From an uncultured virus (IMG/VR IMGVR_UViG_3300022602_000035) (taxonomy: Duplodnaviria; Heunggongvirae; Uroviricota; Caudoviricetes), in IMG/VR virus record IMGVR_UViG_3300022602_000035: 64,000 nucleotides of DNA, one strand, 5' to 3'. This document shows, one piece after another, positions 1 through 64,000 of the stretch (positions are counted from its first letter, which is position 1; each line of letters starts with the position of its first letter). The notes under the pieces are model-generated. The model saw nothing but the letters and a program-made list of their open reading frames with translations. It was not told the origin of the DNA and did no database searches. The position numbers were made by a program, and so were the translations under genes.

Positions 1-464
1 ATGTTCCGCAGTACAATGATTGGCTGGAACAAAACATTTTTAGAACATATCCCACTAAAGGTCCGTGGATATTAGCAACACTGTACTTGATTGTGTTTGG
101 ATGGTTGGGACTGTTGGTTGGTTTAGTGTGGATGTACGTTGCTCGTATGAGCGCACGTTTGCACAACTACATGTCGCATACTAGAGGATATCGTAATTGG
201 CCACATGCAGATCCTTGGGATAAGAGTGTTAATATAATACCAATTGGTATTATTTGGGCCGGAGAAGAGTTAGCGGCTAATCATCACGATGATCCTCAAA
301 GTCCAAAACTTAGTCGTCGTTGGTTTGAATTTGATATTGGTTGGGTGGTTATATTATTGTTAGCTAAGTTAAATTTAGTTACATTTATTGACGCTAGACA
401 ACTGAAAGGCCATTGGTATAGTTGGTTGTTTAAAAAAGAGGTTGACAAAGCAGTCAAAAAGTAG
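1..464 (+). CDS. Fatty acid (acyl-CoA delta-9-like) desaturase, 5'-truncated by window edge
   Basis: Frame open from base 3; C-terminal GEELAANHHDDP and RWFEFDIGW motifs, paralogous to 3035 and 3789 ORFs. Confidence 0.8.
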   Translation, partial: VPQYNDWLEQNIFRTYPTKGPWILATLYLIVFGWLGLLVGLVWMYVARMSARLHNYMSHTRGYRNWPHADPWDKSVNIIPIGIIWAGEELAANHHDDPQSPKLSRRWFEFDIGWVVILLLAKLNLVTFIDARQLKGHWYSWLFKKEVDKAVKK

Positions 465-470
465 TATTAT
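442..470 (+). promoter_or_regulatory. Sigma70-type promoter
   Basis: TTGACA-17nt-TATTAT. Confidence 0.6.
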
Positions 471-525
471 ATGTGTATATTTTAAATTTGGTATAAATAA
501 AAGTATAAATAAATTAATAAAGAGG

Positions 526-554
526 TTGACAGTCTACTAAATAGATTGTATAAT
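526..554 (+). promoter_or_regulatory. Consensus sigma70 promoter upstream of leader and tRNA array
   Basis: TTGACA(526-531)-17nt-TATAAT(549-554); TATAAATA late-type boxes also at 492 and 504. Confidence 0.85.
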
Positions 555-596
555 AGTTTTATAGTAAGAAATTAATTAAAGGAATGCGAAAGCAAA

Positions 597-743
597 ATGT
601 TTAACCAGCTACATCAATTTAAAGGATCGAAACAAGTGATAGCACTTGCCACGATGTCTTATTGGTCAGCGATTGAGACATCAGGCAATGATCGCACACC
701 GAATAGTATCTGTGGGGTTCGAGAGGGATGGGATGGTTATTAA
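597..743 (+). CDS. Putative 48-aa leader peptide (MFNQLHQFKGSKQVIALATMSYWSAIETSGNDRTPNSICGVREGWDGY)
   Basis: ATG 597 to TAA 741-743, AAAGGA upstream; lies between promoter and terminator; below the ORF-track size cut-off. Confidence 0.6.
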   Translation: MFNQLHQFKGSKQVIALATMSYWSAIETSGNDRTPNSICGVREGWDGY

Positions 744-770
744 GTAAATAACAAAATCCAAAACTTTAAG

Positions 771-806
771 AACCCTAGAGCAGAAATGTTACTAGGGTTT
801 TTTGTT
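771..806 (+). terminator. Intrinsic terminator / attenuator hairpin
   Basis: AACCCTAG-AGCA-GAAA-TGTT-A-CTAGGGTT followed by a T-tract. Confidence 0.85.
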
Positions 807-910
807 TTATGTGTCAGGGAAACGAGGTCCAAGCAAGGCACATTAAAGATAGTATGTTAAACGGGCGTACTAGAGGATGGCATGTTCTTATGTGAACAGA
901 AAATTCTAGT

Positions 911-995
911 TATAATAAAGTACATTGGATGAGGCTAATGGTATGCCTGCGCAAGCGATCTAGGTTCGACTCCTAGTCTAGTGTATTTTATTATA
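911..995 (+). ncRNA. tRNA-like element without anticodon arm
   Basis: D-like arm GGC-TAATGGTAT-GCC, T arm CTAGG-TTCGACT-CCTAG, 19-bp closing stem, no CCA. Confidence 0.55.
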
Positions 996-1021
996 CGCAT
1001 TCATATGAGTGCGTTACAAAT

Positions 1022-1102
1022 TTGTAGTGAGTTTAAGTGGGCACTTATAGCGTCAGCAGACGTCAAGATCGCAACTTGTGAGGTTCGAGTCCTCCACTAC
1101 AA
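1022..1102 (+). ncRNA. tRNA-like element (8/4 fold, 4-nt anticodon loop)
   Basis: TTGTAGTG/CACTACAA stem, T arm GAGG-TTCGAGT-CCTC, long variable arm, no CCA. Confidence 0.5.
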
Positions 1103-1160
1103 TTTAACACGGCTCCTATCCGTAGAATACCGCAAGGTCGGCTTAGGAGTTATTTTTAAA

Positions 1161-1239
1161 CTCAGTGTCGTATAGTCAGGCCTATTATGCGTGCTTTGGG
1201 AGCATGAGATCGTTGGTTCGAATCCAACCACTGAGACCA
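1161..1239 (+). tRNA. tRNA-Pro(UGG), copy before the assembly gap
   Basis: Cloverleaf, anticodon loop TTTGGGA, CCA end. Confidence 0.85.
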
Positions 1240-1273
1240 AGTTTATGGAGGTGTAGGAAAATTGGTAACCCCA

Positions 1274-1373
1274 NNNNNNNNNNNNNNNNNNNNNNNNNNN
1301 NNNNNNNNNNNNNNNNNNNNNNNNNNNNNNNNNNNNNNNNNNNNNNNNNNNNNNNNNNNNNNNNNNNNNNNNN
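1274..1373. other. Scaffold gap (100 N) flanked by an exact 127-bp duplication (1147-1273 = 1374-1500)
   Basis: Direct sequence comparison. Confidence 0.95.
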
Positions 1374-1387
1374 GAGTTATTTTTAAA

Positions 1388-1466
1388 CTCAGTGTCGTAT
1401 AGTCAGGCCTATTATGCGTGCTTTGGGAGCATGAGATCGTTGGTTCGAATCCAACCACTGAGACCA
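1388..1466 (+). tRNA. tRNA-Pro(UGG), identical copy after gap (probably the same gene)
   Basis: Identical to 1161-1239. Confidence 0.85.
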
Positions 1467-1473
1467 AGTTTAT

Positions 1474-1558
1474 GGAGGTGTAGGAAAATTGGTAACCCCA
1501 GCGGACTGTAAATCCGCCGCCCCTGGCATTGTTGGTTCAAGTCCAACCGCCTCCACCA
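1474..1558 (+). tRNA. tRNA-Tyr(GUA)
   Basis: GCGGA-CTGTAAA-TCCGC arm, long V arm, CCA. Confidence 0.93.
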
Positions 1559-1564
1559 TATAAC

Positions 1565-1640
1565 GGAATGATAGCTCAATTGGTAGAGCAAGATGCTTTT
1601 AACGTCGAGGTTTAGGGTTCAAGTCCCTATCGTTCCACCA
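1565..1640 (+). tRNA. tRNA-Lys(UUU)
   Basis: Loop CTTTTAA, T arm GGTTCAAGTCC, CCA. Confidence 0.9.
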
Positions 1641-1645
1641 GTAAT

Positions 1646-1721
1646 GCGGTATTAGCTCAATCGGGAGAGCACGGCACTGTCACTGCCGAGGTAAGGGGAT
1701 CGAAACCCCTATATCGCGCCA
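1646..1721 (+). tRNA. tRNA-Asp(GUC)
   Basis: CGGCA-CTGTCAC-TGCCG, G discriminator, CCA. Confidence 0.92.
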
Positions 1722-1729
1722 AAAAGATG

Positions 1730-1758
1730 TTGACAATTATTAAATTAGAATATATAAT
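1730..1758 (+). promoter_or_regulatory. Internal sigma70 promoter in tRNA array
   Basis: TTGACA-17nt-TATAAT. Confidence 0.8.
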
Positions 1759-1775
1759 AGTTGTATAGTTTCAAT

Positions 1776-1851
1776 AGCGGGATGGAGAAGTTGGAATCTC
1801 GGCAGCCTCATAAGCTGTAGGTCGGCAGTTCGAATCTGTCTCCCGCAACCA
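1776..1851 (+). tRNA. tRNA-Met(CAU), initiator-like
   Basis: Loop CTCATAA; 1:72 mismatch and CCCGCAACCA end as in fMet tRNAs. Confidence 0.88.
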
Positions 1852-1861
1852 AGTTTTAAAT

Positions 1862-1937
1862 GCACCATTCATCTAGAGGCCTAGGATACTGCCCTTTCAC
1901 GGCAGGTACACGAGTTCGAATCTCGTATGGTGTACCA
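1862..1937 (+). tRNA. tRNA-Glu(UUC)
   Basis: CTGCC-CTTTCAC-GGCAG, CCA. Confidence 0.92.
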
Positions 1938-1947
1938 AGTTTTAAAA

Positions 1948-2032
1948 GCCCCTTTGCGCCGAATGGGATGGCAGCGGATTTGTAATCCGTCTTCGTAAGA
2001 TAGAGAGTGTTCGATTCACTCAGGGGGCACCA
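1948..2032 (+). tRNA. tRNA-Thr(UGU) with long variable arm
   Basis: GCGGA-TTTGTAA-TCCGT, acceptor GCCCCTT/AGGGGGC, CCA. Confidence 0.8.
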
Positions 2033-2074
2033 ATTTTTAAACTACAAGCATAAATAAAATAAAAGGAGTTTGTA

Positions 2075-2731
2075 GTGCTAAAATATTCAAAGGCAGAAGC
2101 AGGAAAGTTAGGAGCAGAAAAATCCAAGATTACAACTGCTCTTAAGAAAAAAGAAAGGATAGATCAATATAGTCTAAATCCTAAACATTGTAAACAATGT
2201 AATAAGGTGTTAGAATATAAAGATAGAAATAAAACATTTTGTAATAGTAGTTGTTCTGCTACATTTAACAATTTAAAAAGAACAGATGCTATAAGAAAAA
2301 ATCCTACAAAATATAAAGAAAAAAGAGTTCCTGTTAAATGGAACTGTTTAAACTGTAACAAAGAACACACAACCGTAGCGTGGAGAATCGGAAAATACTG
2401 TAATACCGATTGCCAACACGAATATGAATATAAACAAAGACTAACTGAATGGTTAGTAGAAAATAAAAAGATAGGTAAAAATGCTATGAAGCGGTACTTG
2501 TCTGAAACACACGGATACAAATGTTCAGTATGTAGTATCAGTGAATGGAATAACAAAAAAATTGTATTAGAATTAGAACATATCGATGGTAACTCTGACA
2601 ATAATAATTTAGAAAATATTTGTTTGATTTGCCCGAATTGTCATAGCCAAACTGACACATATAAGGGCAAAAATGTAGGACAAGGTAGGCACTACAGAAG
2701 AGTGCGTTACGCAGAAGGAAAAAGTTTTTAG
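2075..2731 (+). CDS. HNH homing endonuclease with Cys-rich N-terminus
   Basis: CSVC...LELEHIDGNSDNNNLENICLICPNCHSQT. Confidence 0.9.
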   Translation: MLKYSKAEAGKLGAEKSKITTALKKKERIDQYSLNPKHCKQCNKVLEYKDRNKTFCNSSCSATFNNLKRTDAIRKNPTKYKEKRVPVKWNCLNCNKEHTTVAWRIGKYCNTDCQHEYEYKQRLTEWLVENKKIGKNAMKRYLSETHGYKCSVCSISEWNNKKIVLELEHIDGNSDNNNLENICLICPNCHSQTDTYKGKNVGQGRHYRRVRYAEGKSF

Positions 2732-2738
2732 ATTTAAT

Positions 2739-2823
2739 GCGAGAGTGGCGGAATTGGTAGACGCACTGGATTTAGGTTCCAGCGCCGCAAGGCGTGAGAG
2801 TTCGAGTCTCTCCTTTCGCACCA
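2739..2823 (+). tRNA. tRNA-Leu(UAG)
   Basis: CTGGA-TTTAGGT-TCCAG, class II body, CCA. Confidence 0.95.
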
Positions 2824-2941
2824 AAGATTTGCTTGGTTAGTAACGGAAAGTGTGTTTAATTGGGGCTACGAGCCTTTACTCCGCCCAAAGAACGGTATCG
2901 TAAAGATATATGGACCGTCTTTACACAGCGCAAAGTTTTAT

Positions 2942-3015
2942 GCGGGATTAGTTTAATGGTAGAACTGCAGATTTCCAATCTCCTGGTGAGGGTTCGATTC
3001 CCTTATCCCGCTCCA
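2942..3015 (+). tRNA. tRNA-Gly(UCC)
   Basis: GCGGGAT acceptor, loop TTTCCAA, TCCA end. Confidence 0.9.
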
Positions 3016-3034
3016 TATAATTTAAGGAAAGGAT

Positions 3035-3796
3035 ATGTTTAGTTGGCAAGCGGCAATAATCACGTACATAATTCTGTCACATATATCTGGTGCAATATTT
3101 TCTGTATATGTGCATCGTGGTATTGGACACAGGCATTTTGATTTTAACCCAAGTCTAGCACATGTATTTAGATTTTGGCTTTGGTTCGGGTCGGGGCATT
3201 GCTGGGATAACTGGATGCAACACTGGGCTGCAAAACATCGCAAGCATCATGCAACTGCGGATACTCCAGAGGATCCGCACAGTCCTTTTTATTATTCATT
3301 TTTTGAAATGTTTAGTGTATCGCACAGTGATCCTAGTAAACCAAACTATATATCGCCTAAGGAAATTAAAAAATATGCACCGGATGTTAAGAGTGCCGAC
3401 GATTGGGTAGAACGCAATATCTATTGCAAATATCCTAAACTAGGACTGGCATTGTTTGCAGTAATGATGACTGTGTTATTTGGAATCCCTGGGTTAGTAT
3501 TAGGATTATTTAATTATTTCTTTATTGGACACTTTTTTATATTTTTTGGTAATTATGCATTTCATAAGATTGGTTGGAAATATGCTACGGTTAGCAATGT
3601 AGACAAAGCACGTATATTCTGTCCATGGGGTATTTTTAGTGGTGGCGAAGAACTACACGCACATCACCACAACGATCCAAATAACCCAAACTATAGACAT
3701 AATTGGTGGGAGATTGACATTGGCTGGCAATATAGTAAAATATTAATGGCATTGGGATTAATGAGTTTACGTAAAAAGGACAAAAAACGTGTTTAG
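3035..3796 (+). CDS. Fatty acid desaturase (delta-9-like)
   Basis: His boxes HRGIGH, HRKHH, HAHHH; DPHSP and WWEIDIGW motifs; transmembrane segments. Confidence 0.88.
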   Translation: MFSWQAAIITYIILSHISGAIFSVYVHRGIGHRHFDFNPSLAHVFRFWLWFGSGHCWDNWMQHWAAKHRKHHATADTPEDPHSPFYYSFFEMFSVSHSDPSKPNYISPKEIKKYAPDVKSADDWVERNIYCKYPKLGLALFAVMMTVLFGIPGLVLGLFNYFFIGHFFIFFGNYAFHKIGWKYATVSNVDKARIFCPWGIFSGGEELHAHHHNDPNNPNYRHNWWEIDIGWQYSKILMALGLMSLRKKDKKRV

Positions 3797-4544
3797 TTGG
3801 TCTGCTGGATTGGTTACTTATGTTATTTGTTGTCATATATTGAGTAATATCTATACAGTCTATGTACATCGCGGATTAGGACATCATCACTTTGAATTTA
3901 GTAAACCATTAGAGCACGTGTTTCGATTTATATTATGGTTTCAAATAGGTTTTGTTTGGGATAATTGGCAACAGCACTATGCAGCCAAACACCGCAAACA
4001 TCATAGATACAGTGACACTAAACAAGATCCACATAGCCCATATTTTTACACTGTGAAACAAATGTTAGATGTAGGACATCAAGATCCAGCCAGAGCCAAC
4101 TATATTAGCAAAGAAGAAATACAGTTGTATGCTCCGGATATTAAAAGTCCAGATGATTGGATTGAACGAAATATCTATTTAAAATATCCTAAATTAGGAT
4201 GCTGGTTATTTATATTAGTAATGACTGTGTTGTTTGGTATCACTGGATTGATATTGGGGTTGATTAATTATTATCTAATGCCTGCATTGTATATACTTGT
4301 AGGAAACTATCTAACACACAAAGTGGGATTTACCTATCCATGGAATCTCAAGATTGATAAGAGTAAGATAGTATTTCCATGGGGTATCATAGCAGGTGGC
4401 GAAGAATTGCATGCACACCATCATGATGACTCATCTAAACCATACTTTCATAGGCATTGGTGGGAAATAGATCCAGGTTGGTTATACGCTAAGATATTAA
4501 TCAAATTGAGATTAATGCAGTTGTCAGAAAAGAGTACGTATTAG
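3789..4544 (+). CDS. Fatty acid desaturase (tandem paralogue)
   Basis: HRGLGH, HRKHH, HAHHH boxes; colinear with upstream ORF. Confidence 0.88.
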   Translation: MFSWSAGLVTYVICCHILSNIYTVYVHRGLGHHHFEFSKPLEHVFRFILWFQIGFVWDNWQQHYAAKHRKHHRYSDTKQDPHSPYFYTVKQMLDVGHQDPARANYISKEEIQLYAPDIKSPDDWIERNIYLKYPKLGCWLFILVMTVLFGITGLILGLINYYLMPALYILVGNYLTHKVGFTYPWNLKIDKSKIVFPWGIIAGGEELHAHHHDDSSKPYFHRHWWEIDPGWLYAKILIKLRLMQLSEKSTY

Positions 4545-4792
4545 AACACTAGGTTACACTTTTCCTTAAAGAAAGTGGGTCATTGCCAATACCATAACGG
4601 CAGGGTGCGCACGATGGTCTAGACCATACCACAAGTCCCATTTCCGGGAGCCTTGAAAGTATCGTGGGTGTTTTACTGTTTTTAACCACAAAGCAAACAG
4701 GCGGACAGGTGCAACAACTCAGATTAGGGCCAGGTGGTGCTGGTAGCTAATCACTAACATAAATACTTTGTTAGTAAAGTGGACAGAGTAAA

Positions 4793-5314
4793 ATGAATAA
4801 AGCGTATGTATATAAATGGGTTCATAAACCATCATTGAAATGGTATGTAGGTTCTCATACTGGAAAAGATGAAAATTATATATGTTCATCTAAATTAATT
4901 AAACATCATATAATAGAGTTTCCTGATGAATGGGAACGGCAGATATTTGCTTACGGCACGCCTGAAGAAATGTATGATTTAGAAACTGAAATTTTACAGT
5001 TAACTGACGCAAAACACGATCCAAGATCATTCAATGGACACAATAATGATGGCAAATTTAATACAATTGGTCGTACAAAAGAATTTATGTCAGAATCTGA
5101 ATTAGCTAATCGAAAAAAAGTTAATGCAGGTAAGACAAAAACAGAAGAACATAAGAAAAAATTATCTGACGCATTAAAAGGAAGACCTAATCCAAGATTT
5201 GCTACATTATTTGGAAAAGGGGTTTCTAAAAACAAAGTAGTATGTCGAATATCAGACAGAAAAGAAATGAGCTTATCACATTTCATTCAATATATTAATC
5301 GACTAAACAAATAA
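4793..5314 (+). CDS. GIY-YIG (Seg-like) homing endonuclease with NUMOD3-like motif
   Basis: YVYKW...WYVGSH N-terminus; KTEEHKKKLSDALKGR. Confidence 0.75.
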   Translation: MNKAYVYKWVHKPSLKWYVGSHTGKDENYICSSKLIKHHIIEFPDEWERQIFAYGTPEEMYDLETEILQLTDAKHDPRSFNGHNNDGKFNTIGRTKEFMSESELANRKKVNAGKTKTEEHKKKLSDALKGRPNPRFATLFGKGVSKNKVVCRISDRKEMSLSHFIQYINRLNK

Positions 5315-5323
5315 GAAGTAAAT

Positions 5324-5398
5324 GGGCTGTTGGTATACTTGGGAACACACCTGCCTTGCACGCAGGAGTACGGGGTTCGACTCCCCGACGGTCCACCA
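5324..5398 (+). tRNA. tRNA-Ala(UGC)
   Basis: Loop CTTGCAC, G3:U70 pair, CCA. Confidence 0.92.
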
Positions 5399-5404
5399 TA
5401 TTAT

Positions 5405-5481
5405 AGAGGATTAGCTCAGTTGGTACGAGCAACTGCCTTACAAGCAGAAGGTCACTGGTTCGACCCCAGTATCCTCCACCA
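5405..5481 (+). tRNA. tRNA-Val(UAC)
   Basis: Loop CTTACAA, CCA; A1:C72 mismatch. Confidence 0.88.
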
Positions 5482-5503
5482 GTTAGTAGTAGTAAAGTTT
5501 TAT

Positions 5504-5591
5504 TCCGCATGAGCCAGCAAGGTGACGGCACCGGACTGTTAATCCGAGATCCATGAAAGTGGGCGAGGTTCGATCCCTCGATGCGGAGCCA
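5504..5591 (+). tRNA. tRNA-Asn(GUU) with long variable arm
   Basis: Loop CTGTTAA, TCCGCAT/ATGCGGA acceptor, GCCA end; V arm CCAT-GAAA-GTGG. Confidence 0.85.
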
Positions 5592-5723
5592 GTTTTAGGA
5601 TAGACGGCAAGATTGAGTCCTAAGTAGTGCTTTTAACACGAAAATAGATGAGCTCTCTTGTTCGAGACAATCCGGTGAGGCCTATCTGGAGGGGGATAGC
5701 CGGGCTCCTAAAAACCTTTTTAT

Positions 5724-5797
5724 AGTCTGTTAGTTCAATGGGAGAACAGTCGACTGATAATCGACAAACACTGGATCGTAACCAGTACGGACTACCA
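5724..5797 (+). tRNA. tRNA-Ile(GAU)
   Basis: GTCGA-CTGATAA-TCGAC, CCA. Confidence 0.9.
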
Positions 5798-5987
5798 AGT
5801 ATTCCAACCACATCGCGTTTAGGGTGAAGTAGGGCGTGCAAACTAAAACCCTGTAAGATCAAAAATACCTACCAAGCAAGGAGGAATTACAGCGCAAGCT
5901 GAAGAACAATGTGGTGACTTGCTACCCGGGAGAAAGCTGTAACATTACGTATTCGAGGTTAGGAGAGTACAGCAAACCGCCCAACAT

Positions 5988-6079
5988 GGAAGCGTGGCAG
6001 AGTCCGGCTTATTGCAACAGTCTTGAAAACTGTAGGGCCAGCGATGGCTCCGTGGGTTCAAATCCCACCGCTTCCTCCA
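5988..6079 (+). tRNA. tRNA-Ser(UGA)
   Basis: ACAGT-CTTGAAA-ACTGT, long V arm, CCA. Confidence 0.93.
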
Positions 6080-6086
6080 AATTCAG

Positions 6087-6115
6087 TTGACACTGCGAGT
6101 AAATGGTGTTACAAT
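6087..6115 (+). promoter_or_regulatory. Internal sigma70 promoter (extended -10)
   Basis: TTGACA-17nt-TACAAT with TGn. Confidence 0.7.
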
Positions 6116-6145
6116 ATGTGTATAGTAAGAAATTAGCAAAGTTTT

Positions 6146-6235
6146 GGAGAGTTGGCCGAGTGGTCGAAGGCAGCGGCTTGCTAAGCCGTCCTCCCTGTAA
6201 AGGGAGCATAGGTTCGAATCCTATACTCTCCGCCA
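6146..6235 (+). tRNA. tRNA-Ser(GCU)
   Basis: Loop TTGCTAA, long V arm, GCCA. Confidence 0.93.
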
Positions 6236-6240
6236 AATAC

Positions 6241-6315
6241 CCGGTGTTAGTTAAATGGATATAACAGGGGATTTCTACTCCCTAGTTGGGGGTTCGATTC
6301 CCTCACGCCGGACCA
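6241..6315 (+). tRNA. tRNA-Arg(UCU)
   Basis: Loop TTTCTAC, CCA. Confidence 0.88.
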
Positions 6316-6324
6316 AGTTTTAAT

Positions 6325-6415
6325 CCTCCTGTAGCTCAATGGCAGAGCGGCGAGCTTATACCTCGTAACGATAGATAATCGGCTGATACAGGTTCGAGTC
6401 CTGTCGGGAGGACCA
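6325..6415 (+). tRNA. tRNA-Ile(UAU) with long variable arm
   Basis: GCGAG-CTTATAC-CTCGT, V arm CGAT-AGATA-ATCG, CCA. Confidence 0.8.
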
Positions 6416-6426
6416 AATAGTTTAAT

Positions 6427-6500
6427 TGGCTCATAGTGAAGTGGTATAACAACAGGTTTTGATCCTGTCATCCTTGGTTCGATTCCAAGTGGGCCTGCCA
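6427..6500 (+). tRNA. tRNA-Gln(UUG)
   Basis: ACAGG-TTTTGAT-CCTGT, GCCA. Confidence 0.88.
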
Positions 6501-6633
6501 AATAAATAAAGAACAGTCCGGAGCATGCGAGTCCTACGATTAGTAGGAGAAAACTCCACTTATAGCTGGAATTTACCAGTGAACCCTATGGACGCATAGG
6601 GCTACGGGCATCCTGGGGGACAACTCCAACTAT

Positions 6634-6711
6634 TCCGGGTTAGCTCAGTCTGGTAGAGCGGTGGTCTCCAAAACCACGTCAGCGGCGGTTCAAATCCGTC
6701 ACTCGGAGCCA
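6634..6711 (+). tRNA. tRNA-Trp(CCA)
   Basis: GTGGT-CTCCAAA-ACCAC, GCCA. Confidence 0.9.
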
Positions 6712-6721
6712 AACAACTTAC

Positions 6722-6798
6722 GCAACGGTACCAGAGTGGCCTAATGGCGGGGACTGCAAATCCCTTGTTCGTCGGTTCAAATCCGACCCGTTGCTCCA
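6722..6798 (+). tRNA. tRNA-Cys(GCA)
   Basis: Loop CTGCAAA, U discriminator, CCA. Confidence 0.9.
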
Positions 6799-6799
6799 T

Positions 6800-6877
6800 G
6801 GTGGTCTAGCATAGATGGTCTGTGCGGTTCTTTCATAAGGAACAATGGGACTGGTTCGATTCCAGTGGTCACCACCA
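6800..6877 (+). tRNA. tRNA-Met(CAU) elongator (or Ile2)
   Basis: GTTCT-TTCATAA-GGAAC, CCA. Confidence 0.82.
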
Positions 6878-6883
6878 AATAAC

Positions 6884-6959
6884 GCCCTTGTAGTTCAACG
6901 GATTAGAATACAACGCTACGAACGTTATGATAGGGGTTCGATTCCCTTCAAGGGCTCCA
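6884..6959 (+). tRNA. tRNA-Arg(ACG)
   Basis: Loop CTACGAA, CCA. Confidence 0.9.
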
Positions 6960-6977
6960 GAAATGATAAATATTTGT

Positions 6978-7199
6978 ATGAAAACATATCTAAATTCAAT
7001 AATGTACGCAGTAGGAACACTTCTTATTGATCTAGGCATCATGGTATTAGTAGTTGGTGCACTAGGTGGATTAGGATACTGGATCTACACATTGTTAATA
7101 ACTAATCAAATACCTCTAGCAGTAGTAGTAAGTGGTATTAGTTTAATTATCATTGGTTATATTGTGCATTTCATATTTCGCAATCGCGAAGACGAATAA
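6978..7199 (+). CDS. Small two-helix membrane protein
   Basis: Two hydrophobic segments; start moved to ATG 6978, outside tRNA-Arg. Confidence 0.65.
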   Translation: MKTYLNSIMYAVGTLLIDLGIMVLVVGALGGLGYWIYTLLITNQIPLAVVVSGISLIIIGYIVHFIFRNREDE

Positions 7200-7216
7200 T
7201 TATCACCGAGTAACAC

Positions 7217-7290
7217 GCAGGATTAGTTTAATGGTAAAACGAAACGTTGCCAACGTCTAGTCACGAGTTCGATTCTCGTATCCTGCTCCA
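7217..7290 (+). tRNA. tRNA-Gly(GCC)
   Basis: Loop TTGCCAA, TCCA. Confidence 0.9.
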
Positions 7291-7292
7291 AT

Positions 7293-7367
7293 GGTGTCTA
7301 TAATGTAGCGGTAACATTCAGGATTGTGATTCCTGCATCATGGGTTCGAACCCCATTAGACACCCCA
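7293..7367 (+). tRNA. tRNA-His(GUG)
   Basis: CAGGA-TTGTGAT-TCCTG, G-1:C73, CCA. Confidence 0.92.
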
Positions 7368-7403
7368 CTTGACTTTTTAGTCCGTTGACTGTATAATACA
7401 CAT

Positions 7404-7568
7404 ATGAAAAATAAAAACGCATACACAAAGTTCCAAGAAGCAGAAGATGCTGAAACAGCCTATGCTATGGTATTATCTGGGCAGTGGACTGTTGAACGAT
7501 TTGCTGAATGGTACGATCAGGTCAAACATATTGAATACATGTATGCCACAGCAGATGAGAGCTTTTGA
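7404..7568 (+). CDS. Hypothetical protein (54 aa)
   Basis: ORF directly after promoter TTGACT-17-TATAAT (7369-7397). Confidence 0.6.
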   Translation: MKNKNAYTKFQEAEDAETAYAMVLSGQWTVERFAEWYDQVKHIEYMYATADESF

Positions 7569-7826
7569 GTGACAGAAGAACAACAATTAGCCTGGGATAT
7601 ATTAAGCACACCTGACAATGCGGACTTTAAAGAGTACCGCAGAATGCACTATGCAACATGGCTAACTAAAGAACGCAAGGTATTACTAATATCTGATATG
7701 GAAACAGGTTATATTATTAACTGTATTAACATGCTAGAAGCATTAGGACAAGAAACTACTTTAGCCTACGCAGGCTTAATTGATGAACTAGGAAGGCGAG
7801 GGCATGAATATGAAAACCAAATTTGA
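7569..7826 (+). CDS. Hypothetical phage protein
   Basis: Tightly packed ORF. Confidence 0.65.
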   Translation: MTEEQQLAWDILSTPDNADFKEYRRMHYATWLTKERKVLLISDMETGYIINCINMLEALGQETTLAYAGLIDELGRRGHEYENQI

Positions 7827-8157
7827 TTGGAATGGTCTAAGTGATTTACCTGATGTAAGTCAAGAAGCACTTAAGAACTATTTCTTATATGCTCTACCAC
7901 CAGGTAGTTTCTTAACCAGTTTGTTAAGTTGCGATCCGTGGACCGATGTTATTGCACGTGCAGACCATTGGAACAAAACACGCTTAAAAGAATATTCACT
8001 ATGGCTACAGGACTTTGCTCCGCCAGGTAGTTGGGGTAGCCAAGATATTGTTGCTGATTGGTTACGTAAAGGTTCTGCTTACGAAGCATTCCAAAAGTCT
8101 ATGACTTGGGAAATACTACAAGCAAATGAATATGAATCAAAAGACTATGACTTCTAA
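7804..8157 (+). CDS. Hypothetical phage protein
   Basis: Packed ORF with PPGSFL...D and APPGSWGS pattern. Confidence 0.7.
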   Translation: MNMKTKFDWNGLSDLPDVSQEALKNYFLYALPPGSFLTSLLSCDPWTDVIARADHWNKTRLKEYSLWLQDFAPPGSWGSQDIVADWLRKGSAYEAFQKSMTWEILQANEYESKDYDF

Positions 8158-8338
8158 ACAACCAAGTTGGGTTGAACAACGAGAGGCTCTTCGTCAACAT
8201 GTTGAAGAGCCTTTAGTGTTTGTTGGCGAACGGGGTGCCGATGGAGTTATTGATGGAAAGTTACCCAACGGTGAACCTTACGGTTGGTACAAACGCAGAG
8301 GCACCAAAGATACCAAGTTCAAAGGACGCAAGGTATAA
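8126..8338 (+). CDS. Hypothetical protein
   Basis: Packed ORF. Confidence 0.6.
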   Translation: MNMNQKTMTSKQPSWVEQREALRQHVEEPLVFVGERGADGVIDGKLPNGEPYGWYKRRGTKDTKFKGRKV

Positions 8339-8598
8339 TGTACTACTGTGATATGGGACCGGATGGTGCTGAAATACGCAGTGCTCGCTTTAAACCTAAA
8401 ACTGTTGGGCGGTATGTAATATACCAAGGTGAACACCCGCCTGTACGTTTACTCTACCAAGCACATACTATAGCTATCTTAAATGACAATGGCGATTTAG
8501 TATGGTACAAGCACAGAAATCGTAGTGAGATGGCATTGCTCACTAAAGAAGAACAGCAAGATTTAATGCTACAGATATTAAAAAGTGAGAATTGGTAA
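8338..8598 (+). CDS. Hypothetical protein
   Basis: TAATG coupling to upstream ORF. Confidence 0.6.
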   Translation: MYYCDMGPDGAEIRSARFKPKTVGRYVIYQGEHPPVRLLYQAHTIAILNDNGDLVWYKHRNRSEMALLTKEEQQDLMLQILKSENW

Positions 8599-8981
8599 TG
8601 GACTTTACAATTGACCCAGAATACCTAACCAGTGTAAGCATACGTGAAGAATGGAACACTTATACACAAAATGGTCGTGTGCCAACTAACGAAGAACTTG
8701 TTTTAATTATTCAAGGTAAAGGTGTGTGTTCAACCACAAGTTCAGAAGATCACCCAGAGTTTACTAAACTACGTGAACAGTTAGGTGAACTTGGATACAT
8801 TAGGGTTGAACGCGGTTGGTGGAATGGCGATAGAGTTCTAAAGCCGTTCAAACTTAACGGCAGAAAGTTCAAAGAGGGTGATCAGTTTAGTTGTGGTGCT
8901 GCAATGGGTACGCACCTTATTGTACGTGCTAAACACCCAGAATATTATAAGGATGAATACGATGATGAAACCATGGATTGA
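8592..8981 (+). CDS. Hypothetical protein
   Basis: Packed ORF. Confidence 0.65.
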   Translation: MVMDFTIDPEYLTSVSIREEWNTYTQNGRVPTNEELVLIIQGKGVCSTTSSEDHPEFTKLREQLGELGYIRVERGWWNGDRVLKPFKLNGRKFKEGDQFSCGAAMGTHLIVRAKHPEYYKDEYDDETMD

Positions 8982-9381
8982 AAATATTAGTCTTGATGAT
9001 GTTCGCAAGGGCTATCATTACGACCCAGGTTTCAACAGTATGCTGATCCAGATTGTAGATCCTGGTACAGAATTCCCAACACCTAAATATGACTTCCGTA
9101 AAGTCTATAAGTTTTTCTTTTTAGATGTAGAAGACAATGAGCCAGATGGCTGTTTATACGATGCGGCAATTACCAATGCTGATGCTAAAGGTATTGCCGA
9201 AGCACTGAAAGAAGCGTGGAACGAACATATGAATGTAGTGGTACACTGCCATATGGGTGTAGCACGCAGTGGTGCAGTAGCAGAAGTAGGAGTTATGATT
9301 GGGTTTAGAGATACAGAGAAATTCCGTATTCCTAACTTGATGGTTAAACATAAGTTAATGCACTATTTAGAGTTAGTTTAG
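8962..9381 (+). CDS. Protein-tyrosine/dual-specificity phosphatase-like protein
   Basis: VVHCHMGVARS = HCX5R catalytic loop. Confidence 0.8.
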   Translation: MMKPWIENISLDDVRKGYHYDPGFNSMLIQIVDPGTEFPTPKYDFRKVYKFFFLDVEDNEPDGCLYDAAITNADAKGIAEALKEAWNEHMNVVVHCHMGVARSGAVAEVGVMIGFRDTEKFRIPNLMVKHKLMHYLELV

Positions 9382-9384
9382 AAT

Positions 9385-9460
9385 GCCAACTTAGCAAATG
9401 TGGTCATTGCGGCGGTCTGAAGAGCCGTTGAACTTGGTTCGATCCCAAGAGTTGGCACCA
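9385..9460 (+). tRNA. tRNA-Phe(GAA)
   Basis: GCGGT-CTGAAGA-GCCGT, CCA. Confidence 0.9.
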
Positions 9461-9484
9461 TTAAATACATAAAAGGGTAACGCA

Positions 9485-9955
9485 ATGAAAAAATTGAATT
9501 TCGATGAAGTGCGTGATTTCATTAACGCACAAAGTGATGCAACTAAGATCTACATTGGTGGCGACAGCACACGTTTCCGTAAAAATGGTGTGTGGCATGC
9601 TGAGTATACCTTGGCCATTGTAGTACACATTGATGGTAACCACGGCTGTAAGATCTTTGGTGAAAGTTCAGTTGAAGTAGACTACGATCAAAAGCGTAAT
9701 CGCCCTGCTATGCGACTAATGAACGAAGTATACAAGATCAGTGAACTATACTTGAAGTTACATGAAGTATTAGAAGGACGTGATGTTGCTGTACACTTGG
9801 ACATCAACCCAAATGAACTACATGGTAGTAGTTGCGTAGTACAACAGGCTATTGGTTATATCCGTGGTACTTGTAACGTTATCCCAATGGTTAAACCTAA
9901 CGCCTGGGCTGCAAGTTATGCCGCCGACCGTCTAAAAGAAGTATTGGCTGCTTGA
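9485..9955 (+). CDS. RNase H-like YkuK (DUF458) family protein
   Basis: KIYIGGDS, RLMNEV, VHLDINP, KPNAWAASYAAD. Confidence 0.75.
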   Translation: MKKLNFDEVRDFINAQSDATKIYIGGDSTRFRKNGVWHAEYTLAIVVHIDGNHGCKIFGESSVEVDYDQKRNRPAMRLMNEVYKISELYLKLHEVLEGRDVAVHLDINPNELHGSSCVVQQAIGYIRGTCNVIPMVKPNAWAASYAADRLKEVLAA

Positions 9956-10011
9956 CAAACTAACTAAACGAGTGTATAATAGCACTTGTTTAGTTAATTC
10001 CAAGGACCAAT

Positions 10012-10293
10012 ATGTCAAAAGAAGTTGAAATCAACGAAGGTGATTCAATGGTGGACGTACTTAAACGTCTTGCTGAAGCCAATAGAGTAGAGTATGCAAA
10101 TGCTCCAACTACATTAGAAGAAGCCATTGATCGTTTAGCACGTGCAGAGCAGTTATTAGAAGATCTTGCTCGTGGTGCAGAGTTAGCAGAAATCACAGGC
10201 AACAAGAACTTAACCACTGTGTTTCGTGTGGCTGCAGAAGATTACCTACAGGATAAACTTGTAGTCAAAGAAGAGGAGCCTGAGGAGGCCTAA
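10012..10293 (+). CDS. Hypothetical protein
   Basis: Promoter TTGACA-17-TATAAT and AAGGA upstream. Confidence 0.7.
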   Translation: MSKEVEINEGDSMVDVLKRLAEANRVEYANAPTTLEEAIDRLARAEQLLEDLARGAELAEITGNKNLTTVFRVAAEDYLQDKLVVKEEEPEEA

Positions 10294-10294
10294 T

Positions 10295-11185
10295 ATGAGA
10301 GTAGCAATCGGCAGTGATATACATTTAGAGTTTGGTCCAATCGAACTCTATAATACTGACTCTGCTGATGTTCTCATTCTTGCGGGCGACATCTGTGTGG
10401 CTCGTGACATTGAACTAATGAACAACAACTTACATGCACAGCGTAAGCGTGCTGAACGCTATATTGCTTTCTTTGAGCAGGTAAGTAAAGAGTTCGCCAA
10501 AGTTGTCTACATTATGGGTAATCACGAACACTATCACGGTGACTTCAAATTTACCTATGGTATACTTAAAGGTGCAACTGCACACTTACCTAACTTCCAC
10601 TTGTTGGAAAAAGAAGTATTGGTCGTAGATGATGTTACTATCATTGGTGCTACCTTATGGACTGACATGAATGGCAGTGATCCTACTACCATGCGTGAAA
10701 TGCCACACATGATGAATGACTTCCACGGTGTTGACAACAGCAATTATATGGTACAACGTAAGGTTCCTTTATATCATTATGATGATGAGAATCGTGAGCA
10801 GACTGTTACATATAAGATTAAAGAATCTGCTGGTAAGTTTAAGCCTGATCATGCAGTAGATGACCACAACAAGGCCTTAGACTACATCAATCATGTAACT
10901 GCCGAAAAGGGTGATAGTAAGTTTCTTGTGGTTACACATCACTGCCCAAGTGAACAAAGTGTGCATGACAAGTATAAAGGTGATACACTTATGAACGGTG
11001 GCTTCCGTAGCAACTGTGATGATTTCATTGCATATCGTCCACAGATTAAGTTATGGGTACACGGGCATACACATGAGGACTTTGACTATGTCATTGGTGA
11101 AACACGCATTGTCTGTAACCCCAGAGGCTATGTCAATCACGAAAACCGTGCTGGTTATTTTGAGTTGAAATATATAGATGTATAA
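10295..11185 (+). CDS. Calcineurin-like metallophosphoesterase
   Basis: SDIHLE, LAGDI, GNHEHY, THH, HGHTH, NPRGY. Confidence 0.9.
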   Translation: MRVAIGSDIHLEFGPIELYNTDSADVLILAGDICVARDIELMNNNLHAQRKRAERYIAFFEQVSKEFAKVVYIMGNHEHYHGDFKFTYGILKGATAHLPNFHLLEKEVLVVDDVTIIGATLWTDMNGSDPTTMREMPHMMNDFHGVDNSNYMVQRKVPLYHYDDENREQTVTYKIKESAGKFKPDHAVDDHNKALDYINHVTAEKGDSKFLVVTHHCPSEQSVHDKYKGDTLMNGGFRSNCDDFIAYRPQIKLWVHGHTHEDFDYVIGETRIVCNPRGYVNHENRAGYFELKYIDV

Positions 11186-11193
11186 ATATCTGT

Positions 11194-11553
11194 ATGAAAT
11201 TTCCAGTTATTGAAATCGTTGATCGATATGCTATTGCAGTAGTTAAGCATGCTAATACAGGTGGGGCTAACTCAGAAGAGTTAGCCTTTTATCTTGGCCA
11301 GATGCAGGCCATAAACATCAATCCCCAACATCATCTTGTACAAGAATTAATCGAGCATCATGCGTATGTTTGGTCGTTAGAAGATGACTTCAAAAAATGT
11401 AGAATCGATGCCTTACCTCTAGCAGAAATTGGCAGTAGAGCAATACACATTCGAGATATTGGATTTAAACGGGTAGAACTTAAAAATGCACTTGCTGAAT
11501 TAGCTGGCGACACAGTGCGTGAAATTAAACAGGATCATTTAAGCGAATTATGA
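11194..11553 (+). CDS. Hypothetical protein
   Basis: ORF after TATAAATA box. Confidence 0.7.
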   Translation: MKFPVIEIVDRYAIAVVKHANTGGANSEELAFYLGQMQAININPQHHLVQELIEHHAYVWSLEDDFKKCRIDALPLAEIGSRAIHIRDIGFKRVELKNALAELAGDTVREIKQDHLSEL

Positions 11554-12206
11554 AATACTTACTATTATTACTAACCTTATTCGTTACTTCGGTGCAGGCT
11601 GAAGAAAACTACACAGCCAAACTTGGCGGAACTATTACTACTACAAGTGATTTATATAATGGCACTTTTAGTTATGTAAACAGCGACAAAGAAAAATCAC
11701 CATTGAGTTACTACGTTGACAGTGATTTTTTCTACAGCAACAGCAATAATAAAACAAGTCGCAACGAAGTAAACGCATTTGGCAAAGTTAACTATGAATT
11801 AGGTGATGGCAAAAATTACCTACAAAGTGGTATACGTTACGAATATAATCAATTTGCACCGTACAAAGAAATAGTTACACCTGGTATTGGTCATGGATAT
11901 AGGTTATTCCATACACCGGATTTAAAAGTCAGTGCTGAAAGTAGCATTGGTTATGCTACGGGATCTAATGGATTAGATCAAACTATCTTCCGTGAAAGTA
12001 TTTGGGCCAGTTATAAGATAAACCCTAAGACAGTTATTTCAAATAAATTCTTGTGGGAAACTGGCGGGGTCATTGACTATAAACGTAATGTACTCGAAGT
12101 TGACTATGACTTTAGCGAACACATAATCGGTAGTGTATCTAACACATTAGTTCGCGATTGGCGCAATACCAGTACAACTATTTTCTCAGTCGGTGTTAAA
12201 TTTTAA
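11550..12206 (+). CDS. Outer-membrane beta-barrel protein (DUF481-like)
   Basis: Signal peptide, alternating beta strands, GIGHGYRL, C-terminal SVGVKF. Confidence 0.7.
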   Translation: MKYLLLLLTLFVTSVQAEENYTAKLGGTITTTSDLYNGTFSYVNSDKEKSPLSYYVDSDFFYSNSNNKTSRNEVNAFGKVNYELGDGKNYLQSGIRYEYNQFAPYKEIVTPGIGHGYRLFHTPDLKVSAESSIGYATGSNGLDQTIFRESIWASYKINPKTVISNKFLWETGGVIDYKRNVLEVDYDFSEHIIGSVSNTLVRDWRNTSTTIFSVGVKF

Positions 12207-12275
12207 TACATTTGTAATCTAAATTGTAATCTTAGATTTTAATAAATTATGTAAATAATACACAAGGAGGACATC

Positions 12276-12437
12276 ATGATGAAACAACGTAAATTAATTA
12301 CTAAGTTGTATCGTGCTTGTCTCGACCACGATACAGAAACAATTACAGAACTACGTAAAAAAGAGTTCCTTAAAATTGTGAAACACAAGGCCGAAGGTAA
12401 GCCATTCAACAGCAAATGGTCTATAGTTAGGATCTAA
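12276..12437 (+). CDS. Small basic hypothetical protein (53 aa)
   Basis: AAGGAGG Shine-Dalgarno; followed by terminator. Confidence 0.65.
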
Positions 12438-12448
12438 CTGTATCAATT

Positions 12449-12474
12449 AAAAAGCCCCTTAAATGGGGCTTTTT
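12449..12474. terminator. Bidirectional intrinsic terminator
   Basis: AAAAA-GCCCC-TTAAAT-GGGGC-TTTTT between convergent genes. Confidence 0.85.
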
Positions 12475-12477
12475 GTT

Positions 12478-12684
12478 CTATGCGTATGTGGATTCTTCTG
12501 CTGCCATACCATTCGAATTATAAACTACTTCACCATCTGTATTATGTATCTTGGCGTTGTTGTGTGGAGTTCGTTTAACAAATTCCACTGCATCTTCAAC
12601 TTTTTCAAAATACTCTTCGATGGTGTTTAAAAGACCACCAACCCAGGTATGCATTTTTACTTTATGATTTGAGTGCTGGCTCAT
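12478..12684 (-). CDS. Small His-rich hypothetical protein
   Basis: Paralogue of 12681-12920 (HxVKxHxWVxGxL, ends TYA). Confidence 0.7.
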   Translation of the reverse strand: MSQHSNHKVKMHTWVGGLLNTIEEYFEKVEDAVEFVKRTPHNNAKIHNTDGEVVYNSNGMAAEESTYA

Positions 12685-12920
12685 GCGTAGGTATCCAATG
12701 AGCTAGACCCAATATTTGAAATCAATTCGTCAGTTTCACTATCGTAAATCTTAACCACTTGTTCAGTTGGTGCTTCGTAAATTGAATTGCTATGACTACG
12801 TTGCTGATTGTTTGCAAAAGTAAAAGCAGTATCGATGTCATCAAAAAAGTGTGTAACAACTTCTAACTGTCCTCTTACCCATTTATGTATTTTAACATGA
12901 TGTTTATGTTTGTGACTCAT
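12681..12920 (-). CDS. Small His-rich hypothetical protein
   Basis: MSHKHKHHVKIHKWVRGQL. Confidence 0.7.
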   Translation of the reverse strand: MSHKHKHHVKIHKWVRGQLEVVTHFFDDIDTAFTFANNQQRSHSNSIYEAPTEQVVKIYDSETDELISNIGSSSLDTYA

Positions 12921-12924
12921 TTGT

Positions 12925-13980
12925 TTAATCCTTAAATAATTTATACCAAATCTTTGTTGTTTTATCCGTGTATTTAGTTAGATTGCATTGGTTTAACCAT
13001 ACGTTTAATCGAGGATATTCATAGGTTCTAATCATAGCATCAGCGATTTCATCGCTTTCAGCTGGACGAGCATTGAACCATCTAGTAGCCCACGGTATTT
13101 CATAACTACCTACAACTGGAACGCCTTGACTGATTAAGTCAGCTGATACGATATTGAATGTTTCACTAAAATTACATTGAAGTCCAATGTCCATTTCACT
13201 ACATAAGTCTAAGAAACCTTCTCTAGGACGCCACTCGTGCCCTACCATATGATGTCCGCTATCGTGTAGATGCTGAAAGAATCCACGTAGGTTATTCAGC
13301 GCAGAATCACCTTTCATTTCAATACGTCCCACGTTAATATGAAAACGTAACTGTTTACCTACGTAACGAGCAAATTTTAGGGCCGCCACTGCTTGTAACA
13401 TATGATTTTTAAGTGGGCGAACAGCACCAAAGCAGGCTACATCTACCCAATATTTGTTCTTGTCTAAGGTCTTTGTTTGATATTCCTGTGGATAAAAATT
13501 AGGCATATAATAGATACGTTCTTGAGTTTGCCTGTCAGTCCACCCTTTGGCTATCTTAAGATATGCTTGTATTTCATTTAACATCCTAGGGGCATTAACA
13601 CCAATGTCAATATTATCATAGGTAACATAATCACCTAGCCAATCCATGGCCATTCCTTCGCCAGCCATAAATGGCATTTCGCTGTGTAGTCTAATAATCC
13701 ATTTAACAGTTGGATGTAGTTTACATAGTACAGCAAATTTTTGTGGTACTACCCAAAGTGCTTCGATGATAACATGTGTGGGTTTGTGTTTAGTCACTAA
13801 CCTATCAATACAATTATTATCTATAGCAATTTCCATTGCAGATTCTATGCCCATATCTAATAGCATTTGATTTACAAAACTGGCAGAATTAAAAAGCCCC
13901 GTGGATAATCCTTTGGGGCTGTGTTTGACAGGATGATAGTCATCCCTACGTTTTAGAATGAACAGTACTCGAGTTGTCAC
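12925..13980 (-). CDS. GT-B fold glycosyltransferase-like protein
   Basis: FGAVRPLKNH and SETFNIVSADLISQGVPVVGS motifs. Confidence 0.7.
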   Translation of the reverse strand: MTTRVLFILKRRDDYHPVKHSPKGLSTGLFNSASFVNQMLLDMGIESAMEIAIDNNCIDRLVTKHKPTHVIIEALWVVPQKFAVLCKLHPTVKWIIRLHSEMPFMAGEGMAMDWLGDYVTYDNIDIGVNAPRMLNEIQAYLKIAKGWTDRQTQERIYYMPNFYPQEYQTKTLDKNKYWVDVACFGAVRPLKNHMLQAVAALKFARYVGKQLRFHINVGRIEMKGDSALNNLRGFFQHLHDSGHHMVGHEWRPREGFLDLCSEMDIGLQCNFSETFNIVSADLISQGVPVVGSYEIPWATRWFNARPAESDEIADAMIRTYEYPRLNVWLNQCNLTKYTDKTTKIWYKLFKD

Positions 13981-14059
13981 GATTAAAGACCTTTAAATTT
14001 TATATACTAATATTTATACTTTAAAAGATTGCAGTAATATTATTGAATTTATTTGATTT

Positions 14060-14077
14060 TTGTAATAATTCTGCAAT
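14060..14077 (+). promoter_or_regulatory. Pho-box-like tandem repeat
   Basis: TTGTAAT-AATT-CTGCAAT, 11-nt period, each half 5/7 to CTGTCAT. Confidence 0.35.
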
Positions 14078-14099
14078 CATATTATGTTTAAATATTAGT

Positions 14100-14864
14100 A
14101 TGACCAAAGATATCACAGCTTATAAAACCATCTGCATATCAGATGTACATTTAGGTACTAAAGACTGCCAGGCAGATGTACTCAACAACTTCCTTAAACA
14201 TCATACCTGTGAGAATCTATTTCTAATAGGCGATATAATCGATGGATGGAAAATTCAACAAAATAAGTGGCGTTGGAAACAAAGCCATAGTAATGTTATT
14301 CGTAGAATTCTTGGTATGGCCAAGCATGGTGTTTATGTTACCTACGTTACTGGTAACCATGATGAATTCCTTCGCCCATTCGTTATACAGGCATTTGACG
14401 TAGGCAACATTACCATAGTAAACCAAGCAGAATATTGTAGCATAGATGGCGACTTATATTTTATCACACACGGCGATATGTTTGATGGTATAACACGTGC
14501 GGCCAAGTGGTTAAGTTTCTTAGGTGACAAGGCCTATGACTTTGTGCTTTGGGTTAATACCAAATATAACTATATCAGACACAGAATGGGCTTTGGCTAT
14601 TGGAGCCTTAGTAAATATCTCAAACATAAGGTCAAGAAAGCTCTTGACTTTGTCTTTCAATTTGAAATTACACTCACAGATTATGTTCGTAAACGTGGTT
14701 ATGATGGCGTGATCTGTGGGCATATCCATACACCTGAAATTAAACACATCAATGGTATTACCTATATGAATGACGGTGACTGGGTAGAAAGTTGTAGTGC
14801 TCTAGTAGAACACTATGATGGTCGTTGGGAAATTATCTATTGGAACAAGCGCCAAGATGACTAA
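14100..14864 (+). CDS. PlcP-like phospholipase C / LpxH-family metallophosphoesterase
   Basis: ISDVHLGT, GDIIDGW, GNHDEFLR, HGDMFD, CGHIH, YMNDGDWVESCSAL. Confidence 0.85.
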   Translation: MTKDITAYKTICISDVHLGTKDCQADVLNNFLKHHTCENLFLIGDIIDGWKIQQNKWRWKQSHSNVIRRILGMAKHGVYVTYVTGNHDEFLRPFVIQAFDVGNITIVNQAEYCSIDGDLYFITHGDMFDGITRAAKWLSFLGDKAYDFVLWVNTKYNYIRHRMGFGYWSLSKYLKHKVKKALDFVFQFEITLTDYVRKRGYDGVICGHIHTPEIKHINGITYMNDGDWVESCSALVEHYDGRWEIIYWNKRQDD

Positions 14865-15852
14865 AAAGATCTTGGTTGTTACAGACAACTTAAGGGCACA
14901 GGTCAATGGCGTTGTTACCACATTCAAAAATATTGAAAACTATGCTATGGCTGACGGCTTTGACATTGTTTATCTTGATCCCGGGCAGTTCCCTTATTGT
15001 AATGCTCCTGGTTATCCTGAAGTTAAACTTTCCTGGCCGTGGGGTATTGGTAAGAAAATCCAGGCGATTCAAGCGGACCATATCCACATTGCTACAGAAG
15101 GTCCGTTAGGCCTAGCCGCACGCTGTTACCTAGACAGTTGTAAGATCAAATACAATACCAGTTACCATACTAAGTTTCCAGAATTTTTAAATCGTATGTA
15201 CAAGATACCGGAAGGTATTACATACGCTTACATGCGTTGGTTTCACAAACATTCGGGCCGTGTCTTGACCACAACACAGACCATGGTTGATGAACTTCGA
15301 TCACATGGGTTTGATGGAGATATTAAACCCTGGACTAGAGGTGTTGACCGTGATGTATTTACAAGTAAATTACGAGGCAAAACAGCCCCAAAACCTATAC
15401 TACTAAGTGTTGGTCGTGTTAGCAAGGAAAAAGGCCTAGATGATTTCTGTCAATTAGACTACGATGCAGTTAAGATAGTAGTAGGCGATGGCCCTTACCG
15501 AGCAGAGTTAGAAAAGAAATACCCAGATGTCTTATTCACAGGTGCTAAGTTTGGTGAAGAATTAGCCATGTACTATGCCAACGCTGATGTGTTTGTGTTT
15601 ACAAGTCAGACTGATACATTTGGCATTGTTATTATAGAAGCATTGGCCTGTGGTACACCAGTAGCAGCATATCCTGTACCAGGTCCTATTGACATATTAG
15701 AGCAAGGTGTTACGGGCTACATGAGTACAAATTTAAAAAATAATATAGATAACTGTCTAAAGTTAAACCGTAAGGTAGTAGAATCTGCAAGCCAAGCATG
15801 GTCTTGGAATAACTGCTGGCAGATATTTCGTGACAATCTAATAGAAAAATAA
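14857..15852 (+). CDS. GT4 glycosyltransferase, Agt-like (diacylglycerol glycosyltransferase)
   Basis: QVNGVVTT, HIATEGPLG, YHTKFPE, VGRVSKEK, DTFGIVIIEALACGTPVAAYP; overlaps plcP-like gene. Confidence 0.88.
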   Translation: MTKKILVVTDNLRAQVNGVVTTFKNIENYAMADGFDIVYLDPGQFPYCNAPGYPEVKLSWPWGIGKKIQAIQADHIHIATEGPLGLAARCYLDSCKIKYNTSYHTKFPEFLNRMYKIPEGITYAYMRWFHKHSGRVLTTTQTMVDELRSHGFDGDIKPWTRGVDRDVFTSKLRGKTAPKPILLSVGRVSKEKGLDDFCQLDYDAVKIVVGDGPYRAELEKKYPDVLFTGAKFGEELAMYYANADVFVFTSQTDTFGIVIIEALACGTPVAAYPVPGPIDILEQGVTGYMSTNLKNNIDNCLKLNRKVVESASQAWSWNNCWQIFRDNLIEK

Positions 15853-15854
15853 GT

Positions 15855-15998
15855 ATGAAACAACAAACAGAAGATATAATTTTTTATATTTCTATCATAC
15901 CAATTACCATTGTGGCATTTGTGTTTATGGCTGCGGCTGCTACTATTAGCGCAGTTACAATATGGAATGTAGTTGGTTATCTAAAACAGATGTTGTAA
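15855..15998 (+). CDS. Small membrane peptide (47 aa)
   Basis: Hydrophobic ORF directly downstream of GT4 gene. Confidence 0.45.
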   Translation: MKQQTEDIIFYISIIPITIVAFVFMAAAATISAVTIWNVVGYLKQML

Positions 15999-16115
15999 AA
16001 ATACAACACTTAACCAAATTTGTTGCCAGATTACAACAAAAGGTTGACACCTGGCGATAAATACTATACACTGATTATATAACATTAGTGTTATCCAATT
16101 AAATAGGAGAAATAA

Positions 16116-16700
16116 ATGAGTAAATTTTTAGTAGCTTTATTATTAACAGTAGCATCAGTATCAGCTTTCGCTGACGGAGCATATAACTATGCTTCACCAT
16201 CAATTGACTTCAAAGACAAAGTTAATTCAACAAACAATCATACAGTTTATGGCATTACATTAGGCCGTGACTTTGGTAATGGTTTGAAAGTTGAAGGTCG
16301 TATGGAAGATGAAACTGTTAACGGTGGCGCACATGAAGGTCTAGTACAGATCGGCGCAGTTAAAGAAGTTGGTACATGGTATGGTGTTACTCCATACGCA
16401 GGTCTAGCAGTTGGTGAGAAAGATAAATCAACTACAAACTTTATCTACTACCGTGCTGATGTAGGCGCAAAATACACAGTTATGCCTGGCTTAACTGCGT
16501 TTGTTCAAGAACGTCTACGTACACCATTCAATGAAAACCTAGATGGCCATACAGGTTATGGTTACAAAACTTGGGAAACTTCAATTGGTGCGAAATATGC
16601 AATTACTCCAGAACATGCTGTAGGTATTAAGTATGCTATGGAACGTGGTGATAGCACATACGACACAGTTGGTGTTAACTACACATACTCATTCAAATAA
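16116..16700 (+). CDS. Outer-membrane beta-barrel (porin-like) protein
   Basis: Signal peptide, TPYAGLAVG, terminal VNYTYSF; own promoter (16044-16072), SD and terminator. Confidence 0.75.
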   Translation: MSKFLVALLLTVASVSAFADGAYNYASPSIDFKDKVNSTNNHTVYGITLGRDFGNGLKVEGRMEDETVNGGAHEGLVQIGAVKEVGTWYGVTPYAGLAVGEKDKSTTNFIYYRADVGAKYTVMPGLTAFVQERLRTPFNENLDGHTGYGYKTWETSIGAKYAITPEHAVGIKYAMERGDSTYDTVGVNYTYSFK

Positions 16701-16715
16701 TATTTGAATTTGTTC

Positions 16716-16742
16716 AAAAAGCTCACTTCGGTGGGCTTTTTT
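16716..16742 (+). terminator. Intrinsic terminator
   Basis: GCTCAC-TTCG-GTGGGC-TTTTTT. Confidence 0.85.
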
Positions 16743-16779
16743 ATTGACCTAATAATCTAAAAACATATATACTATTAAG

Positions 16780-17862
16780 ATGATTCTATTATTCAATGTA
16801 AAAATAACCAGTCACGGGCTAAGTCACTATCAACGCAGTGAATGGTTGCCTAAATATAGTCGTATGGATATATTCAAATACTGTCTAGCAAGTTACACAG
16901 CAATGTTACCTGTGTTGTCTAAGTGTATTTTTTATATTCAAATCGAACCCGAATTTGCTCATAGACAAGCAGAGCTAGAAGCATACATTAAAGAATTATA
17001 TCCAGCAGATCGTCTAGAACTGCATTGGCATCGCATTAATCATACTAGAGATTGGCGAGTACTATGCGAACAGTTTACAGACGACAATGAGTTAATATTC
17101 TTTGCCGGCAATGATGACCATATTTTTATGGATAGTAGTCTAGACATGCTGAAATCTGGAATTAAAAATCTGCAAGACGATCCTAATCCCTACAGTGTAA
17201 TTTACTATAGCCATTGGCCAGAACAGATGCGTATGAGCATGCACTACAACGGAGAGTTAACAGCTGACGGTAATTATATCAAATATACTTGGCGTACATT
17301 TGATGCTATACGTATCTTAAAGGCCGCACGATTTAAGAAGTATTGGCAAGATAATGAATTAGGTAATGAAGTAGTATTCCGCACTGATACATTATTCCAT
17401 ATTGGCTATGAACTAACGGCTCCTGTGTATGCCCCGTTACGTGAAATGGTTCGCCACTATGATGGATATAGTCATGTGAGCCCAGAACTTGTTAACATTG
17501 TTCCACCGTTGGTAATACCCGAAGGATTCTTCGGTACAGGTATGGAAATACGTATCGGATATTCTAATAGAGACAATACCTGGACTAACTTTAATCCTCA
17601 AGCTGAATTTTTATATTCAGCTAATCCGGGAGGTACAGACTATCGCTGGGGTCAGGAAGATATTCCTTTATTCTGGCAGGATAAGATTGTTTACATTGAT
17701 GTTAATAAAGATGTAGATCCGGACGTATTAAACCGCTCACGTGACACAGCCTATATAAACAGTACACGTGTTCCAATGAACTGTTATAATATAAACTTTG
17801 GCCACACTAATACTATACCAGACGCATGGTTATCTAAGCACCTTAGGTATAAGTGTGGATAA
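16780..17862 (+). CDS. Hypothetical protein, possibly glycosyltransferase-related
   Basis: 360-aa ORF with GNDDH motif; first gene of kinase/NTase operon. Confidence 0.6.
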   Translation: MILLFNVKITSHGLSHYQRSEWLPKYSRMDIFKYCLASYTAMLPVLSKCIFYIQIEPEFAHRQAELEAYIKELYPADRLELHWHRINHTRDWRVLCEQFTDDNELIFFAGNDDHIFMDSSLDMLKSGIKNLQDDPNPYSVIYYSHWPEQMRMSMHYNGELTADGNYIKYTWRTFDAIRILKAARFKKYWQDNELGNEVVFRTDTLFHIGYELTAPVYAPLREMVRHYDGYSHVSPELVNIVPPLVIPEGFFGTGMEIRIGYSNRDNTWTNFNPQAEFLYSANPGGTDYRWGQEDIPLFWQDKIVYIDVNKDVDPDVLNRSRDTAYINSTRVPMNCYNINFGHTNTIPDAWLSKHLRYKCG

Positions 17863-18604
17863 GATAGTACAGACATTTAAGGGCTTCTCAGGAAATCAGG
17901 TATATCTAATGGAAGGCTCTCGCGGCTTATTTGTTAGAAAGATTGGCAATATCTCACGCAATGTAGAAAGACTGACAGCATTAAACAATTTAGATTTTCC
18001 AGTACCAGAAATATATAACCATACTAACAATACATTAGATATGGAATATATACACGGATTAGATATTAAAACATATCTTAAGTTGAACCATCCAGAGAAG
18101 TTAACACAGTTCTTGATAGATACCATGCGTAATGTTAATCATAGCGGCGGATTGTTAAAAGACTACACAGATGTTTACTTTAATAAACTAGATGAAATTG
18201 ATTTTGCTTATTTGCCATTTACATCTAGAGAACTAATAGATAGGCTTGATCCAATCTGGGGACAAAACTACAGTTACATAGGAGATTTTACTTTAGAAAA
18301 CATTGTATACTCTGAAGAAAGTGGTTTTATCTTAATCGATTGTGCTACAGTTGAATATGATAGTTGGGTATTTGATATTGCTAAACTTAGACAAGATCTA
18401 GAACTTAAATGGTTCTTACGTGATGACGATGCTATGTTAGATGTTAAGATTAACTACATTAACCAAAGATTAAAACTAGAGTTTCCTAGTGCATACAATG
18501 ATGATATGTTAATCTTACAACTACTACGTGTATACCGTCATGCCGCTGTAGGATCGCCAGAACACAATTTTATATTAGAAGGAATTAACCGATTATGGAA
18601 ATAA
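17855..18604 (+). CDS. APH/choline-kinase-like phosphotransferase
   Basis: GFSG loop, MEYIHG, GDFTLENI, LID, DIAKLRQD. Confidence 0.7.
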   Translation: MDKIVQTFKGFSGNQVYLMEGSRGLFVRKIGNISRNVERLTALNNLDFPVPEIYNHTNNTLDMEYIHGLDIKTYLKLNHPEKLTQFLIDTMRNVNHSGGLLKDYTDVYFNKLDEIDFAYLPFTSRELIDRLDPIWGQNYSYIGDFTLENIVYSEESGFILIDCATVEYDSWVFDIAKLRQDLELKWFLRDDDAMLDVKINYINQRLKLEFPSAYNDDMLILQLLRVYRHAAVGSPEHNFILEGINRLWK

Positions 18605-19617
18605 TTGTACCAGCCGCAGGATTATCAACACGCTTTCCGGGTATGCGTCCTAAGTATAGTCTAGCAGACTTTACAGGCAACATGATGTTTGAACGTGCTA
18701 TTGCTCCTTATGTAGGTCAGCATCATATTACCATGGGATTGATTGCTGAAAATGAAAAACGTTATAAGATTGTAGATTATATACAGGACAAGTATCCTGA
18801 TCAAATCACTGTGGTTGTCTTGCCCAACCGTACATCAGGTCCAGCTGATACTGTATATCAAATACTCAAAGCCGCAGCAATTGCACCTAGCGAAGAGATC
18901 TTTATCAAAGACTGCGATAGTTTCTTTGAACATGAATATATGGATGGTAACTATGTCTGTGTAAGCAGTATCAAAGATCATGAGGTACTTAAGAAGTTAG
19001 GCAGTAAGAGTTTTATTGTTAGTAATGATCAAGGCATTATTACTAACATTATTGAAAAACAAGTAGTCAGTGACAAGTTCTGTGTAGGTGGATATAAATT
19101 CAGCAGTGCTGGTATGTACATCGAAGCCTATGATAAATTGAATGCCGCACATGTTAAGGAAATCTTTGTAAGTCATATTATAGAACAGTGCTTAAATGAT
19201 CATCAGATTTTTAAAGAATCACGTGTTACTGACTATGATGATGTAGGCACAGCAGAAGATTGGTTCGAATACAATGATCGTGCTGTGGTGTTCTGTGACA
19301 TTGACGGTACCATCATCCAAGCACAGAATCGTATGAAGGATGATCCTGTAACTCCATTACCTAAGAACATTGCTCGTGTTAAGGAATTGATTGCTAATGG
19401 TGGGCAGATAATCTTTACTACCGCACGTCCAGAAGAGCGTAGAGAGAAAGACATTGAAATGCTAAAGAGTCTAGGCTTTGACAATTTTCAATTGGTTAGT
19501 GGATTGAAGAACACTAAACGTATTCTTATCAACGACTACAACGAAGCCAATCCCTATCCACGTGCTATTGCAGTAAACATAAAGCGTGACAGTGATAATT
19601 TGTCAGATTTCATTTGA
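18595..19617 (+). CDS. Sugar-nucleotidyltransferase-like domain fused to HAD phosphatase
   Basis: IVPAAGLSTRF...PK N-terminus; CDIDGT, FTTAR, LIND C-terminus. Confidence 0.8.
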   Translation: MEIIVPAAGLSTRFPGMRPKYSLADFTGNMMFERAIAPYVGQHHITMGLIAENEKRYKIVDYIQDKYPDQITVVVLPNRTSGPADTVYQILKAAAIAPSEEIFIKDCDSFFEHEYMDGNYVCVSSIKDHEVLKKLGSKSFIVSNDQGIITNIIEKQVVSDKFCVGGYKFSSAGMYIEAYDKLNAAHVKEIFVSHIIEQCLNDHQIFKESRVTDYDDVGTAEDWFEYNDRAVVFCDIDGTIIQAQNRMKDDPVTPLPKNIARVKELIANGGQIIFTTARPEERREKDIEMLKSLGFDNFQLVSGLKNTKRILINDYNEANPYPRAIAVNIKRDSDNLSDFI

Positions 19618-19648
19618 CCTACAGACAAATATAAAGTATACTAATTAT

Positions 19649-19888
19649 ATGAAATATACACAAGAACAAATTATCGAATTGGCTAAAGAAGTAGAGCTTA
19701 GTGATATGATTGACTGGGAAGGTCTGCCCTTAGAAAAGGATAGGATTTATCAGTTAGTCGGTAGCCAAGCATATGAATTATATCAACAGTTTATGCAGAG
19801 TGAAGATGGCGAAGCAATATTGTTAGCCACAGTGACTAAACTGTTAGTAGAGAATTTTGTACTAAATCTAAGAGTAAATTCAATTTAA
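19649..19888 (+). CDS. Hypothetical protein
   Basis: ATG 6 nt after -10 box. Confidence 0.65.
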   Translation: MKYTQEQIIELAKEVELSDMIDWEGLPLEKDRIYQLVGSQAYELYQQFMQSEDGEAILLATVTKLLVENFVLNLRVNSI

Positions 19889-19898
19889 GGAGAGTAGC

Positions 19899-20105
19899 AT
19901 GGCAAAAACAAACGCAACATTTAAGTTTGGCAAGATGAATAAAATTAAACTAGGCACTATTCAGGATCCAGTTGAACGTAGCATTTTTAAGAAATGCATG
20001 ATCGATGCGCAGGCTACTTATGTAGCAAACAAATCACGTAAGTTCAGTGACCCAGCAACAGCACAAAAGAATAAAGAAACACAGAATAGATCAGTACCAA
20101 CCTAA
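19899..20105 (+). CDS. Small basic hypothetical protein
   Basis: AAGGAG SD. Confidence 0.65.
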   Translation: MAKTNATFKFGKMNKIKLGTIQDPVERSIFKKCMIDAQATYVANKSRKFSDPATAQKNKETQNRSVPT

Positions 20106-20107
20106 TA

Positions 20108-20782
20108 ATGAAAGTCTACTCAATATTAGTGCATCCTAATCAGGTTAGTTTAAACAGCCAGATGTTTGATATGGCTAATAGTTATTTTAAGAAACAGGGT
20201 CATACAGTAAAAACTATTAATCTATATCAAGATGCAACTGATATTAAGTATTCATCATCCGAACTGTATCAGAATACTGCTTCATCAGATGAAAAAGGCC
20301 TTATGAGTGATTATAATTATAATTACGCAGTGGCTAAATTTAAAAAATTAACCAGTAATTTTGTCAATGACGAGATAGCTAATTTAAAGCAAGCAGACAT
20401 AGTCTATATTCAATCGCCTATATTAGTATGGTCGTTGCCTGCGATGCTTAAATTGTATATCGAAAACGTATTCATTGCCAACGAAATGTTTGTTATTAAA
20501 AACCCGTGGGCAGATACAGATTTCGAAATCGAAAAGTTAATGAAAGATAAACGAGTAATATTTTCATTAACAGCAGGCAGTAGTCAATCGCTGACTAACT
20601 ACGTAATAGGCAGTACTGATCTATTACTGCATCCAATTAAATCAATGTTTGAATTTGTAGGATTTGAATGGGTCGCTCCGCATATAACTTGGGGCACTAC
20701 TAGAACACACACAAAGCAAGATCAGTACTTAGAAGACTTTCAATTATATTTGAAAAATTTAAAGGATAACCATGGATTATAA
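20108..20782 (+). CDS. NAD(P)H-dependent oxidoreductase, flavodoxin-like fold
   Basis: [32 protein letters not shown]. Confidence 0.75.
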
Positions 20783-22058
20783 AGTAGCAGATATTAACTT
20801 GGCTGAATGGGGCCATAAAGAAATAGCAATTGCGGAAACAGAAATGCCAGGGCTAATGGCTATCCGTGAAGAACTACAGGCAAGTCAACCACTAAAAGGC
20901 GCACGTATCACAGGGTCATTACATATGACTATTCAAACTGCGGTATTAGTACAAACTCTTGTAGCTCTAGGTGCAGAAGTACGTTGGGCCAGCTGTAACA
21001 TCTTTAGTACACAAGACCATGCCGCGGCCGCCTTAGCTGATCAAGGTATTCCTGTGTTTGCTTGGAAAGGTGAAACAGAAGATGAATACTGGTGGTGCTT
21101 AGAACAAACAGTTACGGGTCCAGATGGTTGGGTTCCTAACATGCTATTAGATGATGGACACGACCTAACTTGGTATATTCATGTTAACTATCCAGAACTG
21201 CTAGAAGGTATCTACGGTGTTACTGAAGAAACAACTACAGGTATTCACAAAATTAACGAAGCTATTGCCAACGGCAGTTTCAAACTACGTGCTATTAACG
21301 TTAATGACAGTGTAACTAAGAGCAAGTTTGATAACTTGTATGGTTGTCGTGAAAGTCTAGTAGACTCAATCAAACGTGCCACTGATGTTATGATCGCTGG
21401 TAAAACAGCGGTAGTAGCAGGTTACGGTGATGTAGGTAAAGGTAGTGCCGCAAGTCTTAAAGCACTTGGTGCTCAGGTTTGGGTAACTGAGATTGATCCA
21501 ATCTGTGCCTTACAAGCCGCAATGGAAGGCTACAAGGTAGTTACTATGGACTATGCCGCAGACAAAGCAGATATCTTTGTAACAGCCACAGGCAATGTAG
21601 ATATCATTACACATGATCACATGTTGGCTATGAAGAACAATGCTATTGTATGTAACATCGGTCACTTTGACAGCGAAATCCAAATTGCCAGCTTGGCTAA
21701 CTATGAGTGGGATGAAATCAAACCACAGGTAGATCATGTTACTATGCCTAGCGGTCGTAAGATTATTGTTCTAGCTAAAGGTCGATTGGTAAACTTGGGC
21801 TGTGCTACAGGACATCCTAGTTTTGTTATGTCAAATAGCTTTACTAACCAAGTAATGGCACAGGTTGAAATGTACACAAACTATGCTAACTATGAAGTTG
21901 GTAAAATGTACTTGTTACCTAAACATCTAGATGAAAAGGTAGCTAAACTACATCTAGCTCAGATCGGCGCTGAATTAACAGAGCTAACATCTAAGCAAGC
22001 AGACTATATTGGTGTAACTGTAGAAGGTCCATACAAACCTGAAACATATCGCTATTAA
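20772..22058 (+). CDS. ahcY: Adenosylhomocysteinase
   Basis: [54 protein letters not shown]. Confidence 0.97.
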
Positions 22059-22076
22059 TTTAGTCAAAAAGTAAAG

Positions 22077-22102
22077 AAAAAGGCATCGTTTGGTGCCTTT
22101 TT
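22077..22102 (+). terminator. Intrinsic terminator
   Basis: AGGCATC-GTTT-GGTGCCT plus T-tract. Confidence 0.8.
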
Positions 22103-22171
22103 TATTGACTATTGCAACTAATGGTGTTATTATTATACAGTAAGAACCTATAATCAATTAAGGAATTAAAA

Positions 22172-22327
22172 ATGTTTGAATCAATTGAAATTCGCAAAGT
22201 AGCAAACGGTTTTATTGTTATCTTAAACACAGAAGACGAAGCACGTGAGTATGTATTTGATACGAGCCGCAAAGCAATTAAATTTATTAAAGAATACGTA
22301 GAAGCAAAAGTAACACAAACTGTCTAA
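22172..22327 (+). CDS. Hypothetical protein (51 aa)
   Basis: AAGGA SD; IEIRKVANGFIV. Confidence 0.65.
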   Translation: MFESIEIRKVANGFIVILNTEDEAREYVFDTSRKAIKFIKEYVEAKVTQTV

Positions 22328-22339
22328 ATAAATAGCTGT

Positions 22340-23434
22340 ATGAAAACATCAAAAATACCAGGACTAGGCAGATTTGGAATCTATATCGATGACGTAGATT
22401 TTAATACAATTACTGATGATGAATGGATGGCCATTGGTCGTCTGCACTTACAAAACTTAGTTACAGTTATTCGTAACACTAACCTAACTAAAGATCAACA
22501 GATTGATTTTACTCATCGATTAGGTGACAGTAGATTTGGCGCAAAGAATTACTTTGTAAACAAATATAGCATGTCCTGGGATTATATCATGACTTTGACT
22601 CTGATCGAATCGGATGAGATAACTCCAGAAGATCGCAAGATTGTTAAAGGATGTATGAGTACGCTGGAAAAAGCCCGCGGCGGCCATGTAGGTCGTGTAT
22701 CAGGCGGATATGATGCAGAAGGTAATCCCAAAGGATTCTTTGCTGAAGGCGAATTAGATTGGCACAGCAACGAATCGGGTACACTGACATTCAGTCCAGG
22801 TGTTGCCCTATTAGCAGTTAAAAATGTAGTAGGTAGTGCTACCAGTTTCCTTACCACTACTGATTACTATGAGTCAGTAAATGATAGTTTCCGCCGTGAA
22901 TTGGATGAAATGATTCTAATACACAAATTTACTCCCGGCAAAATCAATCCAGGATTAAATGCTGAACAAGATCGCCTAATGCAGTACAACATGTGCCCTG
23001 TAGACGGTAGAGAAATCCCAATGGTAATTACCAGTCCGGGAGGCATCAAAGGTCTACATTACAGTGTTAATACTGTTTGGGGTATTAAGGGTCTATCTAA
23101 AGCAGAAAGTGACAAGGTATTTGCACGCATCAATAAAGAATTGTTTGTAGAAAAATATATGTATGACCATTGGTATAAAAATACCGGCGATTTTTTGTTG
23201 TTTGACAACAGTATTACCTTACATAAACGTCTAGGCAATATTAAAGATCGCTTATGCTATAGACTACAACACGACTATACTAATTTACAGGATGGCCCGT
23301 GGCTACCGTACAGTCAACCTGATATTGCTCGAGACTATAGAAAAGAAATACGTAACTTTGTTAAGTCAACAGGTATTAAGAACTTTAAATTACCTCCAAG
23401 AAAGTTAGTTGATTTTATACCATTTATAAAATGA
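22340..23434 (+). CDS. TauD/TfdA-family dioxygenase-like protein
   Basis: GELDWHSN, HWYKNTGDFLLFDNSITLHKR. Confidence 0.8.
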   Translation: MKTSKIPGLGRFGIYIDDVDFNTITDDEWMAIGRLHLQNLVTVIRNTNLTKDQQIDFTHRLGDSRFGAKNYFVNKYSMSWDYIMTLTLIESDEITPEDRKIVKGCMSTLEKARGGHVGRVSGGYDAEGNPKGFFAEGELDWHSNESGTLTFSPGVALLAVKNVVGSATSFLTTTDYYESVNDSFRRELDEMILIHKFTPGKINPGLNAEQDRLMQYNMCPVDGREIPMVITSPGGIKGLHYSVNTVWGIKGLSKAESDKVFARINKELFVEKYMYDHWYKNTGDFLLFDNSITLHKRLGNIKDRLCYRLQHDYTNLQDGPWLPYSQPDIARDYRKEIRNFVKSTGIKNFKLPPRKLVDFIPFIK

Positions 23435-24273
23435 ATCTACGACTAATTAGTATTAGTATATTAGTTAGTATTGCCTGGGCTGTCGGTGCTTGGGAGTTAT
23501 GGGATACATTTGCACACTTTAACAGTCAATGGTATTGGTTTGTATTAGCAACTGTATATACCCTAACACTCAATGAAGCATTTGCTCATCGAATCTGCAC
23601 ACATAACCTATTTAAAGTTGATGTAGAATCTAAAACCTACAAGATATTAGTATTCTTATTATCTGTCGATCATGCGTGGAGCCCCTTAACTGATGCATGT
23701 ATAACACACTTAAATCATCATATGTACAGTGATCAAGGGGATAGAGATAACCTAAACTATCGTAGACATTGGTATAGCTTCTGTATGCTATCACCTATTA
23801 TGTATCTATACCAACTGCCAACTAATTATCCTGATGCGGATAAGTTTTTTAAACGACAAGAACAACAGTTTAAACATATCTTAGATGATGATTGGACATT
23901 CTTCTGTGAAGAGTTTCGTGTACCATTGACTGTGCTATTTTGGGCCGTACTGTACTTTGTTCTACCGATAGTCTTATTTAAAATTGTGCTTATGGGCAGA
24001 TTCTTAATGAGCATATATATGGCCATAGCCAGTATTGGTACACATGTCAACTTACCATTTAGTTATAGAAACTACAATACCAACGACACTACACAGAACA
24101 ATCTAATCTTACACACAGTATGCCTAGGTTGCCTGTCATCGATGTTGCATAATAATCATCATGCTAATCCCAGTAAGATATGGCAAAATCTTCGTTGGTA
24201 CGAATATGATCTGGGCTATTGGATAATAAAGTTATTAAGACCTGGGTTAGAAAAAGTTGACACATCAAGATAA
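23431..24273 (+). CDS. Fatty acid desaturase
   Basis: HRICTH, HLNHH, HNNHH boxes; WYEYDLG. Confidence 0.82.
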   Translation: MNLRLISISILVSIAWAVGAWELWDTFAHFNSQWYWFVLATVYTLTLNEAFAHRICTHNLFKVDVESKTYKILVFLLSVDHAWSPLTDACITHLNHHMYSDQGDRDNLNYRRHWYSFCMLSPIMYLYQLPTNYPDADKFFKRQEQQFKHILDDDWTFFCEEFRVPLTVLFWAVLYFVLPIVLFKIVLMGRFLMSIYMAIASIGTHVNLPFSYRNYNTNDTTQNNLILHTVCLGCLSSMLHNNHHANPSKIWQNLRWYEYDLGYWIIKLLRPGLEKVDTSR

Positions 24274-24340
24274 ATGTTATACAATTAACTGATTCATAAA
24301 TAAAAGCAAGCAGTAAATTCAAAGAAAAGTGGAGAAATCA

Positions 24341-25369
24341 ATGTCAAAGACAGTCCTAGTAACTGGCGGTGCCGGCTTTATTGCACACCACGTTATTGAA
24401 AACCTATTAAGAAATACAGATTGGAATATTGTAAGTTTAGATCGTCTAGACTTTAGCGGTAACTTAAATCGCTTGAGTGATATGATGGCAGACTTCGATG
24501 CTGATACACGTAAACGTGTTAAAGTAGTATTCCATGACCTACGTGCAGAATTAAATCCAATGGTGGCTCGTGACATTGGTGATGTGAACTATGTTCTACA
24601 TCTAGCGGCAGGATCACACGTTGATCGTTCAATTGAATTCCCAATGGAATTTGTTTGGGACAACGTTGTTGGTACAGGCCACATTTTAGAGTTTGCTCGC
24701 AAACTACCTAACTTGGAACGTTTCATTTACTTCTCAACAGATGAAGTATTTGGTCCAGCACCAGTTGGCGTTAACTATGGTGAGCGTGATCGTTATAACA
24801 GTTCAAATCCATATTCAGCTACCAAAGCTGGTGGTGAAGAATTAGCTGTAGCGTTTGAAAACACTTACAAAATGCCTATCTACATCACCCATACAATGAA
24901 CGTGTTTGGTCAACGTCAACACCCAGAGAAGTTTATTCCTATGTGTATTCGTAAGGTAAATGATGGCGACACTATTACTATCCACAGTGATGCTACACGC
25001 ACAGTACCGGGCAGTCGTTTTTATATCCATGCAGCAGACGTAGCAGATGCTATGTTCTTCTTGCTAGGACTAGATGACACTAAATTAGAACCAGACTATG
25101 GTGATGCTAAATGTCCTAAGTTTAACCTAGTGGGCAAACAAGAAATTAACAATTTGCAGTTAGCACAGATTATTGCAGATGCGCAAGGAAAAGAATTGAA
25201 GTACGAAATGGTTGACTTCCATAGCTCACGCCCAGGACATGACCTACGTTATGCTCTAAGCGGTGACTACATGCGCAGTTTAGGTTGGGAACCTAAGGTT
25301 AGCCTAACAGAACGTATTGGTGAAGTAGTAAATTGGACACTTGCAAATGAGAGATGGTTACGATGCTAA
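24341..25369 (+). CDS. rfbB: dTDP-glucose 4,6-dehydratase-like
   Basis: GGAGFIA, HLAAGSHVDRSI, STDEVFG, YSATK, RPGHDLRYAL. Confidence 0.85.
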   Translation: MSKTVLVTGGAGFIAHHVIENLLRNTDWNIVSLDRLDFSGNLNRLSDMMADFDADTRKRVKVVFHDLRAELNPMVARDIGDVNYVLHLAAGSHVDRSIEFPMEFVWDNVVGTGHILEFARKLPNLERFIYFSTDEVFGPAPVGVNYGERDRYNSSNPYSATKAGGEELAVAFENTYKMPIYITHTMNVFGQRQHPEKFIPMCIRKVNDGDTITIHSDATRTVPGSRFYIHAADVADAMFFLLGLDDTKLEPDYGDAKCPKFNLVGKQEINNLQLAQIIADAQGKELKYEMVDFHSSRPGHDLRYALSGDYMRSLGWEPKVSLTERIGEVVNWTLANERWLRC

Positions 25370-26025
25370 TTGATATTTTTAAAGATTTAGAGCGCCATTG
25401 CGGTAAATGGAGTCATTACTTCGACATCTATGAACAACACTTTGGCAAGTTTGTAGGTAAAAAGCCTGTGGTAGTTGAAGTAGGTATTTGCCGTGGTGGC
25501 TCAGCTGAGATGTGGCAAAAGTATTTTGGCAAAGGTGCTACTATTGTTGGGATCGATATCGATCCTAATGCGTTTAAGCCAGAGCACCAAACACCGGGCT
25601 GTATACAGGTTAATGGTAACCAAGCAGATCCCGCATTTTGGGATAGCTTTTTAGAAGAGTATCCTGAAATTGATGTATTCTTAGATGACGGTAGTCACAT
25701 TTGTTCACACCAAATTCTAACACTACAAAAAGTATGGCCGCATATTACCAATGGCGGTGTTTATATGTGCGAAGATACACATACTAACTATTGGCCAGAG
25801 TACGGCGGTGGATTAAAAACACCAAGTACTTTCTTGCAGTATGCCAAGATGGTATCGGATACTATGAATAGTAACTATTATAAAGGCTTGGATCAACATC
25901 CGGACAATATGATGTTTGCGGACTACTATAAAAATCTAGTAGGCATGCATTTTTACGACAGCGTAGTAGTAATGGACAAAAATGTCAAAGAACCAATCAC
26001 TAACCTATTGAGTACACCAGTATGA
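25363..26025 (+). CDS. Class I SAM-dependent methyltransferase
   Basis: KWSHYFDIY, EVGICRGGS, DDGSH, GGVYMCED. Confidence 0.85.
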   Translation: MLIDIFKDLERHCGKWSHYFDIYEQHFGKFVGKKPVVVEVGICRGGSAEMWQKYFGKGATIVGIDIDPNAFKPEHQTPGCIQVNGNQADPAFWDSFLEEYPEIDVFLDDGSHICSHQILTLQKVWPHITNGGVYMCEDTHTNYWPEYGGGLKTPSTFLQYAKMVSDTMNSNYYKGLDQHPDNMMFADYYKNLVGMHFYDSVVVMDKNVKEPITNLLSTPV

Positions 26026-26762
26026 GTAAAAACACAGTCCTATTAACTTCAGCATTGTATAGTAACTATGGTATCTATACACCGCAACAACGTATTGAAC
26101 AGACCTTAGAAACTGCTAAGAGTGCTAAGAAATATATTCCTGATGCAGTTATTATTCTGATTGACAACAGTAAAGTTGATGTACAATCTGATACCAGCCC
26201 AGAACTTGAAGAATTAATTGACCTAGTTGACTATTACATTGACAACAGCGATGATGCAGATATTCAACATTTTCATAATAACGTAACTAACTATGACATT
26301 GGTAAGAACGCTATGGAATGTTTGGGTATGGTTAAAGCATTGTCATATATTTCAACAGACACTGATATCATGGAAGATATTACAAGTTCTAGTCGCATTT
26401 TTAAACTAAGTGGTCGCTATGTTGTTACTGACAAGTTTGACATTACAGCATTTGACAATGCAGATACTAAAGGCAAGTACGTGTTTAAAAAAGCACAGCC
26501 TAGCTGGATTCCAAAAGAACATACAGGTGTTGAAACATTGTATCAAACACGCTTATGGTCATTTACTCCAGATCTGTTGATCAACACCATTGGTTTATTC
26601 CAAACAATTATTCAGAATATGTTTGATACGCTGAACAAACAACAATATATCGATGTTGAACATAGTATGAGCAAATTCTTACCTAAAGATAAGTTAGTTG
26701 AATTGGACGTTGTTGGCCTACAGGGCAACATTGCACCAAATGGCATGATGATTATTGACTAA
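26022..26762 (+). CDS. Hypothetical protein in glycan cluster
   Basis: RIFKLSGRY motif; operon context. Confidence 0.65.
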   Translation: MSKNTVLLTSALYSNYGIYTPQQRIEQTLETAKSAKKYIPDAVIILIDNSKVDVQSDTSPELEELIDLVDYYIDNSDDADIQHFHNNVTNYDIGKNAMECLGMVKALSYISTDTDIMEDITSSSRIFKLSGRYVVTDKFDITAFDNADTKGKYVFKKAQPSWIPKEHTGVETLYQTRLWSFTPDLLINTIGLFQTIIQNMFDTLNKQQYIDVEHSMSKFLPKDKLVELDVVGLQGNIAPNGMMIID

Positions 26763-27697
26763 TGAAAAAGATCTTAGTCATCGGCGGTAACGGCTATGTT
26801 GGATCTAGATTAAGACAGGTATTAGCACAGGACTACACTGTAGATAGTGTAGACTGCTGCTGGTACAATCACGATGCGGATTCACGTAGAACAGACTATC
26901 ATAACCTTACACAAGAATACTTAAACAACTATGATTGTGTGGTCTTATTGGCTGGGCATAGTAGTGTAGCAAGCTGTGTTGGTTCGATCGACAGTCCATG
27001 GTTAAACAATGTTACCAATTTCAATGATCTAGCAGCCAAGCTATCATGGAAAAACATTCCTTTAATCTACGCAAGTTCTGCAAGCGTCTACGGTAACAGT
27101 GCCCCTGGACAATTGTTTGTGGAATCTAATAGTCAATTTATTCCTGTAAACAACTATGACATTACCAAGTACACACTAGACCTAGAAGCCAAAGTTGCTA
27201 TAGGTCATGAGCAAATGATCATGGGTCTGCGTTTCGGCACAGTAAATGGTTGGGCTCCTAACCTACGTGCTGATGTTATGATCAATGCCATGTATGACAG
27301 TGCTGTATCACAGGGCAAGATCATAGTGACTAATAAACATATTTGCCGTGCCCTACTAGGAATTGAAGATCTATGTCGCGGTGTATGTCACTGTATTGAA
27401 CGTCCAGTAGCGGGCATCTACAACATGGCCAGCTTTACTGCTTCAGTGGAATATATTGCTACCACGGTAGCGGAACAGTTAGATGTACCAGTAGTTGATC
27501 GTGGTACTACTGCCAACGCTTATGATTTTGGATTAGATACTACCCTATTCCAACAAACATTCGGCTTTACATTTACTGAAACTCCAAGTACAATAGTTAA
27601 TAGCCTTAAAGAACGATATGCGGATGCACATGTTGAATACCGCGACAAATATAAAAAATATCAATGGGAACAACCAAATGACATTAGAACACGCTAA
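26762..27697 (+). CDS. NAD-dependent epimerase/dehydratase
   Basis: GGNGYVG, YASSASVYG, YDITK, LRFGTVNG. Confidence 0.88.
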   Translation: MKKILVIGGNGYVGSRLRQVLAQDYTVDSVDCCWYNHDADSRRTDYHNLTQEYLNNYDCVVLLAGHSSVASCVGSIDSPWLNNVTNFNDLAAKLSWKNIPLIYASSASVYGNSAPGQLFVESNSQFIPVNNYDITKYTLDLEAKVAIGHEQMIMGLRFGTVNGWAPNLRADVMINAMYDSAVSQGKIIVTNKHICRALLGIEDLCRGVCHCIERPVAGIYNMASFTASVEYIATTVAEQLDVPVVDRGTTANAYDFGLDTTLFQQTFGFTFTETPSTIVNSLKERYADAHVEYRDKYKKYQWEQPNDIRTR

Positions 27698-28892
27698 AGA
27701 ACTTACTGAATGCCTGTGCTGTGGTAGCACAGACTTAGAATTAACTCTAGACCTAGGCCAACAGCCTATGGCTAATAGTTTTATTGAAACTGAAGATACA
27801 CCTGAACTAACTTTTCCGTTAGTACTTAATCGTTGTACAGCGTGCAGTCACCTACAACTAAGTCACGCAGTTGATCCAGACTTGCTATTTAAAAACTATC
27901 TGTATGTCAGCGGCACAAGTCAAACACTTAAAGATTACTTTGATTGGTTTGCGAACTTTAGCATGGACTACTTTAGCGAAAAGCCAAAGTCAGTTTTAGA
28001 CATTGCCTGTAACGATGGCACGCAGTTAGATTCATTTAAAAAAATTGGCCTAACCACATATGGGGTTGATCCTGCTACAAACTTACATCCATTAAGCTCA
28101 GCTAACCATGAAGTTATCTGTGATTATTTTAAACAAGAACATGTCGATGGATTGAAAGCCAAACAGATCGACATCATCAATGCTCAAAACGTGTTTGCGC
28201 ACAATGACTATCCATTAGAGTTCTTAAAGCAGTGTAAAGAAATCATGCACGATGATAGTGTACTGTTTATCCAAACCAGTCAGGCTAACATGGTAAGAAA
28301 CAATGAGTTTGATACTATCTATCATGAACACTTAAGTTTCTTCTGTGCTAACTCAATGAACGAATTGGCCAAACGTGCAGGACTATATCTAATTGATATT
28401 GTTAAAACACCTATTCACGGTACCAGCTATGTATTTGTGTTTAGCAAGGTAGCACGATCTAATCATGTTCAAAACATTCTAGATGCTGAACGTGCTGAGG
28501 GACTACAAACGCCTCAGACCTACGTAGAATATGCTGAGAAAGCTCGTCAAGTGGTTAAAGATCTCAAAGACACTATTGCTGCATATCGCACAGAGGGCTA
28601 TACTATTATTGGTTATGGTGCGGCAGCTAAAGGTATGACTCTACTGAACTTTGGTAACCTATCATTGGATGTTATCATCGACGACAATCCACTTAAACAG
28701 GGATTGTTTACTCCGGGCATGCATATTCCTGTAGAATCAATTGACTTCTTAGATAACGTAGAAGACCTAAATGTAGCATTTGTACCGTTAGCGTGGAATT
28801 TCTTTGACGAAATTAAACGTAAGATCAAATCTAAACGTGATCGCAGAGAAGACGCATTTATCCGATACTTTCCGACCATAAGTGTAGAATAA
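27678..28892 (+). CDS. NDP-hexose C-methyltransferase-like
   Basis: CLCC Zn site, LDLGQQPMAN, DIACNDG, FDTIYHEH, GYGAAAKG. Confidence 0.88.
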   Translation: MTLEHAKELTECLCCGSTDLELTLDLGQQPMANSFIETEDTPELTFPLVLNRCTACSHLQLSHAVDPDLLFKNYLYVSGTSQTLKDYFDWFANFSMDYFSEKPKSVLDIACNDGTQLDSFKKIGLTTYGVDPATNLHPLSSANHEVICDYFKQEHVDGLKAKQIDIINAQNVFAHNDYPLEFLKQCKEIMHDDSVLFIQTSQANMVRNNEFDTIYHEHLSFFCANSMNELAKRAGLYLIDIVKTPIHGTSYVFVFSKVARSNHVQNILDAERAEGLQTPQTYVEYAEKARQVVKDLKDTIAAYRTEGYTIIGYGAAAKGMTLLNFGNLSLDVIIDDNPLKQGLFTPGMHIPVESIDFLDNVEDLNVAFVPLAWNFFDEIKRKIKSKRDRREDAFIRYFPTISVE

Positions 28893-29689
28893 TGCGTATA
28901 GCAGTTTGCTTTAGCGGACAGATCCGCACAGGAATAGAGTGTGCACCAAATATACTTAGGTATATTGGTGACCTCTTGCCTAATTGCGATTTCTTTGTAC
29001 ATACCTGGGACGTTGAGACAGTAAGTCAAAACACTAACAGAAACAGTGCCATTGCTCCTAATGTACCATTTCCAGTAGATCCCAGAGTGTTTGCGGTATT
29101 CCACACAATATATCAACCTATTACTATGACTGTAGATAGATATCACTCACGTGCTACTGAAGATAGGATGGGCGGCGCACGTATAGATCCAGTTACGGGA
29201 CGTAAACTTGTAGCATGGCTTGAGTCTATTTACGAAGTTAATCTAATGAAAAAGCAGTATGAACAAAAGAATAACTTTACCTATGATTATGTCATACGTA
29301 TTAGGCCTGACATTATATTCTGTGAAGATAAAAGTCTACAGGATGATCTGGCATTAGTCACTGATAATCAAATGTTCTTAACAGGCGAATATATGACTGT
29401 GAATAGACAGGATAGATTAGAAGATATCTTTTGGATCGCGCAATCTAGTGTTATGGATCAATTAGCTGAATTCTACAGTGTTAGAGCAGATGCCAATTGG
29501 GAACAATATGATTTTAGAGTAACACCTAATTATCTGCACACACAAGAACACATGTCTCAATGGGTACACAGTCTAGGACTAACCTACCGACCACTAAATA
29601 ACAACAAACTTAGAATTTATTGGCGTTGTGATTTAGAAGACGGCATGGATCCAATGACCACACAAGGTGACCCAAGGAGAGGGGTGTGA
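28892..29689 (+). CDS. Hypothetical, putative glycosyltransferase-like
   Basis: MRIAVCFSGQIR, FVHTW, YDYVIRIRPD. Confidence 0.6.
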   Translation: MRIAVCFSGQIRTGIECAPNILRYIGDLLPNCDFFVHTWDVETVSQNTNRNSAIAPNVPFPVDPRVFAVFHTIYQPITMTVDRYHSRATEDRMGGARIDPVTGRKLVAWLESIYEVNLMKKQYEQKNNFTYDYVIRIRPDIIFCEDKSLQDDLALVTDNQMFLTGEYMTVNRQDRLEDIFWIAQSSVMDQLAEFYSVRADANWEQYDFRVTPNYLHTQEHMSQWVHSLGLTYRPLNNNKLRIYWRCDLEDGMDPMTTQGDPRRGV

Positions 29690-30567
29690 AAAAAACATTA
29701 GTTAGTCATTTTTATAATGAAGCATGGTTATTGCCGCATTGGTTAAAGCATCATAGAGAAATATTTGATCATGGTATTATGATTGACTATCGTAGTACTG
29801 ATCGTAGTTGTGAGATTATCCGAGAACTATGCCCGACTTGGGAAATACGACTTACTCGTAATGCAGATTTTTCTGCATCCAGTGTTGACAGTGAAGTTGC
29901 AGAAATCGAAAGAACTATTGAAGGTTGGCGCACCACTTTAAATACTACAGAATTCCTAATCGGCAATTATGATCACTTAAATGATGATCCTAATCCTAGG
30001 CAAATTTTTGTTGAACAGTACATGTTTGTTGATATGGAACGCCGAGATGAACCTTATTACCTAACCAGCGACCTACCATTATATAAACAGCGTTGGCATG
30101 GTTATGGTCCAGAAAAATGGGATCACACTAAAACACAAGCATATGGTAGTGTTACTCGTCCTGCACGCAGTGTACACAATCATGCAATCGACTACAATGC
30201 CGATGGCGGAACATTAGGTAGACATTTTTGGAATCAGAAAGCAACATATCCTGATTTGGCTATTTTCTATTATGGATATGCAAGTCTAGAGGAAGGCTGC
30301 ATTAAACGTAAAATGCAAATCCAGACGCAGATTCCTAGTGGTGGCACTAACCATCATTTTAACTTAGATCAATTAATGGATCGATTTAAACGAGAACAGC
30401 AACCTTTAAGCAGTGATATACGAGCACAGATCAAACCATTGGTTGATGCACATGAAAATTATCTATTCTGTAAAAATCAACCAGTTAAAGTTGATTTTAC
30501 AGAACATAAAACTAATATTCAAAATGCAATTGATGTACTAAACACAACATTAAGCAAATTACAATGA
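29686..30567 (+). CDS. Glycosyltransferase family 2-like
   Basis: HFYNEAWLLPHWLKHH, IDYRSTDRS. Confidence 0.75.
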   Translation: MKKTLVSHFYNEAWLLPHWLKHHREIFDHGIMIDYRSTDRSCEIIRELCPTWEIRLTRNADFSASSVDSEVAEIERTIEGWRTTLNTTEFLIGNYDHLNDDPNPRQIFVEQYMFVDMERRDEPYYLTSDLPLYKQRWHGYGPEKWDHTKTQAYGSVTRPARSVHNHAIDYNADGGTLGRHFWNQKATYPDLAIFYYGYASLEEGCIKRKMQIQTQIPSGGTNHHFNLDQLMDRFKREQQPLSSDIRAQIKPLVDAHENYLFCKNQPVKVDFTEHKTNIQNAIDVLNTTLSKLQ

Positions 30568-31346
30568 AAAAAACTATATTGTGTCATTTCTATAACGAGG
30601 AATACATGTTACCTTGGTTCCTTAACCATCACAAGCAGATATTTGATCATGGCATAATGATTGACTATCATAGTACCGATCGTAGTCGTGAGATCATTCG
30701 AGAACTTTGTCCTACATGGGACATTGTAACAAGCCGTAACCCAAACTTCCAAGCAGATCTAATTGATACAGAAGTAGAAGACCTAGAACGTGATATTGAT
30801 GGATGGCGTATCTGTTTAAATGTTACAGAACAGTTAATCGGTGACTACACTATCATGGATGAAGTACCTAATAGTCAAATCTTAGTACCTAGTATCTTTA
30901 TGGTAGACTGTGACTGTGAACGTGCAGTTACACATGACCTACCATTGTACGAACAAAAGTTTGATGGCTTTATGTTTGACACACAGGCTAACTTTTTAGA
31001 ACGTCGAGCCCGTAGCCTACATAATTATAATGTACACTATCCAGCACAGTCGACCTATGAGTGTATGGCTCCGGGTCGACACTTTAACAGTGCCAACACA
31101 GAGCGTTTGGCTATATTATACTATGGTTGGTGCCCAATGGATGATGGTGGCTTTGCACGCAAGCTACAGATACAGACTCAGATACCCCTAATTGATCGAC
31201 AACTTAATCGTGGTTTTCATCATATAACAAATAAAGAAACATTAATCTATAGATTGGAAAACGAGTTCATTCCTCGTTCAAGAGATATATCAAAGGAAAT
31301 AACGGAATATGTCAACAAACACAAAGATCTTACAACTGTTTTATAA
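30564..31346 (+). CDS. Glycosyltransferase family 2-like (tandem paralogue)
   Basis: HFYNEEYMLPWFLNHH, IDYHSTDRS. Confidence 0.75.
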   Translation: MKKTILCHFYNEEYMLPWFLNHHKQIFDHGIMIDYHSTDRSREIIRELCPTWDIVTSRNPNFQADLIDTEVEDLERDIDGWRICLNVTEQLIGDYTIMDEVPNSQILVPSIFMVDCDCERAVTHDLPLYEQKFDGFMFDTQANFLERRARSLHNYNVHYPAQSTYECMAPGRHFNSANTERLAILYYGWCPMDDGGFARKLQIQTQIPLIDRQLNRGFHHITNKETLIYRLENEFIPRSRDISKEITEYVNKHKDLTTVL

Positions 31347-32142
31347 GACTGAACAACTTGCACACATAGACGGTGCATTTACTCCCTATGATAATACAGC
31401 TAATCCTCGTCCAGAATTACGTGAATGGTATATCTGGGATAAAGAATACGAAAACCTACGCGGACAAGGTCTAGACTATTGGGGATTTGTCAGCTGGAAG
31501 TTTAAAGATAAGACCAATCTAAGAGGACAAGATGTACTAAAACACATTGATGACAATCCTGGATATGATGTTTATCTGTTTAATCCCTGTATCATCAACG
31601 AAGCATGTTTTGTCAATAGTTGGGAGCAAGGTGACTATCATCATCCCAACATCAGCGACATCGGTAATACGTTTTTAATCAAACTAGGCTACGAAGATGT
31701 TGATGTAAAAAGTACACTATTAGATCGTACACGCACTGTGTTTGCTAACTATGTAGTAGGTAATCAAAAGTTCTGGGATAAGTTTATGGAATTCAGCCGT
31801 AGGTTGTTTTCAGAAGCAGAGCTAGATGCATACTTTAAACATCAGGTGTTTGGTGCAGGGTTGAGTAGATACGCAGGTGATCCAAGCCTGCCTAATTTTA
31901 CATTTTTAATTGAACGATTAATTCCGACATTTTTAGATCTAGAAGAATTTAATGTCTGCCCTTATCAACATACACCAGAAACAGTACATGACAAATATAA
32001 GGCAGTTTTCGACGAAATTCTAGTACTTTCGGACCTAAAAATGCTAACAAATCGCTATGATAGTGACGAATTATATCGCATTTGGAACTACTCTAGACAT
32101 AAGTTTTTATCGGAAAATCCTGGTATTTTGGGATTAGAGTAG
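31309..32142 (+). CDS. Hypothetical protein in glycan cluster
   Basis: 277-aa ORF, YWGFVSWKF, FLIERL. Confidence 0.65.
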   Translation: MSTNTKILQLFYKTEQLAHIDGAFTPYDNTANPRPELREWYIWDKEYENLRGQGLDYWGFVSWKFKDKTNLRGQDVLKHIDDNPGYDVYLFNPCIINEACFVNSWEQGDYHHPNISDIGNTFLIKLGYEDVDVKSTLLDRTRTVFANYVVGNQKFWDKFMEFSRRLFSEAELDAYFKHQVFGAGLSRYAGDPSLPNFTFLIERLIPTFLDLEEFNVCPYQHTPETVHDKYKAVFDEILVLSDLKMLTNRYDSDELYRIWNYSRHKFLSENPGILGLE

Positions 32143-32223
32143 TTATCCCAAATAACTCACAGTTAAGTATGCACTAAAAGGTGAAAATCCTGGCATACAT
32201 ACTTAACGTTCGGAGGAATCAGA

Positions 32224-32427
32224 ATGACACAAACTACACAGGAGAAGTATTACTGTGCGGGGCGAGCTTGCGATAAACGCGATACATGCCACAGACATAC
32301 CAGTAGCATGTCAGTAAATAACGCAGACTTTAATGATTATGATTTAGTAATGATTAGAGAAATGCCAAAGCCCTGTCAATTTTATATAGACCGCAATCAA
32401 GCAACAGGTCTAGCACCAGCAAACTAA
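32224..32427 (+). CDS. Small Cys-rich protein
   Basis: GGAGG SD; C-x4-C-x4-C...C. Confidence 0.6.
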   Translation: MTQTTQEKYYCAGRACDKRDTCHRHTSSMSVNNADFNDYDLVMIREMPKPCQFYIDRNQATGLAPAN

Positions 32428-32463
32428 ATCAATAACTAAGACAACACTAACAGGAGGAAGAGT

Positions 32464-32982
32464 ATGCGAGTACTAACGACCTGGGCAATAATGTCCTTGG
32501 CAATTCTACAGATGAATGTAGCAGTAGCAAAAGAACCGAGTATAGACAGTCAATTACTATGCTTGGCAAAGAATATCTATTATGAAGCAGGATTAGAGTC
32601 ACGTGAAGGTATGATAGCAGTAGCGCAGGTTACTCTTAATCGCGCCGAAGACGAGAAGTTTCCTAAAACTGTCTGTGGAGTAGTAAATCAAAAAACTCAA
32701 GTAACTGTGGTTAAAGAAAATCAAGCCGCAGTTCGAACAGTATGTCAATTTTCGTGGGTATGTAACCCACCAGCACCAGTCAAGTTTGTCAGTGATCGTT
32801 GGCAGGCAAGTCTAGCAGTGGCCAAGGAAGTTATGTATTCTGGGCTACGAATAAACAATGATGCCATGGCAGAAGCACTGTATTTCCATAATACCCGTGC
32901 TAGGCCAAATTGGGGCTTGGAACGTGTTGCCCGCATAGGCAATCATGTTTTCTATAGTGACGACAAAGTAGCAAGTAAATAG
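32464..32982 (+). CDS. Cell wall hydrolase (SleB / Hydrolase_2)
   Basis: CLAKNIYYEA, VAQVTLNR, CQFSW, RIGNHVFY. Confidence 0.9.
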   Translation: MRVLTTWAIMSLAILQMNVAVAKEPSIDSQLLCLAKNIYYEAGLESREGMIAVAQVTLNRAEDEKFPKTVCGVVNQKTQVTVVKENQAAVRTVCQFSWVCNPPAPVKFVSDRWQASLAVAKEVMYSGLRINNDAMAEALYFHNTRARPNWGLERVARIGNHVFYSDDKVASK

Positions 32983-33713
32983 TGTACATGTCGTACAAAT
33001 CCAAACATCTATTATTGATCATAATCAGCGCAATGTTAGCAATAACATTGCCTTTTTATGTGACCTTACCGCACTACGCTCTATTAATAATATTTGTCAT
33101 GTACTTCTTAACCAAAGGTCTAGGCAGTGAAGTGGGTGCGCATAGACTATGGAGTCATCGTAGTTTTACCACAACTTGGTTTTGGGAAAGGGTGTTAATT
33201 GTATTGGATACTCTAAGTGGGGAAGGTAGCATAGTTGCCTTTACAGGCATTCACAGACTGCATCATGCTCATTCTGACACAGCCCTAGATCCACACAATC
33301 CACATACGCACTTTTGGTCGACAATATTCTATCAACACGATACCAGCTTGTTCAGCGCACGTGTGATCAAAGATCTAATTAAAGATCCTTGGTTGATGTG
33401 GCAACACAAAAACTATTTTAATTGTCAATTGATCATCGGTCTAGTGTTAGCAGTAGTATCGCTAACAGCACTTTGGTTCTATGCAGTTAATGTATTGTTT
33501 ACTCTATGGATTAACTTCTTGGTTGATGTTGTCTGTCATTGTTATGGTTCAAATGACAATAGTCTAGACAATACCAGTAAGAACAACGTTTGGGCAGAAG
33601 TATTCTTATTAGGGGTAGGACATCATAACAATCATCACGCTCGCCCGGGCAATTCTTCAAATTCCAAATATGACCTTTGGGGTCGCATCATCAACCTAAT
33701 AAAAACTTCTTGA
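32982..33713 (+). CDS. Fatty acid desaturase (delta-9-like)
   Basis: GAHRLWSHRSF, HRLHH, DPHNP, HHNNHH. Confidence 0.9.
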   Translation: MYMSYKSKHLLLIIISAMLAITLPFYVTLPHYALLIIFVMYFLTKGLGSEVGAHRLWSHRSFTTTWFWERVLIVLDTLSGEGSIVAFTGIHRLHHAHSDTALDPHNPHTHFWSTIFYQHDTSLFSARVIKDLIKDPWLMWQHKNYFNCQLIIGLVLAVVSLTALWFYAVNVLFTLWINFLVDVVCHCYGSNDNSLDNTSKNNVWAEVFLLGVGHHNNHHARPGNSSNSKYDLWGRIINLIKTS

Positions 33714-33770
33714 CAATCTAACCTATATAGTTTATAATAGGGGTCATTCAGTCAGATAAGGTATTACCAA

Positions 33771-33998
33771 ATGGCCCTAGAAGTCCTTAAAGAAGTAACT
33801 GTGTGGTCTGTTGATTATCGCCAGCCTAATCATGTTTACCTAATGAGTGGTGAACGTGTTGTAGGTTATCAAAAGTGGGGCCAAGGTGCTCCGATCTATT
33901 ATACTACAAAACAAAAACTAGACAAGCGTGGTCGCAAGTTTGTCAAAGTGCCCTTGAAAGATAGTCCGTTTAAAACGGTTGACATTTTGGTTAAATGA
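33771..33998 (+). CDS. Hypothetical protein
   Basis: Promoter TTGACA-17-TATAAT upstream; PNHVY motif. Confidence 0.7.
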   Translation: MALEVLKEVTVWSVDYRQPNHVYLMSGERVVGYQKWGQGAPIYYTTKQKLDKRGRKFVKVPLKDSPFKTVDILVK

Positions 33999-34034
33999 TT
34001 GTATAATCTTACACATACACTAACAACACAGGAA
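33977..34034 (+). repeat. 58-bp promoter/leader repeat, copy 1
   Basis: GGTTGACATTTTGGTTAAATGATTGTATAAT...CACAGGAA; 2 mismatches to copy 2. Confidence 0.9.
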
Positions 34035-34040
34035 CAACAA

Positions 34041-34328
34041 ATGAAAAACTTAGCACAGTACATTGAACGTAAAAATGCTTGGGCACGTATTTTCAATAAT
34101 CCAGTTTATGATGTAAACAACCTGTCAGAACGTGATTGTCAAAATTTATACGATAGCTTAGACAATGATCTAAGCCCAGAGAACTTAGCCTGCGACGGTG
34201 AACGTAGTGGTGCACAAGTTCGTCAATTTGCACGTTTTTATAATGCGGCAGCTAAAGAGTTAGTTAAAATAATTCGCGCTAACGACTATACGATTCCATA
34301 CTCAGATTTCCGTGAACTTAGATATTAA
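34041..34328 (+). CDS. Hypothetical early protein
   Basis: LSPENLACDGE motif; follows repeat promoter. Confidence 0.75.
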   Translation: MKNLAQYIERKNAWARIFNNPVYDVNNLSERDCQNLYDSLDNDLSPENLACDGERSGAQVRQFARFYNAAAKELVKIIRANDYTIPYSDFRELRY

Positions 34329-34342
34329 CAGTTGGAGTAATT

Positions 34343-34648
34343 ATGAGTTTCTGGGCACCACAAACTAATAAAGAATCTAAAGCACTAAGCAAGCTAATCG
34401 AAGATCCTACAGAATTTGCTAAGATCTTAGAACGTAGAAAAGATCTAAATCTATTAGCAGAATTAGCAAAACTTCATGACACAATGCGAGATGCATTTGC
34501 TGATCCTATCCAAGCACAAGCCCATCGGACAAACGTAGTTTGTTTGTATCATGACACGGGTGTAGTTGCGGCCTGCGACAAATTAGCAGAAGAATACCAA
34601 GTTGATGCTTGGTGGTGTTACGGATCAACTAACCCATTTAGTCATTAA
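34343..34648 (+). CDS. Hypothetical protein
   Basis: GGAG SD. Confidence 0.7.
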   Translation: MSFWAPQTNKESKALSKLIEDPTEFAKILERRKDLNLLAELAKLHDTMRDAFADPIQAQAHRTNVVCLYHDTGVVAACDKLAEEYQVDAWWCYGSTNPFSH

Positions 34649-34654
34649 CATTTT

Positions 34655-34712
34655 GGTTGACATTTTGGTTAAATGACTGTATAATGTTACACATACACTA
34701 ACAACACAGGAA
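34655..34712 (+). repeat. 58-bp promoter/leader repeat, copy 2
   Basis: Matches 33977-34034. Confidence 0.9.
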
Positions 34713-34719
34713 GAATAAT

Positions 34720-34926
34720 ATGTTTGAAACTTGCGTAAAACAGTATGTTTTAATTACATTAAACAGCATTAAAGTTAAAGCAGAATTCTTCTCAGGTACC
34801 TTGTTTGTTCGCACTATTACAGAGCAAGAAGCAACAGCAGTTCTACACGTTTTAATTGAAAAAGTAGGTGCTGTGGAGATGAACGCAATTGGTGACACTG
34901 GCGAATACACATACGATTTTATCTAA
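34720..34926 (+). CDS. Hypothetical protein
   Basis: Follows repeat promoter. Confidence 0.65.
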   Translation: MFETCVKQYVLITLNSIKVKAEFFSGTLFVRTITEQEATAVLHVLIEKVGAVEMNAIGDTGEYTYDFI

Positions 34927-34937
34927 GGAGCAACAAC

Positions 34938-35147
34938 ATGGCAAGTCAGGTAATTTTAACCCTACGTTGGGACGATGAAGGCGAAGCTAAGATTAATTTT
35001 GATGGCATGGATAAATTATATGGCATCGAAAAAGCAGACTTCTTAGATGATGTAATCTACATGTTAACTGAACATCGAGAACATCTCGGCAGTAACTGGG
35101 CAGAGGATTACGCAGACCTGGATGCAATTGCCTACGGTCAAAAATAG
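34938..35147 (+). CDS. Hypothetical acidic protein
   Basis: AAGGAG SD. Confidence 0.65.
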   Translation: MASQVILTLRWDDEGEAKINFDGMDKLYGIEKADFLDDVIYMLTEHREHLGSNWAEDYADLDAIAYGQK

Positions 35148-35212
35148 GTTGACAAGCACGGGCAGAGGTGTTATAGTTACGAATACTTAGAAAACAACAA
35201 AAGGAGCAATAA

Positions 35213-36235
35213 ATGACTGGTTTTGTTAAAATTAAAAATGGTAGCTATCGCAACACAGCAATTACTAACGAAGTATTTCCACTGGTAAAACATTACACTG
35301 TTGGTACTAAAGGCGGTTTTATTACTGTCGACGGCACAGGCATGTTTGGCAAGGATAAAATTAGAGTGTTAGTAGATGCACCTACTGATTTTGAATTTGT
35401 ACACGCAGACGAATACACAGGCGTAGTGCAGACTAAAGAAGTAGACGGACACGCAGGACAAACAGACGAAGAACGTATTGCTGATATTGGCGCACGTTTT
35501 GAAATGCTAGATGAAATGACCAAGGCTGTGCTTAATGGCGACATTAGAGCAGTAATTGTGTCAGGACCTCCAGGTGTAGGTAAAAGCTACACAGTAGAAG
35601 GACAAATTGAACGTGCTAATATGTTTGCTAACATTAGCAACACAAAACCCAAACACGAAGTAGTTAAAGGTAGCGCAAGTGCTATTGGTTTGTACAAAAA
35701 ATTGTATGAATACAGCGATGAAAACAGTGTATTAGTATTTGACGACTGCGACAGCATCTTGTTTGATGATGTTAGTTTGAACTTGCTTAAAGGTGCGCTA
35801 GACAGTGGTAAGTCACGTAAGATTAGTTGGTTGTCAGAAAGTCGTGTGCTTAAACAAGAAGACATCCCAACAAGTTTCCAATTTAAAGGTAGTGTAATTT
35901 TTATTACTAACTTAAAATTTGATGCTGTTAAGTCACAACGTCTTAAGGATCACTTGGAAGCACTACAATCACGCTGTCACTATTTAGATTTGACCTTAGA
36001 CACTATGCGTGATAAGATTTTGCGTATTAGACAGATTGCTCGACAAGGCGCCATGTTTGAAGACTTGGGCATTGGTGATATTGGGCAAGAAATTATTATT
36101 GATTTCTTAGATGCTAATCAAAACAAAATGCGTGAGATGAGTTTGCGCATGGCTATTAAGGTAGCGCAGTTATACAAGAGTTTCCCTAATACATGGGAAG
36201 CAATGGCTCGTACAACTTGTATGAAAGCAGCTTAA
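35213..36235 (+). CDS. AAA+ family ATPase
   Basis: Walker A GPPGVGKS, Walker B VLVFDD, IFITN, ALQSR. Confidence 0.85.
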   Translation: MTGFVKIKNGSYRNTAITNEVFPLVKHYTVGTKGGFITVDGTGMFGKDKIRVLVDAPTDFEFVHADEYTGVVQTKEVDGHAGQTDEERIADIGARFEMLDEMTKAVLNGDIRAVIVSGPPGVGKSYTVEGQIERANMFANISNTKPKHEVVKGSASAIGLYKKLYEYSDENSVLVFDDCDSILFDDVSLNLLKGALDSGKSRKISWLSESRVLKQEDIPTSFQFKGSVIFITNLKFDAVKSQRLKDHLEALQSRCHYLDLTLDTMRDKILRIRQIARQGAMFEDLGIGDIGQEIIIDFLDANQNKMREMSLRMAIKVAQLYKSFPNTWEAMARTTCMKAA

Positions 36236-38017
36236 TGAGTAGTGCATACTTTCACAAAATACTACGTGAACTACATCGGCAGACTAAAGCAGAGTTAGCA
36301 TCTAGTGGTATTGCTCTTCCGAAGAAAGGTAGAGCAGAGTTAGAACGTATTAACCGTGAACTTAAGAAAGAGGTGTTAAGGTGAACAAAATTAAATGGGA
36401 TTTAGTACTAGGGGGTTTAGTATTTTTGGTAATGCTCAATGTAACATTTGCCGCAGTATCGATTGCCTGTGCTATTGCTGCAATAGCACAGGCAATTTGC
36501 CTGTGCTATTGCTGTTAAAATTTTTAATACGTTTTCCTAAGGAGTAGGCAAATGAACAAAATTAAAAACTATTTCAAGTATGTAAACCAATGGAATGTAA
36601 TCTTTTACTTACTGGTATTTTCTCAAATAGCTCTTGGTTGGGAACATGGGAAGTATGATTGGAGTAATCTATGGGGCGTTGGTTTAATCTGGACCTTGTA
36701 CCTATTAGGTTACAATGCATTAGATCGTGAGTTAGAAATTAGCTTAGACAAAGCCAAAGAAGCGATTGCTCGAGATGCGACATCGCAAGATTAACACACC
36801 GACTGTGTACACTTTACCTTCGGCGGGCGAAGCACAGGGTTTTGCTAAAGGTGTGAAAGTTGGGTCAAAAAGTAAGGATAAAACTATAGTTGTTTATCCT
36901 TGGGGTCGAGGGGAAGTTGAGGTAATAGTATATGCGACATCGCAAGCGTAGAGTACTAGAAGGTCGCTGGTTTAATTTAAACAGCGTAACCAGCCCTACA
37001 ACAGGTCGTAAGCACTATGAAATTAGTATTAATGCTCATAGACTAAGTGGCATGACTAACTATACTTTAGAAGACATGCGCAAGCACTTTGACCCAGCAG
37101 GCAATCGGGGCTTGCGCTATGGTACCAAATGGAAGTACACAAATCGCGAAACAGCAGAGACATTGCTGACTATGGCAATCTTAAAGTTTGGAGCATAGCA
37201 TGGGTGCGTACTATCAAAAATATCGCAGGTTGTTTTTGTTTTTTACTATTGCTAATATCCTAATAGTTGTGCTACAATTAGCATTTGCCTGGGGACATTG
37301 GTCCAAACACGAATGGTGGGGACTAGGCATAAGTTTATTCTTTGGGTCAATTAACGCTGTGTGTGCAGTACAACAGTATCGTTGTTGGCGTAGAGTTGTA
37401 CAGGAAGAAAAAGATTTTATGTGGACTACCTTAAGTACCGAAGGCATACAATGAAATTACTATTAGCAATGATTTATAATTTAATTCTACTAGGTGGTAC
37501 CGCTTATCTAGTAGGATGGCAAGGGTGGTGCCCACTGTGGTTTCTATTCACAGTGTTTCTTTTGGCCTCAGGAAAGGACTAACATGACCAATACTATCTA
37601 CATTAAAAGATTGACATTTGCTGTAATTGCTCTTATACTTGTAGTATTCGTAGCCGCACCGTGGCTTAGAGAAATGTTAGGTATGTTTGCTATTGGTTGG
37701 GTGATACCTAGCCTAGCAGAGTATCTATTTCCAAACAAGGAATAATAATGGATAATATTGAATTTCGTTGGGTATGGCGAACCGGCACTAAGACCCTACA
37801 GTATCGAACTCTGACTAAAAAAGTTTGGTCAGATTGGCAAACTGTTCCGTTAATAGATGGAGAGTAACATGGAAATGAAATGGCTGGGTATTATGTCAAT
37901 GGTAATGATATTGGGAATGTTTGCGAGCATAGCCTTAGAAAACCACTACAAGGCTGAATGCCGCATCGTTGCTCTACAAGCAGGTAAAAATTCTACTGAC
38001 ATTGCCGCAATCTGTAA
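36235..38017 (+). other. Cluster of about ten short, tightly coupled ORFs, many hydrophobic (e.g. 36552-36794, 36775-36951, 36932-37198, 37200-37454)
   Basis: Consecutive overlapping start/stop codons, SD sites and transmembrane-like segments. Confidence 0.6.
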
Positions 38018-38027
38018 ATAACTGTAT

Positions 38028-39647
38028 ATGAAATCAGATATCAAAATAAATCAGTCGGCAGAAGTATTACCTATCAGTGTAGTTGCTGGTAGTATCAACT
38101 TATTCGATGATCAAATTGACCTATACGGTCGAAACAAAGCTAAAATTAATATTGACCAACTTACTAACCGCACAAAACGTGATAGTAAGTTGATCTTAGT
38201 AACAGCCATAACCCCAACGCCCTCAGGTGAAGGTAAGACCACAACAACCATTGGACTTGCAGACGGACTACGTAAACTAGACTACAATGCCATTGTATGC
38301 CTACGTGAACCCGCATTAGGTCCTGTATTTGGTATGAAAGGTGGCGCCACTGGAGGCGGGTATGCTCAGGTATATCCCATGGAAGATATTAACCTACACT
38401 TTACAGGTGATTTCCATGCTATAGCTTCGGCACACAACTTGTTAGCCAGCTTAATCGACAACCATTTACACTGGGGTAATAAGCTCAATTTGGACACTAA
38501 CAACATCACATGGCGTAGAGTTAGTGACATGAACGATCGTGCGTTACGCGACGTTTGTGTAGGTCTAGGAGCCCATAACAGCGTTACACGTCAGACAGGA
38601 TTTGACATTGTAGTGGCATCAGAAGTAATGGCTATTCTATGTCTGGCAGATGATTTTAAAGATTTGAAAAAACGCCTGGGTAAGATCACAGTTGGGTATA
38701 CCCTAGATGGAAAGCCAGTTACAGCTAAAGATCTAAAAGCCAATGGTAGTATGGCCGCACTACTTAAAGACGCAGTTAAACCTAACCTGGTACAGACTCT
38801 AGAAGGTACTCCTGCGCTGATACATGGTGGCCCATTTGCCAACATAGCACATGGCTGTAACAGTGTTATTGCTACCAAGTTGGGTATGAAACTTGCTGAC
38901 TATGTGGTAACAGAAGCAGGCTTTGGTGCTGACCTAGGTGCTGAGAAGTTTATCAACATCAAATGTCGTAAGAGTGGCCTACGTCCTGATGTGGTTGTAT
39001 TAGTGGCCACAGTCAGAGCCATCAAATATTGGGGCAACTACGATAACTTGGACAAGCATATTGCCAACATCACCACATGGTATAACTTGCCCTGTGTTGT
39101 GGCCATTAACAAGTTTGACGGGGATACAGAACAAGAGATTAAAGATTTACAACAGCACGTCTGGGACACATTTAAAATTGAAGCAGTGGTAAATCACTCT
39201 TGGGCAGATGGCGGCATTGGCGCACAAGAACTCGCACACGAAGTGGTCATGGCCATCGACGAAAGCACCAAGACTATGGAACTTACCTATGCCGATGATG
39301 AAACATTGTTCTGGAAACTTAATGCTGTGGCCACACGCATTTACAATGCCTATGAAATACAAATGGATGCTAAGATAGCACGTCGTTTAGAAGAACTACA
39401 GAAAGATTACGGGCATTATCCAATTTGTATTGCCAAGACACAGAGTAGTTTCAGTGATGATCCTACAAATAAATTGGCCGCAACTGAACGGCATGTTTTA
39501 ACAGTGCGTGAATTACGCCTATGTAGTGGTGCTGAGTTTATTGTGGCAGTATGCGGCAACATCATGACCATGCCAGGCTTACCAGAACGACCAAACGCAG
39601 AACGTATTGGCATTGATAAGCAAGGGCGTATAGAGGGATTAGATTAA
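38028..39647 (+). CDS. fhs: Formate--tetrahydrofolate ligase
   Basis: TPSGEGKTTT, GMKGGATGGGY, HGGPFANIAHG, TEAGFGADLGAEKF, IMTMPGLP. Confidence 0.97.
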   Translation: MKSDIKINQSAEVLPISVVAGSINLFDDQIDLYGRNKAKINIDQLTNRTKRDSKLILVTAITPTPSGEGKTTTTIGLADGLRKLDYNAIVCLREPALGPVFGMKGGATGGGYAQVYPMEDINLHFTGDFHAIASAHNLLASLIDNHLHWGNKLNLDTNNITWRRVSDMNDRALRDVCVGLGAHNSVTRQTGFDIVVASEVMAILCLADDFKDLKKRLGKITVGYTLDGKPVTAKDLKANGSMAALLKDAVKPNLVQTLEGTPALIHGGPFANIAHGCNSVIATKLGMKLADYVVTEAGFGADLGAEKFINIKCRKSGLRPDVVVLVATVRAIKYWGNYDNLDKHIANITTWYNLPCVVAINKFDGDTEQEIKDLQQHVWDTFKIEAVVNHSWADGGIGAQELAHEVVMAIDESTKTMELTYADDETLFWKLNAVATRIYNAYEIQMDAKIARRLEELQKDYGHYPICIAKTQSSFSDDPTNKLAATERHVLTVRELRLCSGAEFIVAVCGNIMTMPGLPERPNAERIGIDKQGRIEGLD

Positions 39648-39761
39648 TGAATAGATACACTTATAATCTAGTAATCATAGCAATTGCTGTATATGTAGTC
39701 GGAGTCCTTCATTGGAGTCTATGGTGGTTATTGGTATTATCATTGGCAATGGTGGGATAAT

Positions 39762-39986
39762 ATGAGCGAAACACTAATTGTAATGGCCGCAGTTATAGTA
39801 GTCGGATTGTTACCAATAATTATTATTGCTGCTTTAGCTATACGTGCTATCAACAGGTCTTTGACCACAATTGAATCTGCTGTTTCTGAACGCAGTAGTA
39901 AGTTCGACGAAAGTATCGAGAATATCAACACCATATTAGATCAAAAAGATCAAAAGACTCAAGATGCAATTGATGGTCTTAAATAG
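39762..39986 (+). CDS. Small membrane-anchored coiled-coil protein
   Basis: N-terminal hydrophobic helix. Confidence 0.6.
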   Translation: MSETLIVMAAVIVVGLLPIIIIAALAIRAINRSLTTIESAVSERSSKFDESIENINTILDQKDQKTQDAIDGLK

Positions 39987-40030
39987 TTTTCTATCACACT
40001 GCTCAGTCTAGCTCCTAGTGTGATAGCCTC

Positions 40031-40063
40031 AAGCCCAATGTTTAATTGCATTGGGCTTTTTTT
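40031..40063 (+). terminator. Intrinsic terminator
   Basis: AGCCCAATG...CATTGGGCT plus T-tract. Confidence 0.85.
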
Positions 40064-40100
40064 ATTTGACAAACATATTTTAATCTTGTAAAATATTACT

Positions 40101-41216
40101 ATGACACAATATCCTTATGTAGAAGATTATTTAGAATTGCTTGGAGGTTATGCCCCTAACAATCCTGCCACTTGGATTATGCCAACATCTAAACCTGTTA
40201 GTCTTGCTCGCTATGATATTGCTATTGTAGACAGCATGAGCTCGCATACAGTATTTGGTGGCGCACTAACTGATCGCCAAGCGGATCTATGTGTTAGATT
40301 GGTGCTTAAATATCGTAGACAATTTGCTAAACTTAATGTAGATGTAACCCCTGTGGAGAATCCGCAGTTCCGTTTACCGGTACGTAAATTAGATCGCAGC
40401 CGACGTATATGGTTAGATGATCAACGGATTGGTATACGATTTCCCTATGACCGTAGTCTAATTGACAGTCTTCAAGACTATAAGAAAGCAAGTCAAGGTA
40501 GTACCAATTGGGATAATGAAGAAAAGATCTGGTGGTTTGGCTTAACTGAAGCAAACGTCAATTGGGCAGTCACCTGGGGAGAAACTTATAATTTCGAAAT
40601 TGATCCATTGGTTAAAAACCTAATGAACAGTATACTCGAATGTGAACAAACTCCTTATGAGATCAAACTCGTAAGAAACTCAGACAGCTTCACTATCACC
40701 AATGCCGCTGAAAGTTTAATTAACTATGTAAATGACCATTTAGGTGGGTTCGGTTTGAAAAATGCAGTTAAACTAATCGACAATTCGGGTGTCTTAGGAT
40801 ATACATACGATGAGAATTTAGTTCGTCCTGCACTATTAGATTTGTTTAAAGACCAACGCAATGCACATGTGCCACCCAGTAATAGTAATATAGATCTAAT
40901 ATTTCAATATGCAGAGTTAACTGGTCGTTATCCTGTATGTATCTATGATCCAAGCATGCGCGGGGTAGATCTATCAAAATTCAGTGATAGGGATATTGTA
41001 CGCTTTGGTCCAAATGGTAAAACTAACAGTAGCGATTATAACATCTATGATGTTAAAGTAGTATATGCTAACAAGATTCCTTCAACATGGAATCATCCTG
41101 TTCCATTGTTGGTAACCACACAGGAATTACTATATGGTGGTAAACGTATGGAATGGCTTAACACTGCGGAAAAAGTAATTTACTACTGTAATACCTTATT
41201 AAGGGAAAATGATTAA
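40101..41216 (+). CDS. Hypothetical protein upstream of helicase
   Basis: 371-aa ORF, TAATG-coupled to helicase. Confidence 0.75.
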   Translation: MTQYPYVEDYLELLGGYAPNNPATWIMPTSKPVSLARYDIAIVDSMSSHTVFGGALTDRQADLCVRLVLKYRRQFAKLNVDVTPVENPQFRLPVRKLDRSRRIWLDDQRIGIRFPYDRSLIDSLQDYKKASQGSTNWDNEEKIWWFGLTEANVNWAVTWGETYNFEIDPLVKNLMNSILECEQTPYEIKLVRNSDSFTITNAAESLINYVNDHLGGFGLKNAVKLIDNSGVLGYTYDENLVRPALLDLFKDQRNAHVPPSNSNIDLIFQYAELTGRYPVCIYDPSMRGVDLSKFSDRDIVRFGPNGKTNSSDYNIYDVKVVYANKIPSTWNHPVPLLVTTQELLYGGKRMEWLNTAEKVIYYCNTLLREND

Positions 41217-42673
41217 TGGCATCAGCCAAACTAATAATTAAAGATGAAGTCAATGTTAAGATTGAAGGACTTGAATTAACTGAACGTAAACATCTTAGTA
41301 ACAAATTCAAATATGAAATTCCTGGCGCACGTTATTTGCCAGCAGTTAAACTAGGCCGTTGGGATGGTAAGGTAGCATACTTTCAACTTGGTGGCAGTAC
41401 CTATACAAATTTACTTCCTGAAATACTTCCTTATCTAGATGAACGTGGCTATGATATCGAATTAGATGATCAGCGTGACTATCGGACACAGTTTGATTTT
41501 GCTGAAGTAACAGAACAGACATTTGCACATAAAGTTTGGCCACCTAAACATCCTGTAGCAGGGCAACCTGTTGTTCTACGTGACTATCAAATTGAAATTA
41601 TCAATAAATTCTTAAGTAACCCACAATGCCTACAGGAAATTGCCACAGGCGCAGGTAAGACTTTAATCACAGCGGCACTTAGTTATAGCTGTGAGCAGTA
41701 TGGCCGCACTATTGTTATTGTGCCGAACAAAAGTCTAGTAACACAAACAGAAGCAGACTATGTCAACCTAGGCCTGGATGTTGGAGTCTATTTTGGAGAT
41801 CGCAAAGAGTTTGGTCGTACACATACTATCTGTACTTGGCAAAGTCTTAACATCTTACTTAAAGGCACTAAAGCACATGAAGTAGACATTACTATACATG
41901 AATTTTTAGAAGACGTTGTATGTGTTATGGTTGACGAAGTACACATGGCCAAAGCAGATGCACTTAAAACATTACTTACTGGTGTTATGGGTCAGATACC
42001 GATTCGCTGGGGCTTAACTGGCACAATCCCTAAAGAAATGTATGAGTTTATGGCTCTAAAATGCTCAATTGGAGACGTTATCGGTCGGTTGAGTGCCAGT
42101 GAATTACAAGACCAGGGCGTACTAAGCAACTGTCACGTTAACATTCTACAGTTGGTAGATCATGTTGAATACAAAGACTATCAAAGTGAGTTGCGCTATC
42201 TATTAGAGACTGAGGAACGGCTAGATTATATAAGTAAACTAATAGAGACTATTAGAAAAGACGGTAATACTCTTATTCTAGTAGATCGAATAGCCCCAGG
42301 AAAAGCCCTTGTTGAAAAGATTAAAGACGCTGTATTTGTCAGCGGTGGAACTAAAGCAACTACTCGTAAAGAAAGTTATGATGAATTTGCCACAAGTGAT
42401 AACTTCGTTGCTGTTGCCACTTATGGTGTTGCGGCTGTTGGTCTTAACATTCCTCGTATTTTTAATCTTGTGCTTATCGAACCTGGTAAATCTTTTGTCA
42501 GGGTCATCCAAAGTATCGGGCGTGGCATTCGTAAAGCGGAAGACAAAGACTTCGTCCAAATCTGGGACGTAACATCAACCTGTAAGTTTGCCAAAAGGCA
42601 TCTTACAACTCGTAAGAAATTTTATACTGAAGCAAACTATCCTTATGCGGTAGAAAAAACGGAGTGGAAGTAA
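41216..42673 (+). CDS. SF2 DEAD/DEAH helicase (UvsW-like)
   Basis: LRDYQ, ATGAGKT, DEVH, GLTGT, QSIGRGIR. Confidence 0.9.
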   Translation: MASAKLIIKDEVNVKIEGLELTERKHLSNKFKYEIPGARYLPAVKLGRWDGKVAYFQLGGSTYTNLLPEILPYLDERGYDIELDDQRDYRTQFDFAEVTEQTFAHKVWPPKHPVAGQPVVLRDYQIEIINKFLSNPQCLQEIATGAGKTLITAALSYSCEQYGRTIVIVPNKSLVTQTEADYVNLGLDVGVYFGDRKEFGRTHTICTWQSLNILLKGTKAHEVDITIHEFLEDVVCVMVDEVHMAKADALKTLLTGVMGQIPIRWGLTGTIPKEMYEFMALKCSIGDVIGRLSASELQDQGVLSNCHVNILQLVDHVEYKDYQSELRYLLETEERLDYISKLIETIRKDGNTLILVDRIAPGKALVEKIKDAVFVSGGTKATTRKESYDEFATSDNFVAVATYGVAAVGLNIPRIFNLVLIEPGKSFVRVIQSIGRGIRKAEDKDFVQIWDVTSTCKFAKRHLTTRKKFYTEANYPYAVEKTEWK

Positions 42674-42676
42674 TAC

Positions 42677-43177
42677 ATGCACATCTTAACCTTAGAAAAT
42701 CAAGCCTATGAAATGAACGAAATCCCCGATGAAGTCGAGGACCTGCGTTTTGCTATCTTAGATAACAGTGACCCAAAGAATCCAGATTACTTCTTTATTC
42801 CTTTGATCTTTTTAGAATCGTTTAACAGTCCGGCATTGGTCTTGAGCATCGGCGGTAACATTGTTAAAATGCCCGTGGACTGGCAGGTACTTATTGGCGA
42901 ATCGGATATTGGCGACCTAGAAGTTATACCATTAACGTCTATCAATGATCGTGGCTTTAGTGCATTTACGTTTAATCCCTTAGGCAGTTACAAACCAGAG
43001 TTTCATCCTATTGAAGTAGTAGACATTTACCAAGATGTCAAGTGGTACTTTCCTAAACTACGTCCGGGTCAGATGTTGGCAGTGCCTATCACAGGCGGTG
43101 ACAAACCCTTGTGTGCTTACTTTGTCAAAGATATCAGTCGCCAAAGCGAAATAGTAGATTATTCGAAGATTTGGTAA
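42677..43177 (+). CDS. Hypothetical protein in replication module
   Basis: 166-aa ORF. Confidence 0.7.
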   Translation: MHILTLENQAYEMNEIPDEVEDLRFAILDNSDPKNPDYFFIPLIFLESFNSPALVLSIGGNIVKMPVDWQVLIGESDIGDLEVIPLTSINDRGFSAFTFNPLGSYKPEFHPIEVVDIYQDVKWYFPKLRPGQMLAVPITGGDKPLCAYFVKDISRQSEIVDYSKIW

Positions 43178-43178
43178 T

Positions 43179-43427
43179 ATGGGCACACTTACACCTGGAG
43201 CAACCTACATATACGAGCGAGTTGACGATGTAACCTATGCCCGTGAATTTGGATCAAATGATAGATTCGAAATTGGCCGCGCATATAACGCAAATAACAG
43301 TTGGGAAGAAGAATTGTTGTGGAGAGAAATACGTCAAACAGCCAAGACCAATACTACTTTACAAGAAGCACTAGATCATGTTATAATGATATATAAGTTA
43401 AGCAAGGAATATAACAATGGCATTTGA
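43179..43427 (+). CDS. Hypothetical protein
   Basis: Packed ORF. Confidence 0.65.
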   Translation: MGTLTPGATYIYERVDDVTYAREFGSNDRFEIGRAYNANNSWEEELLWREIRQTAKTNTTLQEALDHVIMIYKLSKEYNNGI

Positions 43428-43656
43428 TCCTAGACAATTTAAACAAAAGAAAAAACGTGCAGTAGATCCAAATGCACCTCCTAGACCTAACCTAATGTCA
43501 CATGATAAGGTTATCCGCGAACAAAAGGATGTGATCATGGCTCTTGAAGAGAAGGTAAGATTTCTATCAGAGGAAGTTTCTCTAATGAAAAGTAAATATC
43601 GCGACATGCAACAGAGTGTAGAACAAATTATAAATGTATTACGCAGAGGCAAATAA
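43417..43656 (+). CDS. Small coiled-coil protein
   Basis: AAGGA SD; heptad pattern. Confidence 0.65.
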   Translation: MAFDPRQFKQKKKRAVDPNAPPRPNLMSHDKVIREQKDVIMALEEKVRFLSEEVSLMKSKYRDMQQSVEQIINVLRRGK

Positions 43657-44129
43657 TGGCTGTTAATAACGATCCACTTTATATTGGTAATGAAATGGCG
43701 GCATTTGATCGCAAGGATCGTGCGTACTATGATAAGTTTACTGATGAAGAACGTAAGAAATTCAGCACATACCTAATGCTACGCTATGGTGCCACTGTAG
43801 CAGGCAGTGCAGATCTACAGGCCTACTATCTAATGGCCACTAATGAACGTGTAAACAAAAACTTCTTTGACTTGGGCAAGCATCCTAAGCTACAATGGTT
43901 ATTGTGTACTACTGTCAGTCCTAACATGGGCAAGCAACATCACAGTTGGATGGCCAGTAAGAAGAAAGAAGGTAATAGTAAAGTACAAAAGTTTCTACAA
44001 GAACTTTATCCTAATTATAAACAAGACGAAATTGAACTGTTAGCAAAGATAAATGATCAACGAGATATTGAAGACATGGCAAGAAAACACGGCGATGACG
44101 ACAAGTCAATTAAAGCCCGTTTCAAATAG
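43656..44129 (+). CDS. Possible clamp-loader small subunit (T4 gp62-like)
   Basis: Size and KKFSTYLMLRY...N...HPKLQW...W pattern resemble gp62 family; unverified. Confidence 0.45.
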   Translation: MAVNNDPLYIGNEMAAFDRKDRAYYDKFTDEERKKFSTYLMLRYGATVAGSADLQAYYLMATNERVNKNFFDLGKHPKLQWLLCTTVSPNMGKQHHSWMASKKKEGNSKVQKFLQELYPNYKQDEIELLAKINDQRDIEDMARKHGDDDKSIKARFK

Positions 44130-44811
44130 TTTTAAGTGTAAGTATTGCTCAAAAGAATTCCGCAAAGAATCGACTCTTGCGGCACATCTTTGTGAAAGCA
44201 AGCGACGTTGGCAACAGGAAAAAGAAACAGGTGTACAATTTGGACTTCAAGCATACCTACGTTTTTTTGAGTTAACACAGGGCTCAGCCAAAACTAAATC
44301 ATATGCGGACTTTGTTACAAGTCCATACTATCTTGCATTTGTGGCATTTGGTCGCCATATGGTTGAGATACGAGCAGTTAATCCTCGTGCGTTTATTGAT
44401 TGGGTAATTAAAGAAAATAAAAAACTTGATCATTGGACACATGAATCGATATATGTAGAATACCTAAAACAGTATATGCGTAAAGAAGCTACGCAAGATG
44501 CACTTGAACGTGCTTTATTGGAGATGCAACGACATGTGGATGATAACTTGGGAAAATTTCCTAACGGGTTTAGTGACTATTTTAGATTGGCTGGTCCAAA
44601 TCGTATTTGTCATCATATCAGTAATGGGCGTATTAGCCCTTGGATTGTGTTTAATTGTCAATCTGGTGTGGAATTTCTTGAGTCCCTTACCGAAGAACAA
44701 ATAGTAATGATATTACCTTGGATTGATCCGGACTTTTGGCAACGCAAATTTGCAGACTATGTAGCAGATACAGAATGGATTAAAGTAATACTCAAGGGAG
44801 CCGGCTTATAA
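44095..44811 (+). CDS. Zn-finger-containing hypothetical protein
   Basis: FKCKYCSKEFRKESTLAAHLC. Confidence 0.7.
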   Translation: MTTSQLKPVSNSFKCKYCSKEFRKESTLAAHLCESKRRWQQEKETGVQFGLQAYLRFFELTQGSAKTKSYADFVTSPYYLAFVAFGRHMVEIRAVNPRAFIDWVIKENKKLDHWTHESIYVEYLKQYMRKEATQDALERALLEMQRHVDDNLGKFPNGFSDYFRLAGPNRICHHISNGRISPWIVFNCQSGVEFLESLTEEQIVMILPWIDPDFWQRKFADYVADTEWIKVILKGAGL

Positions 44812-45005
44812 TGGAAGAATTAGTAGAACAACTACGTGGTGATGTATTGATGCTACGCAATGATGTGGCCATGTTGGCATATGACGTAACACAACTACGT
44901 AAACAATTAGATGATATACAGGGCATGCTACACCAATCTTATAATTCAGTAGGTATAGCACCAAACACTCCACCACCAGATTGGTTACCACCAGATGAAA
45001 TTTAA
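44811..45005 (+). CDS. Small coiled-coil protein
   Basis: Coupled ORF. Confidence 0.55.
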   Translation: MEELVEQLRGDVLMLRNDVAMLAYDVTQLRKQLDDIQGMLHQSYNSVGIAPNTPPPDWLPPDEI

Positions 45006-45579
45006 ATCAGACATTGACATTGACTTTGCAGATCGTGATGAAGTAATTGGTTTACTTGATGTCACGCCTGCCAGTATTTTACGTGACGGCCAATTGGTCA
45101 AACATAACACCGGCGTCTATGCTACAGAAATACCTGTGGATCCATTTACAGGGCAAGCGAGCCTAGATTATAATATTGCAGAGGATCGTGGCTATGTTAA
45201 ACTAGACTTCTTAAATGTTAATTTGTATAAACAGGTCCGAGATGAAGAACATCTATTAGAACTGATGCGTGAACCGGATTGGGCAAAGCTGTATGATCCA
45301 GAAATCTGCGCAAAATTAATGCACGTCAATGGGCATTATGATTTGTTACTACAGATGCCCGAACCTGTGGATACTATACCTAGACTGGCTATGTTCTTGG
45401 CTATTATTCGTCCTGCTAAAAGACACTTAGCTGGCAAGACTTGGAAGGAAGTAAGTGCTACTGTGTGGGATAGACCTGCAGATGATACCTATTACTTTAA
45501 GAAAGCACATGCTATCAGTTATGCACAGCTTGTAGTAGTTAATATGAATCTATTGGATCTTGCGAATAAGGGTAATTGA
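44995..45579 (+). CDS. Miniature DNA polymerase III alpha (DnaE)-like protein
   Basis: DIDIDF, KHNTGVY, KLDFLN, FKKAHAISYA match DnaE motifs in order. Confidence 0.75.
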   Translation: MKFKSDIDIDFADRDEVIGLLDVTPASILRDGQLVKHNTGVYATEIPVDPFTGQASLDYNIAEDRGYVKLDFLNVNLYKQVRDEEHLLELMREPDWAKLYDPEICAKLMHVNGHYDLLLQMPEPVDTIPRLAMFLAIIRPAKRHLAGKTWKEVSATVWDRPADDTYYFKKAHAISYAQLVVVNMNLLDLANKGN

Positions 45580-45924
45580 TCTGCGTTTACTGCGTTTTTG
45601 GGCTATTTCTCTTAGACTAACATAAGGCCCGTGTTGTATAATTACATCTTTGCTGTTGAATGTCTTCAGGCAAGGTCTAAAACCAATCCAATCCTGTTTT
45701 AAAAACACATTAATAGGAACCAACCTATTACTTTCCCACCACCATTGGTCTGCTAATTCTAAATAGCGTGTTTTCTGATCCAATGATTTTAACATAGCAA
45801 AATCGTATATAGTAGTTATAAACTCGTCTGAGTTTTGTATAATACCGATATAGTCATTTCCGCCGTAGGTAAGGTAGCTAATAAACGGATATTGGTCTAA
45901 TAAATTCTTGTAACTATCTTCCAT
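45550..45924 (-). CDS. Hypothetical protein
   Basis: 124-aa ORF, WWWESNR. Confidence 0.7.
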   Translation of the reverse strand: MEDSYKNLLDQYPFISYLTYGGNDYIGIIQNSDEFITTIYDFAMLKSLDQKTRYLELADQWWWESNRLVPINVFLKQDWIGFRPCLKTFNSKDVIIQHGPYVSLREIAQKRSKRRSITLIRKIQ

Positions 45925-45963
45925 TAAGTCCTGCTAAATATGTAATAAGGATCGAGACATAAA

Positions 45964-46479
45964 GTGCCTACAATCACAAGTTATTTAGCTATTCAAAAAT
46001 TACCAATTGAAGTTTTGGACTTCTCGAATCCTTTTCTCAAAACAAGGAACAGACCCGTGTATGCACGCCCTATAAAAGTCTATCAAGGTATAGATAATCC
46101 AATACAAATTGTAGTTAAAAATCAGGATCAAAAGCCTGTAGATTTAACAGGGTACAGTGTACAAGTTGATATTCAAGATCCTGTTAACCAAGTAACGGCA
46201 TATAGTTTTGCCGCTAACAGCACAGCACAATACAGCAACTTGACCATAGGTACTACTACTATCTTGTTTACTGCAGCCATAGTCAACAGTTTAGATCAAC
46301 GTTACTATAAACTAACTACACGTATTATAAACGAATCCGACAGTACACAAGCACCGATGTATACAGATGATAATTTTGGCGCACTTCTTGATTTAGAAGT
46401 ATTGCCAGCATACTACTCAACTGCTAATCCTGTTTACAATGTTACTGAAACAGTTATTGACCCAGGACTACTACCGTAA
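45964..46479 (+). CDS. Probable virion / baseplate-associated protein
   Basis: VYQGIDNPI...DQKPVDLTG Ig-like pattern; precedes tail fibre. Confidence 0.55.
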   Translation: MPTITSYLAIQKLPIEVLDFSNPFLKTRNRPVYARPIKVYQGIDNPIQIVVKNQDQKPVDLTGYSVQVDIQDPVNQVTAYSFAANSTAQYSNLTIGTTTILFTAAIVNSLDQRYYKLTTRIINESDSTQAPMYTDDNFGALLDLEVLPAYYSTANPVYNVTETVIDPGLLP

Positions 46480-49400
46480 TGACAACATATTATAGCAACG
46501 TACAAGTATCGAAAGTATTAACCCTACGCGGTAATACTATACAGAATAATCGTTATACTGGTATCCCAGGTGAAATCACAGTTGATACACAGGTTAATAG
46601 TATTAGAATTCATGATGGCAGTACTTTAGGTGGTCATCCAATTACATCAGCTATTGATACTTCACAACCAGTAACAGGTAATCTAATTCCTAGTGCCAAT
46701 GTTGCATACAGTTTAGGTAGCCAAACACATCAATGGAAAGATTTATGGGTCAGCAGTAATACTATCTATATCGGTGGCACTCCTTTAAGCATTAATTCCA
46801 GTGGTAATTTGTTAGTTAATGGCAATGTAGTATCTGGTAGTGGCGGAGGAAGTAGTTTAAGCAATGGAAGTAACGTGGTTAGCCTTGATGCTCATGGTGC
46901 ATTGAACCTAGCCAATGTTGGCTTGATCCGTGCTCCAGATAACGGAGCAGGTGCAATTAATCTAGCATCAAATACTTTTGTACAGATGCAATGGTCAGCG
47001 AATTCCAATACAGTCGATCCTAACAGTGATTGGACAGGATCAACTACCTGGGTCTATGTTGACAATGGTGGATTCCACGTTGAAGCTATCACGCCTGGTC
47101 ATGATGCTTATTGGAATTTTGATACTGCTGGCAATTTTACATTCCCAGATAACACCATACAAACCACAGCATTTAGTAATGTTGCTCTATCTAACTACCT
47201 TGCTGGCACGGTTACTATTGGTAATTTAACAGTACAAGGTAATATTACTACAGTTAATACAGAAATAGTACAACATAACGAAATAGTCGCTGGAAATATT
47301 ACCAGTAATAGTTACGTCACTGCTCAATACTTCCAAGGTGGAGCAGCAAGTTTATCAACGGTTAATACAACAGGTAATGTTACAATAGGTGGTAACTTAA
47401 CTGTATATGGCAATATCTTAACATTCGGCAATGTAACACAGGTATTAACTACAGTATACGGTAATACTGGTCAGTTCTTTGGTGGTTTAAATGGTTTCGG
47501 CGCACTATACGCAGGTATATCTTCTGGCTACTCAGTGCAGGCACAGACTGTATTAGAATTAGCCAGCAATTACAACGGATACAGTCAACTAAATCTACAG
47601 AATATTAATTCAGGTAATTCAGCAAGTGGCGACATTGTAGTTACCATGGACAATGGTAATACTACTGTTGGCTATATTGACATGGGTATTAACAGTTCTG
47701 GATTTGTTGGCGGCAGTGGAAGCGAATTAAATTACCCAGGTGACGGTTACTTATATGTTTACGGTAACCCACTTACTGGTGGCGGTAATTTATTATTATC
47801 AACTGCATTAAACAATGATATTGTATTCTCAACAGGCGGACAAGGATCAGCTAATGAACTTGGTCGTTTTGTTAACTCAACAAAAACATTTAAAGTAACT
47901 GGTAATATTACAGCTACCGGACAAATGACAATCGGCAGTACTAATGTTATTGCTAACTTAGGTGCTACTGCTGGGACGCTAACAACAATTAACGCTAACC
48001 TGGGTGCTACATCAGGTACGTTGGCAACTATAACTGCTAACTTAGGCAGTGTTGCTGGATCACTTGCTACCCTAACTGCTAACGCTGCTGTTCAAGCAGG
48101 TAACTTAGCAACTATAACAGCTAATTTAGGCGCAGTAAGTGGTTCATTAGCAAACTTAACAGCCAACACCGGCGGACTTGCTGGTGCAATTGTCACAGCC
48201 AACACAGCAATGAAAGGCTATGTTGACAGCGTATCAAATAATACATCGTATGGTAACAGTAACGTAGCCGCATACTTGGTAGCCAACCCACAGGGATCTA
48301 CTTACAGCAACAGCAATGTGGCCAGCTACTTACCTACATATTCAGGCAATATTGCCAATGTACGTTTAGGTACAAATGGCAAACTAACATTTGCTGATGG
48401 TACAACAATGACCACAGCTGCAACTGGCGGCGGTAGTAGTTATGGCAACAGCAATGTGGCCAGCTACTTGCCTACTTACTTTGGTAACGTTGGCAATGTC
48501 AAATTTGGCACCAGCAGTATGGGATTCCCGTACGGTACACAGTTCCTTGAAGTTAATAATTTAACCAGCGAAATCTTAGTACCGTATCAGTTTACAGTTA
48601 ACACCAACGGTGGTAGCATACAGTATACATTTGGCAACAGTGGTTACCTTGGCCTACCAGCTGGTGTAGTGTTCCCAGATTCAACACAACAAATCACAGC
48701 ATTCAGCAATGCCGCTGTTCTAACATATCTAACATCAGTTAACCCAGTCCAATTAGGTTCAGGTGCTGGCGCAACCAGCCAAGGTACAGACGCTGTAGCC
48801 ATTGGTCGTAGTGCAGGTAAACAACAAGGCACAGAATCTGTTGCTATTGGTGTAATCGCAGGACAAACTAATCAAGGCAGCTGGGGTGTAGCAATTGGTA
48901 GCAGTGCTGGTACAAGCAATCAAGGTCAACGTGCTGTAGCTATTGGGGTCCAAGCCGCTGAAGTTACCCAAGGCGCAGGCGCAGTGGCTATTGGTGCTTA
49001 TGCTGGTGATAATAATCAAGGACAATACGCAGTTGCTATTGGTACACACGCAGGTGACTCAAACCAACCGGCAAGCAGTATCATCTTAAATGCCAGCGGG
49101 TCAGCATTGAACGGCACCAACAGTGGCTTATATATCAACCCTGTGCGTAACGACCTAGCCAATGTGGCCAATGTTATCTACTACAACGCAGTGACCAATG
49201 AATTGACCTACGCACCTGCTCCAAGCAGTAGTAGTTATGGCAATACACAGGTAGCACAATATCTACAATATGGTAATATTAGTAACGTATCGGTGGCAGG
49301 TAACGTAAATGCCACTTACTTTATTGGTAACGGTGCATTACTAACTGGTATAGTATCCAGTGCTGGTACAACTTACAGCAATGCCAACGTAGCCAGTTAC

Positions 49401-51677
49401 CTGCCAACATACAGTGGCAATATTGCTAATATTACCTTAGGACCAAGTGGCGTATTGACATTTGCTGATGGTACTACACAGACCACAGCCAGTGGTAGTG
49501 GTTATAGCAACGTAAACGTTACAGCATTCTTAGCCAACAGTTCAATACTAAACTTTGGCAACATAGGTAACACATACCCAACACAAAGCAATATCTCCCA
49601 GGTACTTGTTGGACAGCAAACAGCCTTAACATCAGCAGGTGGCACCAATACAACTACAACCTACCTGATGAACAACTTGTATTTTGGCGCCAACGGTGCT
49701 GCATTCTATCGTAATACACAATCAGGTGCTGCTTGGATAACTATTGCTGGTAGTGGTATCAACTTTGCCGGCACAAGTGGTGCAGTAACAGGTAATACTG
49801 CTCAGGGCATGGGTTCATGGGCACAACTTAATTCTACAGCTTTTGCTACACAAAATGCTGTGGGTATTACCAGTGCTGGTACATTGGCAGTCAACGGTAC
49901 TGGCGGTATTACAACTACTCAAGGTACATTCCCTCTACTTAATGCCACAGCAACTACAATTAACTTTGGTGGTGCCGCAACAACAATAACTATGGGTACT
50001 ACAGCCAGCAACGTATGGGTTGGTAGTGCTTTAGGTAACAACACCAAGGCATTAACTCTACGTGCCACTGGTGTTTGGAATACTACTGTCTATGGTAGTT
50101 CAAGTGGTGGTTATAACAGTCCTCCGTACAACAACGTAGCTACCACAGGTGGTAGTGGTGCGGGCATGACAGTAAACTTAACTGGTGTAGTTGGTGGTTA
50201 CCCAAGTGGTGCCACAGTAGTTAACCCTGGCGTTGGATACAAGAACGGTGATGTTATCACTGCCACTGGTGGTGCTTACTTCACTATAACCAATTATAGT
50301 TCTATCAACACTGGTAACAGTGCAGCCGCTTATACATTAGACATTGACGGTAACCTAACAGTTCCAGGTAACTTAATTACCACTGGTGGATTGTTCATTA
50401 GTAATATTTCAAGTGCTAACTACATCACAGCTAATACTATCGTAACCACAGGTGGCTGGGGTAATATCAGCAACGTAGCTTACATAACAGCCAACACTAT
50501 TATATCTACAGCATCAATTGTTGGTGACTTCAGCAATGCCAATGTTAATGCTAGAACAATATTTGTTACATCAGCTACTAACGGTACAACAGGAATCTAC
50601 GCAGTACCAAACGGTTCTAGTACAGGTGCTGCATGGCAGGCTGTTAACAGTAGTAACTTAGCGGCCGCAAGTAAGATTATGATTACCACAAATGGTACTA
50701 CTGATGTACAGTTAGTATCAGGTATTAACGGCGCAGGCACATACCTACCATTGAGCTTCTACAACAACGGTAGTGCGCAGATGCAGTTAACTGTAGCTGG
50801 TAACTTGAACATGACTGTGAACAACAGTGTATCTACAAGTGGTACTGGTTACTTCATTGGTAACGTAGTTGGCACACAGTATGGTAATAGCAGTGGCACA
50901 ACTGCTACCTACACTGGTAATGTCACAGCTGGTGGCATAGTTGCTACACAATATGGTAACAGTTATGGTACCACAGCATCATATACTGGTAATATCACGG
51001 CTGGTGGCAGCAGTGGACCGCAGACACGTTTCTTATGGGACACTTGGCAGGCTAACTCCACCTCAGCATTGTCAGCATTTACACCAAGTGGTACCATTGG
51101 CGGTAATGCTACATGGGATAGCACTCAAGCATACGGGTTGAAACTAACTACCACTACTACTTCACAAAGCGGTTATATCAGCTGGAACAGTAGCACAGTT
51201 AACTATATCTATGACATGACCATTACGGCAAGTATTGGTGCCAGTGGTGGTACTGGTGCTGACGGACAATGGATTTATTTTGGTGCCAATGCTGTGGTCT
51301 CAGGTAATCCAGGTAATACTAATAGTTTTGGCGGCATAGCAGTTTTTAACCACTTCTATTCTGGAGCAAATCAATTTGAAGTTTACGTTAACGGCACACA
51401 GACTAACATTCCATTTATATTAGAAGGATCTAGTTCATATAATCCAAGCGGTATCACTGTTTGGAACGCATCTTATACAAGTTTCTATAACTTGACATTG
51501 AAAATACGTAAAATACAAAACGGTGCTCGTATGTTGGAAGTATATCTAAATGAAGCATACCAAGGCGCTGTGAATATCAGCTCGTGGACTCCGGCTGGTA
51601 ACTACTACGGAGTAGCGGCCTACACAGGCGGCAGCACTGCTCAAATGTGGGTGCGTCAATTGAGAATAGACTGGTAA
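46479..51677 (+). CDS. Large tail fibre / adhesin (1732 aa)
   Basis: N-terminal GEITVDT...RIHDGSTLGG, FPDxTxQTTA repeats, YadA-like AVAIG repeats, lectin-like C-terminus; rich in G/N/T/S. Confidence 0.85.
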   Translation: MTTYYSNVQVSKVLTLRGNTIQNNRYTGIPGEITVDTQVNSIRIHDGSTLGGHPITSAIDTSQPVTGNLIPSANVAYSLGSQTHQWKDLWVSSNTIYIGGTPLSINSSGNLLVNGNVVSGSGGGSSLSNGSNVVSLDAHGALNLANVGLIRAPDNGAGAINLASNTFVQMQWSANSNTVDPNSDWTGSTTWVYVDNGGFHVEAITPGHDAYWNFDTAGNFTFPDNTIQTTAFSNVALSNYLAGTVTIGNLTVQGNITTVNTEIVQHNEIVAGNITSNSYVTAQYFQGGAASLSTVNTTGNVTIGGNLTVYGNILTFGNVTQVLTTVYGNTGQFFGGLNGFGALYAGISSGYSVQAQTVLELASNYNGYSQLNLQNINSGNSASGDIVVTMDNGNTTVGYIDMGINSSGFVGGSGSELNYPGDGYLYVYGNPLTGGGNLLLSTALNNDIVFSTGGQGSANELGRFVNSTKTFKVTGNITATGQMTIGSTNVIANLGATAGTLTTINANLGATSGTLATITANLGSVAGSLATLTANAAVQAGNLATITANLGAVSGSLANLTANTGGLAGAIVTANTAMKGYVDSVSNNTSYGNSNVAAYLVANPQGSTYSNSNVASYLPTYSGNIANVRLGTNGKLTFADGTTMTTAATGGGSSYGNSNVASYLPTYFGNVGNVKFGTSSMGFPYGTQFLEVNNLTSEILVPYQFTVNTNGGSIQYTFGNSGYLGLPAGVVFPDSTQQITAFSNAAVLTYLTSVNPVQLGSGAGATSQGTDAVAIGRSAGKQQGTESVAIGVIAGQTNQGSWGVAIGSSAGTSNQGQRAVAIGVQAAEVTQGAGAVAIGAYAGDNNQGQYAVAIGTHAGDSNQPASSIILNASGSALNGTNSGLYINPVRNDLANVANVIYYNAVTNELTYAPAPSSSSYGNTQVAQYLQYGNISNVSVAGNVNATYFIGNGALLTGIVSSAGTTYSNANVASYLPTYSGNIANITLGPSGVLTFADGTTQTTASGSGYSNVNVTAFLANSSILNFGNIGNTYPTQSNISQVLVGQQTALTSAGGTNTTTTYLMNNLYFGANGAAFYRNTQSGAAWITIAGSGINFAGTSGAVTGNTAQGMGSWAQLNSTAFATQNAVGITSAGTLAVNGTGGITTTQGTFPLLNATATTINFGGAATTITMGTTASNVWVGSALGNNTKALTLRATGVWNTTVYGSSSGGYNSPPYNNVATTGGSGAGMTVNLTGVVGGYPSGATVVNPGVGYKNGDVITATGGAYFTITNYSSINTGNSAAAYTLDIDGNLTVPGNLITTGGLFISNISSANYITANTIVTTGGWGNISNVAYITANTIISTASIVGDFSNANVNARTIFVTSATNGTTGIYAVPNGSSTGAAWQAVNSSNLAAASKIMITTNGTTDVQLVSGINGAGTYLPLSFYNNGSAQMQLTVAGNLNMTVNNSVSTSGTGYFIGNVVGTQYGNSSGTTATYTGNVTAGGIVATQYGNSYGTTASYTGNITAGGSSGPQTRFLWDTWQANSTSALSAFTPSGTIGGNATWDSTQAYGLKLTTTTTSQSGYISWNSSTVNYIYDMTITASIGASGGTGADGQWIYFGANAVVSGNPGNTNSFGGIAVFNHFYSGANQFEVYVNGTQTNIPFILEGSSSYNPSGITVWNASYTSFYNLTLKIRKIQNGARMLEVYLNEAYQGAVNISSWTPAGNYYGVAAYTGGSTAQMWVRQLRIDW

Positions 51678-51680
51678 ATT

Positions 51681-53798
51681 ATGCTAATAACCGGCGGCGT
51701 TCAAATCACAGGGGGTGTTCAAATAATCGACTTCCCAGGAATTGTCTACAGTTCCAGCGGATCCTTGCGTTTATCAGGCTCAGCAAATCAATACGTAAGT
51801 ATACCAGCTAACTCAGCATTTACTCTAGGCCTAAACGACTTTACTATCGAATGGTGGCAGTATCAAACTGGATTCCTAGGTGCCTATGATGCACCTTGGT
51901 GTTATGCCGTTGGTGCTGTGACTTGGAGCACTAACTTATTTTATGTAAACTGCGGCACAAACGGACTAACCGTTGCTATTGCTAACGGCGTTAGCACCTG
52001 GGCCTGGGTTCCAACTGTTCCAGCACCAACGTTAAATCAATGGCATCATATTGCTATCACACGTCAAGGTACTACTTGGAAATTATTTGTAGACGGGCAG
52101 ATCAAGGCCATGACCTCTGGTGTTACAGCCAATATTATCGCACAGGGTAGTTCAATGCTGATTGGTGCTGCAACTGGCAACCCTGGGGGCACAGCACCAT
52201 TCAATGGTTATATCAGTAACTTTAGATTGATTAACGGCCGATCATTGTATACATATAACTTTACTCCGCCACTGGGTACATTGACCGCAGTAGCAAATAC
52301 CGCAGTGTTATTATCAGAAACTACCAGTGCAAATGTGTTAACTGACGCCAGCACAAATAACTTTACAATACAGGCCAACAGTGCTTCGGCCAGTTTCAAT
52401 GGTACTTCGGCAAACTTGTCTGCTACATATACTACTACCAACCATGACTGGTACACTGCCAGCAACTATTACACACTTGAAGCGTGGATTAATCCTACTA
52501 CATTTACGGGCTGGGCAAGTAACGGTCAGCCTACACTAATTGGTAACATGGATTGGAACACAGCCAACAACTTCTGGAGTTTTGGCATCAACGGCACAGG
52601 TAATGTGGCATTTAGTTATGCGGCTTCATCGGGCAATAACATCATAACCAGTAACACCACAGTCACTGCCAATACATGGAATCACATTGCTATGACCTAT
52701 AACAGTGTTAATAATAATATTATTCTATATGTAAATGGCACTAAAGACACCTTGGCCAACCTCCGTGCTAACGTTGGTACTTTCCAATCTAACGCCAGTT
52801 CTAGATTAACTATTGGTGCTTATAACAATACCTACATTGCGGGCAACGTGTCTGGTATAAGAATGGTCAAGAGTGCTACAACATTGTCGGCTAATACTGT
52901 TTATACTGGTACATTTACTCCCCCAACACAGCCTGCATTACCAGTGTATAACTCAACTGCTACAGTTACTTCATTATTGTTACAATTAAATGGAACCGTC
53001 ACAGATACCGGCGGATACGGCACTACAATAACCAACTCGGGTGTGACTTATTCATATAGCAACAGTCCATTTACCGTAACCTACAGTAATGTTACACCAT
53101 TTACTACACCTACTATACCTAGTCAAGTTACTGGCAATGTCTTAATAAATCTTGACATGGCTAACTATACTTCAGGTAATGCTTGGGTTGACAGTGCTAA
53201 CGGTTATGGATTTACTTTCTATGCTAACAGTGGCACTACTTACCCTGGAGCACCCCCAGTAACTAACGTTGGTACATCTAAGGCTTACTTCTCTACTAAT
53301 AATACTTGGTGGGCTAAATCTAATACCAGTTCAATACTTCCAGGTAGTAGCACTAATTATACCAAGGGTATTGTTATCCGCGGCACTAATACATTTGCAG
53401 CACCATTTGGCTCTGGTTACGCACTATGTAGTAGTGAAGCCTATGATACCTTCTTGTACAACAAAGGTGCGGGTAACCACATGACTGGTAGTAGCAGTTA
53501 TTCAGATGTTGTACAAACCTTAGGTAACGTGTCATCTAACCAATGGTATTATATGAGTGTGAGTTGTGATTTTGCCACAGGATGGACTTTTTATGCTAAT
53601 GGACAATTAGTAGGTGTTGCGGCACCTACAGCGGTCAAGCCGGCATCAACTCCGGTAGTTGGTGCTACACAAACTGTGCCAGGTGTAGTTGGTAATATCG
53701 CTGCCGCACATATCTACACTAGAACACTCACAGCCGCAGAACATTTACAGAATGCCCAATACTGGCTAAGTAGATATAACGGCACAAACCCAGCATAG
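51681..53798 (+). CDS. LamG / concanavalin-like lectin repeat virion protein
   Basis: DFTIEWW, WHHIAITR, FNGYISNFR, TLEAWINP, WNHIAMT; three modules. Confidence 0.82.
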   Translation: MLITGGVQITGGVQIIDFPGIVYSSSGSLRLSGSANQYVSIPANSAFTLGLNDFTIEWWQYQTGFLGAYDAPWCYAVGAVTWSTNLFYVNCGTNGLTVAIANGVSTWAWVPTVPAPTLNQWHHIAITRQGTTWKLFVDGQIKAMTSGVTANIIAQGSSMLIGAATGNPGGTAPFNGYISNFRLINGRSLYTYNFTPPLGTLTAVANTAVLLSETTSANVLTDASTNNFTIQANSASASFNGTSANLSATYTTTNHDWYTASNYYTLEAWINPTTFTGWASNGQPTLIGNMDWNTANNFWSFGINGTGNVAFSYAASSGNNIITSNTTVTANTWNHIAMTYNSVNNNIILYVNGTKDTLANLRANVGTFQSNASSRLTIGAYNNTYIAGNVSGIRMVKSATTLSANTVYTGTFTPPTQPALPVYNSTATVTSLLLQLNGTVTDTGGYGTTITNSGVTYSYSNSPFTVTYSNVTPFTTPTIPSQVTGNVLINLDMANYTSGNAWVDSANGYGFTFYANSGTTYPGAPPVTNVGTSKAYFSTNNTWWAKSNTSSILPGSSTNYTKGIVIRGTNTFAAPFGSGYALCSSEAYDTFLYNKGAGNHMTGSSSYSDVVQTLGNVSSNQWYYMSVSCDFATGWTFYANGQLVGVAAPTAVKPASTPVVGATQTVPGVVGNIAAAHIYTRTLTAAEHLQNAQYWLSRYNGTNPA

Positions 53799-53806
53799 GA
53801 TACAAC

Positions 53807-53926
53807 ATGGCATTAATAATAGGCACAGGAACATACTACAGCATGCAAGTCTATAACACAGCGTTGACCTACGGACAAATACAGACAAATTATCAAACTC
53901 TCAAAGGCACATACGGATTACCATAA
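53807..53926 (+). pseudogene. 39-aa remnant of a LamG gene (internal deletion)
   Basis: MALIIGTG start joined directly to LamG-type end QVYNTALTYGQIQTNY. Confidence 0.55.
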
Positions 53927-55023
53927 TGGATATTAGAGGTGTACACATCAGTGGAGCAACAATAAATGGGTTAAATGCCTTATATGCTTTTACGAATTTT
54001 CTATTTACTACTGCTGGTATAACTGGCCCAACCGGCCCTACACTAGGCAATGTCTACACCAGCTATAGTAATGTAGGCAACACTTGGCTACAAAATACCA
54101 GTTTCTTTAACGTAACAACACCCGGATATCAACAGTGGACTGTACCAGCATCGGGAACATATAAGATTACGGCAGCTGGCGCTCGTGGCGGAATTAACTT
54201 GTATGCGGCATCAACTTATGGCAACACCTGGGGGAATGGAGCAGTTATCAGTGGATCATTTTATCTACAACAAGGTGCTAACGTAACTGTATTAGTTGGA
54301 CAAATACCGCAACCAACTGCAACTGCTGGTTCATATAACGGAGCAGGCGGTGGTGGTGGATCATTTGTAGTTTTAAATCAATCAACTCCTTTGATTGTAG
54401 CTGGCGGTGGTGGTGGTACAGGAGCATACGCAAGTCCTCCAACTCCTTGGCCACATCAAGCCAACGGTGTTAATGGTACTACTAACATTAATGGTACTAA
54501 CTCAGTTAATGGAGCACCAGGCGGTGTAGCTGGTACAGGTGGTAACAGCCATGTTAACGGTAACGCAGTAGTGAGTAGCAATCCTTATGATGGCGGTGCT
54601 GGTGGTGGGTTCTTATCAAATGGTGCTGGTGGTGTAGGTGGCAACATACGTACAAATACTCAACAGACATCTGCCGGTGCTGGTGGACAGGGTTATCAAT
54701 CAGGAGCCATTGGTGGCTATCCTGCGTCTAGTTATCTAACATCAGAAAGTTATGGCGGTTTTGGCGGTGGTGGCGGTGGTGGTCCTATTGCAGGTGGCGG
54801 TGCTGGCGGCTATTCTGGTGGTGGCGGTGGCTGGGCCAATACATCACCTGTAAGTGATGGCGGTGGTGGCGGTGGTAGCTTTATTGCCAATACTGTTATT
54901 AGTTCCGTAGCGACCAGCGACGGTAACTATAATGGATCAAATGTCTATAATGCTATTAGTATCACTAATCTAGCCGCGTGGAATTCAAATTCTGGTTATG
55001 TACAGATCACAAGAATATCATAA
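53926..55023 (+). CDS. Glycine-rich virion protein
   Basis: WTVPASGTYKITAAGARGG, GGGGGSF, poly-Gly tracts. Confidence 0.78.
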   Translation: MDIRGVHISGATINGLNALYAFTNFLFTTAGITGPTGPTLGNVYTSYSNVGNTWLQNTSFFNVTTPGYQQWTVPASGTYKITAAGARGGINLYAASTYGNTWGNGAVISGSFYLQQGANVTVLVGQIPQPTATAGSYNGAGGGGGSFVVLNQSTPLIVAGGGGGTGAYASPPTPWPHQANGVNGTTNINGTNSVNGAPGGVAGTGGNSHVNGNAVVSSNPYDGGAGGGFLSNGAGGVGGNIRTNTQQTSAGAGGQGYQSGAIGGYPASSYLTSESYGGFGGGGGGGPIAGGGAGGYSGGGGGWANTSPVSDGGGGGGSFIANTVISSVATSDGNYNGSNVYNAISITNLAAWNSNSGYVQITRIS

Positions 55024-55061
55024 TCATTGACAACTGTTGAAATTTAGTATATAATACATAT

Positions 55062-56093
55062 ATGCTGAATATCATCTCTGATTTCATTAAAAGCCTATTA
55101 CCTGCAAAACGTAAAACAACTCCTAGTGGTTGGATTTCGTTCAATGCGCCTTGCTGTGTACACAACGGAGACTCAGCAGATACACGTGGCCGCGGCGGGT
55201 TAACTGCTAACGCAGATGGTAGCGTATCATATCACTGTTTTAATTGTAATTTCAAAGCCAGTTATCAACCAGGTCGTCATTTAACATTTAAATTCCGTAA
55301 ATTACTGTCATGGATGGGTGCTGGCGATAATGATGTTAAACGTCTGGTAATTGAAGCTATCCGTATTAAAGACCTAGTAGCACCAGAACAAGTAACAGAA
55401 CCAGAAGAAAAAGTTGAGTTTAAGGTTAGAGAGTTACCGGAAGGCGCAATTAGTTTCCAAGCACTGCTCTCATTTCATTTGCTTGATGATTTACGTAATG
55501 TCCCGGAACTGTTAAATTCAGCAGTTGATTATGTTAAAGCTCGTAAAATTAACACAGACCGTTATGATTTTTATTGGACTGATTCAACAGATCATAGTCT
55601 ACATCAACGTGTGATCATTCCTACAATCTGGGAAGGCCGCACTGTTGGCTACACAAGTCGTGCATTCGTAGACGGAGTAAAACCAAAATATTATAGCAGT
55701 TATGAACCTAATATGGTGTTTAACACTAACAATCAGCACCGTGATAATAAATTTGTTATCGTCTGTGAAGGCCCATTTGATGCTATGAGCATAGATGGTG
55801 TAGCAGTCTTAGGTAATGAATGTAGTGAAGTTCAAGCAGATATTATCGATAGCCTAGGTCGAGAAGTTATTGTGGTCGCCGATGCCGATAAATCAGGTAG
55901 TAAGTTAGTTGATGCGGCAATTAAGTATGGTTGGAGTGTGGCATTCCCTGTATGGCAAGAAGACACTGACTGCAAAGATATTAGTGATGCTGTGGTCAAA
56001 TATGGTAAGTTGTTTGTGCTTAAATCTATTATTGACAGTAAAGAAACGAGCAAGTTAAAAATTGAACTCATGAAGAAGAGATTGTATAATTAA
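55062..56093 (+). CDS. DNA primase
   Basis: Zn-binding YHCFNC; TOPRIM EGPFDA and DADKSG. Confidence 0.88.
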   Translation: MLNIISDFIKSLLPAKRKTTPSGWISFNAPCCVHNGDSADTRGRGGLTANADGSVSYHCFNCNFKASYQPGRHLTFKFRKLLSWMGAGDNDVKRLVIEAIRIKDLVAPEQVTEPEEKVEFKVRELPEGAISFQALLSFHLLDDLRNVPELLNSAVDYVKARKINTDRYDFYWTDSTDHSLHQRVIIPTIWEGRTVGYTSRAFVDGVKPKYYSSYEPNMVFNTNNQHRDNKFVIVCEGPFDAMSIDGVAVLGNECSEVQADIIDSLGREVIVVADADKSGSKLVDAAIKYGWSVAFPVWQEDTDCKDISDAVVKYGKLFVLKSIIDSKETSKLKIELMKKRLYN

Positions 56094-56097
56094 TAAT

Positions 56098-57498
56098 ATG
56101 TCAAAAGAATATACCTCAGATTTACAAAAATTGTTTATAGAAATGATGTTGCAGAACCCAGAAAGCTATGTTAGGGTTCAAAACATCTACAATCCAGAAA
56201 ACTTTAGTAGAGAACTACGCGAAGTAGCTAAATTTATCAAGTCACACAGCGATGAATATAAAGCTATGCCCACGCATGAACAGATTAAAGCAGTTACTAA
56301 TGTAGAGCTTAAACATGTACCAGACCTAACAGATGATCATTACAATTGGTTTATGACAGAGTTTGAGGGATTCACTAAACAACAAGAATTAAGTCGTGCA
56401 ATCTTATCAGCGGCAGATATGTTAGAAAAAGGTGATTATGATCCAGTTGAAAAACTAATCAAAGATGCAGTACAGATTAGTCTAACCAAAGACATGGGCA
56501 CAGACTATTTCTATGATCCAAAAGCACGTATTAACAAATACTTTAACAGTGGTGGACAGGTAAGTACTGGTTGGCCACAAATGGATAAACTCTTATATGG
56601 TGGCTTTAGTCGCGGAGAATTAAACATCTTTGCAGGTGGATCTGGTTCAGGTAAATCACTTGTAATGATGAACATTGCCCTAAGTTGGTTACAAGCTGGC
56701 CTAAGCGGTGTGTATGTATCACTTGAATTGAGCGAAGAACTTTGCGCACTTAGAACTGATGCTATGCTAACTGACATGAGTACCAAAGATATTCGCAAGG
56801 ATATAGACACAACTGAGCTTAAGGTTAAATTAGTAAGTAAAAAATCTGGACAATATCGTATTAAAGGATTGCCTGCACAGAGCACAGTTAATGATATTAG
56901 ATCATATTTAAAAGAAGTGCAACTCCAAACAGGTATTAGAATTGACTTTGTTATGGTAGATTACTTGGATCTAGTAATGCCAGTATCAGTTAAAGTTAAT
57001 CCAAATGATCAGTTTATCAAAGACAAATATGTCGCAGAAGAACTGCGTAATTTAGCTAAAGAATTAAATGTGTTGTTGGTAACAGCATCGCAGTTAAATC
57101 GTAGTGCTGTTGAAGAAATTGAATTTGATCACAGTCATATTGCTGGTGGTATATCTAAGATCAATACAGCAGATAACGTGTTTGGTATCTTTACCAGCCG
57201 TGCTATGAAAGAACGTGGTCGTTATCAATTACAGTGTATGAAGTCACGTAGTAGTACTGGCGTAGGACACAAGATTGACCTAACCTATAACATCGAAACT
57301 ATGCGTATCACTGACGAAGGTGAAGATCTAATCGGTGATAGTAATGGTGCAAGTCGTAATGTAAACAACGTATTAAACAACATTAAATCAAGTTCAACTG
57401 TAAACAAAGACACAGGTGAAATACTACCTAAGATTAATGCAGAAGTACAAAGTAGTAAACTTAAGAGTATGTTAGCAGGTCTTAAAAATTCAGAATGA
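56098..57498 (+). CDS. Replicative DnaB-like helicase (T4 gp41-like)
   Basis: GGSGSGKS, SLELSE, VDYLDL, TASQLNR. Confidence 0.92.
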   Translation: MSKEYTSDLQKLFIEMMLQNPESYVRVQNIYNPENFSRELREVAKFIKSHSDEYKAMPTHEQIKAVTNVELKHVPDLTDDHYNWFMTEFEGFTKQQELSRAILSAADMLEKGDYDPVEKLIKDAVQISLTKDMGTDYFYDPKARINKYFNSGGQVSTGWPQMDKLLYGGFSRGELNIFAGGSGSGKSLVMMNIALSWLQAGLSGVYVSLELSEELCALRTDAMLTDMSTKDIRKDIDTTELKVKLVSKKSGQYRIKGLPAQSTVNDIRSYLKEVQLQTGIRIDFVMVDYLDLVMPVSVKVNPNDQFIKDKYVAEELRNLAKELNVLLVTASQLNRSAVEEIEFDHSHIAGGISKINTADNVFGIFTSRAMKERGRYQLQCMKSRSSTGVGHKIDLTYNIETMRITDEGEDLIGDSNGASRNVNNVLNNIKSSSTVNKDTGEILPKINAEVQSSKLKSMLAGLKNSE

Positions 57499-58598
57499 TA
57501 GTACCTGGTCACTATTGTGCCAGTTTACAAGCTGGGTTACAAATCACATTAGGACAGAATTCAACAATAAAAGTCAGTCCTTGTGTGCTAGATCCTGTTG
57601 AATTTACTGTCACTGATCATCAGGTCTTTGACCATCCTAAATTAGTAGAATTTAGACAGCGTAATCAACAATCACAGCAACTAGAAGGGCATTGTGCAGC
57701 CTGTGAAGAATGTGCCTGTACTGGCCTACGCGGCCGTAATCGTAGCAGTTCCAATATGCTCTATGTTAAAGATGAGCTATTATATGAACAACAGGGTCCT
57801 AAACTCATAACATTCAAATTGGATTATGTCTGTAACCTAGCCTGTGTTACCTGTGGTCCAGAGTTAAGCACCCGCTGGCGCAGTATAGTGCCATATAAAG
57901 GCCCTACTTACGCCGATGAAGACCTAATTAGATCTACTATTCGCAACATTAATCTAGAACAGTTAGAAACAGTACACATCTTTGGCGGCGAGCCCTTGCT
58001 AACTCGCACACACGAAATTATCCTGGAAGAACTATCTGCCTATGGTAAGAATATAACTGTTTGGTATGATACCAATGCCACAGCCTATCCCAGCGAACGT
58101 ACTTTGGAGTTATGGTCAAAGTTTCATTTGGTTAGACTAAAGTTTAGTATCGATGGTGTAGGATCTAGTTTTGAATATCTACGTTGGCCTGCTAAGTGGT
58201 CGCAGGTAGAAGATAACATACTTAAAATGTATGAAAACTTGCCAGTAAATCACATGCTAAGTGTGCGTCCTGCAATGGGATTCTTAAACTTTCATTTGGT
58301 TAAAGACATACTTGCATGGCAACAATCTGTTATTCCTACTAATAGACTAGGTGATCTAACAGAGTTTGAGTATACTCCTGTATACGGAATTTATAATGCC
58401 AGCAACATGCCACAGGCCATGGTTGACGAACTGCGTACAATGTATCCCGAGAATGATCCTTTGTTTGATATCTTACCACCATTGGCCAATAATCCAGATC
58501 AATTGATAAAGATTCGTATGGATCTAGAACGTTTAGATCAACAAAGAAAACTTAACTGGCAGAATTCCTTGCCTCATCTAATACCTTACTTAACCTAG
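57495..58598 (+). CDS. Radical SAM protein with N-terminal Cys-rich (twitch/SPASM-like) region
   Basis: CNLACVTC, GGEPLL, SIDG, YLRWP. Confidence 0.85.
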   Translation: MIVPGHYCASLQAGLQITLGQNSTIKVSPCVLDPVEFTVTDHQVFDHPKLVEFRQRNQQSQQLEGHCAACEECACTGLRGRNRSSSNMLYVKDELLYEQQGPKLITFKLDYVCNLACVTCGPELSTRWRSIVPYKGPTYADEDLIRSTIRNINLEQLETVHIFGGEPLLTRTHEIILEELSAYGKNITVWYDTNATAYPSERTLELWSKFHLVRLKFSIDGVGSSFEYLRWPAKWSQVEDNILKMYENLPVNHMLSVRPAMGFLNFHLVKDILAWQQSVIPTNRLGDLTEFEYTPVYGIYNASNMPQAMVDELRTMYPENDPLFDILPPLANNPDQLIKIRMDLERLDQQRKLNWQNSLPHLIPYLT

Positions 58599-59589
58599 GC
58601 AAATAATCGTTTATACTAATACCTTTAAGTTGGTCTTGGTGTGTGATTTCGGTAAGAAACTTATTATACAAACATGCATCAACAGGCCTATCAAAGAATG
58701 ATGCCAGGTCCGGATATGTTAATTTAACTGATTCTGGTAATACACTGGGGTGAAAGTGCAGAGGAAAAGATACAACATTGTGATTGAATGGTAATTGGTT
58801 GTTATTAAACCAATCAACAGTTTCACGGTAGTATAATACATTTAAATTACTAATAGTATAACTAACAGAAATAGACATATTAGCTCTACGATAGAATCCT
58901 ATATTATCTAATAGATCAGACCATTTAAGCGGATAGCGTAGATATTCAAATACAGGACCGACTCCGTCAATACTTAGGTTCATATCTATGTGTTTAAACT
59001 GTGTAAGAATATCTTTTTGATGCTGAGTTAATTGTACAGATCCATTTGTGGTAATGACTATTTGACATGAGGTATTGTTGACTGCTATGAGTTTTTCTAA
59101 TATCTCAAAGTTTTTTCTTTCATATAAAGGTTCGCCGCCTACAAAATTTAACATAACAATTTCTTTATAGTCGAGTGAATCTATAATAGATGGTTTAATA
59201 AATTGGTATGTTTTTTGTTTAGTTAAGGTAGCCCAAGCTGAACTATGTGTTGCACTGCAGGTTACGCAGGTACTATTACATACATTAGACGTGTATAATT
59301 TAATAATTCTAGGAACTGTCTTGCCTGCAACAACAGATTTTTTAACTAGGTCGATATCAATATTGGCATAGTAGTCATATGCAGAATTCTTTAGTTGACG
59401 ATCGCTGGTACGCCCTTGGTCTTCTAAAGTCCAACACTTTTGACAAGCAGTTGGTCGCTGTCCATCAAGCATTTCTTGTTGGATACGCGGAATATTAGCA
59501 GTCTGTGGCAGTAAACAACATGGTGTAGTTTGGCCATTAGCTAAGTACTCTATACCATAGAATGGTAGCACACAGAAGGAATCATTCAT
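58552..59589 (-). CDS. Radical SAM protein (paralogue, opposite strand)
   Basis: CNSTCVTC, GGEPL, SIDGVG, YLRYP; N-terminal PCC...CQKC. Confidence 0.85.
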   Translation of the reverse strand: MNDSFCVLPFYGIEYLANGQTTPCCLLPQTANIPRIQQEMLDGQRPTACQKCWTLEDQGRTSDRQLKNSAYDYYANIDIDLVKKSVVAGKTVPRIIKLYTSNVCNSTCVTCSATHSSAWATLTKQKTYQFIKPSIIDSLDYKEIVMLNFVGGEPLYERKNFEILEKLIAVNNTSCQIVITTNGSVQLTQHQKDILTQFKHIDMNLSIDGVGPVFEYLRYPLKWSDLLDNIGFYRRANMSISVSYTISNLNVLYYRETVDWFNNNQLPFNHNVVSFPLHFHPSVLPESVKLTYPDLASFFDRPVDACLYNKFLTEITHQDQLKGISINDYLPRLSKVLDEARNSAS

Positions 59590-59663
59590 TGTGTTATATT
59601 TAACTTTGTGTTATACTATAAGAAATAAATTTGTAATAAATAATATAAATTGGAGTAAGACCT

Positions 59664-59912
59664 TTGCAAAAGCGCACTCGTAGCATACTAACTGAGTTAG
59701 ATGAACTCTTAGTACATAAGGACAAAGCGAATCTAATAGAGACTCGCGCTAATAACATCATTAATGGTGCTATTAACCTTATCAATCACATACGTGAAAA
59801 CTATGACGCCGAACAAGCAGGCGAACTAGAACGTCGTTTGCTTAATGCCATTAAAGGCCAAGATCCAGCAAAATTCAGCCGTGGCATTAGGAAGTTAAAA
59901 GATGAAGATTAA
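59664..59912 (+). CDS. Hypothetical protein
   Basis: TTG start with GGAG SD. Confidence 0.7.
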   Translation: MQKRTRSILTELDELLVHKDKANLIETRANNIINGAINLINHIRENYDAEQAGELERRLLNAIKGQDPAKFSRGIRKLKDED

Positions 59913-62166
59913 TGAAGTTGCAGTAAACAAGAACCAATACCTGTATGAAGGTCTGGCACCTAAATACAAAAAATCTATGCAACTATGGGAAAGTGTTGGT
60001 TCTGTTATTGCTGAGGCACAGCTATCTCCACAACAAATTTCAAATCTATTTCAACAAATTGAACAAGGCGCAATCGCCGGCGGCAATAATAGAACAATTA
60101 TCGGCAAGGGCAAAGACGTAGCCACTGCAGTACAGGCCGCATACAAAGACCTAGTAGGTAAAGTACAAAACAGCGGCCCAATGCAGAATGTAGATGCGGC
60201 ATATAATGACGTTGCTAACAAATTAAAAACAGCCACTGGTGGTGATCAAGGTGTAATGCAATATGTACAAAAGTACAGAGACTTTGCTAAAGCACACCCT
60301 ACAGCACAAAAATTAATCTACGCCGCATTAATTGCGGCCGCAGGTATTAGTGGTGCTGGAGCAGGCGGAGCAGCCGCGCTTGGCCTACTAAAAATGACTG
60401 ACAAGTTATTGCAGGGTGAGAAATTTAGCACCGCAGTGGGACAGGGAATTAAAACTGGTGGTATGGCCTATGCCGCAGGCCAAGTTGGTAAGGCTGTACA
60501 GGGCAATCAACCACAAACAACTACTACAACACTACAACAACATACAACTGGACTACAGCCAGCAAGTCCTTGGGATATTCCTGCCGGTGTTAAGAAAGAA
60601 TTTCCGTTGGATAAATTTACATATAAAACTGATGGCATAGATCTTAATATATACAATCAAGCAGGTAAATTAGTAGCTACAAGACCCGGTGTTGATGCTA
60701 TGAACGAAAGCATTGATCGTGATATGACTCTGCGTATGTGGTCATTGAATGAAAGCCTAGGACGTAGACGCAACAGTGTTCATCTAACAGAATCAGGTGT
60801 ATTACAACTGTTTGTTTTAGTTGAAGGCGAAGGTTGGGATACATTTAAATCAGGTGCTAAACAGGCATTTGGTGGAATCGCTGGCATGGCTAAAGGAGCC
60901 GCTACAGGTGCTAAAAATATTGCATCACCTTATGCCCAAGCTGCAAAGGAAAAAGCTGCCCAATTTGGTCAAAATATGACTAATAAAATTACACTTGATA
61001 AACTACAATCAGCATGGAAAGCGGCTGGTAGTCCAACTGACAGTGATGCAATTGCCGCAGCGTTAAAATCTGCAGGTGTTAGTGACGAAGATATTGCACA
61101 AGCATACAAGTCAATGAATATACCTTATGCAACAGAAGTAGACCAACAACAGGCACAACAAGCTAAAGATCAGGAAGATGAATTGTTAGGCAATAAACTA
61201 ACTGCTCAGGCCGCTAGAGGTACTCCTAGTGAAAAAGCTGGATTTAAATCTAAACTACTTAGAGCATTTGGTGCAAACGATGCGGCTGACGCAGCTGATG
61301 CTAGACACGCTGCTAATACAGTCTTTACGAATAAACCACAACGTGGATTAGACGATGAAGAACCAACGGATACAGAATTAGGATATGAACAACCTATTGA
61401 TAGTGAAACTGGCGAACAAGAGCCTAATGTATCGTGGGATCCAAATAAGAGCATGTTAGATATTGATGGTCAAAAATATCAAAAAACTAATAAAGGTTGG
61501 AAAGATTGGAATACTAAAGATATTATTGATCCTAAAGATGCTAGAGAACTTGATGTGGCATTTGATCAAGCAACAGGAAGAAAGCCTGTTCCTTCTAAAC
61601 CTAGTCCGACAGCTAAACCTATTCAAATCAAAACAAAAAGTGGTGAAACTATCACTAAGAATGACCAAGATGGTAAGTGGTACACAGAAGATGGTGGTGA
61701 AATAACTGATCAAAACACCATTGATACTCTTGAGCGATTAGCAAAAACGCAATATCAGAATAGACAAATGTCTGGTGTTCAGAATCCCGCAAGTAGAGGA
61801 AGTGCTGGTGTGCAGTCACAACCAGAACCCGCTGACACTGATATAGAAGAACCAGAAGATGACGATGAAGAACCAGCAGTGTTTACATCTAATAGAAGAA
61901 CACAGCAACAGCCTGAAAAGAAACACACAGGTGGTCGTAAGGCAGGGCAAGAACTAAGCCAAACTGCTAACGCTCAACGCAAACGTGAACAACGTAAAGC
62001 CGCACGCGATGCCCGTAATGCCGCACAGACAGTAGAAAATCCGCCTGTTGACAATTCTGTACAATCATCACAAGATGCAATTAAAGCGGCATTAAGACAG
62101 CGTCAATCACAGGGCCTTTCAGAGTACGCAGAATTTAAACGTAAAGTATATAAGTTAATCCGATGA
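59902..62166 (+). CDS. Large low-complexity protein, probable internal virion protein
   Basis: 754 aa, Ala/Gln/Lys-rich with acidic tracts; MKINEV start. Confidence 0.65.
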   Translation: MKINEVAVNKNQYLYEGLAPKYKKSMQLWESVGSVIAEAQLSPQQISNLFQQIEQGAIAGGNNRTIIGKGKDVATAVQAAYKDLVGKVQNSGPMQNVDAAYNDVANKLKTATGGDQGVMQYVQKYRDFAKAHPTAQKLIYAALIAAAGISGAGAGGAAALGLLKMTDKLLQGEKFSTAVGQGIKTGGMAYAAGQVGKAVQGNQPQTTTTTLQQHTTGLQPASPWDIPAGVKKEFPLDKFTYKTDGIDLNIYNQAGKLVATRPGVDAMNESIDRDMTLRMWSLNESLGRRRNSVHLTESGVLQLFVLVEGEGWDTFKSGAKQAFGGIAGMAKGAATGAKNIASPYAQAAKEKAAQFGQNMTNKITLDKLQSAWKAAGSPTDSDAIAAALKSAGVSDEDIAQAYKSMNIPYATEVDQQQAQQAKDQEDELLGNKLTAQAARGTPSEKAGFKSKLLRAFGANDAADAADARHAANTVFTNKPQRGLDDEEPTDTELGYEQPIDSETGEQEPNVSWDPNKSMLDIDGQKYQKTNKGWKDWNTKDIIDPKDARELDVAFDQATGRKPVPSKPSPTAKPIQIKTKSGETITKNDQDGKWYTEDGGEITDQNTIDTLERLAKTQYQNRQMSGVQNPASRGSAGVQSQPEPADTDIEEPEDDDEEPAVFTSNRRTQQQPEKKHTGGRKAGQELSQTANAQRKREQRKAARDARNAAQTVENPPVDNSVQSSQDAIKAALRQRQSQGLSEYAEFKRKVYKLIR

Positions 62167-63404
62167 AATTGTTTGAAATTAAAAAAGAAACACCTAAATG
62201 GTTGCTAACAGAGTCAGCAAAGAATACTCACCTAGAACATTTAGAAGACCTAATCTTTAACAGTGGTTACGCAGGTGCCGTTGAGGCATTAAACTATGTA
62301 GAAAGTCTACGCCTAATGTTAGCAGAAGGCACAGGCACAACTACTAAATTAACAGTTAAATGGGACGGTGCACCTGCAATTATCTGTGGAATTGATCCAG
62401 CAGATAGTCGTTTCTTTGTAGGTACCAAATCAGTATTTGCCAAAGGTGAACCTAAACGCTGTAAGTCAAGTAAAGACATACAGAATTGGTACAGTGAACA
62501 ACCTGAGTTGGCTAATAAATTAGAACAAGCACTAAAATACTTGCCTAAATTGGGCATTGGCGGTGTGGTACAAGGTGACTTAATGTTTACAGAGGGTGAT
62601 ATTACCACTGTAGAAGTTAACAATGAACTTTGCTATGTGTTTACACCAAATACAATTACCTATGCTGTACCAGTTAACAGCGTACTAGGACAACGTATTG
62701 CACGTGCTAAGATTGGTATTATATTTCACACAGCCTACGAAGGCGATAGTATCGAAACAATGACTGCTACGTTTGGTATAAATGTTGCAGGGTTCCACCA
62801 AAATGCCGACGTATGGTTTGATGACGCTACCTACAAAGACTATACAGGTATTGCCAGTTTAACACCAAGTGAAAATCAGCACATACAAAAATTCCAAGCG
62901 GCAACATTGGCAACTATGGAAAAGATTGGACAAGAACGTTTTGATATAATTTTAACTAATAAAGAGTTTGCTAAAAATATCAAACCGTTTATAAACAAAA
63001 TGATACGTCAGGGATCGCATGCGGAAGATCCTACACGTTTCCTTAAGCAATTTATGACTCATTATCAAGATGAGCTAATGAAAGGTATTGAGGAATTAAG
63101 TGGTGGCCCACAAGGACGTGCGGCACAAAACCGCTTGAACAAGATCAAAGAAAAAGAACAATGGATGGCAGATAATAGTAATAATCTATTAGGTGTATTG
63201 GCAGTATATAAACGTTTTATTGAAATGAAACATATTCTTCTACGTAAACTATCACAAGTAGAAGGTATTGGTACATTCCAAAAGACCAACGATGGATATA
63301 AAGTAACTGCTCCGGAAGGTTTTGTGGCAATTGGACACGACGGTGGTGCTATTAAATTAGTAGATCGTTTGGAGTTCTCTAGAACCAATTTTTTGTCTAG
63401 ATGA
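62163..63404 (+). CDS. Conserved large-phage protein (DUF6267-like)
   Basis: KNTHLEHLED, TVKWDGAPA, QGDLMF, PNTITY, PEGFV, KLVDRLEFS. Confidence 0.65.
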   Translation: MKLFEIKKETPKWLLTESAKNTHLEHLEDLIFNSGYAGAVEALNYVESLRLMLAEGTGTTTKLTVKWDGAPAIICGIDPADSRFFVGTKSVFAKGEPKRCKSSKDIQNWYSEQPELANKLEQALKYLPKLGIGGVVQGDLMFTEGDITTVEVNNELCYVFTPNTITYAVPVNSVLGQRIARAKIGIIFHTAYEGDSIETMTATFGINVAGFHQNADVWFDDATYKDYTGIASLTPSENQHIQKFQAATLATMEKIGQERFDIILTNKEFAKNIKPFINKMIRQGSHAEDPTRFLKQFMTHYQDELMKGIEELSGGPQGRAAQNRLNKIKEKEQWMADNSNNLLGVLAVYKRFIEMKHILLRKLSQVEGIGTFQKTNDGYKVTAPEGFVAIGHDGGAIKLVDRLEFSRTNFLSR

Positions 63405-63454
63405 TAAATAAATGTAAGCGTCGTAAAGACGTACAATAATTAGGAGATTTAAAA

Positions 63455-63790
63455 ATGACAATCGCACGTACAAATGGCTGGGCACGCCCAACCGACACAG
63501 GTAATGCACAAGTAACAGGCCGTACACTTACACATTACACAGTATCATTAGCTAACGTTCAAGTTGGTTACTCTGCTCCAGAAAGCAACTTTGAAAAACT
63601 AATCCGCGCTATTGAACAAGTTGGTTCAGTAGAATTGATTGGTACACCATCAGGTGGTTCTTTCCGTGTTGCTATCTCAGGTGCTGCACCTTCAGATACA
63701 ACTGGTGCATATAGCCTACAAGGTTACTGCAATACATCAGTAAACGGTTCAGGTGTTTCAGGTACAACTGTAGCACTATTCACATACTAA
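63455..63790 (+). CDS. Probable small structural protein
   Basis: AGGAG SD, late-type box upstream, own terminator. Confidence 0.7.
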   Translation: MTIARTNGWARPTDTGNAQVTGRTLTHYTVSLANVQVGYSAPESNFEKLIRAIEQVGSVELIGTPSGGSFRVAISGAAPSDTTGAYSLQGYCNTSVNGSGVSGTTVALFTY

Positions 63791-63814
63791 TTAAAACTTA
63801 GTAAGCTGAATCTT

Positions 63815-63842
63815 AAAAAGCCCTTTTTATAAGGGCTTTTTT
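63815..63842 (+). terminator. Intrinsic terminator
   Basis: AAAAAGCCCTT...AAGGGCTTTTTT. Confidence 0.85.
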
Positions 63843-63861
63843 ATTGGCTATAAATATCATT

Positions 63862-64000
63862 GTGAATAATCAATTATATCTTTATCAAGGCTACACTCTA
63901 GTAGACATTACGCCAACAGGCGTAATAACTCACACCGACGAACAAGAATTAGAACGTAATCAACAACGTAATTGGGAAACGATTCAACAGATTATTAGTC
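63862..64000 (+). CDS. Hypothetical protein, 3'-truncated
   Basis: GTG after TATAAATA; TLVDITPTG...RNQQRNWET. Confidence 0.6.
   Translation, partial: MNNQLYLYQGYTLVDITPTGVITHTDEQELERNQQRNWETIQQIIS

Follow-up and report, generated by a model that had tools for sequence, protein, structure and literature searches.

Background

In the trpL, hisL, leuL, pheL, thrL and ilvL leaders of enterobacteria, a ribosome that arrives at the stop codon of the leader ORF allows a terminator to form, and a ribosome that stalls leads to read-through. Arrays of tRNA genes are common in phage genomes; to our knowledge, the control of their expression is hardly known.

Another leader of this kind is the uORF of whiB7 in mycobacteria. 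In the study of this system (PMC10274678), efficient translation of this uORF leads to rho-independent termination, and translation stress leads to read-through. The residues held by the uORF decide which amino-acid shortages are sensed, and one codon for an amino acid, such as one Trp codon, is enough to detect its shortage. The whiB7 uORF of M. smegmatis contains every amino acid except Cys (PMC10274678).

Here we analyse a 64,000-nucleotide stretch of DNA from an uncultured virus (IMG/VR record IMGVR_UViG_3300022602_000035), referred to as the window. It is part of a large phage-like contig with baseplate, primase, and DnaB-like and UvsW-like helicase genes and numerous genes of metabolism, and its 26 tRNA calls cover all 20 amino acids. 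Close to its start lies a short leader ORF between a strong promoter and a terminator. We read this unit as a ribosome-mediated attenuator, in which transcription terminates when the leader is translated efficiently and reads through when any amino acid is decoded slowly, and give this reading a probability of about 0.6.

Architecture of the leader unit

The features of the unit are listed in Table 1. The original prediction described a perfect sigma-70 promoter, and the hexamers (TTGACA at 526-531, TATAAT at 549-554, 17-nt spacer) indeed match the consensus at 12 of 12 positions. The internal promoters that it placed at 1730 and 6087 are also present, with 12/12 (1730-1758) and 11/12 (6087-6115) matches, and a further 12/12 site lies at 9952-9980. 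The promoter-like site overlapping the end of the preceding ORF may also feed the leader. The A/T-rich stretch in front of the -35 hexamer may be UP-element-like.

Table 1. Features of the leader unit and of the region that follows it
Feature	Position	Strand	Description
Promoter-like site	442..470	+	TTGACA-17-TATTAT, 11/12; overlaps the end of the preceding ORF
A/T-rich stretch	497..525	+	Precedes the -35 hexamer; also conserved among close relatives (L001-L030)
Sigma-70-type promoter	526..554	+	TTGACA-17-TATAAT, 12/12; retained in relatives, with variable spacer
Shine-Dalgarno-like motif	578..583	+	AAAGGA, 13 nt 5' of the ATG; read from the sequence
Leader ORF	597..743	+	ATG, 48 codons plus TAA; all 20 amino acids, 36 distinct codons
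Most conserved core	660..701	+	From the Tyr22-Trp23 codons (660-665) to the Asp32-Arg33-Thr34-Pro35 codons (690-701)
Antiterminator hairpin	713..777	+	5' arm 713-741 (last 10 codons, G-run 714-717), 3' arm 747-777
Intrinsic terminator	770..808	+	Stem 770-782 with 787-800, then T-run
Structured or tRNA-like RNA region	809..1160	+	Conserved; first to be reached by read-through
First tRNA block	1161..1721	+	Pro, Tyr, Lys, Asp; lies before the promoter at 1730

The start of the ORF is retained by differing means among relatives of the unit. L016 has AAAGGGA 7 nt 5' of the ATG. In L038, L039 and L040 (at about 2460-2500) the -10 hexamer lies only 7 nt 5' of a double ATG, which suggests a leaderless mRNA; it is these leaderless-type loci that indicate the differing means.

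The reading frame is retained as well. When the conserved Asp codon is located by a frame-blind motif, its distance from the ATG takes nine values between 90 and 114 nt, every one of them a multiple of 3, and the motifs of the peptide persist at 30-50% identity. Frame retention and the conserved motifs are consistent with translation of the leader ORF. Conservation of the ORF in related phages was one of the checks proposed for this locus, and frame, start codon and stop position are kept, at lengths of 41-54 codons.

A family of leader units at the head of tRNA arrays

The unit is found in 48 IMG/VR viral contigs (30+14+4 loci). A search with the peptide gave 30 IMG/VR loci and a profile search gave 44 database proteins of 41-66 aa; the distant members split into two alignments, with 14 and 4 further loci. 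Each locus combines a sigma-70-type promoter with an ORF of 41-54 codons, and each has a terminator as well as a hairpin that spans the stop codon. With single-linkage clustering at 60% identity, 65 of the 73 distinct peptides merge into one group. No cultured relative was found among 50,697 phage records, either by DNA or by peptide, and the ORF upstream of the leader has no cultured-phage relative either.

A tRNA array follows the unit in 27 of the 30 loci, and the other three end within about 100 nt; among the distant loci, 13 of the 15 scanned have an array downstream. Flanks of 10 kb contain 0-2 tRNAs on the upstream side and as many as 26 on the downstream side; the unit thus marks where the array starts. 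Many relatives, among them L031-L040, L043, L044 and L017, have only about 15-25 nt between the U-run and the next ATG, too little to accommodate a promoter.

Many relatives carry a second small ORF right after the U-run (42-54 aa, helical-looking; e.g., L017 3219-3347 and L031 2740-2904). This ORF is absent from the window. In L043, ARAGORN calls a permuted tmRNA at 359-790, about 1.7 kb upstream of the leader unit, with a tag ending in ALAA; no tmRNA is called in the window.

Four metatranscriptome assemblies were compared with the unit. In one run contigs of relatives cover 504-717, and in another a 254-nt contig spans the terminator of a relative into the downstream RNA; such RNA-library contigs show presence only, give neither ends nor strand, may stem from DNA carry-over and are silent on regulation, and stretches that they leave uncovered carry no meaning.

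Two competing predicted hairpins at the end of the leader ORF

The original prediction placed a strong intrinsic terminator behind the ORF. The hairpin at 770-800 has a folding energy of -15.4 kcal/mol and is followed by T798-T803, G and T805-T808, so that terminator activity is predicted for it. A simple terminator scan missed this hairpin because loops were limited to 3-8 nt. The 3' arm of the terminator occurs only once in the window.

The second hairpin, the antiterminator, encloses the stop codon (741-743) and uses bases 770-777 of the terminator stem. An alternative hairpin sequestering the 5' arm of the terminator had been proposed, and all four of its helices (713-720 with 770-777, 722-725 with 764-767, 731-734 with 756-759, and 736-741 with 747-752) are in the MFE structure of 700-815 (-29.1 kcal/mol, z -3.06). 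When the last 40 nt of the ORF and the stop codon are forced to be single-stranded, the terminator forms instead (-17.4). The fold thus flips from antiterminator to terminator, the outcome anticipated for folding with and without the end of the ORF constrained. At equilibrium without a ribosome, the window favours the terminator (antiterminator 0.13, terminator 0.87).

The same arrangement is found throughout the family. In the MFE structure of the nascent RNA, taken up to the 5' arm of the terminator, the G-run of the ORF pairs with the C-run of the terminator in 33 of 33 distinct loci. This pairing is kept though the apical parts are unrelated, with at least three forms. In 33/33 loci, too, the antiterminator encloses the stop codon, which follows the G-run at a distance of 8-30 nt.

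Covariation of both helices in related phages, a further check that had been proposed, is seen as compensatory changes in antiterminator and terminator alike. In the outer helix of the antiterminator, 199 of 210 cells are paired (30 distinct sequences). Compensatory changes occur at 2-3 of the 7 positions, for example U-A (19) and C-G (11) at one, and elsewhere C-G (25) and U-A (4); six bases are common to both helices. Slid partners pair in 14-60% of cells, and none of 1000 shuffles matches the observed pairing. Note that MAFFT set the 5' arm in differing registers, and because of these shifts the antiterminator pairs were counted from the G-run and C-run anchors; in the nine MAFFT rows that are consistent in register, all 63 cells are paired. 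In the terminator 211/211 cells are paired, and three pairs have changed on both sides.

The share of each fold at equilibrium differs widely between loci, from 0 to 1. This spread implies that the two folds have similar energies, which is what a balanced switch should show. In form B, the commonest form among relatives (10 of 30 distinct sequences), the terminator is compatible with the inner hairpin, and only about four pairs compete. No conserved anti-antiterminator was found; the alternative partners of the G-run differ between loci. At least five versions of the terminator stem-loop are freely combined with different antiterminator forms (L001-L044), suggesting modular exchange by recombination.

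Amino-acid completeness of the leader peptides

A recount agrees with the original description of a 48-codon ORF that holds all 20 amino acids and 36 different codons: none is used more than twice, and all four Gly and all three Ile codons are included. Among random 48-aa pieces from 43 ORFs of the same window 2.2% contain all 20 amino acids, and 0.16% of 48-codon pieces from the window's own ORFs have at least 36 distinct codons. The leader uses 23 of the 24 anticodon species of the phage (null 18.3, P 0.005); on the same scale, the relatives use 21-24.

Completeness is also found in the relatives. Of 73 distinct peptides (41-54 aa), 61 contain all 20 amino acids and 12 lack Cys alone, and none has fewer than 19; complete sets occur in 0.7-4.4% of random ORF pieces. 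Cys is found exactly once in 54 of these peptides and His exactly once in 68. The Cys residue occupies 17 different alignment columns, and close relatives, such as L041 and L043, swap its position.

In the alignment of 58 rows, 49 are complete. Simulation along the tree (LG+G4, fitted site rates, all-20 root) gives 11.3 +/- 5.6 complete rows of 58 with a maximum of 31 in 300 runs, in alignments that have diverged somewhat further than the actual alignment (identity to the window peptide 0.53 vs 0.61). Column shuffles, which ignore relatedness, give 17.3 complete rows, or 22.7 when done within two clades, and 0 of 2000 reach 49 in either case. Completeness is maintained beyond both the tree simulation and the column shuffles. 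The family is a rare case of selection on a set of residues and not on their positions.

If the count is restricted to codons 13 nt or more upstream of the G-run, complete leaders number 8 of 32 and a further 21 have 19 amino acids, the one lacking in the window being Cys; extending the count as far as the G-run raises the complete leaders to 24 of 32. The sole Cys codon of the window (711-713) abuts the 5' arm of the antiterminator, so a ribosome stalled there would probably mask this arm. The arrays behind complete leaders have 7 to 20 isotypes, and completeness does not track the tRNA repertoire. The idea that Cys-less leaders precede arrays lacking tRNA-Cys is unsupported, for two of three such loci (L076 and L080) have a tRNA-Cys and L091 does not.

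Proposed mechanism

The features described above suggest the following sequence of events. The strong promoter would yield a short mRNA, and the 48-codon ORF would be translated while RNA polymerase advances. A ribosome that keeps pace would enter the last 10 codons and the stop codon, unwinding or covering the 5' arm (713-741). The C-run at 773-775 would then be free, the terminator (770-800 with its U-run) would form, and transcription would stop around 803-808. With no ribosome on the ORF, or one delayed further upstream in it, the 713-777 hairpin would form first and take six bases of the terminator stem; polymerase would then continue past it to the structured RNAs and tRNA genes. We infer that the ORF is translated, that the terminator is active, which way the switch works and what makes the ribosome stall in nature. 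Each part of the attenuator reading that can be tested in silico (paired helices, stop placement, frame, position at the head of the array, and completeness) supports it.

Because the ORF is kept complete, slow decoding of almost any codon should tip the switch. Since the output consists of tRNA and structured RNA, such a loop would keep decoding capacity in balance, as a homeostat. We tentatively propose, at a little short of even odds, that selection has kept this "pangram" leader of large freshwater phages complete for amino acids and nearly so for codons of the phage tRNA species, so that one terminator switch senses decoding capacity at any codon and induces the phage tRNAs when the tRNAs of the host run short, are cleaved or fail to match, as might follow from anticodon nucleases or host shut-off. 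If so, it would be a homeostat for the whole translation capacity and not for a single metabolite, and tRNA arrays would be linked to host tRNA-targeting defences and host shut-off.

The conserved core and alternative explanations

A part of the leader asks for more than codon sampling. All 58 aligned peptides have W23, R33 and P35, and Y22 and D32 are nearly invariant (W...DRxP signature); the W-to-P spacing ranges between 12 and 16 residues. Third codon positions of the core are conserved too. A pure codon sampler needs neither the signature nor this third-position conservation, which hints at a pause built into the ORF, an effect of the nascent peptide or a role in trans. In close relatives 663-666/669-673 can pair with 691-695/698-701, and this hairpin is lost in the distant group. 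Another hairpin, 653-682 in the centroid fold, was rejected because L006 alters both arms without compensation.

The core could belong to an ordinary small early gene with a promoter and terminator of its own, whose 48-aa peptide acts in trans, e.g., on the host translation or tRNA machinery. The hairpin at the stop codon would then serve mRNA stability or be incidental, and constitutive leak and internal promoters would feed the downstream genes. The invariant W23, R33 and P35 and the motifs kept down to 30-50% identity would suit a functional peptide, and AlphaFold predicts a single helix for residues 6-29, but at low confidence (pLDDT 62, pTM 0.27). Phage tRNA regions are rich in small ORFs, the second small ORF of the relatives being one, and peTrpL is reported as a leader peptide with a trans role. 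The 48-aa peptide has no match in Pfam or PHROG and no usable hit in the Atlas, however, and the window has no second copy of its family. The C-terminal tail is unconserved as peptide and varies together with the hairpin; what it preserves is the RNA pairing with the 5' arm of the terminator. A small gene also leaves the single roving Cys and the completeness unexplained, and we consider it unlikely.

The signature might instead act inside the ribosome. In an attenuator based on nascent-peptide arrest, W...DRxP would stall the ribosome in response to a small molecule or factor, the ribosome stalled 13-18 nt before the end of the G-run would set the fold, and completeness would be secondary. 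The Pro codon is in fact nearly fixed at this distance, and regulatory arrest peptides often depend on a Trp and a Pro; here W, R and P are invariant, and Y and D nearly so. The variable spacing from W to P is unusual for tunnel-dependent arrest, though, and arrest explains no selection for all 20 amino acids; the context suggests no ligand. Arrest is thus an improbable account of the unit.

The hairpins could also form a fixed, unregulated partial terminator that trims a very strong promoter and sets a constant read-through. The near-isoenergetic folds, their locus-dependent balance, and the supply of most tRNAs by internal promoters anyway are all consistent with this. It does not explain why an ORF has its stop codon inside the hairpin in all 33 distinct loci, nor the completeness, and we regard it as very unlikely. 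That the terminated transcript of about 245 nt is a small regulatory RNA or processing substrate with a secondary ORF is the least credible reading: the conserved third positions of the core, the whole leader's more stable folding than that of shuffles (z -3.5) and known attenuator-derived sRNAs (rnTrpL) would agree with it, but frame, start codon and stop position survive many indels, the hairpins predicted inside the ORF are not retained across groups, and there is no Rfam match.

The region behind the terminator

The attenuator that we favour would act first on the region behind the terminator. The original prediction had the tRNA array directly there, which is not the case, as the first tRNA called by ARAGORN starts at 1161, 355 nt beyond the terminator. 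No promoter-like site better than 9/12 is found in 808-1160; the region behind the terminator therefore depends on read-through until 1730. Note that the strong internal promoters at 1730 and 6087 independently feed much of the array.

Within 809-1160, a helix at about 810-845 has a compensatory change in L004 (by eye), and two T-arm-like GGTTCGA motifs occur at about 963-975 and about 1083-1095. ARAGORN with default settings calls nothing in 809-1160, and a relaxed run on 800-1175 gives only low-score tRNA-like genes. The best Rfam match in the region is weak (SpF41-like, E 0.12). These sequences may derive from decayed tRNA genes or encode a structured RNA of a new kind. Apart from tRNAs, no Rfam family is assigned to 500-1170 (E up to 10) or to 1-10000 (E up to 1).

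In the first tRNA block, tRNA-Pro(tgg) is called twice (1161-1239 and 1388-1466). An N-run at 1275-1373 is flanked on both sides by the same sequence of roughly 130 nt (within 1143-1505), which suggests that overlapping ends of contigs were joined in scaffolding. Given these identical flanks, the second tRNA-Pro is probably a scaffold duplicate and not a true duplication.

The array also contains protein-coding genes. An HNH endonuclease (PHROG) and a NUMOD3-motif protein (2075-2731 and 4793-5314) are homing-endonuclease-like insertions. Two adjacent genes of the fatty-acid-desaturase family are found in the tRNA region (3035-3796 and 3789-4544), and the cut ORF upstream of the leader (3-464) is desaturase-like by eye, with no Pfam hit. 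Auxiliary metabolic genes elsewhere in the window encode an S-adenosylhomocysteine hydrolase, a taurine-dioxygenase-like protein and a formate-tetrahydrofolate ligase (20772-22058, 22340-23434 and 38028-39647).

Comparison with known systems

If the attenuator reading holds, phages would gauge the decoding speed of all amino acids with one 48-codon test message and respond to it, and would not just flood the cell with tRNA. The unit would also be a compact natural part for sensing translation capacity. Full-text literature searches found no leader-peptide control of tRNA genes.

T-box leaders (RF00230) resemble this unit in that the status of tRNA is sensed and a choice is made between terminator and antiterminator. 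A T-box binds one uncharged tRNA directly and has no ORF, whereas the unit described here has an ORF and its leader has no T-box match.

The logic of trp- and his-type attenuators, which the original prediction invoked, holds in part. The promoter, a short leader ORF (putatively translated here), the terminator, the overlapping antiterminator and the placement of the stop codon are all shared. Leaders of the trpL type carry runs of cognate codons, whereas no codon occurs more than twice here and the leader contains no run of codons for a regulating amino acid. They also have a region-1:2 pairing (pause or anti-antiterminator), which has no conserved counterpart here. Their targets are biosynthetic enzymes, in contrast to the tRNA and structured-RNA genes behind this leader.

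The whiB7 leader (PMC10274678) likewise has a short uORF, a terminator and a competing antiterminator, shown experimentally for whiB7 and in silico here. It is cellular and its target is a transcription factor of drug tolerance, whereas here the setting is a phage and the targets are tRNA genes. The whiB7 uORF is 25-40% Ala, its sequence is free to vary, and many species lack several amino acids; in the leaders described here completeness is maintained and the peptide core is invariant, and the two have no sequence relation. On this comparison, the mechanism would be that of a known ribosome-mediated attenuator, of the general-stress type represented by whiB7, and the tRNA target, the phage setting and the selected completeness would be new.
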